Assembly: GCF_004010195.1 (NCBI RefSeq)
Contig: NC_057719.1
Coordinates: 49,399,155-49,463,154 of the forward strand
Source of the DNA: Chiloscyllium plagiosum
Taxonomy: Eukaryota
DNA: 64,000 nucleotides
Reading direction: 5' to 3'
In this document: piece by piece, positions 1-64,000 of the stretch
How the letters are laid out: each line of letters starts with the position of its first letter
Numbering within the stretch: position 1 is the stretch's first letter
The notes under the pieces: generated by a model
Seen by the model: only the letters and a program-made list of their open reading frames with translations
Database searches by the model: none
Told to the model about the DNA's origin: nothing
Position numbers and translations under genes: made by a program

Positions 1-994
1 CACACACCATGGGTGCTGAGGAAAAAATAAGCACTACCGCACTTAGGTGGTAGTGTGGGGGTTAATATTAAAAAGAAAAATAGGTAAAAAGGGGAGTGAA
101 AAAAAAGGATAAAAAAAAATACACAGGAGGGAGGTGGAGTGCATAAAAGAAAAAAAAATACACAGGAGGGAGCACTTTGTGTCTCACTGAAAAAAGAAAA
201 AGAAAAAGAAAAGAAAAAAAAGGGAATGTCTTGATCACACAGCATTGCCCTTTTGTGAAGGGCAGTGTTTGTTAAAAAAAAAATTATAAACAGGAGTGCC
301 TCCCTCCAATTCTATTTTGATTTAGTCCCGACCCTCCCCTTCACTGGTTTAATCACACAGCATTGCCCTTTGATGTGAAGGGCAGTGTTTGTCACTGGCC
401 ACTCGGGTGTTTTCCTATCTTCCTGGTGGTGGAAATTGAATAAAGATTCGTGCACTTTGTGTCTTTCACTGTGTCTCACACCTGCGCCCACACACCATGG
501 GTGCTGGGGATAAAATAAGCACTACCGCACTTAGGTGGTAGTGTGGGGGTTAAATTTTAAAAAAAAGAAAGAAAAAAAAGAGCACTTAGGTGGTAGTAAA
601 AAAAAAGAAAAAAAAAGAAAAAAGAGTACAACCAGGAGACTCCCTGGAGTTGTTCAGGGAGAGGTGGGCGCCGCAGGGAGTGGAGTGCATCATTTCTCCC
701 TCCAATTCTATTTTGATTTAGTCCCTACCCTCCCCTTCACTGTTTTGATCACACAGCACTGCCCTTTGATGTGAAGGGCAGTGTTTGTCACTCGCCACCC
801 GGGTGTTTTCCTATCTTCCTGATGGTGGAAATTGAATAAAGATTCGTGCACCTTGTGTATTTCACTGTGTCTCACATGTGCACACACACACCATGGGTGC
901 TGGGGAAAAAATAAGCACTACCGCACTTAGGTGGTAGTGTGGGGGTTAAATTTTTAAAAAAAGAAAGAAAAAAAATATAAAAAATAAAAAAATA
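1..994 (+). mobile_element. Tandem 5'-truncated Tx1-clade LINE 3' ends (family A: 1-64, 301-553, 639-950, plus small fragments), each A-tailed
   Basis: 641-721 translates SLELFRERWAPQGVECIISPSNSILI*, resembling the recalled C-terminus of Xenopus Tx1 ORF2. It is followed by a shared ~230-bp 3' UTR, a terminal hairpin and an A-rich tail. Confidence 0.82.
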
Positions 995-1066
995 ATAAAC
1001 AGGAGTGCCAGAGGTTCTGCTCACTCTGAGAGCTAGCTCTGAGAAAAAAAACAAAATAAATAGGAG

Positions 1067-2856
1067 ATGGTGGTCGGAAGGTGCTGAGGGCGGTTAGTGA
1101 AGCCAGAAGGTGGGTAGGCCGGCCTGACCACTGTCACCCCGGGCGGGTACTGGGGCGGGCTATCCTAGAGGTGGTCGAAAGGTGTGTCAGGGCAGACCGA
1201 GAACTGGAAGGTGGGTAGGGGCGGGCTGCCTTAGAGTGGTCGGAAGGTGGGAGGGTCAGGGGCTTGCTGGGTCTGTATTGTCTGCACTTTTGTATGTAAC
1301 AGTACTGTCTAATGTACAACTGTCATTGCTGTTGTCTCTTTATATCTTTATGTGAAACTGGAATTTGAGGTTTGTCCTCATGTCCCTGTAAACTGTTTGA
1401 ACGGTAGGGTTTGGGGCCTGGCTTTACTGCTCCTCTCCCTTATAAAATTGCTGTCTCATGTATGCAGCTGTAAACGTAACTGTTTGTTGTAAACTGTTTT
1501 TGTAATTTGTTTAATAAAAAAAAAATAAACAGGAGTGTCAGCGGTTCTGCTCACTCTGAGAGCTAGCTCTGAGAAAAAAACCAAAATAAATAGGAGATGG
1601 TGGTTGGAAGGTGCTGAGGGCGGTTAGTGAAGCTGGAAGGTGGGTAGGCTGTCCTGACTGCTGTCACCCTTTGTTTAATAATAAAAAAAATAAACAGGAG
1701 TGTCAGCGGTTCTGCTCACTCTGAGAGCTAGCTCTGAGAAAAAAACAAAATAAATAGGAGATGGTGGTTGGAAGGTGCTGAGGGCGGTTAGTGAAGCTGG
1801 AAGGTGGGTAGGCTGTCCTGACTGCTGTCACCCTGGGCGGGTACTGGGGTGGGCTGTCCTAGAGATGGTCAAAAGGTGCTGAGGGTGGTTAGTGAAGCTG
1901 GAAGGTGGGTAGGCCATTCTGACCGCTGTCACCCCGGGTGGATACCAGGGCAGGCTGTCCTAGAGGTGGTCAAAAGGTGTGTCAGGGCGGACCGAGAACT
2001 GGAAGGGGCATGGGGTGGACCGAGAGCCGGAAGGTGCGTAGGGGCGGGCTGCCTTAGAGTGGTCGGAAGGTGGGAGGGATGGGCGCTTGCTGGGTCTGTA
2101 TTGTATGCACTGTCTTTTTATGTAACTGGATTGGCTTTTTATGTACAAATGTCATTGTCACTGTCTTGTCATATGTGAAATTGGGATTTGAGGTTTGTCC
2201 TCCTCTCCCTGTAAACTGGTTGAACGGTAGGGTTTGGTGCCTGGCTTTGCTGCTCTTCTCCCTTGTAAAATTGTTGTTGTATACAGCTGTTAATGTTAAC
2301 TGTTTTTGATAAACTGTTTTGTAATTTGTTTAATAAAATTTAAAAAATAACCGGGAGTGTCAGAGGTTCTGTTCACTCGGAGAGTTGGCTCTGAGAAAAA
2401 AAATAAAATAAATAGGGTAGGCCGTCCTGACTTCTGTCACCCGGGCGGGTACCGGGGCGGGCTGTCCTTGAGGCAGTCGAAAGGTGTGTCAGGGTGGGCT
2501 GAGAACTGGAAGGGGCATGGGGTGGACCGAGAGCCAGAAGGTGCATAGGTGCGGGCTGCCTTAGAGTGGCCAGAAGGTGGGAGGGATGGCAGGGGCTTGC
2601 TGGGTTTTCTGGGGACTGCATTGTATGCACTGTTTCTTACGTAATTGTACTGTCTTATATGTACAAATGTCATTGTTACTGGTTGTAATGATTGAAACTG
2701 GGATTTGAAGTTTGTCCTCATTTCCCTGAAAACTGGTTGAATGTCAGGGTTTTGGGCTTGGCTTTGCCATTTCTCTCCCTTGTCAAATTGCTGTTTCTTT
2801 GTATACAGCTGTAAATGGTAGTTGTTTTATAAACTGTGAATTGTTTAATATAAAAT
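1067..2856 (+). mobile_element. Four tandem copies of a second A-tailed unit (family B: ~1067-1524, 1597-1689, 1761-2346, 2414-2856), probably an L1/Tx1-type 3' UTR
   Basis: G-rich GGAAGGTG subrepeats, then a TG-rich segment ending TGTAATTTGTTTAATAAAA plus an A tail. The 5' ends vary and the 3' end is common. No protein motif recognised. Confidence 0.6.
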
Positions 2857-2870
2857 TACAAAAAGGAGAT

Positions 2871-3185
2871 CCCTTGTGATTTTCAGGGAGAGATGGGCAA
2901 TGCAGGGTATGGAGTGTTTCATTTCCCCCTCCAATTCTATTTTGATTTAATCCCTGCCCTCCCCTCCCCTCCCCTTCACTGTTTGATCACACAGCATTGA
3001 CCTTTGTCGAGAAGGGCACTGCTTGTCACTGGCTACTTGAGTGTTTCCTTTCTTCCTGGTGGTAAAATATAAATAAAGATTTACACACTTATTGTTTTTC
3101 ACTGTGTCCGACACCTACACACACACACACACACACGACATGGGTGCGGGGGAGAATTACGCACTACTGTAGTTAGGTAGTTTTT
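2871..3185 (+). mobile_element. Older, diverged Tx1 family A 3' end
   Basis: 2873-2950 translates LVIFRERWAMQGMECFISPSNSILI*. Same UTR with an expanded (AC)n. Flanked on both sides by AAAAAGGAGAT (2860-2870 and 3187-3197), which looks like a TSD. Confidence 0.8.
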
Positions 3186-3316
3186 AAAAAAGGAGATTCA
3201 GAATCTCCTTTCTTCAGGGACAGACTCCGAGCTGGCTGGCCATAGTCAATGTACTGTGCACATGTAAATAAAGGGTGACTTAGTGATGGGATCCAAGCCT
3301 CTGTGCAGTTATTTCA
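3186..3316 (+). repeat. 3' part of the Gypsy 5' LTR (from TATA-like motif to terminal CA)
   Basis: AAAAAAGGAGATTCAGAATCTCCT...GAGCTGGCTGGCC...TGTACTGTGCACATGTAAATAAAG...TTATTTCA aligns by eye with 10558-10667. Confidence 0.88.
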
Positions 3317-5977
3317 ATGGCCAAGAGAGGAAACAATATATGCCTGAAGAACATTCATTCACAAAAGTCGTCTTGAGGTTTGGGTAAGCATTTCTGGCAC
3401 CATTTCTTTATTTGGGAAGCTTGACTCGTTCAATCTTCCATTGACGACTGGGTCCAGTATATGGAAAGAATATTGATATTTTCTTTCTGTGCAAATGACA
3501 TTGGGGCAGATGAAAAGCAATGAGTAATCCTTCTGATTGTTTGTGGACCTGCTGCATTTTCAGTTATAAGGGGCTTAACTTTCCTAGAAAGACACCAGAT
3601 ACTAAAACTTTCCAAGGGTTGATGGATTTGGTTAAGGAGTATTATAACCCCAAACTTCCTCTAATTCTGAGATGCTCTCAGTTTTATTCAACTACTTGAG
3701 AATTGGGGGAATCCATATCGGGAATTTTGATGAGGTTAAGACTGGCAGAGGCATGTGATTTTGGGTTAACCCTGAATAAGGTGCTGAGGGACTGTTTAGT
3801 ATATTGGATTAGTGATATGACCATGCAAAAGCGCCTAATGGCTGAAGCCCAACTGGACTACAACTGGCTTTATCATTAGAAAATGCAGCAAGTGGAGCAT
3901 GAGAGTTACAGGGAAGTGGACACCTTCAACTGTCCGCCTACACCACTTGAGTGTAGGCAATCACAGAGTCTCATGTAGGGCATATCCTGAGCAGAGGGAC
4001 CCTAGGTCAGCCCACAGCAGAACCCCACAACAAAGCCAAGCCTTGGCCAAGTGGTTAAAACTGTTCTTCAGGATTTGGGCCAGCAAGCCATTGTAGTTGC
4101 TGCTGGTATGCGGACTCGAGACAGTAAAGGAGATCTACAAGGTCTGACTCGAGTAAGAAAACTTATAGGCCGGTATACAGGAGAGCGCACACCCTGGAAA
4201 GTTCAGCTACATGTGTGTCGGAACAATTAAATTGCTGAGCTATATCCAAATCAGTATCAGTAATGTTTAGTTAAGTGGTTACCCAGTTCTCATGGAGGTC
4301 GATACTGGCGCTACAGTATCTATGATTGCAGAACCTGTCTTCAACAAGATTCGCTCTGGACTCCAACCCTTAAGTTTGCATATGACCTCAGCCTGACTGA
4401 GAACATACACTGGGTAACCATTACAGATTAAGGGTATGACTTTGTTTCTGGTCTCCTATGAGAAACAGTTGGTGCAGTTATCACTGATGGTGGTAGAGAG
4501 CTCAGGCCCAAGTCTATTGGGGCAGATTTGGGTGTGAAAGATTCACCTGGATTGGGTCAACATTTTTCGATTACAAAATGGTTGCCTCAGTGAAGTCCCT
4601 GGTGAAATACACTGAAATTTTTCAGGAAGGGCTAGGGGCTATCAAAGGGGCCGAAACCCTCTACATGTTGACCAGGAAGCAATTCCACGATCCTGCAAGG
4701 CCCACCAAGTGTAATTTGCCTTACGGGCAAAAGTAGAGGCAGAAATCAGGAGGTTGGGAAGTGCAGGAATCATCAAATCAGTCCACTTTGAGGAGTGGGT
4801 AGCACCGGTTGTACTGATTGTGAAACTTGACGGCTGGATTCGCCTAAACCACTTCTCACAGCTGGATAAATACCCAATTCCTCACATCGTACTCATTGGA
4901 TTTGTACACAAAATTGGCAGGGGTGCTGTGAAGCTGGGCATGAGCCACGCCTATCTGCAATTGTGAAGACTTGAGCAGTCCCAGAAGTACGCTACAATGA
5001 ATACCCATAAGGGTTTATATCAATACACAATCTGCCGTCTGGGGTATCATCAGCCCGCACCCATTTCCAGGGGATCATGGAGAACATTTTACAAGGGCTG
5101 CTGCAGTTTGCCATTTATCTAGATGGTGTACTAATAACAGGGAGGACCACTAAAGAGCACTTAGAGAACCTGGACATAGTGCTTAAACGTTTCTCCCAGG
5201 GAGGGGTATGCCTCAGGAGGAAGAAATGTGTGTTGCAGGCTTCCACAAGTGACCTACTTGGTTTATAGAGTTGACAAAACCAGGTTACACCTGGTAGTCA
5301 AAGGAATCCCAGCTCCGACGTCTGTACTGGAGCTTAGGCCTTTTCTCGGGTTGGTGAATTATTACAGGAAATTCACACATAACCTGGGCTCCATCGTGGC
5401 ACCCTTACACCTGCTATTGAAAAGCAGTCAGCCTTGGAAAATGGCCACGTAGCCAAGACATAGCCTTTTGGAAAGTGAAAAAGCAGCTATCTTCTAAGGT
5501 GTTAGCCCACTAAGATCCGAAGCGAGAGGTGACATGTGCAGGACTGGGGTAGTGTTGGCTCACCAATTCCCAATGGCGCGGAATGCCTGATAGCATTCCC
5601 AATGGAGAGGCACAGCTGATGCTTTCTGGACTTTGGTTCATGCCAAACGTAAATATGCCCAGATAGAGAAGGAAGTTTTGGCAGTGATGTTTGATGTGAG
5701 GAACTCCGACCAATATCTTTATGGATAGGAATTTGTCATAATAACAGATCCATGCTAGGGCTACTGAAGGAAGACAAGGCAGTGCTGCCCATAACTCCCA
5801 GTTGAATTCAGTGGTGGGCCATTATTCTCAGCAGATCATCATCCTGGAAGCCACGTGGCTAATCTGGATGCCTTGAGCTGCCTCCCACTGGCAGATACTC
5901 CACTGATGGTGCCTCCTCTGGAAGAGTCTGTTCTGGTTTTAAACTTCCAGGACATGCTTCTGGTCATCGCTGACAAT

Positions 5978-6308
5978 GATTAGAGTAGATTACTTACAGC
6001 ATGGAAACAGGCCCTTCGGCCCAACAAGTCCACACTGACCCTCCAAAGAGTAACCCACTCAGATTCATTCCCTACCCTATGTTTATCCCTGAGTAATGCA
6101 CCTAACACTATGGGCAATTTAGCATGGCCTATTTACCTGACTTGAACATTTTTGGATTGTGAGAGGAAACTGGAGCACCAAGAGGAAACCCACGCAGACA
6201 CGGGGAGAATGTGCAAACTCTACACAGACAGTCGCCCAAGGCAGGAATCGAACCCAGGACCCTGGTGCTGTGAGTCAGCAATGCTAACACTGAGCCACCA
6301 TGCCGCCC
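5978..6308 (-). mobile_element. tRNA-derived V-SINE (HE1-like) inserted in Gypsy pol
   Basis: Reverse complement reads GGGCGGCATGGTGGCTCAGTGTTAGCA (A box), GGTTCGATTCC (B box), the V-core GAGTTTGCACATTCTCCCCGTGTCTGCGTGGGTTTCC and a CR1-like tail. Confidence 0.88.
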
Positions 6309-6716
6309 ATAATATCTGACTGTGGACACAAAGGAATCTGGTTTTGACAAGACTAAAACAGCTGGTGGTAATGGGGGAAACAAAAGAACCATTACAACCA
6401 GATCTGAAATCTTTCAGGATCCAGTGAGATCAGATCACCGTAGAGGACAGCTTTTTATTACGGAGGGCCAGAGTGGTTGTTCTGAGTGGATATTGCCATT
6501 AGATTCTGCTGAACTCCAACGGGGTCATCCAGGGGTTTCCAAAATGAAGGTGTTGGCAAGGAGTTATGTCTCGTGGCCAGGGTTGGATGCCAACATAACT
6601 ATGTTGGTGAGACAGTGCCCAGAGTGCCAACAGTGTCAAAAATTGCCACCACCAGCACCCCCACATTCATGGGACTGGCCGGATAAAGCCTGTACTCGGT
6701 TACATGTTGGCTATGC

Positions 6717-9350
6717 CATAAGACCATAAAAACATAAGAAATAGGAGTGGAAGTAAGGCCATTCAGCCCATCAAGTCCACTCCGCCATTCATTCGTGGCT
6801 GATGGGCATTTCAATGCCACTTACCCGCACTCTTCCCATATCCCTTAATTCCTTGCAAGATTAAGAATTGATCAATCTGTCCCTTGAAGACATTTACCGT
6901 CCTGGCCTCCACTGCACTCCGTGGCAGTGAATTTCACAGGCCCACCACTCTCTGGCTGAAGAAATGTCTCCTCATTTCCGTTCTAAATTTACCCCCTCTA
7001 ATTCTAAGGCTGTGCCCATGAGTCATAGTATCCCCACCTGATGGAAACAATTTCCCAGCATCCACCCTTTCTAAGCCATGCATTATCTTGTAAGTTTCTA
7101 TTAGATCTCCACTCAACCTTCTGAACTCTGATGAATACAATCCCAAGATCCTCAGCCATTCATCGTATGTTAGGCCTATCATTCCAGGGATCATCCATGT
7201 GAATCTCCGCTGGACACATTCCAGTGCCAGTATGTCCTTCCTGAGGTGTGAGGCCCAAAATTGGACACAGTATTCTAAATGGGGCCTAACCAGAGCTTTA
7301 TAAAGTCTTAGTAGTACCTCACTGCTTTTACATTTCAACTCTCTTGAAATAAATGACAACATTACATTTGCTTTCGTAACCACGGACTCAACCTGCAAGT
7401 CGACCTTTAGAGAATCCTGTACTAGCACTTTCAGATCCCTTTGTACATTGGTTTTATGAATTTTCTCAGTACAAGACCTCACATTTGCTCACATTGAATT
7501 TCATCAGTCATTTCTTGGACCATTCTCCTAAACTGTCTAAATCTTTCTGTAGCCTCCCCACCTCCTCAGAACTACCGCCTTGTCCACCTAACTTTGTATC
7601 ATCAGTCCCCAGTCTCATCATCCAGATCAGTTACATATAAAGTGAACAGCTGCGGCCCCAACACTGAACCCTGCAGGACACTACTTGTCACCAGCTGCCA
7701 TTCCGAAAAAGAGCCTTTTATCCGAATTCTCTGCCTTCTGTCAGACAGCTAATCCTCAATCCATGCCAATAGCTCACCTCGAACACCATGGGCCCTCGCC
7801 TTACTCAACAGCCTCCCGTGAGGCACCATACCAAAGGCCTTTTGGAAGTCTAGGTAGATAACATCTACGGGGTTTCCCTGGTCTAACTTTCTTGTTACCT
7901 CTTCAAAGAATTCTAATAGGTTTGTCAGGCATGACTTCCCCTTTCTAAATCCATGCTAACTTGTTCTAATTCAACCCTGCACTTCCAAAAATTTAGAAAT
8001 CTCTTCCTTAACGATGGATTCTAGAATTTTACCTACAATCGAGGTTAGGCTAATCAGCCATAATTTTCCATCTTTTGTCTTGATCCTTTCTTGAAAAAGG
8101 GGGTTAGAATAGTGATTTTCCAGTTTTCTGGGATTTTCCGTGACTCCAGTGATTTTTGAACCAATGCCTCTGCTATTTCTTCAGCCACCTCCCTCAGAAC
8201 TCTAGGATGTAGCCCATCTGGGCCAGGAGATTTATCAATGTTTTGACCTTTTATCTTATCAAGTACTTTCTCCTTTCTGATGGCCACCATACTTAACTCT
8301 GCCTCTTGACTCTCCTTAATTGTTGGGATATTACTCATGTCTTCCACTGTGAAGATTGACACAAAGTATTTATTAAGTTCTTCAGCTATTTCCTTATCTC
8401 CCATCATTAGCCTTCCTGCATCAATTTGGAGCGGCCCAATTTCTACTTTTGCCTCTCGTTTGTTTCTTTTGTATTGAAATAAACTTTTACTATCATTTCT
8501 AATATTACTGGCTAGCTTACCTTCACATTTGATCCTCTCCTTCCTTATTTCTCTCTTTGTTATCCTCTGTTTGATTTTGTAGTCTCCCCAATCTTCTGAT
8601 TTCCCGTGCTCTTGGCCACTTTATAGGCTCTAATTTCCTGAGTTCCTTCATCAGCCATGGGTGCCTAATCCCCAAGCACCCCCCAGGTAATCTTTCTTTT
8701 CTTTGGGATGTACCTCTGTACTGTGTCCTCAATTACATCCAGAAACTCTTGCCATTGTTGCTCTACTGTCTTCCCCACTAGGCTATGCTTCTAGTCAATT
8801 TTCATCAGTTCCTCTCTCATGCCCCTGTAATTACCTTTATTTAACTGTAGCACCAATGCATCCAATTTTGCCTTCTCTCTTTCAAACTGCAGACTGAACT
8901 CCACCATATTATGATCACTGCCTCCTAAGTGTTCCCTGACTTTAAGATCTTTTATAAAATCTGGCTCATTACATAGCCCTAAGTCTAGAATAGCCTGCTC
9001 CATTGCAAGCTGTCCCAAAAAGCCATCCTGTAAGCATTCCATGAATTCCCTTTCTTTGGATCCACCAGCAACATAATTCACCCAGTCTATTTGCATATTG
9101 AAGTCCCCCATGATCACTGTGACCTTACCTTTCTGACATGCCCTATCTATTTCCTGGAACATCTTGCGCCCTTGGTCCTGACCACTGCTGGGATGTCTGT
9201 ATGTAATTCCCGTTATGGTTTTGTTTTGTGGTTCCTCAACTCCATCCACACAGACACCACGTCATCTGACACTATATCATTTATTGCTGTAGACTTAGTT
9301 TCATTTTTAACTAACAGGGCAACCCTGCCCCCTCTGCCCACCTCCCTGTC
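6717..9350 (-). mobile_element. CR1 LINE (5'-truncated, internally deleted) inserted in the Gypsy integrase
   Basis: APE motifs MGDFN, LDL and GSDHN; KSPGPDGLHPRVL; LYKALVRPHLEYCVQFW; short-repeat tail. Splits the integrase motif LHVxYA|GPF. Confidence 0.92.
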
Positions 9351-10319
9351 AGTCCTTTCATGGACTCAAGGTTCTTAGTCATTGTGGATGCCCAATCAAG
9401 TGGATGGAGATGCATACTGTTCATTCAGAAAACTCAGGAATGATGATTGAAAAGCTGAGAGCATCATTGTGATACACAGACTCCTGGAAGTATTAGTTAT
9501 GTACAATGGGTCATCATTCGAGAATTTCCTGAAGTTGAATGGCATTCAGCACGTTTGTATAGGTCCATACCATCCATCGTCCAATGGTCTGGTGGAAAGA
9601 ACAATCCAAACTTTAAAGACAGCTTAAAGAAACACCTTACATAGTGTCACTCAATACAAACTGTCCTGGTTCCAGTTCAATTATCAGATAGCCCCAGCAG
9701 AATTACTGATGGGGAGAAGACTCCACACCAGGTTAAATCTGATATTCTCAGACCTGGGGGTGGGTGGGGGTGCAGTGTGAAATGGCAGCAGGAACACCAA
9801 TGCTGGCCACATGCTGCCCTAAGCAAGAGAGGCAATTTACTTCAGGAGACAAAGTTTGGTGCCAGAAACACAGAAATGGCCCTCTATGGGTACAAGACAA
9901 GGTTGACACGAGGTCAGGTCCTGTGACTTACAAAGCTCGGGTGGGTGATACTTCTTATAAACACGTTGAACCTGAAAGTTCTTACCTCACAAACAGAGAA
10001 ACAGAGCAAAACATACCTGGTTCCTCAGAACAACCAGAGGCCTGTCAGAAACCGTGGGCTTTCCCCCTCTGTCTAGTGTCGAGAAAACTTCAGATTCTGA
10101 GATGGATGCAGCCTCGATACTGTTACTGCTGGAGGAAGAGGAAGAAATGCTCCGGACGCAAGAAACGGGCTATTGTCTAATACACACTGCTCATGTCAGA
10201 GTCTGAGTCAGAGGAACTGGACCTGGAGTGAAAACATTGAAGGAAAAGTTACAAGAGAAACATCAGGCCTACATCCATGGTCTTGTGGAGTTGGAGGGGC
10301 GGGGGGGGACTGCGGGAAG

Positions 10320-10667
10320 TGTAGTGATTGGAACCAGGTGGATCTTGTTGACTATGAAATTCTTGATTGAATTTGTTAAGGGCACTGCTTGTCACTGGCC
10401 ACTCGGGTGTTTTCCTATCTTCCTGGTGATGGAAATTGAATAAAGATTCGTGCACCTTGTGTCTTTCACTGTGTCTCACACCTGCACACACACACCATGG
10501 GTGCTGGGAAAAAAAAACACTACCGCAATTAGGCGGTAATGTGGGGGTAAAGAGACCCAGGAGATTCAGAATCTCCTCATTGATGCTGAGCTGGTTGGCC
10601 ACTGCCAGTGTACTGTGCATATGTAAATAAAGAGGGACGGGTTACTGGCCTCTGTGCAGTTATTTCA
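10320..10667 (+). repeat. Gypsy 3' LTR, interrupted by a Tx1 3' end
   Basis: TG...CA termini following the PPT. The distal part matches 3191-3316. Confidence 0.85.
10378..10550 (+). mobile_element. Tx1 family A 3' end inside the 3' LTR
   Basis: Closely similar to 378-553, and sits directly upstream of CAGGAGATTCAGAATCTCC. Confidence 0.85.
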
Positions 10668-11870
10668 GAAATAGATGAGAATAAATTACTCTACTCAAAG
10701 GTTTGCTAATTATAAAACTCTGTAACCTGAAGAGTTGTAAATGCTGCATCATTGAATATATATAAGCTGGGATAGAGTGAATTTTTGTGTCATTGGAATC
10801 AAGGAAAATGATTCCTTAAGTCAGGGAGTTGAAGTTGATGCTCAAGATCAGCCATGATCATATCAAAGGGCAGGCTCAACATACCAAATCGTCTATTCAT
10901 GCTTGTGTTAACTCCTCTTTCTGGGGTTCTTGTGTTTTTAACTAAATATCCTGGACAAAGAAACAGAAAACAATGTTTCTAATGTTGCTTATGATATAAA
11001 GCTAAATGGAAACTTTAGCTTTAAGCCCACAAAGAGATCGCAAGGAGGTGCAGACAGCTTAAATAAGAGGGAAAAACAAAATGGCTGGTGGAATTTCATG
11101 TGAAGAGATGTGAGACTGTTCTCTTTGTAAGAACAGAAAAGGAGAATATTTTTGCAAAGGCATTAAGTTTGTAAATGATAATGTTCACAGTGTCCTGGAT
11201 GTCCATATCACAGGAATACACAAAATTAGTATGCAGGTACAGTAAGAATGAGGAAAGCAAATGGCATGAGGGCATTGATTGCAATGGGATTGCAGCACAG
11301 AAATGAAAAACTCTTTTTATCATTGTGCAGGGTTTTGGAAAGACCATACCTGGAATAGTGTATGTAGATTTGGTCAAAATATTTAAGGAAGGTTGTACTT
11401 TCATTGAAGGTGGTATGGTGAAAGCAGACGGGAGTGGTCCCTGGAATGAAAATGTTGTCCAATAATGAGTGACTGCATAAATTGGGCCAATATTCTCTGC
11501 AGTTTTGAACAATGAGAGATGACTCATTGAAACATACAAGATTCTAAAGGGTAGACGCTGCTGTTGCTCTTTGCTAGTGTTCTAAATACAGAGTACAGTC
11601 TCTGGACAAAAGAAGGATCTTTTTGGACTGGAAGGAGGAGAATACTTTTCACTTAGTGTTGTGAACCTTTGCAAGTCTTTACTCAAGGGTTGTGAATGCT
11701 CCATCATTTAAAGCTCATAAAAAAAAGATTTTTGGTTTCTCAGGGAATCAAGAGATATGGGAAATGAGGGGAAATGTGGAGTTGAAGCCCAAGGTTAGCC
11801 ATACACGAAATTGAATGGCAAAACAGGCTTGATACCATAACATGGTCCACTCATGCTGCTATTTTTAATT
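10668..11870 (+). mobile_element. Old CR1 3' fragments (two or more); the first may be the Gypsy insertion substrate
   Basis: Degenerate motifs such as GACCATACCTGGAATAGTGT, TCATTGAAACATACAAGATTCT and GATCAGCCATGATC. Confidence 0.6.
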
Positions 11871-13174
11871 TCCTGTCTTGCTAACAACTTCCAGCTAGAT
11901 CAGGGAGCTGCAACACAGCTAGTGCAAACTGCAGAGTGCCATTACAGACAGCATGCAAAACTAACATTCCTGTGAGGGTTGATTTCAACCTGCCTCCAAT
12001 ACTACATTCCATAATTGCAGTGGGAAAAGATGAAAGAAGCTTTGCCAGGTAGATCAACCCAAGGACCCTATTACTGGATATTCTCTGGATGTATTCATAG
12101 AGGTGAAATGACCTTGTTTTGGCCAACACAGCCATAATCAGGCATCACTTTCCTAAGGAGATCAAATTACATCTCTCAGTTATCGCTGTAAAATAAAATG
12201 GCTGATTAACTGTTGGACTCGAAAATCTTTCATTCATGGCAAACCATTCTTTATGCAGCACTTCATAAAGAAAAATATGAGAGAGTTATCAACTCTTCAT
12301 TTTGCAAGAACATTTGTCAGGACTACAAATGTAATTTGCCAGTTAGTAGCATGAATGTCATAGGGACCTGTGATTCAGCAGTGAACCAAATACCCATGGT
12401 GATGAACTTGCAGCAGGGTTTGCCCTATGTAGGGATGGTCTCAGTCAGCTATGATCTGTGCCATAATGCCAACTTCGAGATGGAGATTTTTTTTGCACCT
12501 ATGTTTCTCTTTCCCTTTGGGTGCATCTGCCTTGTTAATAGAATGCTCTCTTAGAGAAAAGAAGGCTCAGAGGAAGTTAAGTGGTGTTCAAAACCATAAG
12601 AGGTATAACAGAGGTATGACACTGGAAGGACTGAGAATCAGACAACAGAAAGTTAATGTGAACAGCAAAAGGACAAAAAGTGAGATGAGGATTTTAGTGT
12701 CGGTGAAATAAGTGTTCAGCATCTGGAATATCCTGTGCAAAGAGGCAATATACAGGTTTATGGGGAAAGTATGAGGGATTGGGGCTAGATAAATTGCTCC
12801 TGCTCCTGATATGGACTCAATGGGCTGAACAGCCTCCTATAGTATATCCAATCTGTGATTCAATATTTAATATTCCCTCTCCTTCAGCCTTCGTAACGCC
12901 TGGTGTGCAGTTAGATCCTTTTTAACATTTTTTAAATGTTTTCTGAATGGTTTTCTGTTATTTTGACTCATCATTTTCCTCTTCCATTCTAGATTCTTCC
13001 CTCAATCTGCCTAAATTTAAACGTGGAATTGTGAATAATTGTTGGGATTGGTATCAGACAGAGAACTGAGCTTCTACTTGGACTTAATATTTTGAGGTAC
13101 TTTTGATGTTTAACACTACTTCTAAACTGTTTAGACCTCTAAACAAAAAAAATGACTCTAAACTTGTGTCTCGG

Positions 13175-13375
13175 ACAGAGTGAGGACTGCAGATGCTGGA
13201 GATCAGAGTTGAAAAGTATGGAGCTGGAAAAGCACATCTGGTCAGGCAGCATCCGAGGAGGAGGAGAATAAGATCCTCATTCCTGATGAAGGGCTTATGC
13301 CCAAACCATTGATTCTTCTGCTTCTCGGATGCTCCCTGACCGGCTATGCTTAACCAGCACCATAATCTCCACAAC
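13175..13375. mobile_element. Penelope-derived palindromic short element
   Basis: Arms GCTGGAAAAGCAC..GTCAGGCAGCATCCGAG and CTCGGATGCTCCCTGACC..CCAGC, with central CTGATGAAGGGCTTATGCCC. Confidence 0.7.
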
Positions 13376-13486
13376 TGTATCTGTTAAGTTACAGTAATGC
13401 CTCAGTTCATCAGATTCAGATGCAACAAGCTGGAATGCACCTTATTTAGCATATTAAAAAAGAATAATTTAAGTGCAGTAAAGAAT

Positions 13487-13860
13487 CTTGTATTTATATC
13501 ATGACCACCAGACTCAAAGAACGTTACAGCCAATGGAATACATTTTGAAGAGTAGTCACGAGTGTAGTGTAGAAAAGGTATTGGCTAATCTGTACACAAC
13601 AAACATCCACAAACAACAAACAATTTTTTTTTTTAAATTTTGATTGAGGAATAACTATTGGCCATAAAACAAGGTAAGAACTCATGTGCTATTCATTCAC
13701 AAAGTGCCTTAGGACCTTCTACATCCATGTACTCCAAAACATAGATTGTGATTAACAGTCTTATCATGACAATCGGTCCCACTACCCACTCATGTTCCCT
13801 TGCCATGTACTTTTCTGACAGTTGAACTCACCACCTGTGCTGAGATCAATAGTGCGATAC
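13487..13860 (-). mobile_element. Ancient DeuSINE-like (SacSINE1/AmnSINE1-type) relic
   Basis: TTGATTGAGGAATAACTATTGGCCA...TCTACATCCA resembles the reverse complement of the recalled Deu core. Related copies at ~14278-14525 and ~43280-43715. Confidence 0.5.
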
Positions 13861-15757
13861 AGTGAGAATGACATCAGTGTACTGCTACTCTAGCAATGTG
13901 AGAAGCAGGAATCAGTAGTTCAGGATGTATAACATCAGTATTCATATCTTTGATGATCACTTTTTATGAGTGTAACGACATCATAGATACTTTTTATGGA
14001 TTCATTTTGAGTCCATTGTTTTCAGTACTGCTTGAGAAGGTTTTGTAATGACACAGAGCCATAAGTAACAAAATTAATAACTGGTAATATTAGTGTCTCT
14101 GTACTCCTAAGTCTTTACATTGAAGAAATTGGACTGACTGATAGTTGAATAATGAGGAGAATTAACTGAAAAGCATGATTAAAATGTTTGGTTTTGATGT
14201 GGCTTTTATGGATAGGGATACAAACAGTGAGATGAATAGGTTCAGGGAAAGAACTCCAGAAGGTTAAATAAAAAACATACATTTATTTTACATCTTGTTG
14301 ACTCTCAGACATTTAAAAGCCAATCACAGCCAATAAATCAAATTAAAAGTGGAGTTGCTACTTCATAAACAATAAAGTTGGCTATGCATGTTGAAGTTCC
14401 ACAAATGTAAGGAAAATGAGCTATTGGGCTGAGTGTTGACTAGGACGCCTGAATAAGCAGATAGGGCCTTGGTTAGCATTTTCTCTGGAAGACAGCTACT
14501 CCAAAAGTGTAGCATCCAATGGTACATAATTTAACACCTTTAATATGAACTTTAAATGAGATGAATACCTCATCTTACACTTTGAAAAGAAGAAACAGGA
14601 CAGACATAGGCATAGTAAGATATCAAAAGAGAATTGAATAAATACATGAAGGAAAATGGAAATTGCAGAGATATGGGGAAATCCAGAGAATGGGACTAAC
14701 TATATCGTGGTTTAAAGAGCTGTGCAGACTTGATGGGTCAAATGATCACCTGCTGTGCTTACTATTGCAGAATTCAATAATCTAAAAGTGCAAAGGCACA
14801 AAGGGATACAGATGAACAAATCATTAAAAACAAGTTGACAAAACAATTAAAATTGCCAACAAAATACTAGGATTAATTTTTAGGGGAATAAATTTATAAA
14901 CTGAAGTAGTTATGTTAAAGTTGTATAGGATCCTGAACAAGCTGCACTGAGCACAATGAAAACATTTCAGCTCTCCATGTTGTAAATAGATATAGGTTGA
15001 AGTTTCCCAGCCCTTCAAGGACATGGACAATTAAGTGTCAGCTGGGAAAATATGAAGAGATTTGAAAAATTAGATTCTTGATGTTGAGAAAAAGTCAGAT
15101 TTTCCACCCAAGAATGAATGGTGAAATGAAAATCTGATTCGTGAGCAGCAACATGTATCTAATCTCAATTTATTTATATGACATTTCCTATTCTCTCAGG
15201 CAGTGGAGTGAAAGTAGATGACAGACTATAATAGGAAAGTCAGAGCAGATATTTTGGTTGTTCCAGCTCTGTGCTTGCTCCTTCAGGCCTCCATCTTGGT
15301 CAGCAGTTTGAACATCTCAATGTACTGTCAATGGGCAAGGACTCAATCACAGAGGCTGGAATCAGTCACATTAACAGCCTCAGCGCATCATTATTGTACG
15401 TCTCCACTTCACTTAGAATACAACTCATGACTTTTGTATTGTATTTTTGAGCAAAATGACACCTCTCATTGCAGTGCTACTGCCAGGCCATTTAACACAT
15501 AGAGATAAGCACCAACTTCTGCATCAGAGAAGGGTATACATCAGGAGTCTTGGCTTGCTTTCTTAGCATTCACTCACTTCACACATACTTGGATGCTCAC
15601 AGCCTCTCTGTCTTGCCTTGCCTTTTAGCATTCTGCTAATTCATTGAGAACATCAAGGCTTATAGTGCTTCTGTCTTGCCTTCCATTTAGCACAGAAATA
15701 AAACCAGGCAGCCTTTTATGGTTATCAGCAGTGATCAGTCAAGGCAGTAGACATGTT

Positions 15758-15848
15758 GTTTCCTGAAGAAGGGCTAATGCCCGAAACGTCGATTCTCCTG
15801 TTCCCTAGATGCTGCCTGACCTGCTGCGCTTTTCCAGCATCACATTTC
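15758..15848 (+). mobile_element. Penelope terminal-repeat fragment with a minimal hammerhead motif
   Basis: CTGAAGA-A-GGGC-TAAT-GCCC-GAAACGTC followed by GATGCTGCCTGACCTGCTGCGCTTTTCCAGC. Confidence 0.7.
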
Positions 15849-16139
15849 CATCTCCCATGTTGTTGTATGGCACTGTTTACATAAATGTCATAGCTGCAGC
15901 TTGTGCCAGCAGCACACTGTGCATGTGCTTCAACCAAAAAGCCATGTTTCAAAGTCAAAGTCTAAGGAGAGCGGTTATCAGTCAAGTTAAGGTGGGAACT
16001 GACATCAGTCAGTGGATGTTCCCACAGTAAGCCAAGGGCAGCATCTCATTTTAGACTAGAGATTTGGAGTCAGTCAGTTTCTTGGGGGCAGTCAGGGCTT
16101 CTGTGACATTGCAGTCCAGGTAGTGGGCTATGGCCAGTA

Positions 16140-17286
16140 ATAGAGTCGTAGAGATGTACAGCACAGAAACAAACCCTTTGGTCCAACTCGTCCAGGCCGA
16201 ACAGATATCCTAACCTAATTTAGTTCCATTTGCCTGAACTTGACCTATATCCCTCTAAACCCTTCCTATTCATATATCCATCCAGATGCCTTTTAAATGA
16301 ATGCAATTGTACAAGCCTCCACTACTTCCTCTGGCAGCGCATTCCATACACACACCACCTGCTGCGTGAAAAGGTTCCCCCCTAGGTCCCTTTTATATCT
16401 TTCCCCTCTCACCCTAAACCCATGCCTTGTAGTTCTGGACTCCCCCATCCCAGGGAAAAGACATTGTGCATTTACCCTATCCATGCCCCTCATGATTACA
16501 TAATCCTCCATAAGGTCACCCCTCAGCCTCCGACGCTCCAGGGAAAACAGCCCCAATCTGTTCAGCCTCTCCCTTTAGCTCGAACTCTCCAACCCTGGCA
16601 CCATCCTTGTAAATCTTTTCTGAACTCTTTCAAGTTTCAAAATATCCTTCCTATAGGAAGGAGACCAGAATTGCATGCAATATTCCAAAAGTGGCCTAAC
16701 CAACGTCCCGTACAACTGCAACATGACCTCTTAACTCCTATGTTCAATACTCTGACCAATAAAGGAAAGCATACCAAACACCTTCTTCACTATCCTAACT
16801 ACCTGCGACTCTACTTTAAAGGAACTATGAACCTGCACTCCAAAGTTTATTTTTTTCAGCAACACTCCCTCAGACCTTACCATTAAGTGTATATGTCTGC
16901 TCTGATTTGCTTTTGCAAAATGGAGCACTTCACATTTATCTAAATTAAACACCATCTGCCACTCCTCAGCCCATTGGCCCATTTGATCACGATACAGTTG
17001 TACTCTGAGGTAACCTTCTTTGCTGTCCACTACACCCCAATTCTGGTGTCATCTGCAAACTTACTAACTATACCTTCTATATTCACATCCAAATGACAAA
17101 ACGTGGTGGACCCAGCACTGATCCTTGTGGCACTCCACTGGTCACAGGCCTCCAGTCTGAAAAACAACTCTTCACCACCACCCTCTGTCTTCTACCTTTG
17201 AGCCAGTTCTGTATCCAAATGGCTAGTTCTCCCTGTATTTCATGAGATCTAACCTTGCTAACCAGTCTCCGACGGGGAACCTTGTC
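16140..17286 (-). mobile_element. CR1 LINE 3' fragment
   Basis: ORF track: GLFSLERRRLRGDL..WNALPEEVV and WQMVFNLDKCEVLHF. Confidence 0.92.
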
Positions 17287-18755
17287 AGTGCAGCTACTCT
17301 GGGGATTAGCAATTTGTCAGGTGGGGAGCTGCACAGATATCAATTATCAGTCAGGATCCTGAGTCTCATCAGCCGAAGCTGCGCATCTTTCCAGTTGGTC
17401 AGGGTTGGGTCATATTCACTCCTTAGGTCCTGTTCACTGACAACAAAGTGGCATTATCAGGAGCCACCAATTCAGTAGAGTGGTTGGGAAAGTCATTTGT
17501 GGGGATTGGAGGAGCCTGCTGGGATGCAGAAGGGACAATAATTGTAATGGGGACAATACAATTTATAGGAATGGGAGATATTAATGTATTAAAATACGTG
17601 GGCTATTGTGTGATGATGGATTATCGATGGTCACCACCACTCTGTCTTTGATAGTGCAGTGCAACTTGATAGTTGGCATGGCTAAACTGTAGAGCTAAGG
17701 ATTGGGATTAATATTAGGAGATGAGGACTTACATGAAAGAGTTAATTGGCCATGTGTGAAATCTCAGAACTGATGACGTTGACAGGGAGTGCGAGGAAGG
17801 AGTAGGAAGGGACGGGGTGGCTCCTGGATTACCAGCCTGAGTCTGTAACTCTCTGGCCAGCAGGACCTGGGCTCCATCCTTATCTGAATCGCAAATGCAC
17901 AATGGAAATGGAAAATGGTTATGGCCACATCTGGAGTGGATGGAACAATTTTTTTCTCTGTCAGAACCTCAGGCTCTACTTGTGAGTGATATGAGTCCCT
18001 TCAAGGAGCAGTTGTTTAATTAGGCACTTTCCCAGTATAGATTGAAGTCATCTGTCATCAGAGCACACTGCACAGTATCCAATTGTGTGGGCTGAAAATT
18101 GTGGTCACAAGCAAACAGAATTGTGTCATTGGTCATTACAGATTGATCACAGTCACCTCTTTGAAACACAGATAGTCACAGACACCCTTTAAAAATGGCA
18201 TCTCTGGGTCACAATTCATGAAGACAATCCATGCTATTATCGACTGCATAAGTGCACACAGCAGGTTTTCTTTTTCTTGAACTGTAAGCATTTGCCAATG
18301 TGATCATATACGCAATGTCATCTTTCTTGTGTGATGATGAGATGACTGTAAGGCGGAGCAAGGTTTCAGTCACCCTGCTATATTACAATTTCCCATGATA
18401 CTGAGGGCAAAGGTTTGTGCTGCATGTATTGAAACACGCTCCAGCATCTCAATGATCTTTGCTGAGGCAGCCACGACCCTCCTTATCAGAGCTCTCCATG
18501 CCTCACCATATTAAGGACTATGCTCAACTGCCATCTGTGTTTAATGTAAATGGCAACTGCTCAAATCACATAGAACCTGTTCTGTTTCTGATATTCCTTA
18601 CAGAGTATGCCAAATAATCCTTGCAGGTTGTGATCTGCACAACTGGAGGAGAATAATGAAAACATTCAGTGGGAGCAATATCAGCTTCAGCAGAATGGAC
18701 TGGTGCAGTATCAGGCACAACAAGTCAGACAGGCTGCTTCACAGATGTGAACAAG

Positions 18756-21700
18756 GTGGGAGGGTTTAAATTAGTTTGACAGGGGGATGGGAACCAGAGC
18801 TACAGGTCAGAAGAGAGGATAGTTGTTGAACAGATAGAAAGAGAATGCAAAGAGTCTGTCAGGATGTATACACAGGTGATTGGGCAAAGGGATGTGTTAA
18901 AGTGTGCCTGTTTCAATGCAAGGAGTGTCAGAAATAAGAGTGATGAACTTAGAGCATAGATCACTACTTGGAACTATGATGTTGTGCCCATAATGGAAAC
19001 ATGGATTTCATAGGGGTTGGAATGGTTGTTGGATGTTCCAGGGTTTAAATCTTTTAAAAAGAACAGGGAGGGGGGTAAAAGAGGAGGGGAGTAGCATTGT
19101 TAATTATAGAGTGCATCACAGCTGCAGAAAAGGATGTTTTTGAGGAGGGTTTGTCTAGTGAGTCTGTATGGATTTGTCTACTGAGTTTGTATGGGTGGAA
19201 GTCAGTAACAAGAAAGGAGCAGTCACTTTATTGGGTGTTTTCTATAAACACCCCACCACCACCCCCGATAGCAGCAGAGAGATGGAAGGCCACATTGGAC
19301 AGCAAATCTTGGATAGAAGCAGATGTAACAGAGTTGTTGTTATGGGTGACTTCAACTTCCCCAACATTGACTGGAACATTCTTAATGCAGATGGTATGGA
19401 TGGAGCCAATTTTGTCAGGTGTGTCTAGGAAGGATTCCTAACTCAAGATGTAGATAGGCCGACTGGGGTGAGGTGATAAGGTTCCCCATGGTAGGCTCAT
19501 TCAGAAAGTTAGGAGGGATGGGATACAGGGAAATTTGGCTGTCTGGATACAGTCTTCGCTGGCCGAAAGAAGACAGTGAGTGGTAGTGGATGAAAAGTAT
19601 TCCACCTGGAGGTTGGTAAGTGGGCGGGAGGCCATATTGGATTTGGTGCTAGGCAACGAGCCAGGCCAGATGTCAGATCTCTCGGTGGGACAGCATTTCG
19701 GTGACAGTGATCTCAACTGCTTCACCTTTACCATAGCCATGGAGAGGGATAGGAACAGATAGTATGGGAAGGTATTTAATTGTGGGAGGGGAAATTATAC
19801 TGCTATTAGACAGGAGCTGTGGGGTATAAATTGGGAACAATTGTTCTACGGGAAATACACAACAGAAATGTAGAAGTCGTTTAAGGAGAAATTGTTACGA
19901 ATCTTGGATAACTTTGTCCGACTGAGACACGCAAGGAATGGTAAGGTGAAAGAGCCTTGGATGACAAGAGAAGAGGAGCTTCTTGTCAAGAGGAAGTGAT
20001 GTGGGTGGAGGTGCAGGTGAATCTGTGGCGGATATGGAAGTTTCCCTTGGGGCCTTGGAGAGAAGTGAGGGGGGAGGTGTGGGCGCAAGTGTTGCACCTC
20101 CTGCGGTTGCAAGGGAAGGTGTCGGGAGTGGTGGTTGGGTCGGTGGGGGGTGTGGATCTGACAAGGGAGTCGCGGAGGGAGTGGTCTCTACGGAAAGCTG
20201 ATAGGGGTGGGGAGGGAAATATATCCTTGGTGCTGGGGTCTGTTTGGAGGTGGCGGAAGTGACGGCGGATGATGCGCTGTACATGGAGATTGGTGGGGTG
20301 GTAGGTGAGGACCAGTGGGGTTCTGTACATGGAGATTGGTGGGGTGGTAGGTGAGGACCAGTGGGGTTCTGTCCTGGTGGCGGTTGGAGGGGCGGGGCTC
20401 AAGGGCGGAGGAGCGGGAAGTGGAGGAGATGCGGTGGAGGGCACCGTCGACCACGTCGGGGGGGAAATTGCGGTCCTTGAAGAAGGAGGCCATCTGTGTT
20501 GTACGTATTTTGAACTGGTCCTCCTGGGAGCAGATGCGGCGGAGACGAAGGAATTGGGAGAATGGGATGGCGTTTTTACAGGGGGCAGGATGGGAGGAGG
20601 TGTAGTCCAGGTAGCTGTGGGAGTCGGTAAAGACAGTCAGCATGAGGAGCGGGTCATGCCTCCCAAGCCTAATTGAGTTCTTTAAGGATGGGACGAGACA
20701 AGTTGATGAAGGTCGAGCAGTGGATGTGGTATATGTGCATTTCAGTAAGGCACTTGATAAGGTTCCCCATGGTAGGCTCTTTCAGAAAGTTAGGAGTTTT
20801 GGGATACAGGGAAATTTGGCTGTCTGGATAGAATTGGTTGGCCGAAAGAAGACAGTGAGTGGTAGTGGATGGAAAGTATTCCGCCTGGGGGTTGATGACA
20901 GTGGTGTCCGCAGGGATCTGTTCTTGGGCCTCTAATCTTTGTAGTTTTTATAAATGACTTGAATGAAGAAGTGGAAGGGTGGTTTGGTAAGTTTGTCAAT
21001 GACACAAAGGTCGGTGATATTTTAGATAGTGTCGAGGGCTGTTGCAGGCTTCAACAAGACACTAACAGGATGCAGAGCTGGGCTGAGAAGTGGTAGATGG
21101 AGTTCAACCTGGATAAATGTAAAGTGATTCATTTTGGAAGGTTGAATTTGATTTCTGAATACAGAGTTAAAGACAGGATTCTTGGCAGTGTGGAGGAACA
21201 GCGGGATCTTGTGGTCCACGTACATAGATCCCTCAAAGTTGCCACCTAAGTTGATAGGATTGTTAAGAAGACGTATGATGTTTTGGCCTTCATTAACATG
21301 GGGATTGAGTTTAAGAGCCGCGGGGTTTTGCTGCAGCTCTATAAAACCCTGGTTAGACCACCCTTGGAATACTGTGTCCAATACTGGTTGCCTCATTATA
21401 GGAAGGATTTGTTCCTCAGAGAGGGTGCAGAGGAGATTTACCAGGATGCCACTTGGATTGCAGGGCTTGACTTATGAAGAGAGGTTGAGTGAGCTCAGGC
21501 TTTTCACACTGGGGAGAAGAAGGAAGAGTGTTGATTTGATAGAGGTGTACAAGGTAATGAGAGGCATACATAAAGTAGATAGACAGAGACTTTTCCCCAG
21601 GGCAGAAATGGCTGTCATGAGGGGTCATAATTTTAAGGTGATTAGAGGAAGGTTTAGGGGTGATGTCAGAGGTAGATTCTTTACGCAGAGTGGTGGGTGT

Positions 21701-21870
21701 GTGGAATGCACTGCTGGTGGTGGTAGTAGGGTCAGAGACATTAGGGACATTGAAACGACTGCTGAACAAGCACATGGACAGCAGTAAATTGAGGGGTGTG
21801 TAGGTCAACTTAATCCTAGATTAAGATAAATGCTCGGCACAACATCGCGAGCCTAAGGGCTTGTACTGTG
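18756..21870 (+). mobile_element. CR1 LINE from the ORF1 end through ORF2, rearranged, with a nested Penelope fragment
   Basis: CFNARSVRNK ~18908; VVMGDFNFPNIDW; SCLPSLIEFF..FSKALDKVPH; LYKTLVRPPLEYCVQ; CR1 tail ~21840-21870. Confidence 0.92.
19997..20629 (-). mobile_element. Penelope-like element fragment (RT thumb to GIY-YIG linker)
   Basis: TDSHSYLDYTSSHP..KNAIPFSQFLRLRRICS, PLVLTYHP, CNRRRCNTC, HIRHRFTCTSTH. Contains a 46-bp tandem duplication at 20277-20372. Confidence 0.9.
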
Positions 21871-22530
21871 CTGAAAATGGCAACACAGGTCAATAGAGAG
21901 CTCAAGAAGGCATGCAGCATGCTTTTTTTCATCGAATGGGGTATTGAGTACAAGAGTAGGCAGGTCATGTTACAGTCATATAGGACTTTGGTTCGGCCAC
22001 ATTTGGAATACTACATACAGTTCTGGTCGCCACATTACCAAAATGATGTGGATACTCTGGAGAGGTTGCAAAGGAGATTCACCATGACATTGCCTGGTAT
22101 GGAGGGCACTAGCTATGAAAGGAGGTTGAATAGATTAGGATTATTTTCATTAGAAACACAGAGGTTGAGGGGGGACCTGATTGAGTTCTACAAAATCATG
22201 AAAGGTATAGACAGGATGGATAGCAAAAAGTTTTTTTCCCAGAGTAGGGGACTCATTAACTGGGGGTCAGAGAGGTGAGAGAGGAAACGTTTAAGAGAGA
22301 TATGTGTGGAAAGTTCTTTACACAGAAGGTGGTGGATACCTGGAATGTGTTGCCAGCGGAGGTGGTAGAGATGGGCATGATACATGAATGGACAAGGAAC
22401 AGAGGGATATAGATCCTTAAAAAAGAGCTGACAGGTTTAGATAGAGGACCTTGATTGACACAGGCTTGGAGTGCCAAAGGGCATGTTCATGTACTGTAAT
22501 TTTCTTTGTCCATGTTCGTTGTTCTATGTT
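21871..22530 (+). mobile_element. Second CR1 3' fragment abutting the previous copy
   Basis: YRTLVRPHLEYYIQFWSPHY..RLRGDLIEFYKIMKG, then tail TTGTTCTATGTT. Confidence 0.9.
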
Positions 22531-23549
22531 ATTTGGGAAAGAATAGCACTGCTCTACAGAAGGTTCTAACATGGTATTGCACTAAGAAGTTAGCCTGTGT
22601 AGCTTGTATCTTGTAGCTTATATAACATAGCCATTTACTAATGTGAGCTTCCATTTTCGATCAAGTGTCACTGTTTTTCATTTCTCTCTTATGATGTATA
22701 CTGCTTAGGTTATTCGTGGCTGACCTATTGCACAGTTGGATTTTCAATATGACGTTGATGATGTGAATTTTGGAAGGTTCTAGCAATGGCAAGTACGTCT
22801 ACCAATAGCAAGTATAAAATAAAGCAAATGCAGCACCATGGAGAGGTTCTGCATACATTACAAGGTGAGCAATGTAAAATTGCATGAGCAAATTTTCTAG
22901 GGATCAGTGATGAGATCCCTCCCTATGAAACTCCCAGACATTAATACTTAGCCAATGTTTGCTAAAATTCACCACCTAGTTTTTACCTAAAATTCACCAC
23001 ATGCAAACACTGGAGAATGGGTAAAGAAAAATGTACAAGGATGAGACCATCAGTGAGGATTAAAACTATCAGGAAAGATTGAATAGGTTCTGTTTTTTTT
23101 AATGAAAGAAAATAATTCAGGGTGACTTGATAGATAACTGTAAATATTAAATTGTTGAACAGGATACTTACAAGTTATGGGTGATTCAAGCATATAGACT
23201 GCACAAAAATTACAGGACAGGGATCCTTTATTCTACCAGCATGAAATATTTGTAAACATTAATGGAAAAGGTTAACTTAGAGAAACAAAGTATTTACAAT
23301 TCATATGTTTTGAATCCACTGGGGATATTGCTAAAAGTTTTAATCCTGATGTTACATCAGCTAAGTGGCGAAGTAAGGGCACAAATCATTTTTCCAAGGG
23401 CTGTCTTTTTATTTTTCAGGTCTGCATTCTGGTTTTCAGATCTCCTTTCTCATTCTCACAAACTCATTCACTGGTGATGCAGTCATGCAGTAACAGTGGC
23501 TTCTGTATTGTGTTAACACGTGGAATATTTGAACTATTATAGAAGCAGA

Positions 23550-24049
23550 NNNNNNNNNNNNNNNNNNNNNNNNNNNNNNNNNNNNNNNNNNNNNNNNNNN
23601 NNNNNNNNNNNNNNNNNNNNNNNNNNNNNNNNNNNNNNNNNNNNNNNNNNNNNNNNNNNNNNNNNNNNNNNNNNNNNNNNNNNNNNNNNNNNNNNNNNNN
23701 NNNNNNNNNNNNNNNNNNNNNNNNNNNNNNNNNNNNNNNNNNNNNNNNNNNNNNNNNNNNNNNNNNNNNNNNNNNNNNNNNNNNNNNNNNNNNNNNNNNN
23801 NNNNNNNNNNNNNNNNNNNNNNNNNNNNNNNNNNNNNNNNNNNNNNNNNNNNNNNNNNNNNNNNNNNNNNNNNNNNNNNNNNNNNNNNNNNNNNNNNNNN
23901 NNNNNNNNNNNNNNNNNNNNNNNNNNNNNNNNNNNNNNNNNNNNNNNNNNNNNNNNNNNNNNNNNNNNNNNNNNNNNNNNNNNNNNNNNNNNNNNNNNNN
24001 NNNNNNNNNNNNNNNNNNNNNNNNNNNNNNNNNNNNNNNNNNNNNNNNN
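23550..24049. other. Assembly gap (500 N)
   Basis: Run of exactly 500 N, probably a fixed-size scaffolding spacer. Confidence 0.99.
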
Positions 24050-24709
24050 TAAATTGGAGCCTCTGCAGTATATTTTAGTGACTCATAGGGTACATGATAT
24101 GGTTTTTGATTCAGTGCTATGCAAATAATATGCTGCATTTTGTGGTATATGAAATTCTAAGACCTTTGTTACCAGTGAAATATTCTTGTCTATATAAAGC
24201 AACTTTCCCTATCAATATTTGTAAATCTAACCATTATTTCAAAGATTAATAACTATACAACTCTTGTAACAAATGTTCTTAATCATTATTTGTTCATTGT
24301 GTAATTTATGTTAGCGTTCAATGATGTCACCTTCAGCACAAAACAGTCAATAATAAACCAAATAAACCAAATGTTTTTTCAATGTGAAGATCAAAAAAGC
24401 AAATTTTTGATGTCATTGAGACTATCACTATATATTGCACAGTACAAAAGAAATTTGATTGAGAGTACTTACATATTTTATAAGATTTTTATTGTCATTA
24501 TATTTTTACTTCATTTTACTGCATTCATTGACTTTCTTGAAGTTTTCAGAACCTTTCAATTTAACAAAAAAAATTCCAATTTGATTTGAATAGAAAGACT
24601 AGATTGTTATTCCTTCTCAAATCAAATGGTCATCTGAATCAATATAGTTAATTTCAATTTAGGAATTGGAGATTAGTTAAGTATTATTGACCTACCAGTT
24701 TGTTTGCAG

Positions 24710-24849
24710 GTACCCATCCCTCCAATTCTTGGTTCCTATCAAATGAAAGAAGAGGAGCAAAATTTAAAGATTACAGTTAATCTGAAACTACATGAAAGTG
24801 TCAAAAATGGATTTGAATATTGTGAAGCACATATTCCCTTTTTCAACAG
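24710..24849 (+). CDS. AP5M1: AP-5 complex subunit mu-1, internal coding exon (140 bp)
   Basis: tttgcag|GTACCC...AACAG|gtaata. Translates [46 protein letters not shown](R), which matches the recalled vertebrate AP5M1 mu-homology domain. Phase 0 in, phase 2 out. Confidence 0.95.
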
Positions 24850-25149
24850 GTAATATAGGTGACAGCATCAGAAAGAATTTGTGTGCTAATATTTTCAAAG
24901 TATTGGGGAGAACAGATGAGGTAAATAGAGAAAGCACTATTTTCACTAGTTGAGGATTATAGGACTAGGAAACATTGTCTAAAAATTGGAAATCAAACCT
25001 TTCAGAAATGAAATTAAGCAACAACACAAAAGATGTATAAATTTTGAGCTTACTTAGGCAAACTGCAATTTATGCTACATTAATTGATTACATTTACATT
25101 ATTCAAACATAGATTCAAGTTTTCTTTAAAAGTTATTCTTTATGGATAT

Positions 25150-25600
25150 GGCAATCACTGATACATTGCCCATTACTCATTGTCCTTCAGAAGATGGAGG
25201 TGAGTCACTGCTTTGAACCATTGCAGCCCCACCTGCTGTAGGTGCTCCCACAGTGCTACCAGGAAGGGAGTTCCAGACTTGGATGCAGAGAAGTGAAGAA
25301 GTAGTAATGCAGTTTCCAATAAAGATGGTGTGTGATTGGCAAAGGAGCTTGCAGAAGTTGTTGTTCCCATGTGTCTGTTGTAAACATGCTGTTGGAGGAG
25401 ATATGGTGTGTTGCTGCAGAGCCTCTCATTTATAGTATATACTGCTGCCAATAGGGGCTAGTGGTGGAGGGAGCAAACGTTTAACATGGTGGATGGGTAC
25501 TGAGCAAGCTTTGTCCTGGATGATGTCAAACTTTTTAATGTGTTATTAAAGCCACATTCATCCAGGCAAGTAGAAAATATATGAAGTTACTTGTAGATTA
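25150..25600 (-). mobile_element. Old LINE 3' fragment (CR1-group, different subfamily)
   Basis: Minus-strand end LQWFKAVTHLHLLK resembles a LINE ORF2 terminus. Related pieces at ~36400-36620 and ~47375-47520. Confidence 0.55.
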
Positions 25601-25756
25601 TCCATGATCTCATTCAATGGTGAAATAAGCTTGAGGGGCAAAACAGACCTGTTCCTTTCCAATGTTGCAATGAGTGCTTTTTCATGAAAATGAGATCAGT
25701 AATAATAATAGGAATATTGGGAATATTAGCGGGGAGGCCAGAGGAGTTCCAGAAAG

Positions 25757-26105
25757 TTGGAACAGTGGCACAGTCATTAGCACTGCTGCCTCTCAGCGCC
25801 AGGGACCTAATTTCAATTCCAATCTCGGGTGACTGTTTGTGAGGAGTTTGCACATTCTCCTCGTGTCTGTGTGGGTTTTGTCCGGGTGCTCCGATTTCCT
25901 CCCACAATCCAGAGATGTGCAGGTTAGGTGAACCGGCCAAGCTAAATTGCCCATAGTGTTCAGGGATGTGTAGGTTAGGTGCATTAGTCAAGGATAATAG
26001 GGTAGAAAAAAGGGTCTGGGTGGGTTGCTCTTTGGAAGGTCGTTGTGGACTTGTTGGGTCGAAGGGTCTGATTCCACACTGTATGGATTCTAAGTTCTAT
26101 TCTAA
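25757..26105 (+). mobile_element. V-SINE (HE1-like) in an AP5M1 intron
   Basis: A/B-box-like head, V-core GAGTTTGCACATTCTCCTCGTGTCTGTGTGGG, GCTAAATTGCCCATAGTG and CR1-like tail. Confidence 0.85.
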
Positions 26106-28053
26106 GAGTCAATGTTGGACCTCTGCTAGGTTGACAAACTAACAACAACTACAGTCTTGTCAGCAGATTTGGTATCAAAGTTAGTTTGACTAATAGAGAA
26201 TAGAGTGCTACAATTTCAGAAGGAGATAGGTTAAAATGGGAGAGGAGTGCAGGGAAATTGAGATGGCAAATTCCACAGTAGCAATTTTCACTAAAGAAGA
26301 AAAGATAATGGACGGTAAGACTAATGGATGGTGGAAAATTGTATGCAGTATGGTAAATCGTCCAGAGGAATGTGGTGTCCACAAGTTTGATCATTTACTT
26401 TGTGGCACATTTGATTTCTAGTAAAATGGAAAACTGCTGAGTGATCTTTATATGAAAAGATGGGGCAGTCGAATGCTGAATGAACTGGATTTTGTGAAAA
26501 GTGAATTTAGAAGCTCAGATTAGTATTGTTTTGGAAAAGCAAGACCAGCACAGATGTAAAAACATAAACTACCAGTGAGACATTTGCACTAAAGTATTTA
26601 CTGTATTAGCATATTCAATTGCAAGTGAAGAGATTTTACTTGCTGTGCAGTCACATTCTGAAAATGTAACTGAAATATAAATCTCATAGAAAGAGTTTCA
26701 TCTGTTGCACAATGTATTCATATGAATTCGTTTTCTGGATGAATGCCTTTTAACTTGTGCATTTTCCTTTCCATATGGAAAAAGACAGGCTATACAGGCT
26801 GTTCTTTCAACTGTTTGTTTAAGGTATTTACTTTGATAAGTGTGTAGTTAGAACCACTGCAAACAAGAATAACGTTTAGAGATAACTGTTACATTAGCAA
26901 TAATGAGTCAGACCCAAACTGTTAAATAGTTTTTAAAATTATTTTTACACTTGAAACAAATAGTCATTCAATCAGTACAAGATTATTTGCAGCCACTCTT
27001 CAAGCATGGTGATTCTTTTTGAATTCGATTAGTATCTTATCTATTGTCCTCTACACACAGAATATTAGCTTTTCATTTTGCAAAGTGTGATCCTAATAAT
27101 CTTTCATTCTGTTCTTACTACTCGAAACTTGGTTACGTGGCCCAATACTGCATTTTACCTTTGTCTGTATGGAAAATAAATGCTTACAAATCTGCAAACA
27201 CAACTATTAAAAGTTTATTTTCTCTTTAACTGTTCCATACCTTCCAGTATTAATCAAATTTCTTTCTTGCTGTTTTCATCGTTTATGTTAATCATAGTAA
27301 TGTTTTTGGCCACAAAGGCGCCTTCTAGTCCTGGGTATTGATCCTATGCTTTGAACTCAATTATCTTTCTTGACAGGCTGTAGAATATTTTTCATCTTCA
27401 AGGTAGATTACATTATGATTTTCATTAATATCAAAATTAAGTCAATTGAACTTTTTTTTCACATGAAAAATAACGTAACGTTCTGGTACTTGCAATGGAA
27501 TAGTTGCAGAAGTGAAAACGTCAGAAAATGTAGTTCCACTTGAAGGTGACTGCTCTTATTTAGGTCAATATTGCTTTAAATGCTTTTTTAAAGGCAACAT
27601 TGCAAAATTCCACTTCATAAAAAAAATTGAGATTTAAGTTTTGGGATTCAAAGGTAGCATGCTATATCATCACCTTTTCATAAACAATCTATTACAGCTG
27701 TTATCAAAAGATAGAATATTATTTATCATTCTTGGATTGCAGAAAGCAGCATAATAATGTGCCACTGGCCCTAATCAGCTTTAATGTAAAATCATTGGAA
27801 GATCAACAGAGATCAATTCAAAACAGTCGATTATTGAGGATTAATATACTTTGATTTATTTTGCTTCGTTACATGAAGTTTGTGTGTTGGCCTATTTCTC
27901 TGTGATTTAATTAATGGCACATTTGTTCCTAAGTTTAAATATATTATTCCTGAAGGAGGATAAATATTAAATCATTTGAAATCAAGAAGCATGTATGACT
28001 TAGAAGTCTTTCAAAAGGTACCTAGTTATTCAATTCTGTCTCTTTCATTACAG

Positions 28054-28139
28054 GGGTCCAATACTACACGCTGAGTGTAAGGTGAACCATGGGCAACTGG
28101 AGGTGTCACGGGAGAAAAGCTTGCTGGTCTGGGTCCTCG
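28054..28139 (+). CDS. AP5M1: AP5M1 internal coding exon (86 bp)
   Basis: cattacag|GGGTCC...CCTCG|gttagt. Translates (R)[28 protein letters not shown](G). Phases are compatible with both neighbouring exons. Confidence 0.95.
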
Positions 28140-29550
28140 GTTAGTTTATTGACTGTTCCATTTCACTTAAATTTGATTCATGAAGCAAAATATCTTTTGT
28201 GTAGTAACAGATTGTAATGATTTTCCCAATGTAATTACTGCAATTTCAACTTTCTCTAATCCTGTAATATACGACATACATTCATGGCCGAAACTAAGAT
28301 GCATTTAATTGTGTGTAATTCATTCAGTAACCAGCTTTTCCTATGGCCAGACAGTCTTAGTTCCAGCATATGGAATTTGGGTGTGGGGACCCTGCGGAAG
28401 CCCTTCGTAGTAGTCTCTGAAGAAATTGCCCAGGAAATGTCCTGTCCTCACCCAACAGCACTCTTTTCCCCCAACCCTCAAACCTTCAACCCTGACACCA
28501 AGAAGAGAACTGTCAGGATGGAAGTAGGGCTCCACATTTCTAAGGGAATTCCAAGGAGAATTTCCTGTCAGAAATGCTCCCTTTTGCAAAGAAGAAGGTT
28601 AGTGTGCCAATCTACGTGAGATTGCCATTTATCAGAAAATCTAGCTTAATATGTAATAGTGGAAGAAAATTGCTAAAATGTTAGGGATACCTTACTTTTC
28701 ATTTGCAGCAGTCTAATGACTTTGATTTGGTCTGTACTATATAGCAGTGACATCAACGTCACTATTAAATTACACATTTATTATTCATAAAATGCCTGTG
28801 TGTTAACATGAAGAGGGAGATTATCAGTGAGGATAGAAGTAGATAAATTGTTCAAACATAAATGGAGTTGTATGCTCTGGATAGCTGAGCAGGATCTTGG
28901 CAATACTTTATTTTTTTCTAGTCAGGGAAGAGAATTGTACCTCTGGATCCTCCTGTTAAATTATACAAGTGGCAAATGTCTTCATAACACACCAAAAAGT
29001 GTATTGATTCCAACTGCTTCAACAATTGTATTAATTATATTGTAATGTTGGAATATATTACTTTGTCAAGTAATTGAATGCATTAATACTAAATCAGTGT
29101 CAATGAACCAATTTGTTTCATTTTCCATCAAAAAAGTTCATAATGATTTATCTCATTGCAAAGATTTATAATTTGACTGGTTTCTTACATATTCCTAATG
29201 TTTGATTCATAAAGGTTACTAATAATACACAGGTAAATCTATGTATTCACCAACCAGAGATTTCACATTGGCTAACTGCTTTAAAATTCAGCATGAAACA
29301 GCATGCTTTGGGAAGTTGAAGCTGTTTTGCTCTTTATTGAGCTGTAAAGTTACTGCAAAACTTTGAAGTATTGGTGTCATTAGTACTTCACTTTTGAAGG
29401 CAAATAGATCATGTTACAATGAACGTTAATTTTGGGGATCAATTATTTTGGTGAATTAGTAAGAATATTTTCTGTAATATCAAATATTACAAAATATTCA
29501 ATGCATTTATTAGTATGTTTCAAATACTGTTTGCTTTATTCCATTTTTAG

Positions 29551-29678
29551 GTCAGAAATTCCCTAAATCTTTGGAAGTATCTTTAACTGGTATTGTAATG
29601 TTCCCTGCATTTGGCATATCAAACCATTCAGCGCAGCTAACTGATCCATTCTGCACTGGCCTTACTGCATATGTTAAG
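29551..29678 (+). CDS. AP5M1: AP5M1 internal coding exon (128 bp)
   Basis: atttttag|GTCAG...GTTAAG|gtacgt. Translates (G)QKFPKSLEVSLTGIVMFPAFGISNHSAQLTDPFCTGLTAYVK. Confidence 0.95.
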
Positions 29679-30206
29679 GTACGTAGATTGGGATTTACTT
29701 TGACAGATAATTATCTCAACCTGTCATTTGAAGAAATGAAATCTTAAAATGTATATGCAGTCAAACTATTTTAGACTGGAAAAATATCTTTAAATGGGAC
29801 ACTGTTTGCAGGCTGCCCTTCTCAATTAACAACATGTCTTATTGATAAATTTGTAATTGCCACAACTCTTCTTTAAACAGTGAGAATAAAAAGATCCATG
29901 GTAGGAAAAAAATTGCCATAACTATTAGACAGATTGACTATCAATTACAGTCTATTCATGCAGCTGGTGACTGCAATTCCATTTTAAATAATTCTGTGCT
30001 GTAAATACTCAAATCTACTCCTACATCAAGTAATTAGAAGTATGTAACTTTTTGATTTTAAATATTGACATGCTGCCAACTTCAGGTAGTCCAGCCTCCT
30101 GAATTTAGAAGTAAAATAATGTTCAGGTTAAACTTTGAGTCATAAACACATTAAATACTGCTAGTAGCTGGATTATCAAAACTATTTTTTAAAATAATAA
30201 TCAGAA

Positions 30207-31118
30207 TTTCAGAATGGCAGTGACTAGTGAGGGTCAATGTTGGGACAACAACTATTAATTTTATAAATTAACCATCCGGACAAGAAATGAGAGCATTGTT
30301 CCTAAGTTTGCAGATGACACAAAGATAGGTGGAGGGGCAGGTAATGTTAAGGAAGCAGGGAGGCTCTAGAAGGGCTTTGACAGGCTAGGAGAGTGGACAA
30401 AGAAGTGGTAGATGTAGTACAAAGTTTGAAATTGTGAGGTAATGTACTTTGGTAGGAAGAATAGAGGCATAAACTATTTTCTAAATGGATAAAGGCTTTG
30501 ATAATCTAAAGCAGAGAAATGGACTTTGGAGTCCTAGTTTAGGATTCTCTTAAGATTATTACACAGGTTCATTTGGCAGTCAGGAAGGCAAATGCAATGT
30601 TAGCATTCATTTCACGAGGTCTAGAATACAAGGGAATGGATATATTGCTGAGGCTTTTTAAGGCTCTGGTCAGACCACATTTGGAATATTGTGAGTAGAT
30701 TTGGACCCTGTACCAAAGGAAGGATGTGCTGGCATTGGAGGGGGGTGCAGAAGATATTTACAAGAGTGGTCCTGGGAATGAGGAGTGGTTAAGGATAAGA
30801 GACAATCTGATTGAAACTTACAGAACACTGAAAGGCCTGGATAGAGTACACGTGGAAAAGATATTTCCACTAGTAGATAGTAGGACTCAAGGGCAAGCCT
30901 CTGAATGCAGGAACGACCCTTTAGAACTGAGATGAGGAGGATTTCTTTTCCGCCAGAGTGTGCTGAATCTGTGGAATTCACTGCTGCAGAAGGCTATGGA
31001 GGCCAAGTCATTGAGGGCCTTTAAGGCAGAGAGACATTCTTGATTATTAAGGGGATCAAGGGTTATGGGGAGTAGGCAGGAGAATGGCCTAATTCTGTTC
31101 CTATGTGTTATGGTCTTA
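30207..31118 (+). mobile_element. CR1 LINE 3' fragment in an AP5M1 intron
   Basis: AAGTTTGCAGATGACACAAAG (KFADDTK) and GGTCAGACCACATTTGGAATATTGTG (VRPHLEYC). Confidence 0.88.
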
Positions 31119-32099
31119 ATGCCAACCAGTTACTGTAATTTAATTTCCATCTAAATGTTGATTGTTATAAGCTCTGACTACTTATAGTTATTTTCCAAAG
31201 TACACAAAATGTAACAATCTACATTTTGTGGACTGCAGCTTTATACATTCATGTGTTAGGTAACCATTTGAATGGGGTATGTCTGTAACAGAGATGAATA
31301 CTTGGGGTCAATCATTCTGTTATCTCTGGTTTTAACAACTTAGTATTATTGTTTTCCTCCCATGTTTTGCAAAATGTTAGACAACATAACTTAGTCTCTC
31401 ATAAGATGTCAAAGGATATCAAAGTGACTTAATTTACAGTAAGAATTAAGGATGTTATAAGATTATTTCAAATATTTAATAGAGATTGCTTAACTTTCAA
31501 AAACCTTAAAAGGAAATAATTGGACAATATCAAATAGTAAAATAGCAACATAGTAAGCACAACTATGCTTACTTTGACAGAAAAATAACTCTTTGAACAG
31601 TGCAATGAGCTAACACATATTGTTTTATTCCAGGAAATACAGATTTATTTCTGCATAATAATAGTTATATTTATGAATTTTACATTTGTTCAGTGTAGAG
31701 GACAAGATATAGCTTCATGAGAAAGGGCTGGATAAAAGTGCCATTCCATTCCATTCCTCCTTGGAAACCTGGTATGGCACAATGGTTGTGGCGGTGTACT
31801 TTAAGGTTGTCTTAGGATAAGGAAACAAAGTATAATTTATTAATGGAAATCTAATGATGGTTTAAAAAAACTCATTTTGGAATAGGTTACCAAAACGTAA
31901 TTCATGCTTTTTTTACTTAAATCCTTCATATTTTGTAATACTAATATGGAAAGCTATGTAACTTAAGCAAGAGATAATTATCTCATCCTGAAGTTGGCTT
32001 GGTGTACTGGATGTACTGTCCAGCTGATTTGTTGGTATCTAAATTTCAAAGGTGCTTCGACTTCAGTTCACCCAAAAAGAAACTTATTCTGTAAGATGA

Positions 32100-32297
32100 T
32101 AGTTGGGTTTTTGTACAACCCCGCATTATAGAAAAATCGCTTGTTAGAAGCAGCACTTAAAATGTTGGTGATGTAATGGCGTTACAACCAATACATGTCT
32201 TAAACGTTTTCGCTTTAGAAACAGTGTCCCAAATTCATCAATCGCATTACAGTGAATTTGAGTTAACAAAAGGTGCATTATAGCAGAACGACCTGTA
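32100..32297. mobile_element. Tc1/pogo (Tigger-like) non-autonomous remnant, one TIR visible
   Basis: Ends GCATTATAGCAGAACGACCTG|TA, i.e. a CAG-starting TIR plus TA. Confidence 0.45.
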
Positions 32298-32412
32298 GTT
32301 AGAAAATGAATGGAAATTTTTCAGAAGTTTTCAATGACAATTAAGTCATTTTGCTCTAAAGCTATTTGTTAATTTTTCATTTTCTTAATTTTATTTTATT
32401 TTATATCTCCAG

Positions 32413-32509
32413 CTTTACTTTCGAATACCAGATTATACACTGACAGGTTGTTATGTGGATCAGCATTCTATACAAGTGTATTCATCAGCAAAACCCAGAA
32501 TCATCACAT
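32413..32509 (+). CDS. AP5M1: AP5M1 internal coding exon (97 bp)
   Basis: tctccag|CTTTAC...CACAT|gtaagg. Translates [32 protein letters not shown](S). Confidence 0.95.
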
Positions 32510-33644
32510 GTAAGGTTCTACATTTTCTTATATTGTTTGATGTATGAATATTTTTAATTGTCTGCTAGCCAGAACAGATTGTTTCCTGCAGGGGTCAGTC
32601 TTGCCTGTTATGTAGCTGAAAGCAGTGGACTCTGGTACAGTGAGGTGAAGATTTGCACGTGCATTTGCCTCATGACGTTGTTATTCTGGTATGTGACATG
32701 CAATTGCCTGATTCAACTCAAAATATGTTACTAGATTTAATCATGATTTAATTATTAAGGTAGGCAGCTTTATTGATCTTTACTTCTCCACTTCTCCAAT
32801 TTGTAAACCTTTTAGCTTTGTTACTGTCCTTGTATTATCATACACATCATTATTGGCTGTCCATTGAATTGAGAATGATGTTTACACAGAATTAAAAGTG
32901 TCTGCCAAGGTTTTGTGTCTGAACAAGCCTATTCTCAACACACAGATCTTTGTGCACATGGGACAAGACGTCCTACATAATGAGATCTGGAGAGCAAGAT
33001 TCGCTTCCTTTTCTTTCCTTCTCTGCCAAAGCTTTGCATTGTTGTTGTGACTCAGAGTGATACAACTTAATGGTCAGGTTGTTCCAATATTGAACAATTA
33101 GTAATAAGCACCATAAGTGAGGGCCCTCTTGTAGTACAAAGGTAGTTTCCCTGCGTCTGGACTGGGAGGCCCAGATTGAAGTGCCTGCTGCTCCAGAGAT
33201 GTGTAAAAATATCTCTGAACAGTTGACAGGAAAAATAGTAAGCAGATAGTAGAAGATCTTCAAAGTGTTTTCAAATATTTTATTTGCTTATTTAGGAGTT
33301 GAGAAAACAGCATCTGCCTGGGAAGATGCTATTCAACCATTCATACAAGTTTGTAGTGAATACTGTGGGTACACTGGCATGGAGTAATGTGTGTACAAGA
33401 TGGAAACCATGTGATGAAGATAGCTGTCAGTGGGGCTTTCGGTTATTGGGTCAAGGCATAAAAAATGGAAATGATCAAAAGTGGCCTGAAACGAAGAACA
33501 TAATAATACAGCAGGCGTCCAGAGAGCCCCTTCTTTTGTTGATTACAGCTGAAATTTAACATCAACTCTTCAAGTCAAGATCCCTACATATTGCTTTCTG
33601 AGTACTTTATCAATATCTTAAACTGTAATATGTCACAATCTATT

Positions 33645-34055
33645 ACTGAGACTGGAGGGTTTGAGTTAGAAGGAGAGGCTGGTTAGGCTCTGATTTTTGA
33701 TGAAGCGTGGGAGGCTGAGGCTTTTAGAGGCTTATAAAATCATGAGGCCTTTAGATAAGGTGAATAGCATAGGTCTTTTCACCAGAGTGGGGGGGGTCTA
33801 AAACTAGAGGGCATAGGTTTAAGATGAGTGGTGAAAGATCTAAAAGGGACCTGAGAAGCAATTTTTTCATACAGAGGATGGTGCCATATGAAATAAGCTG
33901 GTGGTGGAAGTAGTTATAATTACAGCATTTAAAAGGGCAGATACATGGATAGGGAAGGTATAGAGGGATATCGGCCAAACGCAGGTAATAGTTCAGTTTA
34001 GGTCGGCCAGTTGAACCGAAAGGTTTGTTTCCACGTTGTATGACTCTATGACACT
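33645..34055 (+). mobile_element. CR1 3' end
   Basis: AAAACTAGAGGGCATAGGTTTAAG, then tail GTATGACTCTATGAC. Confidence 0.8.
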
Positions 34056-35082
34056 GATTCTATTCAGACAGAGTGTCCAGTCCATTGAAATTGGGAAAGC
34101 AGGAGTTTTGGCTGAACACTTACAGAGCTAGCTTCAAGAAGGATACAAGCATTTGTTTAACATTTCTCTCACTGAACCTGAATGATGGGTCATTGATATA
34201 TTGATGGAATTTCTCTGGCACACAAAGATGTCACTGATTCACATTCCAGGTCTCACTGCACTACAGATGAGTGATTAGGACAACTAATCAGTACACTCCT
34301 AATTCTGTTAACATGGGGATGTCTTTCTTACCGACACTCACTGCCATACTTTGGATCAACTTCACCAGCTTAGCTTTTTACAATGTTGGAGCTCCTCATC
34401 AATGGTAGCCTTTTGAGAAAAGTAGTTTCCAAAGTACATTAAGTGTTTAACGTATTTCAGAGTCTCCCCTTCACATGGATGGGCGGTGGTGGAATATTTA
34501 ACTAATCAGGTGTGAGTTGATATAAGTTTTGTTTCTGCAAGTTTAAAGAATAAGTCAAGTTTCTTTTATGCAGAATTGAAGAAATTGATTTGCAGCAGAC
34601 TTGCAAATGGACCTTACAGTCACCTGCAAATTGTAGGTCATGTTTGTCTGTGCTGTTCAGTTTGGCTTTGGCATGGAAGCAACTGAGGTGAAAGAGTTTT
34701 CGATCAAGATTATATTTATTACTCAGACCAGAAACCTTTGATCTTTGAGTTGAATAGCATTGTCAGGTAGATTGGAAATAGTATGTAACTATCACACAAC
34801 ATTGTTGACCCAAGGCTGAATTCAAAGCCATCTATTTCAGGTTTCTCACTCAATACAGCTCAAAAGCAGCATTGACATATCTGTGTTGTCTGAGCTGTCT
34901 AACCATATCTTTAGTATCACGTAGCAGTTCCAATGAGACAGCTAGCTTCAGTGATCTGTTGCTGGGTCTTTTGAGTTAGTCACTGAGATAACACCGCCAT
35001 ACCTAGATGGAATACAGACTGACACATAAGTAACCTACCAATTCATTGTAACTTCATAAAGTATTTTCTTTTGTTTTCCCAG

Positions 35083-35180
35083 CCAGGGAACTACTTTCTT
35101 CTGAGTACTACATCTGGAACTCCAAAGGTGATGCACCCGTGGCCAGCAGGCCATTAGTATCCTTACGAAATTGGGAGTGA
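35083..35180 (+). CDS. AP5M1: AP5M1 terminal coding exon (to TGA stop)
   Basis: ttttcccag|CCAGG...GAGTGA. Translates (S)RELLSSEYYIWNSKGDAPVASRPLVSLRNWE*; the YYIWNSK motif is typical of the AP5M1 C-terminus. Confidence 0.93.
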
Positions 35181-35344
35181 ACATTTGGGCGAAATGTTTC
35201 AGAACAAAAATCTTTTTTCAAAACAAGATACAATAGTTAACTATTCAGTTATCTATTTTAAATTGTATGAAACAAAAATATATCCTAATTATAATGGTAA
35301 ATTTTGATCAAGTGATGTACAATGATAAGTATTGTAAATATATT

Positions 35345-35350
35345 AATAAA
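35345..35350 (+). promoter_or_regulatory. candidate AP5M1 polyadenylation signal
   Basis: AATAAA about 165 nt after the stop codon. The context is AT-rich and other AATAAA hexamers follow, so usage is unproven. Confidence 0.3.
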
Positions 35351-35554
35351 ACATGAAAAATTTGCCTGAGTGAGCCACAGTAATTATTACAAATATGATG
35401 ATCTGTAACATTTTGGAGAGTTCTTTCTTGACCTGCTATCTTGAATACATTGAATAAAGGATACTGTGCTAATTCTGCAGCTAATTCAAGCAACCATTAT
35501 TGTCCGTGTTGGGAGCTCCAGTCTCAACATCATACTGCCTTACTGCCAACAATT

Positions 35555-35723
35555 TACAGGTCGACCCTGATTCCGCAGTTTACTGTGGTCCAAACATATA
35601 CCCTGGAAGCAAGGACCAGGGGGCTGCCGGGAAAGTTTGAATGGGTTTGCACCTGTCTGCAGTTTGATGCTTCCGCGATAGGTCTTGGAACGTATCCCCT
35701 GTAGGTACAGGGGGATGACTGTA
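35555..35723. mobile_element. Tigger-like MITE just downstream of the AP5M1 stop
   Basis: TA|CAGGTCGACCC ... GGGGGATGACTG|TA: imperfect TIRs with TA flanks. Confidence 0.5.
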
Positions 35724-38700
35724 GTTAAATAAGCCAGGACCTGAAACTTTGAATTTTATATTCTTCTTCTCACTCTACCCCAGTTGTAGTGTGACAGTTA
35801 CCGTCTCAGCAGAGCTTAGCTATTTTAGAACATGGAGTGAACCTGGAGCTTTACAGGTAATTATATTTCAACTAATCAATTAGTAAAGTGAGTTTTTCTG
35901 GTCAATTTTTAAAATAGTTCATAGCTAATTCACTGTCTAAATAAACAGTAAAGAAAAAGGTATTCCTTTCATGTACTATTGAAGTTTGTTATTTCAGTTC
36001 TGCATTGTACAAAAGTAGTATGCAACAAACTTTTTCACCGGGAAGCAATAGATTGCTCAAACTGCAGTTCACAGACCACACATTAGATCAATACTTGTAC
36101 AGTGTTTGACCAATCCAAACAAAAGAAATTGTTTGCTCTGCATCAAAGAAACTTTTAAAAAGTCACCTGTTTTCTTTTCTCTCCAGTCTTTTTATTCTGA
36201 ACTGACTTCCCCCAGTATACTCATTACAAGCACAAGTTTATTTCTGAACTCTACAAGTGTTGTTCCTTAGCTTACTTTCAAATGTTGTGCTAAAAGGTGT
36301 CACAAATAGCTGCCCCTGCTGTTTCTTCTTTCCCGTGGCAAAGCTCCACTCACTCATTACTTGATAGCACAGACGATACCAGAAACAATTTTATTTATTT
36401 GTGGAATTTGGGCTTCATGGCTGGGCCAGCATTTATTGCCAATTCTGAGTTGGTGAGCTGCCTTCTTGATTTGTCACAGGTAGACCTACAATGCTTTAGG
36501 CAGGGTTTGCCAGGCTTTTGACCCAGCAACACTGAAGAAACAGTGATGTATTTCTATGTCTAAATGGTAAGTAGCTTGGAAAGGAACTTGCAGGCAGTGA
36601 TATTTCTATGCATCTGCTCTCCCAGTCCTTCTATCCAAATAAGCTGCTATCAAACATTTTCCCATTGTCAATATTTAGTGACATTAAAAAATATATCCAA
36701 CAAGTATGTTTTGACTTCCTTTCTTCCAGAACAGTTGAAAGAAGAGGAGCTTTCAGTGGAAAAAAAATGCTTGCAGAGTTAAGCTGTTCCTCATTCGTGA
36801 TATATTAACGAATGAATTTAACCCTTCACCATGGCTAAGTGATCATTGCACAGTTTGATATTGAGTTGGCATCTTAACAGATGTTACGTTCGCCCATTGT
36901 ACTGCAAAGGCTGCAGACTGTCATAGATAAGTGAACATTCATGAGTCACGCAATTACTGCCACTCCAAGCAATGTTTCCTCTCCACCAGTTGTCAGATGA
37001 CTTGACCATAATCTTGTGATGAAAAGAGAACTGCAGTGCACTACGTCAATGTTTGTCTTCCAATCATTTGTACTGATTTCATAATAGCCTCAAGTCTTTT
37101 TAAAAAGTCATATATGAGACAAAATGAACACGTTTTAAATAGCCCATGCTACCCACTTTCGCCAAATAGTTACTGTTGTTGCAAATGAATACATTTACCT
37201 AAACACAATTAACATGTCATTCCCCACTATTCTAATATCATTCCCTTTGTCATCAAAACACATTTTAAAGATCTTTTTAATTATACACAAATACCCTTAA
37301 TTCTGAGCAGCATGTGAAAGGGAATTATTTTTCCTGAATCTGCATTTCAGTACAATTACATTTTGTATCATAGGCCTAATATAAATTAAATTGAATATTG
37401 CTTTAAATTTGCAGTGTTTAGTCTTTTTGTGTGGATTAGAAATGGTAGACTATCAATAACATGGCAATATAGGTATTTTATTAACACACTCCAGTCTTTT
37501 GTAAAGAGATGGATTAAGGAGTGAGATTTGAAAGCCAGATGAGTTCTGTGTTAATTTATTTTGAAATATTTCCTCCATAATAGTCACGCCTCCAGAAAAA
37601 AAAGTGAACAAATGAGAAGGCCGATGCCATCTGCAGGTTCGGCTTACCCTCCATCAGGCCTCTAAGGAAACAAAGAAGGCAGGAGAGAAGCCCATACTTT
37701 TTACCTTTTGTGGTCAGCTGATCCCACTGAGTTGCTTTTGGTCATGTCTGGAAATCTTCTACTTCAGAAAGGTTTTTTTTTGAAGGCTGAGTCTGTTTCC
37801 AGTTTGGTAGGTGACCTGTTTTGTGTTTTCAGTGTGTCTGGGAACTCCTTAGTGTAATTAGTGACCTTTGAACTCTGAAGCTAATCCTGAGCTGTTTTGT
37901 ATTCCTTACCCATCTTTAAGGCTGGTCTTCTCTCTTTTTCAGTATCCGTTGCCACAATTAAAGAAGAAACAGCTGCATTTCAAAGGGATTCCGATTCTAG
38001 AAGCTTAATCGTGATTGACAAGGCCTTCTTATTCTAGGCAATAAGAAAACTCTGGGAGTCCTTTCTTCTGCTGAAACTTCAATCATTTTCAAAAATTCTC
38101 ATTTGGATTTCATTCTATTCCTTTTATAACTATTCTGCTATACAATTTTACAAAGTTGAAAGATGCTTAGTATTTGCAGTATATATGAATTGCATTCATC
38201 CCAAGATTGGTGCCAGACCTATATTGTTGATGGGGAGGAAGCTAAAATCCATTTAGCTTCACAACACGGTTATAAAACATTGTGCAAATCCTGCAGACGG
38301 TCTTCTGTCACAACACTTTTATCTATGTACATAAAAGTAGCTTGCAGCATGGCATTCTATAAGCTAAAATGTCCAGGAAGTGTGCACATTAAAGCTACTG
38401 TTTTAAGCATTTTCACGGCTTTTTTGTACAGAAGCCTGCATTTTAAAAGATACTTTGTCATGTTGAGAAGTTGTAAGTAGATTAGTAAATGAATTCTGGA
38501 GCATAACCTTGTTTTTTTTAACTCAACTGTACCTATTCAGTAATTATATTTAAATACATCAGTTTTGGTTGTTGTAATATGTGTTTTACGTTAGTATCTG
38601 AGACAAATTAACATTTAACAAAAGTTAAACTTGCTTTTATGATTAAAAAGATAATCTTTCTTTTTCTCCCTCTTCTATCCCAAATCACCACTGCCATCAT

Positions 38701-39543
38701 CAAAGCAGCAAAAGAAATCAATCATCTTCTAATGTAGTCAGATCTTCGGTATTTAACTAACGTGATTATTTCTTGAGCTTCAGGTGTATTCTTCCACAAG
38801 GGTTACTGGATAGTGTCTGTTGTGAAAAGGCTGATAGATATTTTCCCTAATCCAGGCAAGGAGGGTAATTATCAATCATAAAATGCCATGCCGCTGCCCC
38901 AACCAATTCAGTGTTGGACTGGCATAGAATAACAAATGGAAGTGAATTAATTAAGTGAGCTATTGACACAATAAATAAAAACGTTTAACGGAACATATTT
39001 TGATAAATTCATATGTTCAAGTTCCAACTGAACTAATTTTTTAAAATTATGTCAGGAGATCCAAGATCATTCATGCTGACTAAAAACTTCAGCAGAAAAA
39101 GAATGAATTTCGTGATTTGAGTGGAACATATATATGATTGCCAATTTTATGGAAGAACAATACTTGCATTTTGAATTAATTGACAAACTTTATAGACAAA
39201 TGATTTAAATATGAACCTATTAATTTCCTTTTGTACAATGATACATCTTAAGTCTCTGGCTTTAGTAATTTTCACTGTCTTAAAATTTATAACCTAAATC
39301 TTCCCTATTATTAATGCAGTACAAAACTTGGAGTTGCAATTGACATGCATAAAATTGTGGTAATATATATCCTTTATTGAGATAAAACCATGAGGCCATT
39401 ATATTGTCTGCAAACTATTTATATGCGTTCAAAATTAACTTTGAAATAAAACTATTCTCAGTGAGGCTGAAAAGTATTGCTGACCACAAGGTGAGACCTT
39501 GCATCAATGTCTTAAATCAATCCAAATGTCAATAATGTACTCA

Positions 39544-39745
39544 TGATTTGGAGATGCCAGTGTTGGGCTGGGGTGTACAAAGTTAAAAATCACAACACCA
39601 GATTATAGTCCAACAGGTTTAATTGGAAGCACTAGCTTTTGGAGTGCAGCTCCTCCACAGCCACCTGATGAAGGAGTGGCGCTCTGAAAGCTAGTGCTTC
39701 CAATTAAACCTGCTGGACTCCAATTTGATATGGTGTGATTTTTAA
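39544..39745. mobile_element. Penelope-derived palindromic element (second family) with hammerhead motif
   Basis: Arms GTCCAACAGGTTTAATTGGAAGCACTAGCTTT and AAAGCTAGTGCTTCCAATTAAACCTGCTGGAC. Other copies at 49062-49222 and 63032-63242. Confidence 0.75.
39662..39696 (+). ncRNA. Minimal type I hammerhead ribozyme motif
   Basis: CAC-CTGATGA-A-GGAG(TGGCG)CTCT-GAAA-GCTA-GTG: stem I CAC/GTG, intact core, stem II, palindromic AGCT stem III, CUA cleavage triplet. Confidence 0.55.
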
Positions 39746-39804
39746 GTCGATAATGTAAATTATTTCAACGATGAACTCCACCATTTCTAAACTATTTTAA
39801 TTCC

Positions 39805-39925
39805 AAAAAGCAAAGAACTGCAGATGCTGAAAATCTGAAACAAAAACAGAAATAGCTGGTGAAACTCAGCAGGTTTGGCGGCATCTGTGGAGAGAAAGTA
39901 AAGTTAAAGTTTCAGGTCCCTTACA
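39805..39925 (-). mobile_element. Penelope terminal-repeat remnant
   Basis: GAACTGCAGATGCTGAAAATCTGAAACAAAAACAGAAATAGCTGG..GGCATCTGTGGAGAG. Similar copy at ~47845-48000. Confidence 0.6.
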
Positions 39926-42900
39926 GCTCATTTTGCAAGAGGGAAAGGGCAAATAACTTCCACGCCACCTCTTCGTTCTCCATTATCAGTTGGCTTGATT
40001 GGTCTACCTTTCCATCATCATCCAGTCAAATCTTTCCTGTTTGAAGATGTTTAATTCTATCGGTTGACTTGACATAAAAGTTTCTCATGCATGAACTTTA
40101 TCTTCCGTGTCTTGATGTTTGGTCCCCATATTACCCTGGCACGTCATTTCCAGTACAGAGTATACTGCATGCCGTGCTGCTTTCTGAATAAATACCTAAT
40201 GTCCAGATCGAATTTTGTCAATATAAATATTTAATTATTTGCATCTTATTTGTACCCCTTTTCTAAGCCGCCAGTCAAGCTGTTCCTCTCTTCATAAAAT
40301 TCTTAAATACTCAACCCTTTCCTAATCAAACCCAGTCAATGCTGTTACCATTTTTTTGTTTAATCCATGTTGTGCATATCCAACCTCTAAAAAAATTAGG
40401 ACTAGCTCTGGTGGGATTACAGCTACATAAAACCATCCGAGAGCACACTTAACAAAAAAGCCTAAATGTGTACCTCTTGATGTAGCTTCTATGTGGGACC
40501 TTTCAATATGCAAAAGTTAATTCGCGTCCGATCGTACAATGGTATTATCCACAAAAAGTACAAATTCACAACAGCTCAACAACGTAAAATAAGATGTATT
40601 TGAAAAAGGAAGACAGTTAACAAAGATGTTGAAAAACAATTAACATTGTTCAGATTTCAGGGACCTTTTGGGATTACATCTTAAAAGCCAGCAAATCAGA
40701 TTTGCAGCAACTGAAAGTGAAACTGATACTTCCTTTACGAAAGTTTGCAATACTATCCAATTCGAGCCATCGTCCAGTCAGTTTGTTGTATTATCAGGTT
40801 AGAATACATGAAGGAATGTTATCTGTTTTCACAAAGAGGACCGCAACTAAAAGAAAAGTTAAATGTTAGCTGAATTCTGAACCTTTTAACCTGGCTCAAG
40901 CCTGTTGCTCCCTGTTATGCAAATACCTTAAAATCCCCTTGTTTAGTTCAGTGGAAATAATTTTTTGAATGACAGGTTTACTTTGTGTGGATTCAATTGG
41001 TGATTAATCCCCCTTTGATCTAGGGTATTTTGCTAAACTACCAGTTACCTCTTCTGACAGAGTGCAACTGAGATTAGGGAGATCATTGGAATGCTATCAG
41101 GGTGTAGGTTTATTTTCCATAACCTCTAAGAGCAAGGGCGAGGAAAGCAATCTATTTGTAGGATTTGATGCTGTGCGGCGTTGTCAATGGAGTCAGGAAG
41201 CTGATTGTATTTATTTTAACACTGCAACTGTTTTTTTCACACAAACAAGGCAGATTTTTTGTTAACATTGCACATCCTTGTTGATTGGGCAGTTATGTCA
41301 ACACTCAAACCAATTTGGTGAAGGGAATAATGTTCCGTGTTCATCTCAAACATAAAACTGTCAATGTATTCCTTTAGCCTCATCAAGAAGTGAGCAGATT
41401 TCCCCTTCAAATAGCTGTCGAGTTGATGTAAAAGTAGCATGGTGAAGATAAAGGTTTTAACGAGTTGAATAATCAAAGCCTAGATTGTAAAACGTGTTTC
41501 GTGCATGCATTCCCGTTATTTTCACTTGCAGTTTATGGAGAACGGCACAACTAACGCCATCCTTCATTCCACTGTCACAGACATTCAATAAGCATTGCCT
41601 TGTAAAACTTTTATTTAAAGAGATCTTGATTTCTCAATTCCAGTTTTAATTCTCAATTCCAATTCCAATTCCTTTTCCACATTAGAGGAACTGCAAATTT
41701 CTAGCTGAGATTTGTGTCATAAATGTGTGAATTGCCATTTTTGCTAACAGGCGGTTATAACATATTGAATGACGAGAAAATGTTTGAAATATTTAGCTCA
41801 CTGGCAACATCCAACTCTGTTGAAATGATTTCTGAGAATTTGTACCTAAAAAACGATCAAAGATTTTTTTAAAATTTCAAATTATAACATTTTTAAATAT
41901 ACCTACAATGCTAAGATGTTTCTTTGTGTGATTAGCTTTGTTTGAATCAAAGAAGCAGCTGTAATGTTAAAATATGAACAAGCATTAATGCAACTTTAAA
42001 AAAAAGATAAATTTGAGAAACAATAAACCAATGGTAAATTGTCCCATTTCTTGTCAGATAGATTTTCCTAGTTTTTGTTGCACAAAGCATGTTCTGATAA
42101 TGTATATGTATTATTGTATATATGAATTCTTTATCACAGCCAGACTCCAGGAAAGGCAATAAACACTGGCAAATGAAGCTTAAAGGACACTGACCTAGGT
42201 TATTTTTGTACACTTTCACGTTATTTATTATTATAGGGAGGCACTGGGAAGAGACATTTCCTCGTTCCCTGCACCATTCTTTTGCAAAAATAGATGATGG
42301 AATATTAAGCAGCTGGAAAGAGGAAAACACCTCAAGAAGGAAAATCATGATGTCCATACAATGCACATCATGGCAGTTCATAGTAACGTTAGCAAATTCA
42401 AGCACAGGCTGCATGGCTAAGAAAGCAAAACATAAAAAAATACAATTTTGCTGTTTAATTAATTTCTGCTGAAGTCATTTCCCACTTGTCACAGGACTGA
42501 ATAATGACCTCTCATATTTTTCTTCACAGAATATACACAAGGCAATTTGTGTCCTGAACATTATCCAACTCACTCCATCTCTTGTACTGGAAGAGGCAAC
42601 AGCTAAATCTAAATTTGAACAATTGCTCAGAAAGAAAGATAAATAAGCAGGAGGAGGGGAAAAGCTGATCATTCACAAGTTTTAGATGCTTGTTTATTCC
42701 TTCTGTGTGATGTCAAAGAATGAATAATTTGTTGGTATTTTTGAAAAGTTAATGTATTACATCAGATCATGACTGGTAAGAGAAGATTATAGCTGCTATT
42801 ATTATGTACTGTAGATGTATAACATTTTAACAGCTGTGTTTAAAGGAATAACCATGTAAAAATGAGTTAATGAGTTAAAACATAAATTGCTGTGGTGAAG

Positions 42901-43279
42901 CATAGAGGTTAGATAACAATCTGATCTCATGTGAAGGCTTTTTTTTCCCTCATTTAGGTATGTTTAATTTATTACTTGGGGTGATTTGTGAATTTGTATT
43001 AACTTAAACACACACTACAGAAATTGAACCTTTATGTTACCAGTTACAATGACAAGAATTTGTGATGCAAGTAAAAGTTTATCAAATATATGTTTGGGTG
43101 GAAGCGATTATTTGCTATATGGAAGATGCCAAGTATGTAGGAATAACATTAGAATTATTTTTATAAAATCATTTTATTTGAACGACCTTGATTTGTATTC
43201 AATATTCAATGCCATTTATAATTATTCAAAGTGCTTGAATGTATCACATTAAAGAAAGTAAGTCTCCACTGTAGTTTAA

Positions 43280-43715
43280 AAGAATAACATTTATATAACA
43301 CTTTTCAGATTCGTAAAATAACTCAAACTGCTTCAAAACCAATCCATTGATTTATTCCACTTTGTAGACAAACCTGAAGCAAGTTTTCTGAGCAGCAAAA
43401 TCCTACACATATCAATGAGATAGATAGGTGGCCAGCTAATCTGATTTTGTAATTATCATGGAAGAATGAACGTTAGCAAGAGCACTAAGAGAATCTTTCT
43501 GCTTATGTTCAGACTATGTTGTTAGATCTTTTGCATCATTTCAATTCGATCTTAGTTTATACTCCAACTAAAGGAAAACACTTTAGATATTGCACCATTC
43601 CTTCAGCACAGCATTGACATACCAGATTTACGTGCTCAAGTTTGGAGTGGAGGTTAAGTCCATGATTTTCTGATTTAAATGTCACAGTGTAATCAAATAG
43701 TCAAGCTAATGCTGC
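43280..43715 (-). mobile_element. Ancient DeuSINE-like relic
   Basis: Degenerate similarity by eye to 13487-13860 (ACATTTATATAACAC...CAGCTAATCTGATTTTGT...GATCTTTTGCATC...TGCACCATTCCTTCAGCAC). Confidence 0.4.
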
Positions 43716-45809
43716 ACCTATTCAGAATAATCATTGCAGTGAAATAAAATAATTCTTCAGTTCCGTTCAAGATAGCAGCTTTGAAACATTTGTTTGTCCT
43801 TTCTGTTGTGATATAGTGCACTTTGCTCAGTTTACAGTTAAAATTAGGTACTTTCCCCAAGAAATATACTTTGCACTTTAGGCAGCATTTGCAACTGTTA
43901 ACTCTGGAAAAGTTTCCTCAGTCAGAGGGCAGAATTGTACAAAGACATTGGATATAGTTTGTTAGTTTCTTAAATGACTCATCATGGGATTAGAATATCG
44001 GTGAATTACATCTTCAATATGTTACATTTGCAATTGAAATCACCAAACTTTTCAGTCTTCTGGTAACTTGTCGACAAATAAAACAAGGTAAGAATTTAGA
44101 ATAAGAAATTCTTACATTTAAACAATGTTTCGTTTCGAGAAATAGAACTGAACTAACTGAATAAAGATATCACTTAACATTTATTCTAATGTAATCTTTA
44201 CTCCGAGTAAAATGTCAAATAAAGTGATGGAGTAGATTTTAACAAAAGATATCACAATGGCAATAAATAGGCTAAACATTAGTATTGAAAAACAGCCTTC
44301 AGTTTTGTTCAAGAGCTTAATTAAGATGATTGGTGCTTGATCCCAACAGAGGCATTATTGTTCGCAACATCTTCTCACAAAATCATGTATTTTCTATTTA
44401 TCTTTAACATAGTTTGCATCCGGCAATGTTACAATATTTGAGATTCTGAAGAGAAAAAAATGAAGAAGTGCAAAGAATTATGATGCATGTATAGTCATGA
44501 TTTACTCCTGTGTTAACCTGTGATTGAATTCTAACAATTTAACAAAAGTTGCTCATAAAAAATACACTTGGAATTCTGTGAAGATCTCTCATAGGAAATC
44601 AGCCAAAACACACAGAAATGCAAAGCCTAATAAGACTCTCAGCAATTCTTGTATCAAACTAGCAATATGTGACATAAATAGTATGTAAAATTGGAGGTGT
44701 TTTAGAGTTATGTTTGTAAAGGCTAAATTAATATTCACATTTTAATAACTGCACATGGTATCAAATCATCCAAAATGTTTGGTTAAAATATCATTTTGGA
44801 CTAAAGTGTTCAAAATATTATTTTTGCTTCTATGTTCATGAACCAGCATTTTAAGGCTTCATTTGAAGAGTTTATTTCAGGAACAATTACATTTTGAGCT
44901 TTGAAAGGCAGTTCTGTAAATGATATTCCTTTTGTTTGACTGCAGTTTATCATTCCAAATAACACTGTTTCCCAAGTTGCATGCATCAATCCTTTCTTTC
45001 ACTAAACATATAGGATTCAGTTTTCTTCCTTCACATTTTAATGTCTCCAGTTCCATGTTGTTTTTGAAATCCGCACACAAACCCATAGATTATGTCTCAT
45101 TCTTGAACTCTCAGATATCATGTACCAGGCCTTTCAGCAAATAAAGTCATCAAAATGACAGCAAGCCAAATTGAGAGCCAAAACTCTAAATCACAAAATT
45201 AGTTTCTGTTGCAAATAGCATTACAAAATTTGTAAAATTTTTGAAAATATTTAATGATATGTGATCTTTAAAAAAAAGTTAATATATAAATACAAATATG
45301 TCATCAAAACCCAAATTCAATTATTTTAATGTGAAACACATTATTGCCACATATAACCTTGATAGACAGTATTTGTGTTAGAGATCACTTGTCATATCCT
45401 GTCATGGGTGAAAACATTGTTTACCCTTTTTTAAACTTGGTTTCACAAGATTACTTCCTAATGGATGTGGTTACTTTGAATCTTATCAATTTCCATTTTA
45501 TCACAACCACATAGAAATGGTGGCAGAGAGTCAGCACAGGTCATTTATAAGAGGTCTAACCTGACTAGATTTCATAATTTTTAAAAAGAAAGATGTACCT
45601 GGCCTCTCCAATGACTGAAATGTTTGCTGTTTGTTTCATTTATAATTAGAGCCAGATAATTGACAGTGAGTGACAACTAGTAGAATGCTGATGTATTACT
45701 GCATGTTTTTGTATATATTGAAATATGTCATTAAATCTTAAAAAGGGCCATTGTCACTTAAACATTCCAGCTTGAAAATCTTAGATTTCTGCAAGTTCCT
45801 GCCAATTAT

Positions 45810-45972
45810 AGAATCATTACTGTCATACAGCATGAAAACGAACCCTTCGGTCTAACTCATCCATGCTGACCAGACATCCCAAAATGCCAAGGTTCCATTT
45901 GCCAGTATTCAGCCCATTTCCCTCTAAACCTTCCTGGTCTTAGAAGAGATACCTTTTAAATGTTGTAGTTGT
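45810..45972 (-). mobile_element. Short CR1 3' tail fragment
   Basis: CATACAGCATGAAAACGAACCCTTCGG..CCCTCTAAACC matches the tails at 16140 and 50165. Confidence 0.7.
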
Positions 45973-48900
45973 TGCAAAGGTACTACACATAGGGAGAAGC
46001 CATTGGTAACTTTCACATGAATTAAATTGGTGTAGAGTTTCAAGACTTAATTTGAATTTTATCACAGAAATTATTCAAGACCATCCCAGTGGCAGATTTA
46101 TATGGCCCCTCGTTTACAATTGTGCCTCTTTTAAATATCACTTGCAAACCCCACTTAACTATTTGTGGAATTGAATAGCAAATTGTCTTCTACTTTAAAA
46201 AACCCTTAAAAATGGCATACCGGGAGTGACAAATACTGTTAAATTCTGCATGGTTGCCAGTTTGCCATCTGTCCTCGATGGCAGAATTCTGCACCAGTCT
46301 TGTCTGTCCTCTAGTGGCACATTTATGGCACTGCAGCATGCAAATCTCAACTACAACTATTTACAGGAAGAATCTGCTTGTCACCACCTTTTGTTAAAAT
46401 AAATACTTCCGTTTCAATGACATCGTGGAATAATGGCCTACACGAGTCAAGAATTTCTAGATTTTAAACCAAATATTTTTGATAACATAGGGCACTCAAT
46501 AAATGGTCAGTGACTAAAATAATAGTCACTGCTATCCATACCACAGTTAAAGTGTCATTAAACCATGGCTATCACTTGTTATAGTATATAAATTAATATG
46601 AAACATAATCATGTACCTTGAAATAAACGGGGTTTATAGGTATGTTGCATCTCTTTTCAGTTTCTGTCACATCTTCTGGACCATTCCATCAAAGGTAGTT
46701 AAAAACCTGAGGAAAAACATCTATCATCATGTAATCAGTTGTAATCGCATTTGCTTTTCATACAGATTTGACTTCTGGTCCCTCTCCATGAAATTGCTAT
46801 GGGAATCAGAGCTAATTTCCAAAATAACACTCCACTAAGCATTGCTATAAAGGTGTGCTATTCAGAAACAGACTTCTTTCCACTCCAAGTGTTTTAACCT
46901 TCCAATAATTCCTGACTCCAGTTGGGACTTGGTACCCTGACCACCAGTTGCCTCTCTCTCTCTACCTCATCCAAAGTGTTCAGAATGGTAGGCAGCTCTT
47001 GGCCATTAAAATGCTATAAATGTTGTAATTGTCAGATACTATTTTGCATACAGATATGGTGCAAGTCACTTTGGAGATAAATCCCATTTTGTTCTCATTC
47101 ATATTTTAGCAGGTGGCATTGTACAACTACTGGCAACTGGAATTATAGATGATTTTTTCTTCCTGATCCTGGAACTAGACTAGAAAAGCCTTTGCCGGGT
47201 TTTAGTCATGATCCTTCAACTTAGTGCAGAGTGTAGATCAAACATGGGACCTGAGTCTGTATGGTTCAATGCAAAGCCTCTCAGTATATTGATTCAGCAT
47301 GCCATCGCAATGCTAAATAATGTTTTATTTTTAGCTAACTTCTGTTTGAGGACCATTTAGATTTACATTTTTTAAAACTTTGCTTAAAGTTGGCATTACA
47401 CCTTGTAATTTATTGATATTGATGAATTTGCCTTAATTCCTGTTTCTTTTAAACACACCCTTGAAGGAGATGCTGTGTTGAACATAAATCATGATCTGGT
47501 GCTCATTATAAAAGCCAAAGGGGCAGGAGGTTGTTTGTATTGTGCTTGTTTTTTTAGATACACAAAGGCACAACATATGCAAACTTAGCAGTGAGTTGCC
47601 CCACACAGATTTAGTAGGGGATCACCTACCTGCTCTGGTTTCATCTTATTGTACTGCTATAAAGTGTCTACAGATGTTTTATACAAATATATGTTTGAAC
47701 AGTGAAATAATAATGCAAATTGCTTTTTTCTGTTCTAAAAGCTTCAGCACCCACTGTGAATGCCAACTAAGATAACAGCTTAGAGACTGAGCTTAGATAT
47801 AAAAATGTCCAAAGTGACCTCTGTGAATGCAACCTGCCATTTGACAGTAAAAGCAGAATGTTATAGATGGCTGAAATGTGAAATAAAAACAGAAAATGCT
47901 GCAGATTTTCAGAAGATCCAGCAACACCTGTGGAGAAAGAAACAGGGTTAACCTTTTGAGTCCAATCCAAGTTCTGAAGAAGGGTCTCTGGACTCAAAAC
48001 ACTTCTCAAACATTTTTTGATTTTGTGACAGTTGATAAAGATACTGTCACAATTTAACACATTATGGTAGATAGCTGCTGACCCTCAATGAATCATGCCT
48101 TGTAAACAAAAGATTACTTTTATTTAAATCTCTTTAGAGTTTAACATTAAACATTAGTATTTTTAACACACTTTAACATTTAACATTAGTATTGTTTTTC
48201 TGGATTTCCAGATTGTCATGTTTCTTTCCCATCTGTAATGAAGTCTTATCTTTTCTAATGTTTACAATCCATTCAGATTGATAGGATCCAATGCCATGTC
48301 CATGTTCTTTGATTGTTTGGAGATGGAGTTATCAATGGAGATGGAGTTATCATTATCAATGGAGTTATGCAGGATGAGAAAGTCTCTTTTCTGGTTGTCT
48401 TGGCTATCTAGGTGGTCCAGGCATAGATCTATATCTGATCACTGACGGTCAGAAGTGGCTCATGCAGTGGCCTAGATTATCAGGATCAGGCTACAGCTTG
48501 AGTTTACTCAGATTTCCAGATCTTGGATGCAAAAGTAAATAGCTAATAAAGATCTGAGCATTTATCCTGACAAAGTAGATGAGACAAGACAGACAAATAT
48601 TTACGTTATAGACAAGCATTGATAGCTACAGTTATATTAGCTGCAGATTGAAACTTGTTAAAGACTGGAAATGCTTGAATGAAATCAAGTGGATTGGACA
48701 ATGGCAATGGATATTTTCCTCAACCTAATTCTCTGAAATCTCATTACTAAAGGTATTCAGGCACGTAGTACAGCACCATCATTTATTCTTTTGCTTTAGA
48801 CCAAAGTCTCCATGAGTCATCAAGATGGCAACATTCTTTGACTTAAACAACACAAAAGAGCTTATACTCTATAAATTTCTATTCAATAGAATTAAGTGGT

Positions 48901-49061
48901 CTTGATTGAGAACATGAACTTTGCATTTAAAACTGCTTATAATAATCTTTTTATAGGTTACATTATTTACAGTTGTAATATTTAGTGGAAATATAGAATC
49001 TTGGATATATCTGTTAAGTCCTAGAAAGCCACCCAAATACTATGTTACAATCATTCTGATA

Positions 49062-49222
49062 TGATGTGCAGGTGTCGGTGTTGTACTGAAGTGGACAAAG
49101 TTAAAAATCACACAACACCAGGTTATAGTCCAACAGATTTATTTGGAAGAAGCAGTGCCTCGAAAGCTAGTGCTTTCAAGTAAATCTGTTGGACTATAAC
49201 CTGGTATTGTGTGATTTTTAAC
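49062..49222. mobile_element. Palindromic Penelope-derived element with central deletion
   Basis: GTTAAAAATCACACAACACCAGGTTATAGTCCAACAGATTTA / TAAATCTGTTGGACTATAACCTGGTATTGTGTGATTTTTAAC. Confidence 0.75.
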
Positions 49223-50164
49223 ATCATTCAGATAGTAGTGCATTTAAAAAAAAACAGCAGTTATTGACTGGAACATTGTATTAAAAATAACAACTGGCTA
49301 TAATTACTCACTGAATTAAACATCACAGGAGTTTCTAGAGTCTGCATTTGCACAGTTAAATATGAAAATCAAGAAATTGTGCCCAATTTGCCCTGCTCCT
49401 CCATAATATTCAACAGTGGAAACTCTTGGTCAGATTTGGCATTCAATATAAGGGAGGGCATCTGGTTGTGATGCTTACCAACTAGACAAACATTGCACTT
49501 ACCAGTAAATGTTACGGCTTGTCTATTCAGGTAAAAGAAAAGTTTCACCTCCTGGCACTAAAAATTTACAATTAAAAACAGATAATCTAATTCCTTAATT
49601 ATTAATACCTTTAAAATTAAATTTCTTAACATTTTTCTTCCTATTTAATTTCTCTAAGTCCCACCTTCCTTTCATCTACATTGTTCCATATTCTGAACGT
49701 GATTTGACAGAGAATATTTAATCCAATCTCATACTACTTGGTTTGGAACTTGCACCTCTGAGATTTCTTCACTCTATTTGAAGAACCTATTATTTCTTGA
49801 ACTGTTTAGCCAGATTCCAGACAGTGCTGTGCTTAAAAATTTCTCTGGTAACTGTAAATTGCAACTCAAAATTCCGTGAAAGGTTTTTGGGTAGCTGTAA
49901 GAATGATAAATGGCAAGCTGTGTTCCTTCACTGCTGATCACAAAGTCCAGACCATTTATTTTCAAAATAATTACACCCATTGTCTTTGTATCTAATCCTG
50001 AGGCAATTCTTAATACTAAGCCGCAGCTTTGCACAGAAGGGCATGTTGTCAAATATTTACAGTTTAAGGAGAGAAGGCATTAGCTTAATTTTCTTGAGCA
50101 GTCTTGGGTTGATTTTATCAATTGTTACCTGCAGGTGAGACCTTTAACATCACCCGCAATTACT

Positions 50165-51996
50165 TAGAGTCATAGAGCCATTGAGAACTACAGCATGGAA
50201 ACAGACCCTTTAGTCCAACTCGTCCATGCTGACCAGATATCCTAACCTAATCTAGTCCCATTTGCCAGCACTTGGTCCATATTCCTCTAAACCTTTCCTA
50301 TTCGTCTACCCATCCAGATGCCTTTTAAATGCTGCAATTGTACCAGCCTCCACCACTTCCTCTGGCAGCTCATTCCATACATGCACCACCCTTTGCATGA
50401 AAAAGTTGCCTCTTAGGTCCTTTTTATATCTTTCTCCTCTCACCCTAAACCTATGCCCTCTAGTTCTGGACTCCCCCGGCCCAGGGAAAAGACCTTGTCT
50501 ATTTATCCTATCCATGCCCTTCATGATTTTATAAACCTCTATAAGGTCACCCCTCAGCCTCCGACGCTCTAGGGAAAACAGACCCAGCCTATTCAGCCTC
50601 TCCCTACAGCTCAAGTCCTCCAACCCTGGCAACATCCTTGTAAAGCTTTTCTGAATTCTTTCAAGTGTCACAACATCCTTCTGATAGGAAGGAGACCAGA
50701 ATTGCATGCAATAGTCCAAAAGTGGCCAAACCAATGCTCTATACAGCCGCAACATGACCTCCCAATTCGTGTACTCAATACTCTGACCAATAAAGGAGAG
50801 CATACCAAACGCCTTCTTCACTATTCTGTCTACCTACAACTCTACTTTCAAGGAACTATGAACCTGCACTCCAAAGTCTCTTGTTTCAGCAACAATCCCC
50901 AGGACCTTACCATTAAGTGTGTACATTCTGCTCTGATTTGCTTTTCCAAAATGCAGCACCTCGCATTTATCTAAATTAAACTCCATCTGCCATGTCTCAG
51001 CCCATTGGCCTGTCTGATCAAGATTTCATTGTACTCAGAGATAACCTTCTTCACTGTCCACTACACCTCCAATTTTGGTATCATCTGCAAACTTACTAAC
51101 TATATCTCCTATGTTCACATCCAAATCATTTACATAAATGACGAAAAGCAGTGGACCCAGGACCGATCCTTGTGGCGCACCACTGGTCCCAGGTCTCCAG
51201 TCTGAAAAACAACCCTCCACCACAACCCTCTGTTTACTATCTTTGAGCCAGTTCTGTATCCAAATGGCTAGTTCTTCCTGTATTCCTGTATTCCATGAGA
51301 TGTAACCTTGCTAACCAGTCTCCCATAGGGAACCTTGTCGGATGCCTTACTGAAATCTATATAGATCACGTCCACTGGTCTGCCTTCATCAATCTCTTTG
51401 TTACTTCTTCAAAACCTTCAATCAAGTTCGTGAGACATGACTTCCCACACACAAAGCCTATCCCTAATCAGTCCTTACCTTTCCAAATATTTGTAAATCC
51501 TGTCCCTCAGGATTCCCTCCAACAACTTGCCCACCACCGATGTCAGGCTCACTGGTCTATAGTTCCTTGGATTTTCCCGACCACCTTTCTTAAACAGTGG
51601 CACCACGTTTGCCAACCTCCAGTCTTCCAGCGCCTCACCTGTGTCTATTAATGATACAAATATCTCAGCAAGGGGTACAGCAATCACTTCCCCACCTTTC
51701 CACAGAGTTCTCAGGTACACCTGATCAGGTTCTGGGGATTTATCCAATTTTGTGCATTTAAAGACATCCAGCACCTCCTCCTGTGTAATATTGTCATTTT
51801 TCAAGATGTCACCGTCTATTTCCCCACATTCTATGTCTTGCATGTCATTCTCCACAGTAAAGACTGATGCAAAATACTCTTTTAATATCTCCCCCATCTC
51901 CTGTGGTTCCACACATAGGCTGCCTTGCTGATCTTTAAGGGGCCCGGTTCTCCCCCTAGTTACCCTTTCATCCTCAATGTATTTATAAAAACCCTT
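50165..51996 (-). mobile_element. CR1 LINE, 5'-truncated (RT plus 3' end)
   Basis: [35 protein letters not shown] and LERRRLRGDL in the ORF track. Confidence 0.93.
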
Positions 51997-52084
51997 CTCC
52001 TTCCCAGAAATGATGATGATGCATTAGCAATGACCAATGACAGAGTCATCACAATTGCTTCAAGCCAGGTTTGTATTTGACAGT

Positions 52085-52178
52085 TAGTGCAAACTCCACA
52101 CAGACAGTCGCCTGAGGCTGAAATCGAACCCGGTTCCCTGACGCTGCGGAGTAGCAGTGCTAATCACTGTGCCACCCA
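52085..52178 (-). mobile_element. V-SINE 5' fragment
   Basis: Matches 6211-6308 (TGCAAACTCCACACAGACAGTCGCC..ATCGAACCC..GTGCTAA). Confidence 0.75.
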
Positions 52179-53828
52179 AATTAACTGTTCATCTCCTCAC
52201 TTTTACACCTGATCCCCAGATGTAACAACTATTATAATGTACGGTTCATCAAAGGCAGGGAGTTGGTGACAGTTAATGACCATCCTCTCACAGTAGCCTG
52301 GGCTCTCCAAAGCTCTATCATTTCCCTCCTTACATTTTGAGTTGCTACAGCACCCTGAACCTGTATACCTCAAGACTCTGGACAGAGATTGGACGATCTT
52401 GACTGATTGTGGCAGGACCGACGGGACTTGATGAAGGATGACTCTCTTTAGACTTTGAGATATGGCCTTTTGGTATAAACACATTCAGTGTATTTGCCAT
52501 ATAATCTACTGGCACATGCTGAACATTGATATAATGTGGTGCAGTACAACAACATATCTAGCTCCTTGACTGATCACTGCTGACAAGCATAACAAGCTGC
52601 CTGGTTTGTATCTGCACTAAAAGGCAAGCTAAGACAGAATTACTGTGAGCCTGTAAGTTCTGAATGATACAGCATTGTGAAAAAGGCAAAGCACATCAGG
52701 GGTGCTTGGAGAATCAAACAGGTGCGTGAATGCCAAAAGATTAAGCCAAAAGCCCCGTGATGAACACTGTTCCAATTTATGAGACAGGTGCCTGTCCCTG
52801 CAATGAGGCGTGGCAGCAACTTTGCAATATGAAGGGTAAGTTAGCCTGAAAGTTCAGTATTGGAGTGGTGCATGGTATTCTAAGTAAATGAGAGTGTGGC
52901 ATGTTGATGTGGTGAACCTGGTGCTTGACTGATGCCACCCTCAATGGACACATTGTTGTCCAATGTCGTTGCAGCTCATCACTGTCCCGAGTTGTTGGGG
53001 AGCGATAGACATGATAAAGGCCTGGAGAAATCACCAGTGTTTTTACAGCTGCCAGATAACTGTACACACATTCATGTCAGGAATTGGTGCCATTGAGATT
53101 TTCTCCACAACCTGGGAAAACAACAACTTACCTATAAATGAAATGGAATTAGGTTATGTTGAGATGTTAGTGTATACATATAGGTCCCTCACACTCAATA
53201 ACAGAAGTCTCACCTAACAGTGAGAACTTTGGGTGGTAGATCAAATCTTTTGTACCTCTCTACATCAAGAATCAAATTTTTCCATTCTTACCATATTTTC
53301 TAAACTGGCTTGCCATTGCCTATATTATTCAGATGCTGGGAAACTTCCACCTATGGTTTCCACCATGGATTGCAATAATGTTCTGATCCAATGAATTGTA
53401 AATTTAAGGCATTACCAAAGACAAACACTTTCTTATTCTCTATGTCCAATTTCATCTTCACTTTTCTCAGTGAAAAACTTACATATTAATAATTGTGTCA
53501 TTCAGGACCAGATTAGTGCTGATGAAATTATGCATTCCTGCTATTTCACATTGGAAACCATTCTAATTAAAAATGTTAATCCATAATTATCCCTAAAAGC
53601 ATAGAGTGCTTTCATACTTTTTAACTTTATGATTATTTGCCTTGTCAAGGGTTTCCAGGTAACCCTTCCACCAACCAGCCCTGCACACTGATCCAATGCA
53701 GCATAATTGAATGAATCAGTGATCAAGATAGTCATGGCCTGATTTAAGTTCTCAACAACTATTTTCATGCTATTCATTTTCATTGTTATCGCCATCAGAG
53801 TCATGACAAATATTCAATTCATGGTTTT

Positions 53829-55451
53829 CATAGAGTCATTCATCATGGAAAACAGACCCTTCAGTCCAACTAGTCCATGCCAACGATGTTCCCAAACTAA
53901 ACTGGTCCCATTTGCCTGAATTTGGCCCATATTCCTCCAAACCTTTCCTACTCATGAACTTATCCAAATGTCTTTCAAATATTGTAACTGTACTTGTATC
54001 CATCACTTCCTCTGGCAGTTCAATCCACACATGAACCACTCTCTGTATAAAAAATTGCCCCTTTTTAAAACTTTCTACTCTAACCTTAAAAATATACCCT
54101 ATCGTTTTGAACTCCCCTACCCTAGGGAAAAGATCCTTGCTATTCACCTTATCTATCCCATCATGATTTTATAAATCTCATTAAGGTCAACTTCCAGTGA
54201 GAAAGGTTCAGCCTATCCTTATAATACAAACCCTCCATTCCTGACAACATCCTGATAAACCTTTCCTGAACCATCTTCAAATTAATAATATCCCTCCTGT
54301 AGCAGAGCAACCAGACTTGCACAAAGTACTCGAGAAGAGGCCTCACCAATATTCTGTTCAGACTCAGCACGACGTCTCAACTCCTATACTCAATGTTCTG
54401 AGCAATGAAGGCAAGAGTGCTAAATGCCTTCTTAACAACCCTGTCTACCTGTGATGCAAATTTCAAAGAACTATGTAAATAAACCCCTAGGTCTCTCTAA
54501 TCTACAACACGACCCAGGGTCCTACCATTAACTGTATAAGTCCTGCATTTGTTTGTTTTACATCAATGCAATCCTTGCATTTGTCCAAACTAAACTCCAT
54601 CTGTCACTGCTCAGCTTATTGACCCAATTGATCAAGACCTCTTTATATTCTTAGATAACCTTCCTCACTGTCCACCATGCCACCAATTTTGATATCATCT
54701 GCAAACTTACTAACCTTGCCTCCTATATCCTCATCCAAATCATTTGTATAAATGACAAACAAAAGTGGATCCAGCATTGATCCTTGCGGAACACTGGTGG
54801 TTATAGGCCACCAATCAAAAAAAACAACCCTCCACCACCACCCTCCGTCTCCTTGAGTCAATTTCATATCCAATTGCCAAGCTCACCCTGAATTCCTTGT
54901 GATCTAACTTTACTAATTAGCATACTATCTGGAACCTTGTCAAAGGCTTTCTAAAGTCCAAGTAAACATCTACTGCTCTGTCCATATCAATATTTTTGAT
55001 TACTTCTTCAAAAAAGTCAATCAAGTTTGAAAGACATGATTTTCCTTACAAAAGCTAGGCTGACTATCTCTAATCAGTCTTTGCCTCTGCAGATGCATGG
55101 AAAATCTAATCTTTCAGAATCACCTCGAGCAACCTGCCCACCACCAATGTCAGACTCACAGACTAATAATTTCCAGGCTTCTCCTTATAGCTTTTCTTAA
55201 ATAAAGACACAAAATTAGCCACCCTCCAGTCCTCCAGCACCTCATCCATGGTTATAAATGATACAAATATTTCTGAAGGGGTCCCACAACTTCTTCCCTA
55301 ACTTCCCACGCCGTCCTGGGATACACTTGACCAGGTCCCAGAGATTTATCCAACTTTATGTTTTCTAAGACCTCCAGCACTTCCTCTTCTGTAATGTGAC
55401 CTGTTTTCAAAACACCAATATTTATTTCCATGAGTTCTCTAACCTCCATTT
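53829..55451 (-). mobile_element. CR1 LINE, 5'-truncated
   Basis: [40 protein letters not shown]. Confidence 0.9.
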
Positions 55452-55459
55452 CACCACAG

Positions 55460-55680
55460 ACAACTGACTGTGTGGAGTTTGCACATTCTCCCAGTGTCTG
55501 CATGGGTTTCCTGAGGGTGCTCTGGTTTCCTCCCACAGTTCAAAGATGTACAGGTCAGTGTCCAAATATGTGGAGGCTAGATGGGTTAGCCATGGGAAAG
55601 GCAGGGTTACAGGGATAGGGTGGGAGGTGGATCTGTATGGGATACTTTTGGAGGGTTAGTGTGGACTCAATGGACTGAAG
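55460..55680 (+). mobile_element. V-SINE fragment
   Basis: V-core TGTGTGGAGTTTGCACATTCTCCCAGTGTCTGCATGGGTTTCC. Confidence 0.75.
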
Positions 55681-56319
55681 TTACTTGCATACAGTTCTGA
55701 AATATTGTACCTCTAAACGTTTTAAACATTTTCCTGATAAATACAAAAGCCTCGTTCCATTTTGGTTACAGAAGTAACCCAAGTACATATTTCCACTTCA
55801 TCCTTCCATTGCTCTCTGTAAATTTGTTCACATGGTTCAACTTCCAACAAAAAACTGTTAGCAATCATAGTTAGAGAACTTGTGGCATAATTCAGTTATT
55901 TCACATCAGAAGCTCCCAGAGGCAGTACCTCTGTCAGGAAAAAAAAGTTACTTATCTTCCCACCAGCAGAGATCAAAGTTAATCCTCCGCTACAATGTTG
56001 AACCACAACTTCTCAATTCACTGGAGTAGGAAGCAGGAATCAGTCTATCATCCACAAGTGTTTATCAGGATTTCTCAGTTCTGTATAAACATTAATTTCC
56101 TCTTTCCAACTTACTATGCTTACAGGTTAAAACCAGCTGTTACATCTGTGCTCTAATGAGAATCCCTATTATCTCTTGAACATGTCATAAGAAGTCTATT
56201 CTTTTACAGCATTGTAATTCCAAACATTGGTACATGCTTATCAATACAAGAAAACATTATGAATTATGTATATGTGCATATCTGGGTATGAGTGTATATA
56301 TTCACAGAGATAATAATTC

Positions 56320-56682
56320 ACAGCTACGTCTGGAGTACTGTGAGCAATTTTAGAAAATATAGTATTTCATTGGAGGCAGTATAGAGAAGGTCCACTAAGA
56401 ATGATGTCTGGTATGAAGGGATTGTCTTATGAGTGAAGGTTAAACAGACAAATTCTACTCACTGGAATTTAGAAGAATGAAAGATGATCTCATTGTAACA
56501 GGGTAAATGCTGAAAAGATGGTTCCCCACATGGGAATGTCTCGGACCAGGGGGCATAGTTCCAGAATAAAGGAGCACCAATTTAAGACTGAGATGAGGAG
56601 GAATTTCTTCTCTCAGAGGGTTGTGGGTTTTTGTAACTCCTTGCCATAGAGAACTGTGTTGGCAAAGTCCTTGTGTTTTAAA
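56320..56682 (+). mobile_element. CR1 3' fragment
   Basis: TCTGGAGTACTGTGAGCAATT..TTTAAGACTGAGATGAGGAGGAATTTCTTCTCTCAGAGGG. Confidence 0.75.
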
Positions 56683-56697
56683 GAAAATTGCTTTTCC

Positions 56698-58345
56698 GAA
56701 ATTGCTGGAAAATCCCAGGAGGTCTGGCAGCATCCCGTGGACAGAAATCAGCATCAATATTTTGGGTTGAGTGACCTTTTTTTCAGAACTGATGGTAACT
56801 GGGAAAAAGTTGGTTTTTATGCAGAAGATAAAGGGGGTAAGGAATAAACAATAGGTGCATGTAGAGCCCAAAGGTACAGAATAACAGTTCGACAGGCAAA
56901 GGAATAGATAACGGTCAGCCTAAGAGAATGAATAGCTGCTAATGGGGACTATTCATAGCTAACAATGAGTTGTATGTAATAGCAGACCATGTGCTAACAA
57001 GGCTGGTGTGTGGGGCTTGAAGTAAGGACATGGCAGAAGGTGCCTCAAGCCCTAAAATTGTTAAACTCAGTATTGATTCCAGAAGGGTGTAGAGTTCCCA
57101 AGCAGAAAATGAGGTGCTGTCCTTCCAACTTGTGCTGAACTTTGCTAGAGCACTACAGCTAACCTGGGGCAGGGATGTTGGCCAGGGAACAGGGTGGTGT
57201 GTTGAAGTGGCAGGCAACTGGAAGCTCAGGGTCTACTTTGCGAACAAAAAATGGAAGCAAAATTGATAAACTTTTCTAATTCTGGACGAGAGAGGGAAGC
57301 AGCACCAATTATATTATCAATATACCAGAGAAAGAGTTGTGGGGTAGGGGCTGGAATAGGACTGGAACAAGGAATGCACCCTGTACCCAAAAAGACAGGG
57401 GATAACTGGGGCCCATGCGGGTACACATGGCCACACCTCTGACCTGAAAAAAGTGAGAGCAGTTAAAAGCTAAGTTGTTCAGGGTGAGGACATGCTCAGC
57501 CAGGGGGAGAAAGGTCGTGGTGGGTGGGGATGGTTTAGGCCTTTGTTCCAGGAAGAAGTGGAGAGCCCTGGGACCATCCTGCGGGGGATGGAAGTGTAAA
57601 AGGATTATCTATGGTAATGAGGAGGCGGCTGGAGCCCACAAACTGGAAATTCTGAAACTGACATAAAGCACCAGAAGAATCACTGATAAAAGTGGGAAGG
57701 GACTGGACAAGCAGAGAAAGAAACCGAGTCAAGGTAAGAAGAGATGACTTCTGCGGGGTAGGAGCAGGCAGAAACAAAGGGTCACCAAATTAAATGAGAT
57801 TAGTGACCATTGTGGACAATGGCCTGATGCTCCAAGCTGAGGTCATGGTCCACAGGGAAATAGGGGAAGGAGAGCTGTTGAGGTCAGTTCACCAGACAAA
57901 AACAGCACCACCCTTGTCAGCAGGCTTCATAAGAAAGTCAGGATTAGATCTGAGAGCAAGGAATGCAGTCAGGTCTTGGAGAGATAGGTGGGATTGAGTG
58001 AAGGGGCCAGAGAAATTGAGGTGACCAATGTTATGAAGAGGCCGAGTGCAGGTAAAAGGCCAGAGGGAGTGGTCCAGCTGGATGGAGGGTATAGGAGGTG
58101 GCTGAAGGGGTCTCTGGGATCCTAAAGGAGCCTTTGAGTTGTATCTCTTCGGGCACTATCTCCACCTATCGTTTACTCCTTATCCCTCCCCCACCCTATC
58201 TTCTGCGTAAAAAACAACTTTTTCCTAGCTACCATTAGTCTGAAGAAGGGTCATTGAATCCAAAGTGTTAACTGATTTTTCTCCACCAATGCTGCCAGAC
58301 CAGATGATTTTTTTCCAGAAATTTCTGTTTTTGTTTTTGATTTCC
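56698..58345 (-). mobile_element. Decayed Penelope-like element with inverted terminal repeats
   Basis: Degenerate RT motif LFLWYIDNIIG; GGTACCCGCATGGGCCCCAGTTAT (GTRMGPSY) on the minus strand. 56698-56857 is inverted relative to 58164-58325. Confidence 0.82.
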
Positions 58346-59791
58346 AATATCACAACTCAGATACCTTCCATATCTTCCTCCCCTCCCCTTCCCTCTAACT
58401 TCCCTCTTCCATTGCCTTCACCTCTGTGCCCATTTAATTGGACAAGAGTCCTCCCCTGCCAATGCTGTGTCTTTGGATAACTGAGGAATAATATGTAGAT
58501 GAGTAAAAGAAGGAAAAGACTCCTACGGTTTATTATGGACCAGTTAGTATTGTATTTTGTACTATTGATTTCCAAAGTCTCAATCTTATAGTACAGAGTC
58601 ACTGTATCAGAATGTAGTTTTTACAGCATCCCATCTAAAGAATGGGGCACTAGGGAAATACAAATGATGTTCTTTACATGGAGCTTATGACCTGCTTAAT
58701 CTTTTAATATTTCCAACAATTTATAAACATTTTTGGTCCCTGTCACCTGCACCAATACATAAAATACCAAACATTCTGTCAGAGCTATTGGTTTCATTGC
58801 CATTTCTCTTCTTAAAGTTCTTCTGGAAGTCTATTTCCCACAACAGTATCCTACTGTTTGCATGAGTTTATTCAAATCTAGTGAAACGTAGTGGAACTAA
58901 GACCAAAAGCAATCATTCAACACAAGGTGAGACCCGGCTGACTTTCTACTTGATGGACTTCGTGAACAAGAAGCTCATAAAGAAACTTGATTGAAAGAAG
59001 CCATAAAGTGATATTTAAACTAAACAAGCCTTTTTTATTAGAGAGGTGAATTTCTGGTTGAAAACAATAAATGTCCTGAGTTTTAAGTTTAGGTTCCATT
59101 TTACCACATATACATTGGGAATATAATTTCACATATGTATAAATGTCCACTGACAGGTGCATGGTATCCATTTCTGTGCAGGATAGGCGAGGCTTGTTTG
59201 CTGTGTAACTGAAGAACTAAGCACTGGGTGCAGGTGCCACTTTTGATTCAATCCAGACACCCTCTTCACAGGATCAGCAGCTCAATAGGATAATAGCAGG
59301 AGTGTCCATGAAGCCAACTTAATATCCAAGAAAAAGTACCTGACGTTGGGAGAGGGGAATTAATTTGGTCTCACTAAGGTGCCCTTCAGGAATATTACAA
59401 ATTAGACTGGTTAGTGCGACAAATTCTTTCAATGCACTGGATGTGGTGTCTGCAAGAATTAATTGTTTCTGTTATAGTTAAAGCCATGGTGCACAATGGA
59501 GGGTAAATGTTTCCTCCCTCTGTGGAAGCTTTCTCCTGTGTTAGTTGTTGTCTGTTTCTGTCTTATTCAGAGCACTATAGCAGGTAGTTAGAATTGTTTT
59601 TAGGTTTGATCCTGTTATGACTCATTTCTGGTAATTATATGTATTATATTATTACATGACGTCTTTTAGAGTCATACTGTCATAGGGATGCACAGCACAG
59701 AAACCAACTCTTTGGTCCAACTAGTTCTCGTCGACCAGGTATCCTAAATTAATCTAGACCTATTTGCCAGCACTTGGCCCATAATCCCATT

Positions 59792-60092
59792 GGGTGGCAT
59801 GGTGGCTCAGTGGTTAGCACTGCTGCCTCACATCACCAGGGTCCCAGGTTCGATTCCAGCCTTCAGCAACTTTCTGTGTGGAGTTTGCATATTCTCCCCG
59901 TGTCTACCTGGGTTTCCTCCCACAGTCCAAAGATGTACAGGTCAGGTGAATTGACCATGCTAAATTGCCCATAGTTTTAGGTACATTAGTCAGAGGGAAA
60001 TGGGTCTGGGTGGGTTACTCTTCAAAGGGTTGGTGTGGACTTGTTGGGCCGAAGGGCTTGTTTCCACACTGTAGGGAATCTAATCTAATCTA
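59792..60092 (+). mobile_element. V-SINE (HE1-like) nested in a CR1 tail
   Basis: GGGTGGCATGGTGGCTCAGTGGTTAGCAC (A box), GGTTCGATTCC (B box), V-core and (TCTAA)n tail. Confidence 0.9.
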
Positions 60093-60547
60093 AACCCTTC
60101 CTGTTCCTATACCCATCCGATGCCTTTTAAATGTTGTAATTATACCAGCCTCCACCACTTCCTCTGGCAGCTCATTCCATACACACACTACTTTCTGCAT
60201 GAAAACATTGCCCCTTAGATTCCTTTTAAATCTTTCCCCTCTAGTTGTGGACTCTCCACCCCTGGGAAAAGACCTCGTCTATTTACCTTATCCATGCCCC
60301 TCATGATTTTATAAACCTTTAACATCACCCCTCAGCCTCTGATGCTCCAGGGAAAATAGCTCCAGCCTAATCAGCCTCTCCCTATGGCTCAAACCCTCCA
60401 ATCCTAGCAACACTCTTGTAAATCTTTCCTGAACCCTTTCAAGTTTCACAACATCTTTCCTGTAACAAGGAGATCAGAATTGCACACAGTATTCTAATAA
60501 TGGCCTAACCAATATCCTGTGCAGCTGCAACATGACCTCCCAACTCC

Positions 60548-60776
60548 GAGGCGAAAGTAAGGACTACAGATGCTGGAGATCAGAATCAAGATTAGAGTGG
60601 TGATAGAAAAGCGCAGCAGGTCAGGCGCATCCGAGGAGCGGGAAAATCAATGTTTCGGCAGGAGCCCTTCATCAGGAATCATTCCGGATGAAGGGCTCCT
60701 GCCCAAAATGTCAATTTTGCTGCTCCTCGGATGATGCCTGACCCGATGCGTTTTTCCAGCATCACTCTAATCTTGA
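60548..60776. mobile_element. Penelope-derived palindromic element with TSD
   Basis: Inverted arms of ~100 bp centred near 60678-60682, flanked by CTCCCAACTCC at 60537-60547 and 60777-60787. Confidence 0.85.
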
Positions 60777-63031
60777 CTCCCAACTCCTATGCTCAATGCT
60801 CTGACCAATAAAAGCAGGCATGCCAAATGTATTCTTCACTATTCTATCTACCTACATCTTCACTTTCAAGGAACTATGAACCTGCACTCCAAAGTCTCTG
60901 TTCAGCAACACTCCCCTGGACATTACCATTCAGTGTATTAGTCCTGCCCTGTTTTGCCTTTCCAAAATGCAGCATCTCACATTTATCTAAACTAACCCCA
61001 TCTGCCACTCCTCAGCCCATTGGCCCATCAAGGTACCTTTATACTCTGAGGTAACCTTCTTCACGGTCCACTACACCTCCAATGTTGGTATCATCTTACT
61101 AACCATACCTCCTATGTTCACATCCAAATAATCTACATAAATGATGAAAAGCAGTGGACCCAGCACCGATCCTTGTGGCACACTGTTTAATCAGTGTGAG
61201 TTGCTGAAGGAAATCTTTAGAATGTAATAAAGAATGAAGTGAATGTGTAACTCTGTCCATGAAACTCTCCGTCACCAGAGGTCATGCAAAATGTACCATG
61301 AGCTACTGTGATCCAGCCCTTTATCTTATGAAGAAATGTTCTGTGGAAAGTATCTCCAAAATTTTAAAAGTTCACCAGATAAAACTCTGAAGTTTCATCT
61401 CCTCATCTCTTCCAAGCCACCAGCTTCCATCATTTTAATTATGTGTACAAGTAGGTAACTGTATAAAAATACTCTGTGGAATTATGGGTTTTATAATGAA
61501 CATCCCTACAAAGTAATGAGGATTTTTTTTACACAACAATAGTTGGACCACAGCTATATTTGGAAAGTTGCTGCTATTAAATTAAGTTGTCTAAAACTGC
61601 AATAAGTAAACAGTGAACTGGGATAGCGTCAGGAAGGGACATAAAATCCTTGAGATATGTGATTGTCTCCACTGAAGCAGAGAAGACAGAGGAAATTTAA
61701 TTTCTTCTTATTAAGTATGTTGATAAAAATTAATTACAAAACATTTCATCTGTTGGTGGAATCAGTGGTGAAGGTCCTTCTGTTTAAAATAATTACTGAG
61801 AGTAGGATATTAGGTAAATTTAGAGGTTTGTTAGAGCATGGAACGTTTCACTGCAGGGAGTGGTTGAGGCTGCAGCTTGTAAGGGATGATGCAGAGATAC
61901 AAGGATAGAGTGAGCAGTGGGGTTAGTTTTGAATTTCCTGAGAAAAATGTTGAATATTTTCTAAGAACATTTCTGATATTATAGTGTTTGGCTGGCAGCT
62001 TTTTTTGTAGGATGAGATACGGAACACATAACGAATGATTCTATTAAAACCCAGCAATCTTGCTGAGTCATTTGTTAATGGCTTAATGAAACTCTGAAGA
62101 AATTTAACACACACTAATCGCACTGTTGTATAAAAAGAACATTGTTCCAAATAAAGCAATTTATCAAGGCAAGATGAGATTTAACGTTCTACCTTGCAGG
62201 TAGAGTGAAAATGGCATTTCAGCCTTAATAGCATTGAACTCATTTGGAATATGACAGAGTTAGAATGAGAGAGCAGAGAAAACTAACATCACCATTCACC
62301 TAGCACACAGAGAAAAGTTAGCAATTGCTGAATTCAGAAATTCAATCGAACATCATCAGATTCACATATGATGCTCAAGCTAGGAAAGGACCATTATAAA
62401 TGAACATCAGGCTTTCATTAAGAGCATCTGAAAATTGCATGAGGGTCTACACCTGAAAAGAATACTGTTCAGAAATGAGCATCTCAAAAGGTGGATAGTG
62501 AGGTTGACCAGGATCACTGGGAGAAGACAAGGAATGGGCAAGTAAGTGACATATTTGATGGCTAAAGAAGTACCCCATTGTTAGAGAAATTATCTACTCA
62601 GTACGCTGCTAATTATCAATTTCGTCTGCAGTGTTGCAGAAATAAAAGTGAAAAAACAAAATATCTCTCACATACTCCCAGGGTGTTGAGGTCCATACTC
62701 TATTCTATAATTGTGTTTTACATGGTAGTCCCAAGAAAGGACAGTAAGAGACCTCAAAGCAATAACCATGAAAAATTAGATGGGGAACCCATGTGGGGAA
62801 TGACGTAAGAAAGCCCCTCTGGGACTTTGGGTACTATTACAGGAATGGGGTGTCACCCCCCCCTTTCGAAATGTAATAAAATCATATTATCATCTTCTAA
62901 AATTACTCCATCACACTGCCTGAAGATTGTTTGGGTAGTGGATTCTTAATTCATGAAAAACTTCAATACATATAAAGTGTCCATGAGCTCAGAAAAGGCA
63001 ATGACACTCCCCAGTATTTTTCTAAGCTAAG

Positions 63032-63242
63032 AATCACACAACACCAAGTTATAGTCCAACAGGTTTAATTGGAAGCACACTAGCTTTCGGAGCGATGCTC
63101 CTTTATCAGGTGACAATCACTTGATGAAGAAGCATCGCTCCGAAAGCTAGTGTGCTTCCAATTAAACCTGCTGGACTATAGCCTGGTGTTGTGTGATTTT
63201 TAACTTTGTACACCCCAGCCCAACACTGGCATCTCCAAATCA
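63032..63242. mobile_element. Palindromic Penelope-derived element (same family as 39544)
   Basis: Near-perfect inverted arms of ~80 bp around GACAATC. Each arm carries a hammerhead motif with one core substitution. Confidence 0.8.
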
Positions 63243-64000
63243 GTATTTTTCTGCAATGATTCAGATTGTCCAGCAGGGGTCAGAAAATGTCAATACAGGT
63301 AACATATTATTTTCATTGACCTGCCTCTTTTTTTTTGCCACAAAAGGTCCCAGCAAGCAAAGTTATTCTGTGATAGTGTATTCCAGCATGGATTTATCCG
63401 ATTCCTCTGTCATCAATGATGTTTACAACATTTTTGAGGTTTCTGCAGCTTTTCACTAAAAGTTGCCTCATGAATGGTGTTACGTAATTCACTGGGAATT
63501 CTGGATGACCAGGAAGAAGCAAAACATATGGGAGACATTCACACCCAAAGAAATGTAGTTTTTAATTATACTGAAACATTTAAATTTCCTTTAAATCACT
63601 AATAGTTAATGCATTGAATTGGATTTGCAGTGAGTTGGCAATGGGTATGACAGGCTGAATGGCTTCCTTCTGTGCTGTAACCATTCTATGATGTTATAAA
63701 CAGCATCAACATATTAAAAATATTGTCAAATGATGAGCACAAATAAAACCTGTCACAAGTTAATTTCAAAGGTTATCCTGCCCATCAATCTGCAATTTAC
63801 AGGAGACTATAATGCACATAAAAATTAGACAGGAATAGTTCCTTGGTGGTGACTCATCTTTCCAAGATTCTCAAACCACAGAGTGGAGGCCACTGCTGGC
63901 TCAGCAGGAGGCCCTGGGCCAACAGCAACAATGAAGGCCTGGAAAGAGACGTGAACAGGATGGTGACTGAGCCAGTCATCAGGGCCTTGTGGAGAGCAGT

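What the first reader, a model, noticed from the sequence alone, without database searches (positions are those of the whole stretch)
1..3197. Tx1-clade LINE pile-up at the TATA-like motif of a Gypsy LTR: candidate LTR-targeting retrotransposon system
Seen: the 5' LTR is interrupted by more than 3 kb of same-orientation, A-tailed units. Almost every junction reads A-tract + ATA[A/C]A[C/T]AGGAG (119, 158, 286, ~627, 995, 1056, 1525, 1586, 1690, 1750, 2347, 2408, ~2857). The array ends where the resident LTR resumes as AAAAAAGGAGATTCAG (3186). ATAAACAGGAGTGCC brackets 301-994 like a 15-bp TSD, and AAAAAGGAGAT brackets 2871-3185. Family A encodes FRERWAPQGVECIIS..ILI*. Known: Tx1-clade L1 elements are often sequence-specific (U2 snRNA, tRNA spacers, microsatellites; Xenopus Tx1L targets another transposon). 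Inference: this family targets the promoter of an LTR retrotransposon and regenerates its target with each insertion. I do not recall this target being described, but cannot verify that.
Basis: partly seen in the sequence, partly recalled or inferred. Interest (0 to 1): 0.85.

Follow-up and report, generated by a model that had tools for sequence, protein, structure and literature searches.

The report
LINE homing to CCAAT-TATA promoters
A jumping gene related to the frog element Tx1L piles up at the TATA box of a Gypsy-type end-repeat, and the site appears to depend on an intact CCAAT promoter box about 27 bases upstream rather than on the TATA sequence itself, which hints that it finds its target through promoter-bound host proteins.

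Summary
The array is real. Positions 1-3185 hold stacked, A-tailed ends of a Tx1L-group LINE (family A; 46% identical to Xenopus Tx1L ORF2) and a non-coding partner (B), inserted at the TATA box of a Gypsy LTR. The 3' LTR was hit separately. 33 of 70 family-A loci on one chromosome sit at this LTR site, and 10 of 30 LTRs are occupied: a strong preference, not strict specificity. Tx1 families that prefer LTRs are published (crocodilians), and the scan noted this system before on other DNA of this genome.

Arrays are youngest at the CCAAT end (25 of 29). Some off-LTR sites also lie about 26 bp past a CCAAT box. Full-length copies begin with LTR-derived heads right behind the promoter.

Against: a cleaner 80-LTR test was only suggestive (p=0.10-0.20), most off-LTR sites lack CCAAT, and part of this array is local duplication. 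NF-Y involvement is inferred, not shown.

The parts
1..285 (+). Family-A 3' end cut by the upstream assembly gap, plus three short internal A fragments (about 131-143, 172-189, 228-272), each A-tailed; junction motif at 119 and 158
286..300 (+). 15-bp target-site copy, repeated at 995-1009
301..626 (+). Young family-A 3' UTR unit (301-556), short internal fragment (about 582-599) and A tails
   Evidence: 96% to a young reference copy
627..994 (+). Degenerate junction, then young family-A unit with the last 28 codons of ORF2 (638-721), 3' UTR and A tail
   Evidence: peptide; same end follows ORF2 in long copies L004, L269, L275
995..1055 (+). A-tailed piece of a second LTR subfamily (TATA to about +50), imported rather than resident; also at 1525-1574, 1690-1738, 2347-2396
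   Evidence: alignment score 78-82 to a type-2 LTR copy versus 18-23 to the resident LTR, three of the four pieces tested
1056..1524 (+). Junction plus family-B 3' end (1071-1515), a non-coding A-tailed retroposon
1506..1834 (+). 164-bp local tandem duplication containing a short B piece and an LTR piece
   Evidence: 98% matches, 2.0 copies
1765..2407 (+). Family-B unit (1765-2340) with downstream LTR piece
   Evidence: junction in contigs of X1 and X5
2408..2870 (+). Older family-B unit (2416-2848) and junction at 2857
   Evidence: 74-81% to the other B units
2871..3185 (+). Oldest family-A unit, next to the LTR 3' half
   Evidence: 75-76% to young units; junction also in organism B
3186..3316 (+). 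3' half of the 5' LTR, resuming at the TATA-site copy
   Evidence: matches empty LTR copies genome-wide; 83% to the 3' LTR
3317..10320 (+). Decayed Gypsy-type internal region (RT piece, then integrase zinc finger and core pieces), interrupted by later unrelated insertions at about 5993-6309 and 6718-9350
   Evidence: Pfam RVT_1, Integrase_H2C2, rve_3 (below cutoff) in RT-then-integrase order; 5 of 8 pieces had no hit
10321..10667 (+). 3' LTR with a single family-A 3' end (10374-10555) at the TATA site; the CCAAT-bearing stretch is missing at the 5' junction
   Evidence: insert 91-92% to young units and 81% to the old unit of the 5' LTR, so a separate event

Best explanation
A Tx1L-group LINE (APE endonuclease plus RT) inserts by target-primed reverse transcription at an A/T-rich step in the TATA box of a Gypsy LTR family, making 11-17 bp duplications. 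SHOWN: family identity, site preference, duplications, polarity of arrays, excess of intact CCAAT boxes in hit LTRs. INFERRED: the site is licensed by the CCAAT box 26-29 bp upstream, most likely because a bound host factor (NF-Y) keeps that promoter open or positions the LINE complex. Only the CCAAT-proximal copy of the duplicated site stays a good target, so arrays grow at their 5' end. Full-length copies then lie directly behind CCAAT and TATA and probably use the LTR promoter. Read-through and broken RNAs that carry A tails (family B, LTR pieces, internal fragments) are inserted by the same enzyme, and local duplication adds further units.
For: CCAAT intact in 37 of 43 hit LTRs versus 27 of 59 empty LTRs, p=3e-5; control 5-mers 24/43 vs 31/59 and 18/43 vs 28/59, not significant. 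Counting all 11 unalignable rows as broken still gives 37/54, p=0.022. Column conservation in 41 hit LTRs is 0.95-1.0 over CCAAT and 0.56-0.95 over the TATA/AAACAGG columns. The 5' unit is more like a young copy than the 3' unit in 25 of 29 and 15 of 19 LTR arrays. CCAAT lies 22-32 bp upstream of 3 of 22 and 2 of 13 off-LTR sites (0.57 and 0.34 expected), with three more by hand. In this window the 3' LTR lacks the CCAAT stretch and has one insertion. 3 of 7 EN-bearing copies have the LTR 5' half just upstream; heads of A and B align to LTR sequence downstream of TATA. NF-Y binds CCAAT boxes in mammalian LTRs, with germ-cell enrichment reported (PMC12065363, passages).
Against: In the one sample chosen blind to both CCAAT and occupancy, 12 of 40 intact versus 5 of 40 broken LTRs were filled (two-sided p=0.10); 13/40 vs 7/39 after hand correction (p=0.20). 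So broken-CCAAT LTRs are sometimes filled. 30 of 35 off-LTR sites with an automatic TSD have no CCAAT in the window. Hit and empty sets were sampled by different routes. Polarity also follows if the enzyme simply needs native bases upstream of the nick, and non-LTR arrays lean the same way (6 vs 3 of 10). Two off-LTR CCAAT sites belong to one repeat family. No binding, chromatin or transcript data for this organism were obtained.
Confidence: 0.55

Rival explanations
1. Classic sequence-specific endonuclease, as for Xenopus Tx1L: the enzyme reads about 10-20 bp around the nick (ATAAACAGGAG and its upstream bases), with relaxed fidelity.
For: Closest named relative Tx1L nicks almost exclusively at its target in vitro (PMC1950540, passages). 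45 of 98 A ends are followed by AAACAGGAG with at most 1 mismatch versus 3.9 expected. Polarity fits a need for native upstream bases.
Against: Hit LTRs keep the 11-mer in only 10 of 43 cases; filled and empty LTRs show no clear difference at TATA (TATAA 5/10 vs 7/20; ACAGG 2/10 vs 11/20); off-LTR sites show no consensus beyond the first 4 A-rich bases; it does not explain the CCAAT excess.
Confidence: 0.17
2. The element's own proteins read the CCAAT region at a distance (two-part recognition by ORF2p), with no host factor.
For: Explains the CCAAT excess and the narrow 26-29 bp spacing equally well, including sites with no clear TATA (L027, L136).
Against: The best-kept block is the 5-6 bases of the host-factor consensus; no such domain was identified here; not tested.
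Confidence: 0.15
3. The LTR preference is real but the CCAAT association is a sampling effect (hit LTRs found by BLAST, empty LTRs chosen by a perfect core) or reflects an LTR subfamily that happened to be open.
For: The matched 80-LTR test is not significant; sets were drawn differently.
Against: Neighbouring control 5-mers do not differ; hit LTRs average 2.7 mismatches in the 22-nt core, so they are not unusually well kept; of 5 LTRs found by their 3' half whose 5' core could be aligned, 2 have CCAAT intact.
Confidence: 0.1
4. The units are part of the LTR, hitch-hiked with the Gypsy element, or are an assembly artefact.
For: The array abuts a gap; one 164-bp unit is a near-exact duplicate; no long reads.
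Against: 20 of 30 LTRs are empty and filled ones differ in truncation point; the two LTRs here hold different-age inserts; junctions occur in read contigs, one in another species; units differ by 5-25%.
Confidence: 0.03

Closest known systems
Tx1L of Xenopus laevis (ORF2 YTX2_XENLA; inserts in the DNA transposon Tx1D)
   Same: 46% identity over the N-terminal 376 aa, E=1e-96; 52-54% over about 630-660 aa in copy L205 and one clade at 100/100 support with turtle, sturgeon and horn-shark proteins; targets another transposon.
   Different: Tx1L is described as stringent with an intrinsically specific endonuclease (PMC1950540, passages). Here about half the loci are off-target, the target is an LTR promoter, and the nick-site sequence is poorly kept.
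Tx1-8_Crp, Tx1-4_AMi and Tx1-Mar/SINEU-3 of crocodilians (PMC4494074; section 15 and passages read, supplements unavailable)
   Same: Tx1-clade families preferentially inserted into specific LTR retrotransposon groups; tandem insertions sandwiching a TSD; non-autonomous partners; transcription from flanking target sequence proposed.
   Different: The text I read gives no position within the LTR, no TATA or CCAAT link and no array polarity. Supplementary figs S3-S4 could not be seen and may bear on position. Their sequences were not in my tree.
TRE5-A of Dictyostelium (PMC5391098, passages)
   Same: APE-type non-LTR element whose position is set by a promoter box at a distance; ORF1p binds TBP in vitro; has a non-autonomous partner.
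   Different: Pol III tRNA genes, B-box dependent, about 47 bp upstream. Here a Pol II-type CCAAT-TATA promoter is implicated and no protein contact is shown.
R2 and HeT-A/TART use of target or neighbour promoters
   Same: R2 depends on flanking transcription (stated in PMC4494074, passage); here heads derive from the target and, in younger copies, from the element's own 3' UTR.
   Different: Different clades and targets. The HeT-A/TART likeness is recalled; my search and a term search in PMC1636488 returned nothing usable.

Membership tests
Tx1 clade non-LTR retrotransposon (family A) | ORF2 with N-terminal APE endonuclease followed by RT | tested here: met
   Pfam Exo_endo_phos and RVT_1 above cutoff in copies L201 and L189; these connect to the window's 3' end through L205/L269 and L201/L275
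Tx1 clade non-LTR retrotransposon (family A) | Phylogenetic placement with Tx1 | tested here: met
   Groups with Xenopus Tx1L at 100/100 in a 22-row tree of EN, linker and part of RT; 20 of 120 listed homologues used, midpoint root, no named L1 or Keno outgroup
Tx1 clade non-LTR retrotransposon (family A) | A-rich tail, 5' truncation, target-site duplication | tested here: met
   TSD found in 22 of 34 and 13 of 19 off-LTR loci, median 14-14.5 bp
Target-specific Tx1 family (criterion of PMC4494074) | One sequence type in more than 20% of flanks | tested here: met
   33 of 70 (47%) on contig C1; 12 of 29 and 11 of 15 in two further sets
Stringent sequence-specific element like Tx1L | Conserved nick-site sequence in nearly all copies | tested here: not met
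   36 of 70 loci off the LTR; 11-mer kept in 10 of 43 hit LTRs
Stringent sequence-specific element like Tx1L | Endonuclease alone nicks the target in vitro | not testable with these tools
   needs a biochemical assay
Host-factor-positioned retroelement (TRE5-A-like) | Insertion at a fixed distance from a promoter box whose integrity is required | tested here: inconclusive
   Strong; only suggestive in the matched sample; minority of off-LTR sites
Host-factor-positioned retroelement (TRE5-A-like) | Element protein binds the host factor | not tested
   no complex prediction or assay was run
Gypsy-type LTR retrotransposon (target element) | Two direct TG...CA LTRs around RT followed by integrase | tested here: met
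   the 5' half of the 5' LTR is in a gap; RNase H and protease pieces gave no Pfam hit; no RT tree made
Non-autonomous partner of family A (family B) | Non-coding, A-tailed, shares target sites; shared 3' end with the LINE | tested here: inconclusive
   About 1.8 kb, no hit to 120 Tx1-like proteins, no DNA match to A, no Rfam hit; 18 of 28 loci at the LTR site, a count inflated because B's own head resembles the LTR; a shared tail is not met

The most novel reading that the evidence does not exclude
A vertebrate LINE that is tethered to CCAAT-bound NF-Y and inserts about 27 bp downstream, into the TATA position of Pol II-type promoters. It thereby disables Gypsy LTR promoters and captures them for its own transcription, renewing its 5' head from whatever lies between TATA and ORF1. 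Each array is then a dated, one-directional record of A-tailed germ-line RNAs.
Probability: 0.25. Interest if true: 0.88.

Novelty: new variant of a known kind. Interest (0 to 1): 0.6.

Why it matters
Target choice by APE-type LINEs is usually credited to the endonuclease. A close relative of the textbook sequence-specific element Tx1L whose sites track an upstream CCAAT box instead would show a switch from sequence reading to promoter reading within one lineage. It would be a Pol II counterpart of TRE5-A targeting. Thousands of natural LTR copies with intact or broken boxes make this directly testable. The system also appears to have filled a fifth to a third of one LTR family's promoters (17 of 80, 10 of 30), a case of one transposon parasitising another's promoter. 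If the CCAAT link fails, what remains is a clean new example of a known Tx1 habit.

Tried and rejected
Unit as part of the LTR: rejected. Hitch-hiking of one insert into both LTRs: rejected, different ages. Every junction an independent insertion: rejected for 1071-1834. Family B as a coding LINE tail: no protein or DNA match to A, no Rfam family. TATA quality as predictor of occupancy: no clear difference in 30 LTRs. A genome-wide count of occupancy by CCAAT state was not obtained; the 80-LTR sample (80 of the 100 listed of 885 sites) stands in for it. Upstream flank beyond the gap showed no LTR half by eye. Expression: no RNA holder listed, and raw RNA run X22 laid 0 reads from about 6% of the run, which is no test. 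Literature: no paper for Tx1 clade + target + Gypsy LTR or for at least 4 of LINE, insertion preference, CCAAT, NF-Y, retrotransposon integration; searches listed nothing that describes this target by title or abstract start. The original Tx1L paper was not held. Repbase and Dfam could not be searched. The scan's notes had no entry for the CCAAT words.

Full report
Observation. The window is G000:C10:49399155-49463154 in a 3.56-Gb genome; the closest named protein relative is from a horn shark (66%), so a cartilaginous fish is inferred. A 3,154-N gap precedes position 1. The array holds young A units (301-556, 638-955), short internal A fragments, three B units, four A-tailed pieces of a second LTR subfamily (three tested), and an old A unit (2871-3185, about 76% to young copies) next to the LTR 3' half. 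1506-1834 is a 98% tandem duplicate, so the number of independent insertions is lower than the number of junctions. The 3' LTR (10321-10667) holds a separate, younger A insert at the same site and lacks the CCAAT stretch. Read contigs cross three junctions in run X1, and the 3186 junction is also in another species; long reads were not available.

Identity. Family A ends in the last codons of an ORF2. EN-bearing copies carry Pfam endonuclease and RT domains and continue into the same 3' UTR. The N-terminal 376 aa are 46% identical to Xenopus Tx1L ORF2, and two copies group with it at 100/100 (20 of 120 listed homologues used, no named outgroup). Family B is about 1.8 kb, non-coding, and unrelated in sequence to A. 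The target element has LTRs of about 260 bp and RT-then-integrase pieces, read as Gypsy.

Targeting. An exact 25-mer from the A 3' end occurs 2,405 times. All 98 matches listed on contig C1 fall in 70 clusters: 33 sit at the LTR TATA site in the same orientation, 1 abuts an LTR antisense, 36 do not by automatic call (one of these, L112, is an LTR by eye); LTR arrays are longer (p=2e-5). Two more A sets gave 12 of 29 and 11 of 15 (16 of 30 older-A loci were used, the rest overlapped earlier clusters; one could not be anchored), and B gave 18 of 28. From the LTR side, 10 of 30 copies chosen by their 5' half are filled at this site (read by eye) and 17 of 80 in a second set. 45 of 98 A ends are followed by the motif with at most one mismatch, versus 3.9 expected. 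This meets the published 20% criterion for target specificity (PMC4494074, passage) but is far from stringent.

What sets the site. Off-LTR duplications (median 14 bp) share only an A-rich start. The CCAAT box 27 bp upstream is intact in 37 of 43 hit LTRs versus 27 of 59 empty ones (p=3e-5), while two neighbouring 5-mers do not differ. Of 60 candidate rows, 11 could not be aligned, 5 overlapped the empty-set sample and 1 was a duplicate; counting the 11 as broken gives p=0.022. The C1-only subset gives 21 of 22. The matched test is weaker: 12 of 40 versus 5 of 40 filled (two-sided p=0.10), 13/40 versus 7/39 after hand correction (p=0.20). Off the LTR, CCAAT lies 22-32 bp upstream in 3 of 22 and 2 of 13 sites (p=0.019, 0.045); 12 of 34 and 6 of 19 loci had no automatic TSD, one TSD (L080) was mis-called, the window was set from the LTR spacing after I had seen the flanks, and 30 of 35 sites lack the box. 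Arrays are polar: the 5' unit is closer to a young reference in 25 of 29 and 15 of 19 LTR arrays, and in 6 versus 3 of 10 non-LTR arrays. This argues against each junction being a full new target, but does not by itself single out CCAAT.

Promoter use. 3 of 7 EN-bearing copies have the LTR 5' half just upstream, and one (L205 with L268 and L269) is a whole element between the two LTR halves. Its head aligns to LTR sequence downstream of TATA, as does the head of B. Younger copies begin with a piece of their own 3' UTR. Transcription from the LTR promoter is inferred; the RNA run gave no test.

Mechanism. Best reading (0.55): target-primed insertion at a loose A/T step, licensed by a CCAAT-bound host factor such as NF-Y, by tethering (about 0.25) or by keeping the promoter open (about 0.30). 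Rivals: classic specific endonuclease (0.17), two-part recognition by the element's own protein (0.15), sampling effect (0.10), artefact (0.03).

Known work. Tx1L is stringent (PMC1950540, passages). Crocodilian Tx1-8_Crp and Tx1-4_AMi prefer LTR retrotransposons, and SINEU-3 forms tandems around a TSD (PMC4494074, section 15 and passages; supplements unavailable). TRE5-A is positioned by Pol III factors (PMC5391098, passages). NF-Y binds LTR CCAAT boxes in mammals (PMC12065363, passages). PMC3747384 (passages) places Tx1 among L1-like groups. Searches found no paper linking Tx1 or LINE insertion to CCAAT or a Gypsy LTR; Repbase, Dfam and most subscription papers were not searchable. The scan noted the LTR targeting on other pieces of this genome; the lines I saw do not mention CCAAT or polarity (one search found none).

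Verdict. Real and widespread. LTR targeting by Tx1 is a known kind; dependence on an upstream CCAAT box, one-directional growth and target-derived heads make it a new variant worth a direct test. Interest 0.6; 0.88 if tethering to NF-Y holds.

Noticed in passing
L140:1783-2531: A whole 5S rRNA copy (Rfam RF00001, 74 bits) is fused directly to a family-A 3' portion: a template-switch chimera or a SINE3-like element.
   Followed up: partly
window 131-143, 172-189, 228-272, 582-599 and C1 loci: Many A-tailed units stop inside the 3' UTR: 50 of 182, of which 42 in 23 loci are not at the internal A-run, 21-244 nt long. Tailed decay fragments or RT jumps; unexplained.
   Followed up: partly
L266, L270, L271, L272, L274: Younger full-length A copies begin with a piece of their own 3' UTR joined to an LTR-derived remnant, a terminal redundancy that may aid tandem growth.
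   Followed up: partly
L106, L134, L159; L018, L142: Off-LTR targets fall in other repeat families; four of these five show CCAAT 26-30 bp upstream of the site. L106/L134 and L018/L142 are related pairs. Families not identified.
   Followed up: partly
L104, L153: Family A also inserts antisense into family B, twice within about 20 bp of the same place.
   Followed up: no
L028 flanks: An A insertion lies in sequence that reads like a retroviral envelope segment (recalled motif, not searched).
   Followed up: no
window 5993-6309 and 6718-9350: A SINE-like insert and an antisense CR1/L2-like LINE piece interrupt the Gypsy pol region (names recalled).
   Followed up: no
window 23436-24156: AT-rich stretch open in several frames on both strands, probably low-complexity sequence.
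   Followed up: no

Follow-up and report, generated by a model that had tools for sequence, protein, structure and literature searches.

Crocodilian Tx1 LINEs such as Tx1-8_Crp and Tx1-4_AMi prefer LTR retrotransposons (PMC4494074, Kojima 2015). In that study, a family is regarded as target-specific when one sequence type is found in >20% of its flanks, hitchhiking is tested with 5'-truncated copies, and tandem insertions sandwich a target site duplication (TSD) (PMC4494074). Family A, the LINE analysed here in a window of 64,000 nucleotides (the whole stretch of DNA examined), likewise inserts into an LTR retrotransposon, but its site is the TATA box of a Gypsy LTR, whereas the main text on the crocodilian families gives no site inside the LTR element and does not use the word Gypsy (PMC4494074). 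SINEU-3 and Tx1-Mar in Mariner-N4_AMi form tandem insertions and raise the same hitchhiking question as family A; however, their target is a DNA transposon, which provides no paired-LTR clock, and the account given of them does not discuss target loss of the kind seen in our 3' LTR (PMC4494074). The endonuclease of Tx1L from Xenopus laevis nicks almost only its Tx1D site in vitro, and Tx1L resembles family A in that both are LINEs entering a different mobile element at one particular site, although Tx1D is a DNA transposon and the family A target is an LTR, with the family A enzyme lying outside the window (PMC1950540). Loss of target bases instead of their duplication is a known outcome of L1-type insertion (PMC4494074). 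Compared with such target-site truncation, the loss described below takes promoter boxes out of an LTR and is indistinguishable from a later deletion.

Targeting of LTRs by Tx1 families is already published, and the insert in the 3' LTR is a further example of such behaviour; among the papers listed in searches of the open literature, none reports Tx1 at the TATA box of an LTR. The gain lies in a single, well-dated case and in an idea, open to testing, about which way arrays grow, the paired LTRs being an internal clock which indicates that the LINE family used the same promoter site for a long time and across subfamilies.

A LINE end in the 3' LTR and its junctions

The initial annotation had placed a ~170-bp family A 3' end just upstream of the CAGGAG site, within 10378..10577. 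The end is indeed there, and can be refined to 177 bp at 10380-10556, degenerate short tail included, the sequence on either side (10320-10379, native LTR, and 10557-10577) belonging to the LTR (Table 1). Homology to family A spans 10378-10551. When 10290-10700 was compared with the window by BLAST, 10374-10551 matched 374-553 with 91.1% identity (E 1e-68) and 770-949 with 90.0% identity (E 6e-66), and 10378-10667 matched 3012-3316 with 70.4%. All family A matches of this query lie on one strand, in 1-3185 or at the 3' LTR site, and the search found no family A copy elsewhere in the 64 kb. The insert ends directly before the CAGGAG site, the position taken by the array in the 5' LTR: CAGGAGATTCAGAATCTCC begins at 10558, right after the insert, and the identical site follows the array at 3190. 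For a single insertion in 64 kb, landing by chance within 10 bp of this site and with this orientation has a probability of about 2 in 10,000.

Table 1. Coordinates of the LINE ends, the LTRs and the host element within the window
Feature	Position	Strand	Basis or remark
Array of truncated ends of families A, B and C, all head to tail	1..2868	+	14 junctions, 124 to 3190
Open frame and stop, 5' end of longest family A copy	639..721	+	Translation, 27 codons
Family A copy abutting the 5' LTR	2869..3189	+	Minority, more diverged subfamily; differs at 33-37/161 sites from the other three copies
5' LTR remnant, 3' of array	3190..3316	+	20/111 sites differ from 3' LTR
Decayed Gypsy-type internal region	3317..10319	+	RVT_1, Integrase_H2C2, rve_3
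Purine-rich tract, putative polypurine tract (PPT)	10287..10319	+	Sequence
U3 5' part of 3' LTR, starts TG, native LTR	10320..10379	+	Contigs of X1, X5 and X10 begin at 10320
5' junction, microhomology	10373..10379	+	Family A alignment begins at 10374; paralogous LTRs match to 10379
5'-truncated family A LINE 3' end	10380..10556	+	BLAST 90-91% to 374-553 and 770-949
Remainder of 3' LTR	10557..10667	+	Pairwise alignment with 5' LTR

Family A copies start at 297, 639, 2869 and 10380, and their 3' ends, with an A-rich tail, coincide or nearly so; the truncation point of the insert thus differs from the other three, as had been claimed. At its 5' junction the letters AA are exactly common to LTR and LINE, and 5 of the 6 letters at 10374-10379 agree with the major family A class. 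Short 5' microhomology is a feature of L1-type insertions.

Junctions were compared on 10000-11000 at 80% likeness, using one raw run (X19) and three contig sets (X1, X5, X10) from three organisms; joints are cited from among the 15 listed of 306, and loose ends from among the 24 listed of 1832. One empty-site joint, 10379>10557, skips the 177 letters of the insert (X5 and X10, and one read of X19), and another runs 10369>10558 (X1, X5, X10). Paralogous LTRs follow the window sequence as far as 10369 (106 contigs in X5, 96 in X10) or 10379 (86 in X5), beyond which they have a CCAAT box, and in the empty forms a TATA-like box stands immediately 5' of CAGGAG. Between 10379 and 10557, the paralogous LTRs of all three organisms have ~37 bp that include a CCAAT and a TATA-like box. 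The 3' LTR has thus lost both boxes together with the upstream duplicate, and the 177-bp insert stands in for these ~37 bp. The annotation had seen neither TSD nor TATA and had suspected a target deletion. The first two observations hold: no TSD is visible around the insert at the 3' LTR site, an upstream copy of the junction motif is lacking, and the TATA-like box is absent. The ~37-bp loss supports the deletion, which may date from the insertion or from a later time. A degraded TSD at 10332-10340 and 10555-10563, with an extra 5' piece of 37 bp, was considered and rejected, 10320-10379 being native LTR.

The host element and its LTRs

A SINE-like repeat and an antisense LINE split the Gypsy internal region, which also contains many stops and frameshifts. 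Pfam matches were obtained in 3 of the 7 segments scanned: RVT_1 at 5011-5265 (E 4.7e-8), Integrase_H2C2, the integrase zinc finger, at 6313-6726 (E 3.1e-10), and rve_3, an integrase core fragment under its cut-off, at 9451-9624 (E 1.3e-5). Reverse transcriptase 5' of integrase is the Gypsy/Ty3 order, and TG...CA LTRs with a PBS-like TGG, here at 3318 after the 5' LTR remnant, and a purine tract are further traits of such elements; env was not seen. The antisense LINE, which splits the integrase at ~6720-9350 on the minus strand, has an APE endonuclease (Exo_endo_phos_2, E 1.4e-7) and is presumably CR1-like. The SINE-like repeat lies in pol at 5978-6309 and has further copies at 25765-26105 and 59791-60093.

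The 3' LTR extends over 10320-10667. At its start, 217 (X1), 247 (X5) and 225 (X10) contigs with unrelated flanks begin at 10320 (agreement 0.34), and depth drops to flank level past the bin ending at 10679. Its remainder contains the CAGGAG target end (10558-10563), AATAAA and the terminal CA, and both LTRs end in TTATTTCA, at 10667 and at 3316. The 5' end of the Gypsy element lies before position 1, and a 4-6 bp TSD of its own would have one copy outside the window; it is gene order that pairs the two LTRs. They had been described as visibly diverged, and they are: of 111 aligned sites, 20 differ between the remnants, and the alignment has 4 gap runs (K2P 0.21), and the 3' LTR has two private deletions relative to the 5' LTR. 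In organism B, a contig covering 10588-11000 departs from the window at 12 of 413 letters, which makes the Gypsy element older than the divergence of organisms A and B. The target end is overlapped by a perfect 8-bp inverted repeat (10559-10577; 3192-3208), which is unchanged in both LTRs, while the remainder differs by 18%; the 3' LTR remainder that includes it folds with z -2.5, and 4 of 200 shuffles were equally good.

Family A and the array in the 5' LTR

Within the array, which runs past the window start, the ends are separated by A-rich tails and CAGGAG-like junctions. With at most one mismatch, ATAAACAGGAG has 10 matches in the window against 1.8 expected, and 9 of them fall within 1-1760. 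Judged by eye, GGAG, or a form of it with one letter changed, closes 13 of the 14 array junctions in fixed register. The 5' truncation, A-rich tails and recurring junction motifs indicate that family A behaves like a target-primed LINE, and 5' truncation, a common 3' end and an A-rich tail are among the traits of a Tx1-clade LINE. The 27-codon frame of the longest family A copy (638-718), which is retained in frame in the diverged abutting copy, reads like the C-terminus of a LINE ORF2, perhaps of Tx1 type. No family A RT lies in the window. The Tx1 label of the initial annotation found no confirmation in four protein searches: Pfam gave no match to the 27-residue frame, none of 4 candidates scored, and Atlas gave no match. 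Two protein matches to the ORF2 tail (E 2-4e-4) were rejected as repeat-inflated hits to unrelated repeat proteins. Family A probably belongs to the Tx1 clade. Its AATAAA and 3' hairpin (z -2.9 and -2.8) might instead suggest an LTR, DIRS or Penelope end, a classification we do not favour, the copies being 5'-truncated, A-tailed and downstream of a coding frame. A 24-bp family A motif had 0 matches in viral contigs and genome contigs.

Other units share the array. A 55-bp unit of equal length, C (1006-1060, 1536-1590, 1701-1754 and 2357-2411), precedes each of four family B ends, and judging from this arrangement C and B may together form a single composite element; unit C, which comes after the TATA-CAGGAG motif, might derive from an LTR and have been carried along. 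Positions 1506-1834 are a 164-bp tandem duplication with 98% identity, and this part of the array therefore grew by local duplication and not by new insertion. Between 130 and 290 are very short internal family A pieces, each with its own A-tail and junction motif. Early-ending family A copies (10411-10517) with A-tails are present in other organisms, and the short internal pieces suggest internal priming or early polyadenylation.

Site preference in the window and in the genome

How specific is family A for this site? The annotation had regarded the second insert as internal replication of target specificity, and with respect to site preference within this LTR that view stands. It does not extend to the genome, where at 80% likeness family A depth in run X19 exceeds LTR depth 19-30 to 1 (~5,830 against 308 for U3 and 191 for U5), figures that support only "thousands" and "hundreds" since the mean flank depth, taken over 8 of 10 bins after two bins over another repeat had been dropped, is as low as 0.83. 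With such an excess, strict specificity is unproven. Long arrays, diverged LTRs, related LTR families or off-target copies could each account for it. Set against Kojima's flank criterion, the family A ends of the window are all at the site, whereas genome-wide there are 19-30 family A ends per detected LTR.

The same excess is what would be expected if targeting were not dedicated: a LINE that is abundant and cleaves A/T-rich sites with a loose preference would have met in the TATA box one hot spot of many, and the two hits in one element would reflect its abundance. The TATA box is indeed like the L1 cleavage consensus TTTT/AA (PMC1950540). We nevertheless consider this explanation unlikely, because the window ends share one site and the array junctions a fixed register, and because the same motif recurs in other organisms: among the 12 rows listed of 58, 8 join family A to family A, and 5 of these 8, from organisms B and C, have an A-rich run and a GGAG end, so that arrays at the CAGGAG site are common. 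The explanation concerns specificity and not independence, and is thus compatible with an independent second insertion in the 3' LTR. A metagenome scan with a 17-bp LTR motif returned 120 loci, among which no real LTR copy was found; BLAST against both LTR regions gave 12 matches, of which one exceeded 30 bp (32 bp).

Evidence for an independent second insertion

LTR replication copies U3 into both LTRs. The family A site is at the TATA box, hence in U3, and a single family A end in the U3 of a parent element could therefore have been copied into both LTRs of this one, with the 3' copy later shortened at its 5' end and overwritten by a younger copy, or the 5' copy mutating much faster. We compared four family A copies (376-553, 772-949, the abutting copy and the insert) over 161 ungapped columns. 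The insert differs from 376-553 at 12 sites, from 772-949 at 14 and from the abutting copy at 35, and the earlier statement that it is nearer the copies at 301-950 than the abutting copy is thus correct. The comparison that the annotation had proposed, of family A distance with LTR distance, is ambiguous: the distance between insert and abutting copy (35/161) is at the level of the LTR pair (20/111; Fisher p 0.54), as common inheritance would predict. Common inheritance would also account for two of the three two-against-two sites, 10385 and 10388, at which the insert pairs with the abutting copy; the third supports another grouping. Nor do differing breakpoints weigh heavily against it, since a later deletion would hide a shared 5' breakpoint.

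Support for independence comes from rate asymmetry and subfamily states. Changes are one-sided, with 27 found in the abutting copy only and 6 in the insert only (p 3e-4), or 28 and 5 (p 7e-5) when the other young copy is used; without CpG columns the ratios are 17:3 and 18:2, and equal tip branches are rejected (LRT 19.5, p 1e-5). The 3' LTR is not slow-evolving, being the copy that departs from the majority at 6 of the 6 U5 positions listed. Loose ends at 10412 (540 raw reads) reveal a variant class with which the abutting copy has four states in common, namely one T fewer at 10410-13 and the same letters at 10417, 10436 and 10438, and the insert, judged by eye, has the other state at all four. 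The differences of the abutting copy therefore match a genome-wide class and are not private decay. Moreover, the insert is closer to the young copies than the LTRs are to each other (p 0.012 for 12/161, p 0.026 for 14/161), closer than a separation as old as the LTR pair would leave them. If U3 held a sense LINE end with its AATAAA, the RNA would also be expected to end before R, and inheritance through the parent U3 requires two extra events. For these reasons we find it very unlikely.

Rate asymmetry and subfamily states, with the same site and orientation in both LTRs, support the reading of the annotation, and the insert in the 3' LTR is very probably an independent second insertion at the CAGGAG site. 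A contig of organism C with 17 differences over 305 letters (10062-10369) is, on sequence comparison, a likely orthologue, paralogues of that region having 25-28 differences in about 144; the fit stops at 10369 and its final 107 letters, which may be an empty site or a different insert, do not match, so this likely orthologue lacks the 10379/10380 junction, a further point for independence. Another possibility is that no LINE insertion took place here at all: ectopic recombination or conversion would have brought in the occupied 3' segment from a different LTR already occupied, or the LTRs would stem from different integrations. This would suit the divergence of the LTR pair (K2P 0.21), the hundreds of LTR copies as possible donors, the absence of a TSD around the insert and of a visible TSD for the Gypsy element, but is highly improbable given an internal region that keeps its order, the PBS-like site first, RT ahead of integrase and the PPT last, and paralogous LTRs that mostly leave at 10369 or 10379 (96-106 and 86 contigs) with no large donor class among the joints listed.

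A possible mechanism and the growth of the array

The independent insertion may be pictured as follows. Both LTRs of an old Gypsy element would have been empty when it integrated. A LINE with a poly(A) tail would then enter at the TATA box that LTRs of this family carry, by target-primed reverse transcription and with duplication, by an enzyme we postulate, of the short site ending in CAGGAG that is observed. The 5' LTR would have been hit early and again and again, and the 3' LTR in a separate, later event in which the incoming copy came from the majority class of family A. In the 3' LTR, a nick at the TATA box and a second cut after GGAG are proposed, with the left flank joined over 2-6 bp of microhomology and the observed loss of ~37 bp with CCAAT, TATA and the upstream duplicate. 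The loss may have occurred at insertion, as a target-site deletion, or with about equal probability afterwards, perhaps together with the 5' part of a longer insert. LTR TATA boxes might offer a LINE a safe multicopy landing place, where entry would also disable the promoter of a competitor.

Inserts number more than ten in the 5' LTR and one in the 3' LTR. Divergence in the array declines from the LTR end, from 33-37/161 for the abutting copy, through 52, 43 and then 31 of 236 for the family B copies, to 10/161 at the window start, and this gradient fits growth at the upstream duplicate. A tentative and somewhat doubtful extension of this idea is that the endonuclease needs LTR sequence on the CCAAT-TATA side, so that copies would enter the 5'-most duplicate, arrays would be one-directional with the oldest copy next to R, and the deleted 3' LTR would have stayed at one insert. 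If true, the 3' LTR would be a natural deletion test of target recognition within one element. Subfamily differences may imitate age along the array, and a later deletion may have taken away a larger 3' array.

Other features of the window

Overlapping frames free of stops, six in all and 169-230 codons long, occupy both strands between 23436 and 24156, near an AT-rich region; the single one scanned had no Pfam match, and the frames are probably low-complexity sequence. No Pfam family matched 11 other long frames of the window. A MITE-like short repeat family with internal inverted matches is present at 39543-39745, 49061-49222 and 63024-63242.
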